A stretch of 64,000 bases of DNA from Oculina patagonica. Lineage: Eukaryota. This document shows positions 1 through 64,000 of the stretch, piece after piece (positions within the stretch are counted from its first letter, which is position 1; every line of letters starts with the position of its first letter). The position numbers and the translations under genes were made by a program. The notes under the pieces were generated by a model. It saw only the letters and a list, made by a program, of their open reading frames with translations, was not told where the DNA came from and ran no database searches. The DNA is taken from assembly GCF_052425735.1 (NCBI RefSeq), contig NC_135762.1, forward strand, positions 10,292,001 to 10,356,000, written 5' to 3'.

Positions 1-12490: not shown

Positions 12491-15200
12491 TATTATATGG
12501 GGTCGTACGGTCTACAAACTGCCATATTTTGTTCTTCCTAGACCGCAAATTGCTTTAAAGACCGAAAATTTGCGAAATCGCCAGATAGATACTAATGTAC
12601 CGGCAAACCAACACTTAAACTTAAACCGCTACACGGCCAGACCCTCTGTAGAGGCAGAGTGTAGAGACCCCATGTGCCACTTGGCACGAAGTTGTCAGCT
12701 GGAGGTGAAGTTATACCACGTGCTAGTAGTGGTAGTAATACTCCGATTTGTATTCACCAAATCTTGTCAGTTCTTTACATGCCTGGCCTGCGTGTATAGT
12801 AAACTTTCCCATCACTACAAAGGTATTCATCATAATCTTACAAGGTGTGATACACGAAATATTAGTTATTTAACTCAAGAGGCATCAACGAATTTATCTA
12901 AAGAAGAGGTTTCTTCTGGCCGATTCAACTCAGGACATTTATGTGAGATGAAAGAATTTTGGCGAGCAGAATCGAGCAGCGACATCATCTTTGCGCACGG
13001 TTCGAAACACGGTTGAGGTGTTATTGCGCTTTTTTGGACCTTCCTTAAGTGAAGAAGTGATAAAAATGGCATGTCTTGTTTTGTTGTGAGAATCCAAGGG
13101 ATTAAAACCATTAACTTACTTTTCTTGTTAAAATGGCCGATTTCATTCGTAGAAGCTAACCGATAAATTCCCACTAGGTGAAAACTTAAACCGCTAACTA
13201 TCATAATCCACGTCGGAGCAGAGACGTTCAGTTAATAAAATGGTATCAAACCTGTCAGGGACCTTTGTAACAACTTTGATTTAGTTGAATTGCTGGCGTG
13301 AGTAAAAGACATCCATAAAACACGTTATTTACCTTGGAGCCAAAGCTTAGAGAAGTTTAACGTTTAAAGTTAACTTGATGATCGGCTTATTTCAAAACTG
13401 CTATTAGTCGGGTTACGAAAACTGACATCTTCGCTCACTGTGTTTAAATTTCCGATCACTACCAAGTGGCCATCATCAAAATCCTGTGGGCAAACAGGAA
13501 AAAGTGGACCAGGCTATCGGAAGTTTAATTATAAATGATCTGTTCCAAAATGCATGAGCTTTGTTATAAAAAAAAATGCAGCAGAGGAGCGCAAGGACGT
13601 TGTTGGCAAGAGTATCTTTTTGGAAATGTTTAAATGGAGATGCGGACCGGATATTGGCAATTCTTTTTAGTAAGAAGGAAAACAATGCAGATAAGAATAT
13701 GAAACAAAACGGAATTTCTCAGTTTATCAATCCCTTGGCAATGTTTTCTAAGGGACGACAAGTGTGATGGTTTGTGTTTGTGAGATATTGTTTTTTTCCA
13801 TACATATACATGTACCCTCGTCCGCACATCTGTTCTAGAATAAAACAATAGAGCCACACCATTAGCAACGTCTCATCTGCATGGGTTTGACTGGAAGTGC
13901 TCCTCTTGTCACACTTTTGCCCCCATAGAATCGACATTTCTTGAGCCCTAACTCCTTCCATTTTGTGCTCCTTGGATCTACGTTAGTGGAGGCCCAACTA
14001 CCTCCTATAGAAGGCTTTGTAAACTTGACACCTAAGGATTACATATGGCTGTCATATTTCTGTGGGGTACTTTGTCACTCACATCCCACTTTTCAGCCAC
14101 ACTAAGTTGCTGTTGCTTTGCTGCAGGTATGTAATATCGATATTGATATCGATATCGATAAGCATCTTATTTCCTCTAACATTGGCGAACTGGTAACTAT
14201 CATTTATTACAACATATAACCTCCTATTATTACTTCTCCCAACCTACCCATAAGAAATATCTGGTGAACAGCTTGGGGAATTAATTTGGCACAAACTTCC
14301 GGAGCTTGTCCCGGTTTCGATAGTATTAAGCGGCTAGAAATATTTCTACTTCACCCTGGATTGTATGCTTACTGAACTTGTTGTTTGGCATAAAATAATT
14401 CCTGAACTGAGCAAGTTTCGCTGGACAAACTTAGAATCACTTTGCCGCCTTGATCATCTTGCGAATTTCCGCAATTCATCTTCGTCTAGCTGAGACTGGG
14501 ACTGAAAATTGGCTTCACTGTTAGATTTTCAGTCATTGTGTCGTTTTAAAGCTCAAGAATAGTTTGTTGTTGCAGATGGAAGAGTCTCGGCTCATATTAA
14601 ACGGAGCTTAAAGTGCTCCCAGCCAGCAAGAAAACGGCGCAAACAGTTAAATGGCTTTAATTTCTGATTGGCTGGCTTCGTTATTTTCTTGGTTCTGATT
14701 GGTCCACGGCAGCGGCCTAAATATTTTTTAGTCCGATAAATTCTCCATTTGAGCCCACAAAATACGCCACAATGAACGATGAAGTTATTGTAATACCTTT
14801 TCTTCTTTCAAAAAGCTTGTCCCTTGGCAGTCCGACTAGAGATTTTTTTATTATTTTAATTCGTTTGGTTTGCTTTAAACTGAAGGTGAAGTTTTGAAAT
14901 TTAGCAGTGTTGTTTATGATTTTGAACCAACTAATGAAGGCGTGAAAGCAAATGAAAGTTTATCAGTGCGATAAAAGCATTATTATTCCAGTGCATGGCG
15001 CCATAGAGCCAGTTTAGCGCTGCGTTGAAACAATGCGAATAATTAAAAATAAAATCGACAAATACAAAATGTTTTCATGGCGACAGTCGTCAGCAGCTGA
15101 TCAAATTTTCATAATCGTATCTGAAAGAAAACCTTTAATTCTATATCTTTAACTAAATATAATTTAGATCACTGTCAGCATCGACACTTTATTTATCGTA

Positions 15201-15347
15201 TACACTCTTTTTATATAAAAAATTTTTTTAAGAACATTGAGGCCGAGATTTGCCCCAAAATTTAAGAAAATGTATGGGCTAAAAGAAGAACATCCTCAGA
15301 CTCATCCACATTTATTATAAACGCGTTCGTATATAAAACAGAGTGTA
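15201..15347. mobile_element. Small TA-flanked MITE
   Basis: TACACTCTTTTTATAT ... ATATAAAACAGAGTGTA inverted ends. Confidence 0.55.
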
Positions 15348-16043
15348 TTATACAAGGGTATATGTTTATCATATTATCCAGTTTTTCCAGCGCTAGCGCG
15401 GGATGTTAATAAATAAAACAAATTTTTCTTAAGCGAAATTATCCTTCGATTCAGTTCTCCGCTTTTTCGTAACCAGGCATGCAAATGATATTTCCAATCA
15501 AAAGAACATAATTTTTTGCTTTTAACAAATGTGTAAAGTTGTCAGTCTGTCAGTCATCAAGGGCGTCGCGAATAATAATAAGTATAATTAACACGTCGTA
15601 AACCGTGAAGACAGTGTGTGAAGTTGAAACTATATTTGAAATTCAACTTCATGCACAACATACGGCAAAAGTAATCTAGATGTAAGCGGCGAGATACTTG
15701 AGTTCTTGATTAAAACAAAACGTGTCATTGAAACACAGTTTCATTAAGGCAAAATGTGGACAACAAAACAAGTGTTTCTTTTTTGGCCACAACAAAAAAG
15801 TCGTAAATTTAAATGCAATAAGCAGTAATAACACGAGGTTTTTTTACAAACATTAACTGAATCTGAGAGTCTGACGAAGTTAAAGAATTACACAGTTGTA
15901 AAAGTCAAACATGCAGGCATTAAGCAATGACTGTAAAGATATTGTACAAAGTTCCTTTTCTAAGTTGTGCGTAAATCCTTGTGTAGCAAATAACTTTAAA
16001 AAGAAATGGATTGTAGGGCACATGCAAAAATTAGTCTTTAGAT

Positions 16044-17063
16044 TCAACGTGTATTTTGATGCCGGTTAAGCTCGATTACTTCGGTTTGTGGTGAAACTCG
16101 TCCACGTTTGCAACAAGACTTCCATGTTAAGCAATAAAACATCTCCTTCAGTGCCTTGTGAAAATTTGTACTGGAAACAAACAAAATTGCTGGGTTAATT
16201 GCTGTCCGTAGAGATGGAAATACGTAGAAAAACAAACCTGCAAATAGCAAGCATGAATCTTTGGCATAAAGTGATGGAAAAACCATTTTCAATAACAAAA
16301 ACACACACAGCGGCGTCCAGCAGAGGAAAAATACAATGACAATCGATATGAAGACTTTCATCACAATCATGTTCTGTTGACGATTTCTCATTCTCGTGCT
16401 TTCTTGCACTTCGTCCGCTGCCGGCCGTGATACTGTCAAACTTTTCATGATTCGAGAGTAAAGCACAATTATTGTCACTTGTGGCACAAAGTAAAATAAA
16501 ACGAATCCACTGAGCAAATATATAGAGAGTTCATTTTTACCCCATAAAAGCCTGCAGTATGTCTGTTGGCCCTCCTTTACTATATCAGAAAAGAGGATAT
16601 AGGGAGCACCAATCAACAGTGGAATGATCCAAGTGAGTATCAATAAAACTGTTCGGAGCCGCCTTGTCAGCATTTTAGCCTTGAAAGGATGCACAATGGC
16701 GATGAATCTCTCCACAACAATCCACACAAGGCTCAGAATTGAAGCAACCTGCGAAACAGCTCTGGAATACAGTCCAAATTTGCACACGACCGTAGCCACT
16801 GGATCGTCGATCAAATGTTTCCTTGAAAGCATCCCTTCAGTAGCGAACAGTGGCCAGTTGGTCGAAGCGGACAGTAGATCAGATACAGCCATGTTTACGA
16901 TGAAATAATTTGTGCTTGTTCTGAGAGTGCCGTTCATCAGAAAAGCTGCTGCGACTAAAATGTTGCCGATTAATGCCGAAATAACGACCAACGAAATAAC
17001 TGTTGTAAGCGCTGTGGAAACGGTTTGGGAACATGTCGAATGATCTAATGTTGAGTTGTTCAT
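16044..17063 (-). CDS. Intronless class A (rhodopsin-like) GPCR, neuropeptide-receptor-like, paralog 1 (about 339 aa from MNNST)
   Basis: Seven hydrophobic segments; TM1 GN, TM2 MAVSD, TM3 C..ERF, TM4 W, ECL2 Cys, TM6 CWTP, TM7 NPAIL. N-glycosylation sequon at the N-terminus. Confidence 0.9.
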   Translation of the reverse strand: MNNSTLDHSTCSQTVSTALTTVISLVVISALIGNILVAAAFLMNGTLRTSTNYFIVNMAVSDLLSASTNWPLFATEGMLSRKHLIDDPVATVVCKFGLYSRAVSQVASILSLVWIVVERFIAIVHPFKAKMLTRRLRTVLLILTWIIPLLIGAPYILFSDIVKEGQQTYCRLLWGKNELSIYLLSGFVLFYFVPQVTIIVLYSRIMKSLTVSRPAADEVQESTRMRNRQQNMIVMKVFISIVIVFFLCWTPLCVFLLLKMVFPSLYAKDSCLLFAGLFFYVFPSLRTAINPAILFVSSTNFHKALKEMFYCLTWKSCCKRGRVSPQTEVIELNRHQNTR

Positions 17064-17165
17064 AGTTGTCTTGCCAGAAGTATGATCTAATTTCACAGAT
17101 GTGATCAGCGTCTTATTTCAAATGATCGGACAGATCGCCTCGAAGATTTGCTTTCCATCTGTCCC

Positions 17166-17173
17166 TGACGTCA
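17166..17173. promoter_or_regulatory. Palindromic CRE (TGACGTCA) upstream of GPCR1; equivalents at 23691, 24099, 28079, 28527 and variant TTACGTCA at 40461
   Basis: The 8-mer sits about 70-110 bp upstream of every GPCR start codon and is kept while the flanks diverge. Confidence 0.55.
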
Positions 17174-19103
17174 TAGAGGGTAAACAGCGTGAAATAAAAT
17201 GACTTATTGTTGCTTGTCTTATTAATTTTATTTGAATATCTGTTTCATGAAGATCTCCCGTTTTGTCCTACTGATTTATACAAAGCTATGACTATGACAA
17301 AGATACAACCGCAACAAAAAGTACAATTAAAAAAAAGGTTACTTGAAAAGACGTGATACCAAAAATTGTACATTTAATTTTAATTTATTCTTTCTTTTGC
17401 TTTAAATGTTTTCCAGGTTTGGCTTTCAAAAAAAAAGAAATATTAAATAATATGAATAAGATTTGGGGCTCAAAGAATATAAATTAATTAATAAGTGAAC
17501 AAAAAAATCCAATTACTAAAACCAGACATAAGAAAATTGTGTATTAACTGAAAACCTAAAAAAGTACCCGCCCGTTACAAGACGATGACATCGATAATCG
17601 AAAAGATTGCTTACAATCGCACTGAAATATTTGATTAACTTGATCGAAAAGGAACGTTTTTCAGAAGCGGTTGTACTGCAAGATTGGAACGTATGTTAAC
17701 TTTAATGTTTCCTGTGGGCTAGCTTCACATTAAAATTTTCTTCCATTAAAATTTTGGCCATTTGAACCCGTTCAGACCCTGAATGTACTGTGATTGTATT
17801 GCCAATCCTGCAATGCATTACTTCCTTGTGGAGGAAAGCGTGTTCGCCTTTAAACTTTTATAAGTAATAACTTCTGACTATCAATTATTATGGATTGTTT
17901 CTTGGTGTTTTGCTGTGGCGTTCCACAAGATTGTCAAATTATGGTAAACATGAGAAACATGTATTTCTACGAAGTTTAAAATTCATAAGCTCATGACCAA
18001 AATTAGGAAGTCAAATATCACTTCCAGAGTAAATAAAGTTAACATCCCGAACTACTATTTGAAGACCGACAGCACAGCCGCTTCAGTCTACAAAGTCCTT
18101 CTTTTTTTGATTGTCTATCAACTTTATTGGTATCAAAAATTTACAAAAAAAAGAGAAAAGGACCAAAAAGGAATTGCGCGAACTTTGTAATAGGTGAAAG
18201 ATGAAAGATGTCTTTCTTGAAGACATGCATTTGAGGCTGAAAAGATTTCAAGTCAAGTGCAACACAATTTAATTTGTATTTCATTTTGAAAAAAAAGGAG
18301 ACGGCGGATATAATGTTATAAGGCTGTCAAGATGCTCTCAGTTCTATTATTTACAATATATTATTTTTAATGTGCGGAAACCAACAGAACAAAACTATTC
18401 GGAAGTAGAAGCATTGTGGGGGTCTATTGAACTAAGACGATTGACTCGTTGAAAAGTGCAAAACCACTTTTGAATGCTACTAATAATCGAGAAAACACTA
18501 AGACATGTTGATTTACCAAATATCGAAATACAATGGTAATACGTACGGCTTTTAATGCCAGCAAATCTGTCACTTGCCTTTGATTAAGTGCGTTACAGGC
18601 TTACAAAAAGCCCCTGAAAGAGCTTGTAAAATTATATTTGTAGCGTCACAGGGTTTCCTTGCGATTTTTAATTTCTACATTTACAGTTTTTTGTATCGCA
18701 GCACGACTTTAAAACTGGTAAATTTGAATAATATATAGTCAATAAATATAATATAAATAATACCTCTCTTTTTCTCGTTCACTCGTTTTAAATAATTCTT
18801 GAAGCAAATATTGCTTGTTTTCACCGAATTTTCGATTAAAATCCTGCCATCAACACCTGTTTCAAAGAGAACTAAATTACTATTTATGGTTTAGTTGTGG
18901 GTGGTTTTAAAAATTATAAAAAATATATTCGATATGAGTTTTAAAAAAGTCGTTATTTCAATCGCGCTTATATTACCAACGAGATTTTTTATTAGCCAGT
19001 TCGGCGCAACCTCAAAATAATTGCATGACTAAATAAGAAAATGTTTTCTGTGGTGACCGTACAGCTATTTGAATGGTTTCGAAGTCGTCCTAAAAGAAAA
19101 GCA

Positions 19104-19815
19104 TATTAGGATATTACACGGTGGCGAGAAGATATGAATTTTATGTTCACTGCGCTAACTCGTGAGATATCGTTTCTACCATCCGAACATAAATTTATAT
19201 CTTTGAGCCAATGTGTAATGTTCTTTTTATTATATGGAGATCAAACGTAGTTGACAGTGCGTATTTTTATTTCATTGTTTTCGAATAATCGAGCCAGTTT
19301 TACAAATCGACGCGTTCGTCCTTCATAGAAAATGCAAAGCACCCGTGCCTAGGATATAGAAACACTAACTGCGTTGCAATTATATAAATAAAATACTTGT
19401 CAACTAAATAAAATGTAAGAACTGAAAACATCACTTACTTTGACTTGAATCCGATGCGGCAAATTTCTTGACAACATTTTTTTCTTCCTTACGGTATCTT
19501 GCACTTTGAGAAATTCCTTGCGAGGAATTCCCTCTAAAGACCTTGAAATCGTCAAGGTTTCCGTTATCGTGTTATTGTTCTTATAAAGTTCTTTGGAATC
19601 TCATTCTTTTTCGTTGCTTAGTTAAACAAATTAAACCTGCTTGTCGATGCTTGCTAACCGACAAACGACACAAGAGACCAAATTAATTCAAAGTAGAAAA
19701 GGCGCCACTTGCTAGAGGGGCATACGGAAAATATGGCACTCGGGTCCCGGATGGAGTGGCGTATGAAACCAACGAGTGGTTTAGCTCCCATTAAAAAACT
19801 CTCCACCATATTAAA
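19104..19815. mobile_element. Hairpin-ended non-autonomous element (Crypton/Helentron-like)
   Basis: Terminal hairpin 19110-19222 (partly deleted) with a GGC-GA-GAAGATAT / ATATCTTT-GA-GCC mismatch. Internal IR pair TTATTATATGG (19228) and CCATATTAA (19806). Confidence 0.55.
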
Positions 19816-20073
19816 AAAAAAGCAGCATATAGTGCCCTTCAGAAACAAGTGAGAAGCAAAAAAGGTCAAAAGACCGAAGTTAACATAAAACGGCAAATGT
19901 ACAAAGTCACGAACCACGAACGTAGGAGTCGTGCAGGCCCGTCACTTTATTCTACTAAGACAATAGACCTATTCAATTAACGACGTCTTAAAAGCGAATC
20001 CACTTCCTGAACCGCACGGGAAACAACGTTTATAAACAGACCTCGACTGCTTGTACAAAATCTGCAGATGTAG

Positions 20074-20104
<31 letters not shown>

Positions 20105-20122
20105 AATGACGACGACGACGAC
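20074..20122. repeat. (GAT)n/(GAC)n microsatellite
   Basis: Direct read. Confidence 0.95.
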
Positions 20123-20147
20123 TTCGATGATGATAACTAGTGTTGTT

Positions 20148-20684
20148 GGAGGATCTGAAAGGGGATACCTTGATAACACTAAACACTTAATTTTTTGGCT
20201 CTGTAACATGAAACAGTGAAATTTTAGGCATTTTAACACTAAAAGTAAAAACATTCACTGTGACAGTATATTTTATCCAGAAAGAAACAAAAACGGCTCC
20301 AAAAAGGCCAATATTATTTTGTTTAGTATATGAAGAAGTTTTCGGCCATTTTTCGACGATTTCTGATCATTTCGGAAGATTTCCGAGGACTGCCAAATAT
20401 TCCCGAAGGCTGCTGAAGATTTCCGAAGAGTACCGAAGATTTCCGAAGACTACCAAAGATGTCCGAGGAGAAATACAAAAATATTCTGTTAGTTCATGAG
20501 TGTTTTTCCCGATTTTTGAAGAGAAAATAAGAATTTCCATTAAAAGGATTTTTCACAAAAACCACTCCAAACACTTAACACTTTCCTTGGAAACAGAAAA
20601 CATTAAAAAATTGGCCAATATAACAGCAAACACTAAAAATAATTGCCAAATAACACTAAACACTAAACTCCAATTAGACCCTCC
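20148..20684. mobile_element. MITE with 4-bp TSD (TGTT), Sola-like
   Basis: Ends GGAGGATCT / AGACCCTCC, TGTT on both sides, internal TAACACTAAACACT repeats. Confidence 0.55.
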
Positions 20685-21047
20685 TGTTGGTGTTCAAGTT
20701 CTGTTCCTTTTCTCCCAGAAAACCTAGTATATTTCCAAGCTGAAAAAAATTTCAACTAAAATTGAGTTCAACGCAATCTGATTTATAGTTTATTTAAACC
20801 AAATTCAAGGATGGTTTTTACAGTTAAAATATGCATTTTAACAGTGAATATTATTTGCAAAATGAATTTAATATAGAGATTATACATTGCACGATGTCTG
20901 TTATTACCTTTCCCCCTTTTAAAGAACTTGTCCGTTGGTTGATTCATTTTAAAGCTTTTTTAAAATTAAAGTCGTGTGGTTTGTTTTGAACAGAAGGTAA
21001 CATTTTGACATTGAGTGGCGTATTTTATAATTTTTAAAACATTTTAA

Positions 21048-21632
21048 CCCTCGGACGTTCAAGCAAATTCATGCCCCCACCATCGTACAGGGGGGAGGGG
21101 GGTGGATGGACCCCTTCCCCGGGGTTTTCGTTCTATTAAAGCGCAGCGAAATTATTATGCTCTGAGTAGAAAACCATTCGCTTACTCTACAAGATGACAT
21201 AGTTTTTGTTGGCTGTCACGTCACATGACGTCACATGACGTCATAAGAGCCACCATCTTGGATCCGCCATCTTGGATTTCATCGTTTTCTTAGAAAGTCG
21301 CAAAATAACGGAAATTGATGCAAAATCAAGCCACAATGCTTGTGGAATGTAAAAATAAACAAATCGTTCAATTCTGTTCCAGAAAACTGGAAAAAAAAAA
21401 CAAAGAAAAGTGTTAAAAATGACGATTTTTGGCCAGACCTGCTTGTAATTATGATATTGGCATGGCAACGTAAAATATCATGGGCACATGGTTGACTTAT
21501 CAAAATCTCGGCAAGGGATGAATGAACAGCTACTGAAAGTTTCGGCATTGTAGAGTAAATCCTCCTTTCAAAATTTAGAAGAAAAAAAAAATTACGGGGG
21601 GAGGGGTGGCATCCATCCCCCCCTTGTACGTC
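21048..21632. mobile_element. piggyBac-type MITE, right end truncated at the duplication junction
   Basis: TTAA+CCCTCGGACGT left end; ...CCCCCTTGTACGTCG right end lacking the final GAGGG-TTAA. Confidence 0.55.
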
Positions 21633-21854
21633 GTGTAAGGCGTGAAATCAAATGAAAGTTTCTTCTGTGTAAAGCATTATTATTCCAGTGCATTTCGCCA
21701 GTGACCCAGTTTGGCGCTTCCTTGGAATAATGGAAATAGTTAATAATCGGCAAAAACAAAATATTTCCTTTGGCGACCGCCGTCAGCAGCTGATCAAATT
21801 TAACTTTTTTATATTTGGTCACTGAATCGAGACCTTATTTGTGGTATATTATAC

Positions 21855-22136
21855 TTAACAATTATCCTGCGAGCGGAATATCGCCTGAACTAGCCGACGA
21901 GGCCGTAGGCCGAGTGGCAAATCAGACGAATCCGCAGAGAGAGGATATTGTTTTATTATTCGACAATTTGTCAACGAAACACATTTTGCAGATAGAAAAA
22001 GTGTAATTTGCAGCGCGTTACAAGGCTTTGGACGAATTTCGGAACCACGTATATCGCAGGATATCTGTTATGTACGGATGACAGATATCGTTAGTTTTGA
22101 CCATATATGGGCAGCGCGCGCATTTGTTGAATAATA
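21855..22136. mobile_element. Hairpin-ended TSD-less element, absent from unit B
   Basis: Empty site at about 26500 (TATATTATAC-AAAGAG). Hairpin apex GAC-GA-GGCC-GTA-GGCC-GA-GT. IR pair TTATTATTCGACAA / TTGTTGAATAATAA. Confidence 0.75.
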
Positions 22137-22592
22137 AAAAGGGATATCCTGCGAAAGTCGGACAAATAGGACAGGTCACGCAGGTTTTATTTTAGTTTTA
22201 TTAAGTTGTTATATTTTGTCCCAGTGTTATTGATGAGTAGGATAGATTTTTCTAAAGCGAAATTATCCACACGATTCAGTTCTCCGCTTTCTAAACTTTG
22301 TTCTTAATCATACATGAAAATGATATTTCCAATAAAGCACATAATATTAAATTTTTAATAAAGCTGTAATGCTGTCTGTCTGTCTGTCAGTCATCAAGGG
22401 TATCGTGAAAAATAATTAAAGTAAATAAATTGTAGAAACAATAAGCTGCTCCGATTTATAAATCTTAACTGTATATTTATCATACAACAAAATATAGAAT
22501 AAAATAAAGATAAAAGAGATGAATAAAAGAGAAATTAAAACACTACTAGATTTAAGATCCCATGTAACATTATTCGTTTCCTTTAATGTGTA

Positions 22593-23618
22593 TTAAAACC
22601 CATGTTTAAGCTCGATAACTTCTCTTTGGGGTGAAACTCGTCGACTTTCGCAACAAGACTTCCATGTAAAACAATTACACGTTTCCTTTAGCGCACTGTA
22701 AAAATTAGTACTGGACACAAACAGAATAACTGGGTTAATTGCTGCGGCTAAAGATGGAAAAACATAAAAAAACAAACCATTATATAACAAACATGCATCT
22801 TTGGCATACAGAGATGGGAAAACCATTTTAAATACTAAAAACACACACAGCGGCGTCCAGCAGAGGAAAAATACAATCACAATCGATATGAAGACTTTCA
22901 TCACAATCATGTTCTGTTGACGATTTCTTATCCTCGCGCTTTCCTGCACTTCATCCGCTGCCGGCCTTGATCTTGTCAAACTTTTCATGATTCTAGAGTA
23001 AAGTATAATTATTGTCACTAGTGGCACACAGTAAAGTAAAACGAATCCACTCGGATAGTATATGGAGAGTTCCATGCTACCCCATGAAAACCTGCAGTAT
23101 GTTTGTTGACCCTGTTTTACGATCTTTGAAAAGCGAATATAAGGAGAACCAATCAATAGTGGAATGATCCAAGTGAGTATCAATAAAACCGCTCGAAGCC
23201 GCCTTGTCAGCATTTTCATAGCCTTGAAGGGATGCACAATGGCGATGAATCTCTCCAGAACAATCCACACAAGGCTCAGAACTGAAACGGTATGTGAAAC
23301 AGCTCTGGAATACAGTCCCAGTTTGCACACAACAGTAGCTTCTGGATCGTTGATCAATGGTTTTCTGGAAAGTATCCCTTCAGTAGCGTAGAGTGGCCAG
23401 TTGGTGAAAGCGGACAGTAGATCAGATAGCGCCATGTTTACGATGAAATAATTTGTGCTTGTTCTAAGAGTGGTATTCATCAGAAAGATAACTGTGACTA
23501 GAACATTTCCGACAAATGCAGAAATACTAACAAAGGAAATAGATGTTGTGAGCGTTGCGGAAATGATTTGGGAACACGTTTGCTGATCCAAAAAAGCATT
23601 GAAACTTGTGTTGTTCAT
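22593..23618 (-). CDS. Intronless class A GPCR, paralog 2 (about 341 aa from MNNTS)
   Basis: Same 7TM motifs (ERF, CWTP, NPVIL). The upstream in-frame ATG at 23699 overlaps the CRE and is probably not the true start. Confidence 0.9.
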   Translation of the reverse strand: MNNTSFNAFLDQQTCSQIISATLTTSISFVSISAFVGNVLVTVIFLMNTTLRTSTNYFIVNMALSDLLSAFTNWPLYATEGILSRKPLINDPEATVVCKLGLYSRAVSHTVSVLSLVWIVLERFIAIVHPFKAMKMLTRRLRAVLLILTWIIPLLIGSPYIRFSKIVKQGQQTYCRFSWGSMELSIYYPSGFVLLYCVPLVTIIILYSRIMKSLTRSRPAADEVQESARIRNRQQNMIVMKVFISIVIVFFLCWTPLCVFLVFKMVFPSLYAKDACLLYNGLFFYVFPSLAAAINPVILFVSSTNFYSALKETCNCFTWKSCCESRRVSPQREVIELKHGF

Positions 23619-23924
23619 GTTTGCCAGGATTTTAATCTTAATCAGTTTCACAGAACAACCTGTAGTTAAGATTTGCTTTTCACCTGTCCATGACGTCATA
23701 GAGGATAAACACCGTTAACAAATATTTATTAAAAATTGCTGCTTGTCTTATCAATTTTTCTTATATCATGAAGACATCTCGTCGCGTCCTCTTCAAAGAA
23801 AAAGTAGAATTTAAAACAAGTTATGGCCTTTCCACCCGGGCAGACAAAGTATGAATTATCCGTGACAAAAACTAAAGGACAAATTCTGTGGCGACAAATT
23901 GTCAAACACCTTTGTTTCCCCACT

Positions 23925-24031
23925 CAAATGCCGTAAAACTAACAAAAGGAAATAGTTGTTGTGAGCGTTGTGGAAATGATTTGGGAGCACGTTTCCTGAC
24001 CCAAAAAAGCATTGAAACTTGTGTTGTTCAT
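23925..24031 (-). pseudogene. GPCR 5' stub (about 36 codons) with duplicated promoter; equivalent at about 28315-28423
   Basis: MNNTSFNAFLGQETCSQIISTTLTTTISFVSFTAF, then homology breaks. Its own CRE lies at 24099 (28527 in unit B). Confidence 0.8.
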
Positions 24032-37558: not shown

Positions 37559-38207
37559 TTTACCGTACCAAAATTCAGAATTTAGTGAAAAAATTGGGAC
37601 CTCCGACTCTGTTGTTTTAGTCTGAATGTCTCCGTACTCGTCGACAAACATAGCGTAATTCAGTGGCGTGCGCGCTTAAGTTTAATTTTTGGCGGGAAAG
37701 TTTTTACTTTTTTTACGACCGGTAAACACTAGCTTATCTTAAATTACGAGGTTCTGTTTTATTGGTAAAACCTCTATTTACAAAAAAAAAATATATATTT
37801 TGCAGCTGAGAAAACTGTGGTTATGCAGCGCGTTGAAGACTTCTCGAACAAATCTTGGCAACCTACATGATTATATTTGACAATTATTCTGCGAAATCAC
37901 GCGGCATATCGCCTGATACTAGATTTTCTTAGCATAGTATCTGTAATGAAAATATAATTGCCTGTTTTGTAAGGTTTTTAACTTTTAAATCCTTATAATG
38001 TTTTCTCCGTTACTCGATCGCACTGCGTTACTCTCTATTAGTAAATTCTCCCTTAAAGGAAATTATTCCGCCTGTTTACTTCTCTCACTGTGACGTGTAA
38101 CAATACTCCTGAATTGGGACTTGAATGCGGTTGTACCAAAAACTAAACACTAAAACATTATACTCTCTGCTTAACCTATTTTCAGATTGCTTTCTGCGTC
38201 CTTAAAT

Positions 38208-39329
38208 ATGAAGTTTCTTATCCTGATTCAGATGCTGCTTCATAACCTTCTTGTTACAGACGCCTGTACAGAATTCCGAGTAACTTCCGAAGATAGCTCG
38301 GTGATCGTCGGTCGTAGCCAGGAGTTTAACATCGACATCGAGTCTCATCTCGTCGTGGAGCCTAAGGGATATTCCCACACCGCCATTCCTAAGCCAGAAT
38401 GTATTTTGCATTCAGCATTGCAGTGGCAAAATAAATATAGTATCGCATACCTTGATGCTCTGGATTTGCCCATTGCTATTGACGGCTTAAATGAAGCTGG
38501 TCTTTCAGTTGGTTCACTCCTATTCCCTGGCTTTGCCCAATTTCAGGAAGTTCCGCGCAAAAAATGTGGCACGGCAGTGTCTTCTTTACAGTTCCCGTTA
38601 TGGATCCTGGGAAACTTCGGGACTGTACAGGAAATAAGAAGAACTCTGAGGACTGAGGATTCCTTTCCGCTGGTATGGGAGGCAACACTTCCAATCAACC
38701 AGAACCCCTTCGAACAACATTACTCGATCACTGACGCAACTGGCGATGGTATCATCATTGAGTTCACAAAACAGGGAAGAAAACAGTACAATAACACTCT
38801 TGGCGTTGTGACCAATTCCCCACCTTATGATTTCCACATGATGAACATTCGAAATTATATTCAACTTTCCAAATTCGCTCACGGTCCATTGGTTTTGGGT
38901 CAAATGAATTTCGACGCTGTTGGTCAGGGCAGTGGGCTTCTTGGGGTACCCGGCGACTTTACACCGCCATCGAGATTTGTACGCACTGCCGCCATGGCTC
39001 ATTTCGCTGATAAAGTCCACACAAACAAAGAAGCAGTTATGCTGGCTTTTCATATCTTGAACACCGTCGATATTCCCCGTGGAGTAGCCACTTCCCGTCA
39101 CCCGAAACCCTTTACAAAGAAATACCCAGTTGACTACACCTTATGGGCTGTCGTCAAGGACCTCAGCAAGAAGGCACTTTATTTCCGTGACTATAACGAT
39201 CTGACCATTCGTGTGCTTCGCATGGCCGATGTAAAGAAAGGACAAAGACTGATAATGAAAGTAGGGAAATCTATTGGTGGTTTTGTGGACATCACTGATG
39301 ACCTTATCCCGGTGAATGGACAGGATTAA
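38208..39329 (+). CDS. Secreted choloylglycine hydrolase / penicillin V acylase family Ntn-hydrolase (bacterial type), 373 aa
   Basis: 19-aa signal peptide ending TDA, then Cys1 (CTEF), GR17SQE20F, DGLNEAGL, GVVTNSPPYDFH, GLLGVPGDFTPPSRFVR, HILNTVDIPRG and DYTLW..VKD. Intronless CDS; splice-acceptor-like CTTAAC..TTTTCAG at 38170-38185 upstream of the ATG. Confidence 0.9.
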   Translation: MKFLILIQMLLHNLLVTDACTEFRVTSEDSSVIVGRSQEFNIDIESHLVVEPKGYSHTAIPKPECILHSALQWQNKYSIAYLDALDLPIAIDGLNEAGLSVGSLLFPGFAQFQEVPRKKCGTAVSSLQFPLWILGNFGTVQEIRRTLRTEDSFPLVWEATLPINQNPFEQHYSITDATGDGIIIEFTKQGRKQYNNTLGVVTNSPPYDFHMMNIRNYIQLSKFAHGPLVLGQMNFDAVGQGSGLLGVPGDFTPPSRFVRTAAMAHFADKVHTNKEAVMLAFHILNTVDIPRGVATSRHPKPFTKKYPVDYTLWAVVKDLSKKALYFRDYNDLTIRVLRMADVKKGQRLIMKVGKSIGGFVDITDDLIPVNGQD

Positions 39330-40572
39330 CACTATAAGAAAATCTTGTGTTGAAAGTGTGTTCCGATGACGCGAGGACATTTTTTATACCAAGTGTTAAC
39401 GTTGCATGTTTCAATCTCAATACAAAAGTTATGAAGTGCGTTTTTACTTAAGGCAGTTTACTGACATTCTATTTTTTCTTCCATTCAAATGCCCTTGATT
39501 CACAAAAAGAAACACTTATAAATCACTAAACGGCATGACTTAGTGACCCCAGTTAGAGTAAATGAATGAATAAATGAATGAATAAATACAATCATTTCAT
39601 TCTCATGTCGTTGATACATAAAATAAAATCGTATTTAGTTTTATGCAGGGCCGTAACTAGCAAAGCACTTGCCTCGTCTAGACTTACACCAAAAATTAAA
39701 AAAGAAAAATGTTAACGTTTAGTTGGAGAAATTATTCACAGTTGAAGGAAATTAACTTCTCAGAAGAAATACCTTACAATAATGCTGAAAATAGGGTTTG
39801 TGCATCTATAATTCAAAATTTTCTGTAAGGCTTGTCTACCGGGGCATGCTCCAAGAGACCTCGTCGCGGCTAAATTCGGAAAACATAGTCGTGGCAGACT
39901 TTCGCCGAAGTGTATTTTTTCCTTTTTTTTTCCATTTTTGGGTGTTTTGAGCTGAGTAGAGTGAACTGAAGTGTGAAAAGTTCAAATGATGATTTTTGTT
40001 TGGCAAATCTTTGTAAAAGTTTTCGGATTTTTATTCTAATTTCATAATATATTTTCAGAGTTCAGTGATTCATAGCCAATTTGATTTTGTCTCCATTTAG
40101 CTTTGACACCGATCGACAAAAAAGTGACAGTGGCTACTTACCGAAAAGCTGTTATAAAGCTTATGTTCCTGCCGTACTTGGAATTAATTTACTTGCACAC
40201 TCATAATTTCCATATCGAACAATCAGGAAATACTTGAAAGGCGAAACAGAAAAAAGAAATAAATGAAAACAATTCTTTAAATCTTGTCCTTTTAAATAAC
40301 TCTTTAATTACAATTTTGTTATTTCATATTTTTAATCGTTTTATGTAGCAATCAAGTGAAGAATTTATGGTGAACACGAATTTATGAGGCGGCAGCAACA
40401 AAGCGTATTTCATAACACTGTTTGATCTCGTACAAACACATCACGTTCGTTGAACTTATATTACGTCATAGACAGGTAAAAAGCAAATCGTCAATGTCTT
40501 TTCCCTGATTATTTCAAATAAGACGTTCACCGCATCTCAATGAAATTAAGTCATACATCTGACTAGCAAAAC

Positions 40573-41532
40573 ATGAACAACGCCAGTTCCCATGATTTTA
40601 TGGGTCACTCGACGTGTTCCCAAGTCGTTTTAACAACACTAGCAGCAGCTATTTCCTTTGTAAGCATTTTTGCTTTTGCCGGCAACATTTTAGTCACAGT
40701 GACCTTTCTGATGAACGCAACTCTCAGAACAAGCACAAACTACTTCATCGTTAACATGGCAGTATCTGATCTACTGTCCGCTTTGACCAACTGGCCACTG
40801 TACGCTACTGAAGGGATGCTTTCAAAGAAACATCTGATCGATGATCCAGTGGCTACGATTGTGTGCAAAATGGGACTGTATTCCAGAGTTGTTTCACAGG
40901 CTGTGTCAGTTCTGAGCCTAGTGTGGATTGTTGTGGAGAGATTCATCGCCATTGTGCATCCCTTTAAGGCATTAATGCTGACAAGGCGGCTCCGAACAGT
41001 TTTACTAGTACTTACTTGGATCATTCCACTATTGATTGGTTTCCCATACATTCCCTTCTCGATAATCGTTAAACAGGGTCAACAGACATACTGCAGGTTT
41101 TTATGGGGTAAAAAGGAACTTGCCATATATTTTTCCGCTGGATTTGTACTATGCTACTGTGTGCCGCTTATTTCAATAATTACACTTTACTCTAGAATCG
41201 TGAAATGTTTGACACGATCAAGGCCGGCAGCGGACAAAATGCACGAAAACACAAGAATAAGAAAAAGTCAACAGAACATGATTGTGATGAAAGTCTTCAT
41301 ATCGATTGGGATTGTATTTTTCCTTTGCTGGACTCCGCTGTGTGTGTTTTTGTTATTGAAAACAGTTTTTCCATCACTGTATGCCAAAGATTCATGCTTG
41401 CTAGTTGCAAGTTTGTTTTTCTATGTCTTTCCTTCTTTACCCATGGCAATTAACCCAGTAATTATTTTTGTGTCTAGTTCAAATTTTTACAAGGCACTAA
41501 AGGAAATGTTAACAGGTAATTGCCGTAACTGA
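40573..41532 (+). CDS. Intronless class A GPCR, paralog 4 (inverted, 319 aa, shortened C-tail)
   Basis: Same 7TM motifs (ERF, CWTP, NPVII). The stop TGA aligns to the Trp codon of TWKSCC in the paralogs. Confidence 0.88.
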   Translation: MNNASSHDFMGHSTCSQVVLTTLAAAISFVSIFAFAGNILVTVTFLMNATLRTSTNYFIVNMAVSDLLSALTNWPLYATEGMLSKKHLIDDPVATIVCKMGLYSRVVSQAVSVLSLVWIVVERFIAIVHPFKALMLTRRLRTVLLVLTWIIPLLIGFPYIPFSIIVKQGQQTYCRFLWGKKELAIYFSAGFVLCYCVPLISIITLYSRIVKCLTRSRPAADKMHENTRIRKSQQNMIVMKVFISIGIVFFLCWTPLCVFLLLKTVFPSLYAKDSCLLVASLFFYVFPSLPMAINPVIIFVSSSNFYKALKEMLTGNCRN

Positions 41533-43781
41533 AAGTTTTGTTGGAAATGCGGACGAATTTTACATCAGAATGAATCTTACGAGCCTAGCCAAAAAGGAAC
41601 GCATATTAAGGACAGCAACTAACTGAAAATGGAGAATCTTGAATCGTCGTTTTTTTGCTGTACAGGAATTACTGAGCTACGATTTTTAAATGAGCGAGAA
41701 CACATGTGGCCATATTTGGATTTCACAAAGCTATTGTCCCTTATCACATATTAAATTTCGACTTTTATTTTCTATGTGATTTCTTTTTAAGTGATGTCGT
41801 TCACGATTTTATCAACTCAATAAATGTAGATGTGGATTTTGTACGTAAAGAAACCTTTTTACTAATACCCGGTATCAATATGACAACTGGCGATCTTAAC
41901 TGGTCCCTCTTAATTATTCGAGAACATGGCTTGGATTGAATATTTTGTAGTCGGCGAATGGCTCAAACTGGATTCAATTTAGGAGATCGAAAGATTAACC
42001 AAGTATATGGTACAAATACCAAATACAGTGTCACCACCTATACTATCGTCCGCGACAGTACTGTTTCTCCACTTTTTTTTCAAAGCGAACAGTCCATTGT
42101 CTTGTCATAAATATTTTGTTGGCCGAAATAAAGCTGTTTATGTAATGTAAAAATCGATATCCTTTTCATTAACATATTCTTTTACGGTTTCACACTTTTG
42201 CTGAATATCGCCAATATTATGGTCTCCATTTTGTAACCACATCTAAAAATGTAATAAAAGAAGATGACAATGCTCATAGTGGTTCTTAGCTTTTCCTTTA
42301 CTATTAGGCAGATTTTAATGTAATTTGAACAGCTGTGTGGTCCCCACATTATGCCATCCAATTATTTCGACCTTGCGCCGACAGAAATAGCTTACAGGGA
42401 TAGAAATGATCTCAGTTGAAATGTTAGCGTAATTTTTTCGTTTTTTTAAATTGTGTCTCAACTAAACCAAAAAAGTAATTTAGTTTCCTTAGTACCAGGA
42501 TTAAATTAAAAATGTGGTAAATGTGGTAAAGCAAGTAGTATCTTTTTCAATAATTAGGGACTTTAAGATACAGGAACGCGGACTTCTTGAAGGACGCGAC
42601 GGTGGAAGAGAGCCTGGGTCGAGTACGCGGCGTCCGTGGCGGAAAAATTAAGTTAAGTGTTGCAAGCGACGCGATGATTTTTGTCGAGCTTGTGCAGAGT
42701 CATGGCTTCTTTAAGAGAAACTCGTGAACTGTTGCTTATTAGTCATGCAAGGGGCTTTATAACCGATTTAGAGTTCTTGCTGCTTTATGAGGAAAACAAG
42801 TCAGATAATTTGGATTTTCCTTACGAGGAGTATCCGAGATTTTGCTTGCAGGAAGCGAATGAAGCCGAGTGTAAAGCCAACTTTAGGGTAGAGAAGCATC
42901 ATATTACCCGACTGCAAGATGCACTACGAATTCCTGCAGTGTTTAAATGTAATCAAGGGACAGTTTGTGATGGAACCGAAGGCCTTTGTATCCTTCTGAA
43001 GCGATTTGCTTTCCCTTGTCGTTACTCTGACATGATTCCGATTTTTGGAAGGCCAGTACCCGAACTATGCATGATAAACAATACTGTAATGGATTGGCTA
43101 TATGACAACCACGGACATCGAATCATGCATTGGAATCAAAACATCTTAAGTGCCCTCCAGCTCGAAAACTACGCTGAAGTTATTTCTAACAAGGGAGCAC
43201 CACTAGATAATTGCTTTGGTTTTGTGGACGGAACTGTTCGCCCGATATCAAGACCAGGAGAACACCAACGACTGGTGTACAATGGGCACAAGCGTGTGCA
43301 TGGATTAAAGTTTCAGTCAGTCGTGGTACCAAATGGCTTAATTGCACATCTCTATGGGCCAGTAGGTAAGCCACGTTTAGCTCGATTTAAAGGTGGTTGG
43401 GGCAATTCATGATACATGGTTAACTATGCTGACTATGAAGTCTTGGGACTTTCCAGATTTTTTTTTAAAAATCATGATCTGAAGGCAAATTCAAGAGCTA
43501 CCTCCCTATTTTTAGTCTGCTTTGCTTTGTTAATAATAACAAAGTGCTAAGATGTGAGGAATACAATTCAGAATTTGTGACCATTCTCATGGTGGTATAC
43601 ATTCTATTTTTCCTTCAACAGAAGGACGAAAACATGATGCTGCAATGTTAGCAGAGTCACACCTGTATGACAGCCTCCAAATACATGCTTTTTCAACCAC
43701 TGGACAGGCTATGTGCATTTACGGTGATCCAGCCTACCCCCTAAGAGTGCATCTGCAAGCACCTTTCAGGCATCGAGTATT

Positions 43782-46700
43782 TGTTAGGATGATCTCATTA
43801 ATATGTATAAGATCTGACGTCAATAAAGTCCCGGATGTTGTTGTTCCTCGAAGTGAAAACATGGCGTGGCGTGTTTGATCTATTGATCCGAAAATCCGAA
43901 CAATCCTCCCCCCGTCATGAACGAAACAGGTTATGGGCCCAGGTCAAGGTACGGGAGACTACTCTTCGATGGGGATGAACGGAAATATGAGCAATGGGAA
44001 GTCAAGTTTCTCGGATACATGCGATTGCAAAAGTTGAAGGATACGATCACTACGGCTGAATTTGAGGACGTTAATGCAGCCAAGAATGAAGAAGCTTTCG
44101 CGGAGTTAATACAATTTCTAGACGACAAAAGCCTTTCCCTTGTAATGAGAGATGCACAGGATGACGGGAGGAAAGCATTAAAGATTTTAAGAGCACACTA
44201 CGCTATTTCTGAAGAAAAAGGATTCAGTGCATTGACACCTTCGGGCAATGCCACGAAATTAATTAAAGAACTATCGTTTCCTTTAAGCAAGCAGGCAAGG
44301 CTTTTTCACAACTATTTTAATGCACGTTTTGTTTTGGATATTATATAGGCCTCTTTATTCGGCTCTCAACCCATGCCATTTTTTTTTTCGGGCAGTAAGG
44401 TCTCCGCCTCCCCAGGTCCGAAGGTGCCCGTACGCCTATGCAGGCAAGCCGAGAGTGATCTCGTTGTACACGGAACTGACCTCGCTTGTGAAGTCAGCAC
44501 ACGAGACAGTGACAGACTATGTCATACGAGCAGAGACCGCGGCAACAGCTCTTAAAAATGCCGGTGAAACCGTGACGGATAGCCTTCTCATAGCGATGGT
44601 ACTGAAAGGCCTACCAGAAGAATACAAGCCGTTTGTTGTCGTTATTACTCAGAGCGAGAAAGAACAAACATTTGGCGAATTTAAAGTGGCCTTACGAAGC
44701 TTCGAAGACACAGAGCGAGCGAGTATAGCGACGGGAAATCACTCAGTTATGAAAACTGAACACAAGCAAGAATCCCAGCCGAATATCACCTGTTTTCAAT
44801 GTAGCCAGCCAGGGCACATTGCTCGCTTCTGTGGTAATAAAGACAAAGGCAGGAACGGACGGGGGCACTGGTGCAACACGTGCCATAATTCATCACACAG
44901 TGACAGAACATGTCGACGCAAAAGAAAGAACAAGACCGACAAAGTCAGTCAGGCTTCTGAGACTTTGGAGGATTCTGATGAGGAAGTGGAGCATTCATTT
45001 GCATTTGAGACCAATGCCTATGTAAATGGGAACACTACTGGGAAGCCAAATGCCCTACTGGTGGATTGCGGTGCGACCACTCACATCATCAATGACGAGT
45101 CCAAATTCAGCAAATTTGATGACAAGATCACACCAGAAAAGCACTACATCGAGCTAGCAGTTGGGACACGATCTAACAACGTGGCACTCAAGAGAGGGGA
45201 TGTTGAGATAACCATCATGGATACCACTGGAAAGTATGTCAGTGCAACACTGAAGAATGCGTTATACATTCCTGCATACCCGCAGAACATATTTTCAGTG
45301 CAAGCTGCGACTGAAAGAGGTGCTTCAGTGACTTTCAATCCTGACTCTGCTGAATTAGTTTACAAGGATGGTACCAAGTTTAACATCGAGAAGCATTGTA
45401 GACTGTACTATCTTAGTACCTTCGACAAGAATGACACTGACTCTGTTAATTATACTTGTGACCTGAAGGGTTGGCATGAAATACTAGGACACTGTAATTA
45501 TGAGGACATCTTGAAACTAAAAGGTGTAGTGGAAGGTATGAAAATAAGTAATAGTAGTTCTAGTAAACCCCAAGATTGTAATGTTTGTATTGAAGGAAAG
45601 ATGACCCAAAGTAGGAATAGGAATCCTGATGCTCGTGCTACTGCACCATTAGAATTAGTTCATACAGATTTGGCTGGACCTATCGATCCAGCTTCTAGAG
45701 AGGGTTTCAGATATTCCATAGCTTTTACAGATGACTATTCAGGAGCAATTTTTGTATATTTTCTGAAACGTAAGAGTGACACTGTAGCTGCAACAAAGAA
45801 GTTTTTAGCAGACACAGCACCATACGGAGAGGTCAAATGTATTAGATCGGATAATGGTGGTGAATTTATTTCTCAGGAATTTAAATCTCTGCTGGAGAAA
45901 AATAAGATAAAGCATGAAATGTCTGCACGCCATTCTCCCCACCAAAATGGGACGGCAGAGCGACACTGGAGAACCTTGTTTGAGATGGGAAGGTGTTTAC
46001 TCCTGCAAGCCAATCTGGGCAAAGGGTTTTGGCCCTATGCGGTAATGGCAGCTGCGTACATTCGCAATCGGTGCTTTAACAACCGCCTTAAGCAAACTGC
46101 ATACTTTGCTATCACTGGCAAGAAGCCAAATTTGTCAAACATGAGAGTTTTTGGATCTGAATGCTATGCATATAAGCAGAATAAGAAGAAATTGGATCCC
46201 AGGTGCACCAAAGGGATTTTCCTTGGGTATGATAAAGAGAGTCCTGCCTATCTGGTGTTAATCCCAGAGACGGGCAAGATTATGAAGTACAGGGTGGTGA
46301 AGTTCCCTAGGAGAGGGGTACATGTTGAACGACAGACCCAAACTGAAATTCCACTGGGTGATGATGATTTCATGCCATCACGACACAATACTAACCCTGA
46401 TACTTGTAGTGAATCTGATGTTGACAGATCCGGAGAGGGTCTGGATGAACTTGCTGAAGGACCTAAGGCTGAGAATGAATCTAGTCCTACTTCACAGCCT
46501 CGTGATGAAAGTGTGAGACGCTCCACGAGGGAGAGAAGACCCCCAGCTTACCTGAGAGATTATGTCACAAACATGAAGGATAGTGATCAGGTACTGACGA
46601 GTGTAGATTACTGTTACAAATTTTCTGCTTTCCCTCAAACTTACCAAGAGGCTATGGAATCACCTGAGTCTAGTAACTGGGAGGCAGCAATGAAGGAAGA

Positions 46701-48451
46701 GATGAATTCTCTAACTGAGAATAACACATTTACTTTGTCTCCTTTGCCAGAGGGCAAAAATTCAGGGGGGGGCCGTTGGGTGTACACTATCAAAGAAAGT
46801 TCCAATGGTGCTAAAACTTACAAAGCAAGGTATGTTGCTAAGGGTTACAGTCAAGTGAGAGGTGTTTGCACCAACAGCTAATCTCACATCAGTGCGTGTG
46901 CTAATGCAAATGGCAGCACAACACGATTTGATTTTGCATCAGATGGATGTGAAGACGGCATATCTAAATGCCCCTATTGATTGTGAGATCTATATGGATC
47001 AAGCTGAGGGCTTTGAAGTTCCCCCGGGGAGTGAAGGGAAACTTGTGTATAAGTTGAACAAATCTCTGTATGGATTGAAGCAGTCGGGTAGGAATTGGAA
47101 CCATGTACTACACTGTTTCTTGCAAGAGAATGATTTTGTACAAAGCCCTGTTGACAATTGTGTGTACACCAAACAGGTTGGAAGTGGACTTGTTGCTATG
47201 CTTGTCTGGGTGGATGACATAATTATAGCAGCAAGCGACATGGTGTTATTGTCTAAAACTAAAGAGATGTTGAACAAGAGGTTTCATATGAAAGATCTGG
47301 GTAGACTTTCATATTTCTTGGGTATTCACTTTGAGCAAGGTGATGGCTTTGTAAAAATGAACCAGAAGAGGTATATCAGTAAGGTGCTTGAGAGATTTGA
47401 GATGTCTGATTGTAAACCAAAACCTACACCTTCTGAGCAGAAGTTTGAGTTTGGCAGTGAAAACCCTGTTGATCCAAAGCGATACCGTGAAGCAGTGGGT
47501 AGCTTGGTATATGCTATGACATGCACCAGACCAGACATATGCTGGGTTGTTACTAAACTGTCTCAGTTTCTAACTAATCCCACAAAGGAACACTGGGTAG
47601 CAGTGAAACATGTACTGCGGTACTTAAAGGGGACCCTTGACTTTGAACTGTGCTATAGGAAATGTGACAATGGTCTTACACTGATAGGCTATAGTGATGC
47701 TGATTGGGCATCATCTACAGATGACAGACGCAGCATCAGTGGGTACTGCTTCAGTTTGAATAAAGCTGGTCCACTTATCTCTTGGAAGTCGAGAAAGCAG
47801 CCAACAGTAGCTCTTTCATCTTGTGAAGCTGAGTACATTGCCCTGGCAGCGGCAGTTCAGGAGGGCATGTATCTCATTCAGATAGTGAATGATGTTGGTG
47901 AGGTAAATGATCCTGTTTTGATCTTTGAGGATAATCAGGGGACAATTGCCTTGTCCATGAATCCAGTCAATCGACAGAGATCCAAACATATTGATGTGCG
48001 ATACCATTTTATTCGCAATGTGCAGAATGCAGGCAAAGTAATCATTAAGTATTGTCCCACCGCCGATATGGTTGCTGATGTCATGACCAAACCAGTTACG
48101 AAGATTAAGTTGCAAAAATTCAAGAGTTATATTTTTGGTTCTTAAGACATTTGAGTTTTAATATAGAAGTAATGTACAAGAGTTCTATATTTTGTTATAG
48201 TTTTACTCATTTGTCAACTGATAGTAAGCTGTATGTTTATATTTTAGCAATATGACCGTGTTCATGTGATTTTAGAACATACATAGGAAGAGATCAAGTG
48301 GGGGTGTTAGGATGATCTCATTAATATGTATAAGATCTGACGTCAATAAAGTCCCGGATGTTGTTGTTCCTCGAAGTGAAAACATGGCGTGGCGTGTTTG
48401 ATCTATTGATCCGAAAATCCGAACAATCCTCCCCCCGTCATGAACGAAACA
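43782..48451 (+). mobile_element. Ty1/Copia LTR retrotransposon
   Basis: Identical 147-bp TG..CA LTRs (43782-43928, 48305-48451), GTATT TSD, PBS GGTTATGGGCCCAG, PPT before the 3' LTR. Domain order gag(CCHC)-PR(DCGAT)-IN(HTD, IRSDNGGE, AER)-RT(MDVKTA, WVDD)-RH(DADW, EAE, EDN). Confidence 0.97.
43917..48145 (+). pseudogene. Copia gag-pol, disrupted by an insertion (about 44204-44440) and a frameshifting deletion (about 46862)
   Basis: Three ORFs (43917-, 44320-, 46862-) in different frames. Typical HYAG.GKPRVI and GIDY.ETFAP motifs are split at these points. Confidence 0.85.
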
Positions 48452-49363
48452 GTATTGACCCCACAAATGCAAGCTTATAACCATTCCATGAGTGCTGTAC
48501 GTAGCTCTGTTGAGTGGCTTTTTAGAGATATAATTAATTATTTCAAATTTTTGGATTTTAAAAAAAACTTGAAAATTGGCCTTAGTCAAGTGGGCAAAAT
48601 GTATATAGTGTGTTCAATTCTGCACAATGCACTGACATGCCTTTATGGAAATACCACATCTCAGTTCTTTGATTTAGATCCTCCTTCACTGGAGGATTAT
48701 TTTGCTTGATTGTTGTACTGAACAGTCCAAGTTAAACTAAAGCTGAAAAGACATCCTGTGAGTGTCTAAATAACAAGTCAAAAAAGTGTCTCATATATTG
48801 TAATAAAACTTTAATTTACACAAAGCACTTGTATCCTTATGAGCTTTTTACACTGCAAACATGCAAAAAGTGTGCTCAACTTGTTTCCACTTATGAGAAA
48901 AGTTGTTTCAGCAACATGTATTTGGAATGAGTGTTAACTACTGTATAACATTATCAGAGCTAATAAATATTTTAAAATGAAAACAAACCTTTCACTTTAG
49001 GGGGAGTCTGGTTAAATAATACTTTAAATTTTAAATAACTGTTTTTTTGTCTCTTCAAAGTTTTTCAGGCACAAAACTGTCTATTTGATTTGTGCTCTAT
49101 GACCCCATAGATCTTACAAAATAGCGATAACAGAGAACTAGGGTTCTCTTGAGTTGTTTGTTCATTTTCACAAATATCCTCTTTATGCAATTAAAGTAAA
49201 AGTTTTTTCTTAAGGGGGGGGGGGGAGTAACTTTTATGGTTCCAAGATCAAGTTTTTCTTGAAAAATTGTGAATAATTTAATGAATAGATAAACAACAAG
49301 ACAATCTGCTCTCAAGGTTAGCAGGGTTGAGTTGGTATGTGTTTGTCATTTTCCCTCACTTAA

Positions 49364-49748
49364 AGGGGCTACATCATGGGGATTTCGCAGATTTTTGGTC
49401 TAAACTGTTCTGAAATTAGAAGTAGGCAATTTAACCCATGAAAAACATTATCTTTGAACATCTTTAAGATATTACCTTAATTTACAGATATAAATCTGCA
49501 GGCTACAGCTATAAATATTAATTTAATGGACACATGTTGAAACAACTTGAAAAAAAAAAGGCCTTAATCAAATTGCAATGCATTTCCATTCGAGGCCAAG
49601 GCATCAGCAGCCAAAGATGTTAACTGCAGTTTCATTGCTCTAATACAGGAAATTTAGATAAAAATGGACCATTGTTTTTTGGTTTCCTATGACACAAATA
49701 TAAATTTTGGCTGTTCAAAAATCTGGGAAAGTCAGTGACAAAGCCCCT
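49364..49748. mobile_element. TTAA-flanked Kolobok-like MITE; related truncated copy at about 35321-35665
   Basis: TTAA-AGGGGCT ... AGCCCCT-TTAA. Internal similarity to 35325-35665. Confidence 0.7.
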
Positions 49749-49913
49749 TTAAGTCTTCATTAATAAGATGCAATTGCAAATTTCAACCACACCCTCCCCC
49801 TTTACCCAACAAAAAACATTACCCTGATTTTAGAGGAAAGTGTTCTCTATGAGTGTCCTCAACAAAATCAATAAACTTCTAACCAAAGTCAATTACACTG
49901 CAAATAAACAAAG

Positions 49914-52537
49914 TCACTTTGGCGCAAGTTTTTCAATGATTCCCATGAGCGCTTGGGTTTGAGTTTGCTGCTGCATCAACAGCAAATTCTGCATATCTTG
50001 GACTTGCTTCTGCTGCTGTTGCTGCTGATCAAGCATAGCTTTAAACATGTGAGCCATGCCATCCTTCTCTTGCTTCTGTTGGTCAAGCAGGGATTTAAAC
50101 AGCTGAGTTTGCTGAGTTTGCATGGCTTGTAATTGTTCTTTTTCTTGCTTCTTCAACTCTAACTCTTCGCTCTTGAGTTTAAGGTCCTCATCTGCCTTTT
50201 CTTTCAGGTATTCGACAGCTTCACTGCCACTTCTTCTGGTCTTCTTTGCTTTGCTGCTTCCTTCTTCAGACTTCCTTTTTATAGTTTTCCCCATTGTTTC
50301 CATCGCCTTTTGCCGCATATCCTCTGCCTTCTTCCTGTCTGTCTCTTGTTTCTCCTTGCTTCCATCACTTGCCTCCTGCATCTCCATATCAGCCGACTCC
50401 TCCATGGCTATAATTTGTTCGATGGCAACATCTAGTGCAGTACGTTCTGGGGAAATACCACTTTCTTTCAGCTCTTGCGCTTCTTGTCTCTTGAATCTTT
50501 GTATTAGGATGCTTATGTGGTCTCGGACTGCCCTTTTGTCGACAATAAAATTAGGATCTTTCACACTGTTAAGGTTATCCGCAATTTTTTGCCATAACGC
50601 ACTGCGTTGTGTAGACTTTTTCCTGGCACTGAATGGGTTGACAAAAATGATCTCCTTGCAGTAGTGGATGTCATGGAGAGGTGTCCAGCTCATAATTCTG
50701 AAAAAAAGTCCAAAAAATACACTAAGGGACGGTCCATTATTTTTTTGGAGAGGGGGGATATGAAAAATGTTAAAAAAAATTGTTTGCAGGTTTAGAAAGA
50801 ACAAAATAAATTGTTTGAAAAGACTATATGTATAGAAAAAAATAGTTTTCAATTTCGAAAAAAAAAAATGCTTGCAGAGGTGGGTAATTTTTTTTTTTTT
50901 TTTGAGGTGGGTATACTAAAAAAAAAAAGTTTGCAGAGGAAAATTTTTTCTTCCCCCATCCAAAAAACTAATGGTTCATACCTAAGTACTACAATTTGCT
51001 GAGAATGCAAACTACAGTTCCTTCAAAAATTAAGCTAAAAACAAAGATGTTACCAAAAGGGCTAGATAGCAGCAGCCTGGGGGGTGGGGGACTCACATAT
51101 GACAGGGACAGGGATGCTCGTCGTCTCGCTGAGGCTGTAAATTTTGGACTTTTTGGACTTGCTTAGGGTGTCCCAGGCAAAACACCAAAATTTAAGTCAT
51201 AATGGTCTCGTTTAGGGCTGCACACAAAGACATGTGCAAATGTAAAAATTCTAGTTTTAATATTTTGGTATCTTTTAGGGGTCAAGGCAAACTTGCGCCA
51301 CACCCAGATTGGTCTCCTTTAGGGGTCCTTTTCGAAAATTTCTGACGAGCATCCCAGCCCCTTTTATATAGGAGTCCCCCCAGGAGCAGCAGACACATTT
51401 CACATTTTTAACATTAATTCACATTTTTAATTATGAGCGTTTCTATTTCCTCATTATAAATTTACTTTCGTAAGTGAAGATGAGAGTATATCTGTTAAAA
51501 CATGACTGAAACTCAAACATTCGATAATATTATTTCTCTCTCTTCTTAAAAAAAAGACTATAAATTAGTTCTTTCCAAATATTGCATTTTGATTGAACAG
51601 AAAAAATCCACGCCTGTTCTACTTGTGAAAAATTAGTGAAGCTTTGATTTGGGTTTGATTTCTTGATTACTTGATCCTTTTAGTTGAAACTTTCCTTTTA
51701 ACCCAAGCATAAGGTTTTCTCTTCGGCTGTACAGATAGCCTTCTGTACGAATCGTAATTCAATTTAATCTAAACTGACTAAAAATGGAGTACCTTATTAC
51801 ACGAAATTTCCGCGACACTTTAATTTCGCGAATTTCGCGATTAAAAAAAATCGCGAAATTAAAGTGACGCGAACAATAAGTGTCGCTAACATAACATGAC
51901 GCGAAAATTCAGAAAGAATGAGTTTAGTACAACTAAAGGAAGGAATTTTCAATGTTAATGGATGTTGTGGTCAATTGACTGAAGAACAATAATTCACGTA
52001 TAATTAAGCATGAACTGCTTGTGGACATTGTGAGAACTGCCCTGTTGTTACTGTTAACATTTAGTCCCGTCGTTGCGTTTTTGTTAATTTTGACGTTATT
52101 GTTTCTTAGATAAAGTCGTTTTATTTCATTCAAGGACATGTTAAATAACATTTCCAAGGAAATGTCATCCGTGTCTCACTTCAAAACGCGAAATTTAAGT
52201 GATTCAAAATACAAAATTTTCGCAAAATCGCGAAATTTAAGTGTCGCGAAATATGCGCACCTCAAAATCGCGAAATTAACGTGTCGCGAAAATTTCATGT
52301 AATAAGATACTAAAATGGACTACTTGCAGTAAGAATATGAATGATATTTTAATTACAGGTTTTTATTAAAACTTCTTCAACCTTTCAATATCGTCAAAAC
52401 CTGCGCTTTTGTCAGTTGTAAGAGAATACAAAATAAATGCGTTGCTCAGTTATGTTCCGATTGTGTATAAAATGCAACCAAACTACCACTTTAAAAACTT
52501 ACGGCTTAGATTTTGCCGAACCGTCCTTTGAAGCCAT
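49914..52537 (-). CDS. Harbinger accessory protein (Myb/SANT-like DNA-binding domain + coiled coil, Q-rich tail), exons 52537-52503 and 50697-49914, about 272 aa
   Basis: W..H...C.EI...P......R..LWQKIA..LN Myb/SANT-like pattern. ATG exon MASKDGSAKSK with a GTAAG donor joins in phase 2 to the TTTTCAG acceptor. Confidence 0.75.
50726..50982. mobile_element. TAA-flanked Tourist/Harbinger-type MITE in intron
   Basis: TAA-GGGACGGTCCATTATTTTT ... AAAAACTAATGGTTCATACC-TAA. Confidence 0.6.
51076..51384. mobile_element. MITE with 8-bp TSD AGCAGCAG
   Basis: CCTGGGGGG..GGGGACTC / GAGTCCCCCCAGG ends. Related right ends at about 3800-3982 and 26095-26278. Confidence 0.7.
51792..52307. mobile_element. 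TA-flanked MITE with TCGCGAAATT subterminal repeats
   Basis: CCTTATTACACGAAATTTCCGCGACAC / GTGTCGCGAAAATTTCATGTAATAAGA. Confidence 0.75.
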
Positions 52538-53630
52538 CGTTACCTAGCTTCCTTGAAACAAGCAATAAAACCTGTAATAAAAAATAAGAATGAAACTAAA
52601 AACACTGCTGTACTTTAGTAGAAATAAGAAAGCAATAAAACCTGTAATTAAAATATCATTCATAATCTTTGAAGTCATCCTTCGCTGCGTTTCGGATGTG
52701 CTTGTTTGCGGCTGTTGTTTATTCACTGGTTTGTCTAAAGACAAGGCGACGAAGTCGCCTTTTAAGGCGAAAATAACAAGGGGAGAACTTAAACTTTCGA
52801 AATAGCACAAGTAGTGATAATTCAAAGGTCAACAGAATACCTACAGACCACCAAAATACTCACGTTTTATCAGAGACGCCAAAAGCCTTCAAATCACGTC
52901 CGTCGTGAGCAAGAACGCGGGAAGGACGCGGGAAGCCTCACTTTTGGTCATGCGCAGTGACGATCAGAGATGCTATTTTACTTCCGGTCGTTTTTCGCGG
53001 CGTCCGCGTTCCTGTATCTTAAAGTCCCTATTATTTTAAACGCACAACAGCCGGATAGCCTTAAATGATATTTAAGAATTTAACGCTTCCTTCCTTTTTA
53101 TATCAGAAGCTTTGTTTTGTCAGAAATCGAGGCTGAAAAAGGCCAAAATTAAAGAACATTATAACAACGTATCCAATCTGAATAAATTTTATTCTTCCCT
53201 ATTTGTTGTGGGCGACAAAGATATATATTGTATTCAGATCCGACCTGTAACCAACATTTTCATGGCCCTTCAGTAACGTGAACATTTACAAATCGGAAAG
53301 GAATGAATTTATTAGCTTTTATTGCAATACCATTTTTTTAATTGAATTAATACGAACATTTAAAGAACAATTAATTTTAGCGTTAAATCTTCGAAATAAT
53401 TAAAAACATCCAGCCTCGACCGAAAATTAGACATTTATGTAATTTCAATTTTATCCATTTAAAAATTACGCTGCGAAAAATAAAACTGTTATTGAACAGC
53501 GAAAAATTAAAACTGTTATTGAACGTAGAAATAAAAAAAAAAACTATGGCAGTTCTGTGACACTACAAACATTATCGAAGAGGCTCTTTGATGGGGCTTT
53601 TTCTGTAAGCCTTTAACACACTTAAAAGCA

Positions 53631-54801
53631 ATATATGTTATTTGCCGGCTGGGAGGTCCGTATAGTGAAAAACTGTGACCGAGGTCTTGGAAATGCTGCC
53701 CGAGGCCGCAGGCCGAGGGCAGCATTTTCAAGGCCGAGGTCACAGTTTTTCACTATACGGACCGACCCTAAGCCGGTAAATAACTTATTTATTTTTTTCC
53801 TACTTTAATGTGTTTGATTAAAAAACACCTAAAAAACCTACAAAGACTTTCTTGCCAAATGTGTTTGTATTTATATACGCGCGCATCCAATGTTGAGTCG
53901 ATCGCCATAAGCTACGGCAAGAGTAAATAATGATCTGTTTGCTATAAGAGCTTACTGCCAAACAAAATAAATTCACTAAAATGAACAGTACTCAAGGAAA
54001 ATTTCATCTGAAAAAAAAAAAGAAAAAAAGCATCTGAAATAATAGAAAAGCACAATGTAGAACAGAGCAATCAGCGAGTTGCGAAACACTTTTAACTCCA
54101 TTTCGGCTTGTGAGTTCTTTAGTTAATTAAACTTACTTTTCGGACTGGAAAGCACTTAGCTATTTACATTTGTATTTAACGAGTCAAAAACCTCTGTGTT
54201 GATTCCCACAGTATTCTGTTTTGACAAAAAGTTTGCGAATGTGAAACTGAATGAAGCTGAAATGTGTAGTTTGGTCGCCTGCACAGTGACGGCACAATAT
54301 TGCGAGAATTAATTTGACTGTTTTTTTAATAAAGCATCTCATTTTCTTGAATGGCGATTAGCAGTATTCGGTTTTGGAGAAAAGTAGCAGAGAAGCAAGG
54401 TGTTTGAAACGATAAATCGAGTCTGTAAACCGGCGACTTGCAGTTAACCGCAATGGCGTGAAAATCAGTGCGAATGCACAAACAACGATCGGCAAACCAC
54501 GGCCATAAAACTATAACTTCATTTTGTCACTAAAGAGAATAAATACTCGCCTTTTGGAGAACTTCAAGGTCTTTAATTCCACTGCTAATTTTCCCTTTCA
54601 AATTTACAACGGTTGGTGAGCAACTACATCGATTTAAATCATTTTGGAGAGCAAAACTGTCATGGGTTCGTTCGTCTCGCCGCGAAATGAAACTCACGAA
54701 AGCGTTACCGTGGCCCGTGGGCAGAGATAGGAGAATCTTGCCCGCGCTAATAACCAATCAGATTGCAGGATTCGTTACCGTGCCCTCTTGGAAAAAAATA
54801 A
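53631..54801. mobile_element. Hairpin-ended TSD-less element (about 1.17 kb)
   Basis: About 150-nt hairpin 53637-53784 with three GA/GA mismatches and a GCA triloop. IR pair TTATTTTTTTCC / GGAAAAAAATAA. The flanks join to match 18560-18600 in reverse. Confidence 0.78.
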
Positions 54802-55149
54802 AGTGACAAATTTGCTGGCATTTAAAGCTTAGGTATGACCTTTGTCTTTTGATATATGGCAAGTCTATATGTCTTAGTGTTTTCTCGAGTATTAGTAGCA
54901 TTTTAAATTGTTTTTCCGGCTTTGAACGCAGGCACTCGTCTTAGCTCAATAGACCCTTGCAATGTCCTTGCAGTGCTTTTACTTTCGATTAGTTTTGTTC
55001 TGTTGGTTTCCGCACATTAAAAATAACATATTGTAAATGTAGCAAATGAACGCATCGTGACAGCCTTTTGACACTATATACGTCATGCCTTTGTACTAGA
55101 TAAACTACGAAAGAAGTACGCATTACTCAATGATGGAAATAATTATAAG

Positions 55150-55276
55150 TAGCATAAAATACGATTGGCTTCCTTTTCAGTACTCGAAAAAGTCATATAA
55201 TAAATCCGATCCTTTGTTGACCAAGCTTGTTCGGTCAAGAAGGCAGGATATTGGCCTCGTTCTTTTTTTGGCGCGG

Positions 55277-55307
<31 letters not shown>

Positions 55308-55378
55308 CCACGCAAAAAAAAAAACTTGGCCAATATCCTGCCATCTTGACCTCACGCTTGGTCAATAGCCCATACATA
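55150..55378. mobile_element. Short hairpin-ended element
   Basis: Hairpin 55215-55365 with apex GGACC-TC-GAC-TTC-GTC-TC-GGTCC and two further TC/TC-type mismatches. Confidence 0.7.
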
Positions 55379-56109
55379 TTTTACTTGAGAATCTCGCAAT
55401 TTTCCCGACGTATTCTGCTTATTATTCTGCTTATGCGCAGCGTTTCAATTTTTTTCCTTTTTTAGATAATTTTAGCGGTAAGATTTTGTAGTCTTATTAA
55501 AAATAATCTTACGTCGATGTATTTTCTTTTTAAATTTTAACTGTAAATACATTATAATGAATAATTTCAGATTGCAGTTTATAGGTAGTTATTTTTTCGA
55601 CTTTTTTTGCTTGTTTACAAGCAAAAAGTAGGAGAATAGCGTTTACATAGGCTAAAATCTGAACCGGAAGGGATCGCATTCTTGTTAACTCTCAAGGGAA
55701 TACTTTCCGCTGTGGGTGATCAAAGCGCGTGACTTGTAAAGTGTCACTCTATAGTTGTGCTTCAGCACTTCCGTTCTTGTAGAAACAACGTGACTTGTCA
55801 AATTTACAAACATTATATAAGAATCAAAAACGTGAGTAGCCCAAATCTTACGTCACATAACCAATTAAGAATGTAAGGGGTTCAGCGCTCGAAGGCAGCG
55901 AAGTTTAAAACGATTAAGAACGCAATTTTTACTAGTGCAAGTCTTTAGGCGCTAATATTAATTTAACCTAAAACGTTTAACAACGCACATTTGTACTCGT
56001 ACAAGTCTTTCACACACTAAAACAATGCTAATAGTTAACCAAAGGGAACTCATTTCGTGACAATTGATTATTTCTGCTGAGTTGCACAATTTAGAATTGC
56101 AACATCATC

Positions 56110-56901
56110 TAGCGAAGCGCACTATCACTAAAAATAGATTTCGCCATATGATACCCTCCCCCCCCCCCCCCCCCCCCGCGTGAGTCGGACAACAATTTTA
56201 GTTTGGGCTTTGTATCCGATCTGTTTCGACACATGATAGATAGAGGGCGAAAATATTTTGCTATTCAAACGCCTTTCTAATGGAATTGACGGCGGGTTTG
56301 ATTTTAATAAAGCTGTTATTTATCCCCATTGCTATTACAGACTGCAGCTACAGCTGCCGAGCTCGATCAGTGTATCTTAAATAGTATTTGCCGCGACAAT
56401 TGTGTAACGAAATTAACCTCCTTAAATATTCGGGTCAGGCAAGGGGACCGATCGGACGAGCGTTTCTTTGTGTAATTTTGTGGTGGCATAAATCTGAGGT
56501 TAGCTCTGTTGTGTTGCAAAATGTGCCACTAAGAACAGTGTAAACGTTTTGCATTTCTCATAAAAATAAATGTTTTCTTTCAGCAAATCCCGGCAGCAAA
56601 TCGGGCCTTTATAATCCATTCAATAACTGAGAGTAAAACATTTTACACATTTATTGAATAATCGCTCTGTTTGACAAACCTTTTGTTTCAAACCACGGTT
56701 TGAGCTTTCTACGTTGCACAGGTAAGGCTTTCCGAATTCCGAGCCAATCTGGCCATGGTTTTGTGAAACAATCGCTAAATATGCCTCCAATTTAAAAGTG
56801 CCCGCCAATCATACATTGCTCTTACAGAGAGCGGTTTGTTTGTCCGAATTTTGACTCACACCGGGGGTCAAATTCTGTGACGTCATTAGTGCGCTTCGCT
56901 A
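56110..56901. mobile_element. TIR element with TAG termini
   Basis: 15-bp perfect TIR TAGCGAAGCGCACTA; ATTGCAACATCAT is repeated on both flanks. Confidence 0.7.
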
Positions 56902-56977
56902 ATTGCAACATCATTAAATGTAGTTCGTATAGTGTGATCGTCCGGGTGAGAGTAGTTCTGAGAAGAACTGTTGTTGG

Positions 56978-57022
56978 TGACTGACGTTTCGACAACCTGA
57001 GCGGAAGTCATCTTCAGAGTCA
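56978..57022 (-). ncRNA. Minimal type I hammerhead ribozyme in a short retrozyme/Penelope-related repeat (about 56920-57060)
   Basis: Minus strand: TGACT-CTGAAGA-T-GAC-TTCCGCTCAGGTT-GTC-GAAAC-GTC-AGTCA. Intact CUGANGA and GAAA cores, helix I, helix II and a GUC cleavage triplet. Confidence 0.8.
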
Positions 57023-58065
57023 AGTGAAAAGTTGTTGTCAGTCGATGACAACAACTGAAGTTAATGCAGAAGTTAATGCATCGCCATTAGAAAAATAAAT
57101 AGCAACTGTTTTGCTGGAAATGTAGTCGTTAGAAATGGCATGTGTAGCCGTAAGGTAAAGAATAACGCGAGGAGAAGCGGCTTTTGGTAATATCCAAACG
57201 AAAATTTACTTCTCAATGTGGGGTTAAGATTGCGTGACGAGACAAAACGTAACTCTGTCGTAGAAATCTTTCTAACTCGAAAGGAAACAACTATTTCGAT
57301 TAAACATGCTAAAGGCAAACGTCAAAGTTTACCTTTTTTAACCAAGCCAAAGTATATGAGTCGCAAAGCACCCAGCCGTCGCGACTGACAAATACAGCAT
57401 TTACTCCGCGAAAATAAAAAAATGCTTGAACTGAAAGACGTTTGAATTCTTCCATGATATGTTCGAACAACAATGGCCAGGATAAACCTTCAACTCATAC
57501 TATTCTCACTGCATACATAATTAGCCCGTCACGCGGGAATGGCTTAAAAACGTTAAATTCCGGTGTGTTGTACCTGCGCGCTAGTAGCATGATGCATTGC
57601 GACCTCCGCTTCAAATATCACAGTTTCAGTCGCCTCGTGGCCAGTTCAACGGAGTTCGGTGAAGTGACGTTTCAAAGTTTCTTTGCATATGACCGCCACC
57701 AGCCCGTCTTGCTCGACGTTTAACCAGCTTTGCCGGCGGCCCCGGCTTTTTAACCTGCTGTGCCTGTGGAGCCCGCTCCACAGTTGTGTTTTTCATTTTC
57801 CGTCTTGTAAGGATTTTGCATCGCGGGTCGGGCCACGGTTTTGTCGTTTCGCTTGCTTATTCCGTTCCCACGTGCTTTCATGTCTGGCTTATTTTTCAAA
57901 TGGTGTTTACTGCTCGCTACTTTCGGTTCAGGGATTTCATGCAGTTTTGGGTCCGGGAAATTTACCTTTTGGCCCGCTTTACGTTTCTTGGTTTGGTTTT
58001 CCGTTTTAATCGTTATTTTATTCTGTCTACATGCAGCGCGATTGCCTTTTGTGTTTTCTACCAAT

Positions 58066-58110
58066 AGACCATTTTACAGTTGTCTGTTCAGTGACCTGGC
58101 CTTTGAATGG

Positions 58111-58141
<31 letters not shown>

Positions 58142-58300
58142 CAGACCTCACTGCTTTTGTTGTGTAAATCATGTTGTTCTGATGCTAACTAGTTTGCATT
58201 TACATAACAAAGCAGGGAGGTTTGTATCAATGCAAGGTCACCTCCAGCCTCGCTACTATTCAAAGGCCAGGTTACTTGGAAGGCAACTGTAAAATGGACT
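58066..58300. mobile_element. Palindromic MITE with AWT-type flanks
   Basis: AAT-AGACCATTTTACAGTTG ... CAACTGTAAAATGGACT-ATT; the two halves pair over most of the length. Confidence 0.8.
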
Positions 58301-58606
58301 ATTATTTGTCATATTGTGTTATTAGTTCGCTGCTTGTCAGCTTTTACCCTCATGGGGCACGTTCTTTCATTTGGGATCCCTTATTTGCATATTTTTGTTT
58401 TTGAATTTCGTCCGTTTGGGTTTGTTTGTCTCGTATTTTGCGTTTGCCCTTCTGTTGTGGTTTAAATGTCCATGTTTCCATGTAGTCTATGTTGCTATCC
58501 CGTGGCGAGCGCGTGGGACCTGGGAAACCGCAACGCAAATTTGCCGTCAAAGTCAGCGGTCTTGAGCCTTTGAATAATGTTTTAATGTTTTAAGTTTTAT
58601 ACGTTT

Positions 58607-59089
58607 GTATGGCCCGGAGAGTCAGCAGCCTGGATAACTGTAAAATTTTTTGAGTATGGCCTGGAGAGCCAACAGCCTGGAGAGCTGTAAAATGATTTTT
58701 GAGTATGGCCCGGAGAGCCATGTCAGATGTTTTTTGAGTATGGCCTGGAGAGCCAGCAGCCTGGAGAGCTGTAAAATGTTTTCTGAGTATGGCCCGGAGA
58801 GCCAACAGCTTAAGAAGCTGTGGAAAGTTTTTTGAGTATGACTGGAGAGCCAACAGCCTGGAGAGCTATGAATTTTTTTTTTTTTTTTTTTTGAGTATGG
58901 CCCGGAGAGCCAACAGCCTGGAGAGCTATGAATTTTTTTTTTTTTTTTTTTGAGTATGGCCCGGAGAGCCAACAGCCTGGAGAGCTATGAAATGTTTTTT
59001 GAGTATGGTCCGGACAGCCAGCAGCCTGGAGAGCTGTGAAATAGATTTTAAGAAAGCTATGTTTGTATGGCCTGAAGGGTCAACAGCCT
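58607..59089. repeat. Minisatellite, about 10 units of GTATGGCCCGGAGAGCCAACAGCCTGGAGAGCT separated by T-rich linkers
   Basis: Direct read; lies inside the DIRS-like element upstream of the RT remnant. Confidence 0.9.

Positions 59090-64000: not shown

Follow-up and report, generated by a model that had tools for sequence, protein, structure and literature searches.

The window analysed here, a stretch of 64,000 nucleotides from the coral Oculina patagonica, carries a gene that we take, with somewhat better than even confidence, to be a host-encoded cnidarian NtNH, an Ntn cysteine amidase of the choloylglycine hydrolase (CBAH) fold that descends from a bacterial secreted CBAH and is likely a quorum-quenching hydrolase of N-acyl-homoserine lactones (AHLs). 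Our confidence is high for the identity and the bacterial origin of the gene; on whether AHLs are the physiological substrate of this paralogue, we see the two answers as evenly balanced. The bacterial origin of the family, the existence of multiple coral paralogues and the inactivation of AHLs have already been published (Mason et al., 2024), and the window gene falls in this published coral family; it therefore adds a member to a known family and is no discovery in itself. Our analysis adds another paralogue group, a single-exon CDS, an acceptor-like motif at a conserved position, synteny with G protein-coupled receptor (GPCR) genes and purifying selection.

The gene is an open reading frame of 373 amino acids on the + strand that runs in one exon from the ATG at 38208 to the TAA at 39327-39329, and the first in-frame stop upstream lies at 38172. 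A sequence-only reading of this DNA had claimed an intact intronless frame, and we find it uninterrupted. The protein matches Pfam PF02275 (CBAH) with an E value of 9e-54 and 183.7 bits against a cut-off of 20.4, and the match takes in residues 20-340 of the protein and positions 1-304 of the 316 in the profile. It thus passes the curated profile threshold across the domain, which places it in the choloylglycine hydrolase family (Cys-Ntn linear amide hydrolases). The scores for two narrower NCBIfam equivalogs are below their cut-offs, with 188.5 bits against 350 for the bile salt hydrolase (BSH) equivalog NF038245 and 159.5 bits against 600 for the YxeI-type penicillin V amidase equivalog NF058572. 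No second CBAH copy or fragment is found by tblastn within the window. The AF2 model (pLDDT 93.4, pTM 0.89) folds as expected, with the alpha-beta-beta-alpha Ntn fold predicted for the family, and its TM scores to solved structures of penicillin V acylase (PVA) and BSH are 0.86-0.92 by target length and 0.76-0.80 by query length.

The leader, MKFLILIQMLLHNLLVTDA, ends with T-D-A immediately before Cys20, so that cleavage would fall between Ala19 and Cys20. The AlphaFold model places a low-confidence helix (residues 2-15) outside the fold, and the core has its first strand from residue 21 onwards. All cnidarian relatives in the alignment have a leader ending directly before Cys, and the same ..A-C junction is nearly always present in 80 bacterial relatives. 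The family catalytic set is conserved in the window protein as R36, E39, N95, N203 and R256 (Table 1). The residue at mature position 20 is Glu, not the Asp of classical BSH and PVA, and this holds for the whole clade, including its bacterial members. The 19-residue signal peptide with T-D-A before Cys that had been read from the DNA agrees with the hydrophobic core and with T and A at positions -3 and -1, and every family motif named in that reading is found in the protein.

Table 1. Coordinates of the features in and around the window gene
Feature	Position	Strand	Basis
Candidate 3' splice site of a 5'-UTR intron (polypyrimidine tract and AG)	38170..38185	+	Conserved position
Single-exon CDS, secreted CBAH-family Cys-Ntn hydrolase	38208..39329	+	ORF, Pfam, AF2 model, TM to PVA/BSH
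Predicted signal peptide, residues 1-19, MKFLILIQMLLHNLLVTDA	38208..38264	+	Hydrophobic core, T at -3, A at -1
Cys20 codon, nucleophile, N-terminal once the leader is removed	38265..38267	+	Invariant in 75 homologues; aligns with Cys1 of L. sphaericus PVA 3pva
Arg36..Glu39, mature Arg17 and Glu20, catalytic site	38313..38324	+	R36 and E39 at least 90% conserved in 75 homologues
Asn95, DGLNE motif (oxyanion-hole region)	38490..38492	+	Invariant in 75 homologues
Asn203, TNSP motif	38814..38816	+	Invariant in 75 homologues
Arg256, PGDxTPPSRF motif	38973..38975	+	Invariant in 75 homologues
Short dispersed repeat in the 3' flank	39447..39626	+	blastn, 82% over 181 nt to 63826-64000
Two AATAAA polyadenylation-signal motifs, ~240-255 nt past the stop	39569..39586	+	Motif scan; putative
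Adjoining intronless rhodopsin-type GPCR gene (context and synteny marker)	40573..41532	+	Pfam 7tm_1, E 1e-38

Upstream of the CDS, an acceptor-like tract (...cctattttcag) has its last base at 38185, 22 nt ahead of the ATG. In each of the seven homologous loci that were compared, a pyrimidine tract followed by AG precedes the ATG by ~20-30 nt, and the motif is kept in the distant loci L083, L084 and L089, whose remaining upstream sequence is not conserved. The conserved tract suggests a 5'-UTR intron in the window gene. The Logan contigs L001, L002 and L089-L092 are collinear with the genome upstream of the ATG and still include the acceptor motif, and therefore provide no splice evidence. Of the acceptor-like site seen in the sequence and the spliced 5' UTR proposed with it, the acceptor-like motif stands and its position is conserved, but splicing is not confirmed by RNA.

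The best characterised relatives of the window protein are the PVA of L. sphaericus (3PVA/2PVA; P12256), YxeI of B. subtilis (P54948) and the BSH of C. perfringens (2BJF; P54965), and searches of PDB sequences return PVA 3pva (E 1e-45) and BSH 2bjf (E 1e-38). These enzymes have the catalytic set of Cys1, Arg, Asn, Asn and Arg in common with the window protein, but they are only 24-28% identical to it in structure-based alignments and have Asp where it has Glu. The characterised PVA, YxeI and BSH enzymes are cytoplasmic, and it is the loss of Met or of a short propeptide, instead of signal-peptide cleavage, that exposes their Cys. In the periplasmic PVA of Pectobacterium atrosepticum (4WL2; Q6D291), a Gram-negative enzyme that degrades AHLs, signal-peptide cleavage does expose the nucleophile Cys, whereas the phmmer match to this enzyme (E 1e-9) covers only the N-terminal half, residues 33-211, with 20% identity and a TM score of 0.72. 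The window protein lies on a branch distant from the Gram-negative periplasmic PVA cluster (PaPVA/AtPVA type) and, judged from sequence, the Pectobacterium type is not the source lineage of the window gene. A match to Gram-negative periplasmic PVAs, as first proposed for this gene, therefore stands for the architecture of a signal peptide followed by Cys but not for the sequence, whose nearest characterised relatives are Gram-positive PVA and BSH. The same architecture is also seen in uncharacterised secreted CBAHs, which come from many bacterial phyla and are the true nearest relatives of the window protein. Animal acid ceramidase (ASAH1) and NAAA also come under the PF02275 umbrella and use a Cys-Ntn mechanism, and both arise from alpha-beta precursors by internal autocleavage. 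We rejected an identity with either, since the only Pfam match of the window protein is CBAH from residue 20, with 19 residues before Cys and no alpha-subunit domain; neither enzyme is among the top 30 Swiss-Prot structural matches. The contrast with autocleaving ASAH1 and NAAA that had been drawn from the DNA is thus upheld.

In the tree, the window protein falls in a cnidarian clade of stony corals and Hydractinia (support 100/99), in which one further Hydractinia protein was identified. The clade is nested among secreted bacterial CBAHs, nearly all with the ..A-C junction, and its sister groups are Lentimicrobiaceae and other sequences from prokaryotic contexts. The nearest non-cnidarian relatives are uncharacterised secreted bacterial CBAHs, such as MBT4189964.1 from Lentimicrobiaceae/Bacteroidota, and further bacterial relatives come from Thermodesulfobacteriota, Pseudomonadota, Chlamydiota and Planctomycetota. 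They resemble the window protein in full-length identity (34-43% between the cnidarian clade and bacterial secreted CBAHs), in the ..A-C junction, in Glu at mature position 20 and in length (~360-375 aa), and differ in their prokaryotic gene contexts, whereas the flanks of the window gene are eukaryotic, its composition resembles that of the host and a putative 5'-UTR acceptor precedes it. The coral enzyme family is reportedly a product of lateral transfer from bacteria. The phylogeny, named beforehand as a check, supports an old bacterium-to-cnidarian transfer of a secreted CBAH, in line with the sequence-only claim that an animal had acquired a bacterial-type secreted amidase. The alternative is an ancient eukaryotic CBAH that was inherited vertically and lost in most lineages, with no horizontal acquisition. 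PF02275 does include animal acid ceramidase and NAAA, and the AlphaFold cluster matches include some at 17-21% identity that are named 'Choloylglycine hydrolase/NAAA C-terminal domain-containing protein'. However, we consider vertical descent very unlikely, because the cnidarian clade nests in bacterial secreted CBAHs with which it has the leader junction in common, and the named matches among the best 120 homologues are cnidarians or bacteria. The top Swiss-Prot structural matches include neither ASAH1 nor NAAA, the window protein lacks an NAAA-type alpha-subunit or internal autocleavage segment, and the secernins, animal proteins that do match structurally, reach only a TM score of ~0.5 with 11-13% identity.

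An intronless CDS encoding a bacterial-type protein could also point to bacterial contamination or misassembly in the coral assembly, a reading to which we give practically no weight. In the window, the gene has as neighbours four intronless GPCR genes of the rhodopsin type together with a Copia LTR element and ORFs for reverse transcriptase, so that animal genes and eukaryotic retrotransposons lie on both sides of the gene, and the setting that had been claimed for it is confirmed. The linkage of the gene to its flanks, also named beforehand as a check, recurs in further sequence data. A contig of a second NCBI assembly matches 37269-40209 with 98.8% identity, DNA-like contigs from runs X2 and X4 span the gene together with its 5' and 3' flanks, and a contig of a related species is collinear with the flanks. 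In another related coral (L083), a 288-kb contig keeps both the synteny of GPCR and CBAH and the single-exon structure, and the GPCR beside its CBAH gene is 72% identical to the adjoining GPCR of the window. GC, GC3 and CpG of the window gene are close to those of host genes, and the splice-acceptor-like motif lies at a conserved upstream position. Because of the animal neighbours and the flank linkage in the second assembly, the other runs, the related species and the other coral, contamination and misassembly are ruled out, and the window gene is resident in the host genome.

Papers citing Mason et al. (2024, Curr Biol 34:3226) present AmNtNH1 of Acropora millepora (XP_029207486.1) as a quorum-quenching hydrolase; it reportedly inactivates AHLs, responds to immune challenge by induction and is expressed during settlement. 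The window protein belongs to the same cnidarian NtNH family, since it lies inside the cnidarian clade with bacterial nearest relatives. We compared it with P0191 (XP_029207487.2, XP_029207489.2), which is taken as the product of the AmNtNH1 gene from adjacent RefSeq accession numbers only, not from sequence. Both proteins fall in the same scleractinian clade (support 93/95), and the window protein is ~52% identical to P0191 and sits in a separate subclade with 100% support. The relation to AmNtNH1 is not orthology; the window gene is a paralogue from a different subclade, and the nearest A. millepora paralogue of the window protein is XP_029192333.2 (65%). This subclade, one of three scleractinian paralogue groups, is kept in robust corals (Stylophora, Desmophyllum) and in complex corals (Acropora). 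The window protein resembles AmNtNH1 in the leader followed directly by Cys, in the same catalytic residues and in a clade with bacterial nearest relatives, but AHL inactivation and induction are described for AmNtNH1, whereas the window gene is known by sequence alone. Because it is a different paralogue with ~52% identity, we infer its AHL hydrolysis from homology.

Both the secretion and the substrate of the window protein are predictions in the following scheme. The protein would enter the secretory pathway, where signal peptidase would cut after Ala19, and this single cut would release the protein and also create Cys1 with a free alpha-amino group. Together with Arg17, Glu20, Asn76, Asn184 and Arg237 (mature numbering), Cys1 would hydrolyse the linear C-N amide of an N-acyl compound, and bacterial AHLs would be the most likely substrates by analogy with AmNtNH1. 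The site of action may be the mucus, the larval or polyp surface, or the gastric cavity, and hydrolysis of AHLs there would make the window protein a quorum-quenching enzyme. Since activation would need only signal-peptide cleavage, such an enzyme could work in the eukaryotic secretory pathway without new maturation machinery. The case illustrates the takeover of a bacterial weapon by an animal, and such enzymes probably help corals to manage their surface microbiome, with a bearing on coral disease and larval settlement.

Another reading is that of a decaying or silent relic. In its favour, none of the four runs examined gives a convincing RNA signal for the window gene. The polyA run X10 has no reads on it, the RNA-labelled run X1 yields a single 371-nt contig on the gene at a depth of 3.4 and also yields intergenic contigs, and X2 and X4 behave like DNA. 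These runs may, however, miss the relevant stage or tissue, as the expression of AmNtNH1 is confined to larval settlement and to induction by immune challenge. Against decay, every species and assembly examined has an intact ORF, dN/dS, likewise a check proposed with the sequence-only reading, is 0.14-0.19 in four comparisons, and the CDS keeps 93% identity against 80-83% in the flanks. The window gene is under purifying selection and retains all catalytic residues, and we regard a relic without current function as extremely unlikely. A more substantial rival keeps the same class and origin and gives the enzyme a different physiological substrate, with AHL cleavage absent or incidental. The candidates might be N-acyl amino acids or taurines, lipid amides of prey, symbionts or the host, and beta-lactam-like microbial products, or the protein might have an acyl-transferase role, an activity recently shown for bacterial bile salt hydrolases. 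The substrate range of the CBAH family shifts easily among bile salts, penicillin V and AHLs, the PDB matches are PVA and BSH, several Swiss-Prot matches are named 'bile salt hydrolase/transferase', and the window protein stays under both equivalog cut-offs. Its subclade is separate from that of AmNtNH1 and is kept in robust and complex corals, and such long retention of distinct paralogues suggests a division of labour. The only experimentally characterised cnidarian member nevertheless inactivates AHLs, and the present analysis finds no evidence for another substrate. We therefore view a different substrate as rather unlikely, though as a reading of real weight, and keep the quorum-quenching AHL hydrolase as the preferred one. 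It is further conceivable, as a long shot, that this paralogue, acting as a hydrolase or an acyl-transferase, makes or destroys an N-acyl amide signal sensed by the animal itself; the distinct paralogue group of robust and complex corals lies beside an intronless chemoreceptor-like GPCR cluster in at least two corals. If true, this would tie a bacterial-derived enzyme to host chemosensation, beyond quorum quenching.

The 3' flank of the gene had also been claimed to be duplicated at 62-64 kb, which was used to argue against contamination. A repeat search of the window finds no repeats of at least 80 nt that link the 3' flank with 62-64 kb, and we rejected a segmental duplication, because the blastn match spans only 181 nt at 82% and there is no second CBAH copy. 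The claim is weakly true for this short match, but it concerns a dispersed repeat and makes a weak argument against contamination. The distal copy of the repeat (63826-64000) is cut by the end of the window, and an inverted-repeat element of 1.85 kb (61977-63831) divides it.

The choloylglycine-hydrolase family (CBAH) gene runs without interruption on the + strand from the ATG at 38208 to the stop at 39327-39329 (373 aa), and the nearest in-frame stop 5' of the ATG lies at 38172. The protein covers the entire Pfam PF02275 (CBAH) domain (E 9e-54, 183.7 bits, cut-off 20.4). Residues 1-19, MKFLILIQMLLHNLLVTDA, form a leader with a hydrophobic core, Thr at -3 and Ala at -1, and are followed immediately by Cys20. 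An alignment of 75 homologous sequences shows no variation at C20, N95 (DGLNE), N203 (TNSP) and R256 (PSRF), and conservation of at least 90% at R36 and E39. In the AlphaFold2 model (mean pLDDT 93.4, pTM 0.89), leader residues 2-15 form a helix of lower confidence outside the fold, whose first core strand begins at residue 21. The ORF, domain match, leader, conserved residues and model show that the sequence-only reading had described the ORF, the leader ending directly before Cys and the family motifs correctly.

The gene is host DNA, as several lines of evidence agree. Its neighbours are four intronless GPCR genes (Pfam 7tm_1, E 1e-38 to 1e-43; mutual DNA identity 81-82%), a Copia-type LTR retrotransposon and further reverse-transcriptase/transposase ORFs, and in GC, GC3 and CpG it resembles the adjacent GPCR genes. 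In a second NCBI assembly, a contig of 5.6 kb matches 37269-40209 at 98.8% identity, and contigs of flat, DNA-like depth from two further runs span the gene together with its unique flanks, diverging by 1-2%; both link the gene to its flanks. Logan contigs from related species (identity about 88%) run collinear with the window over the gene, about 230 nt on its upstream side and about 540 nt on its downstream side, and a 288-kb contig of another coral carries a 75% identical orthologue, again a single exon, between GPCR genes that are 67-72% identical to those in the window. The view that the gene sits among animal genes and transposons is thus borne out, and contamination is disfavoured by neighbours, second assembly, DNA runs, collinearity, synteny and composition alike. 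A related-coral contig (L083) has the same GPCR-amidase-GPCR order together with a truncated second amidase copy (13933-14595).

Features annotated around the amidase gene in the window
Feature	Position	Strand	Remarks
Unassigned ORF just before the RVT_1 ORF	1488-2351		
Reverse-transcriptase ORF, RVT_1	2309-3691		transposon content
Intronless rhodopsin-type GPCR gene	16044-17096	-	Pfam 7tm_1
Intronless rhodopsin-type GPCR gene	22593-23699	-	Pfam 7tm_1
Intronless rhodopsin-type GPCR gene	26990-28087	-	Pfam 7tm_1
Run of N	32723-33005		assembly gap or masked stretch
Intronless rhodopsin-type GPCR gene	40573-41532	+	Pfam 7tm_1
Weak Harbinger-type DDE_Tnp_4 ORF	42681-43412		E 9e-5, slightly below Pfam's cut-off
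Copia-type LTR retrotransposon	43782-48452		148-nt terminal repeats 43782-43929 / 48305-48452, 100% identical
Copia-type gag-integrase ORF	44320-46881		
Copia-type RT ORF	46862-48145		frame differs from gag-integrase ORF
Tandem/overlapping direct repeats	58646-59052		spacing ~49 nt; 107-nt unit x5, 61-82% identity
Inverted-repeat element, ~1.85 kb	61977-63831		arms 716 nt + 92 nt, 92% complementary

Searching 5.8 billion proteins gave 2041 matches at E <=1e-10. Among the best 120 of these, the named stony-coral matches are from Acropora, Montipora, Oculina, Stylophora, Pocillopora and Desmophyllum (50-78% identity), and the named non-coral matches are the hydrozoan Hydractinia (~42%) and then bacteria (<=43%). 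At least 600 related loci turn up in the genomes of 185,579 prokaryotic species, and the best, drawn from many phyla, are 34-43% identical to the window protein; in nearly all of 80 extracted bacterial ORFs the signal peptide ends in Ala directly before Cys. In a 93-row tree (IQ-TREE, LG+C20+F+G4 PMSF), all cnidarian sequences and nine further transcript-length sequences form a single clade (support 100/99) nested among secreted bacterial CBAH proteins, with the window protein falling among robust-clade corals. This nesting, together with the common leader, supports the view that a bacterium with a secreted CBAH passed the gene to the cnidarian lineage long ago and that the gene then duplicated there, in line with the bacterial origin proposed earlier; the leader-then-Cys design was inherited from the bacterial source, not invented. 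Vertical eukaryotic descent is disfavoured by the same nesting, and animal ASAH1/NAAA, whose alpha-subunit domain the protein lacks, are not among its top structural matches. The nearest characterised proteins by fold and sequence are Gram-positive PVA and BSH; Pectobacterium's Gram-negative periplasmic PVA is far away (E 1e-9, 20% identity). The nearest neighbours of the cnidarian clade are a Lentimicrobiaceae pair and a group containing the homologue P0103, and the branches bearing on the donor (support 86/68) do not fix it. The P0103 gene (40% identity, among the nearest non-cnidarian relatives) lies at 8001-9119 of L085 (GCA_052915985.1 contig JBLFLA010051806.1), whose dense prokaryote-type genes, including ankyrin-repeat, Macro, HEPN/nucleotidyltransferase, DUF2608 and sulfotransferase genes, look like those of an intracellular bacterium inside a larger assembly, a possible hint on the ecology of donor-like lineages.

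The coral family reportedly includes multiple Acropora paralogues and is widespread in Scleractinia and some other cnidarians, and its closest relatives are said to be bacterial, implying lateral transfer. The observation is confirmed and its interpretation essentially right, but the family had already been published, and the window gene is already in NCBI protein sets. The P0074 homologue cluster includes A. millepora XP_029207487.2 and XP_029207489.2, which we infer to be products of the AmNtNH1 gene because their accession numbers adjoin XP_029207486.1. This presumed product falls in an Acropora/Montipora subclade (support 100%); the subclade that holds the window protein (also 100%) is a separate one and contains Stylophora, Desmophyllum and the A. 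millepora paralogue XP_029192333.2. A scleractinian clade (93/95) encloses the two. The separate subclades indicate that the gene is a paralogue (~52% identity), not an orthologue, of AmNtNH1. An Acropora-type contig (L084) carries tandem amidase paralogues about 10 kb apart (10001-11137 and 20869 onward), the first a single exon and the second continuing past the locus end.

Papers that cite Mason et al. (2024) describe AmNtNH1 (XP_029207486.1, Acropora millepora) as a quorum-quenching enzyme of the PVA/Ntn-hydrolase type: it inactivates AHLs, immune challenge induces it, and it is expressed around the time when larvae settle. Most likely, the window protein would be secreted, signal peptidase would expose Cys1 (Cys20), and the enzyme would hydrolyse N-acyl amides, with AHLs the leading candidate substrate by analogy with AmNtNH1. 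The chief alternative is another substrate, or action as a transferase, for this paralogue group, whose age is great enough for robust and complex corals to have it in common. Purifying selection maintains the gene: Nei-Gojobori dN/dS comes to 0.14-0.16 in comparisons with two close relatives (dS 0.22-0.24), 0.19 with the 75% orthologue and 0.15 with an Acropora-type paralogue, and CDS identity is 93% where the flanks are 80-83% identical. These values disfavour a pseudogene.

The acceptor-like tract noticed upstream of the ATG ends at 38185, and each of the seven homologous loci under comparison has a pyrimidine tract with AG about 20-30 nt 5' of the ATG. Among the seven are an Acropora-type paralogue and two more distant corals, in which the upstream sequence cannot otherwise be aligned. 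Several RefSeq relatives have one identical protein under two accession numbers, as expected of transcript variants differing in UTR. Motif position and paired accessions favour a conserved 5'-UTR intron. On the RNA side, no reads of a polyA run fall on the gene, and a run labelled 'RNA?' gives one low-depth contig there and also yields intergenic contigs.

The 3' flank, read earlier as duplicated at 62-64 kb, does have a match, but only of 181 nt at 82% (39447-39626 against 63826-64000, the distal copy being truncated where the window stops). The two are copies of a short dispersed repeat, and no second CBAH copy was found within the window. Comparison with related contigs shows the distal copy to be split by the 1.85-kb inverted-repeat element, which is inserted in a copy of this repeat and resembles a foldback or MITE-like transposon. 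Because its terminal repeats are identical, the Copia-type element suggests a recent insertion. About 1.27 kb of the window (35993-37269) is missing from the second assembly's contig (L093), which joins 35993 to 37269; depth there is very high in the DNA runs, so this stretch is probably a polymorphic repeat insertion.
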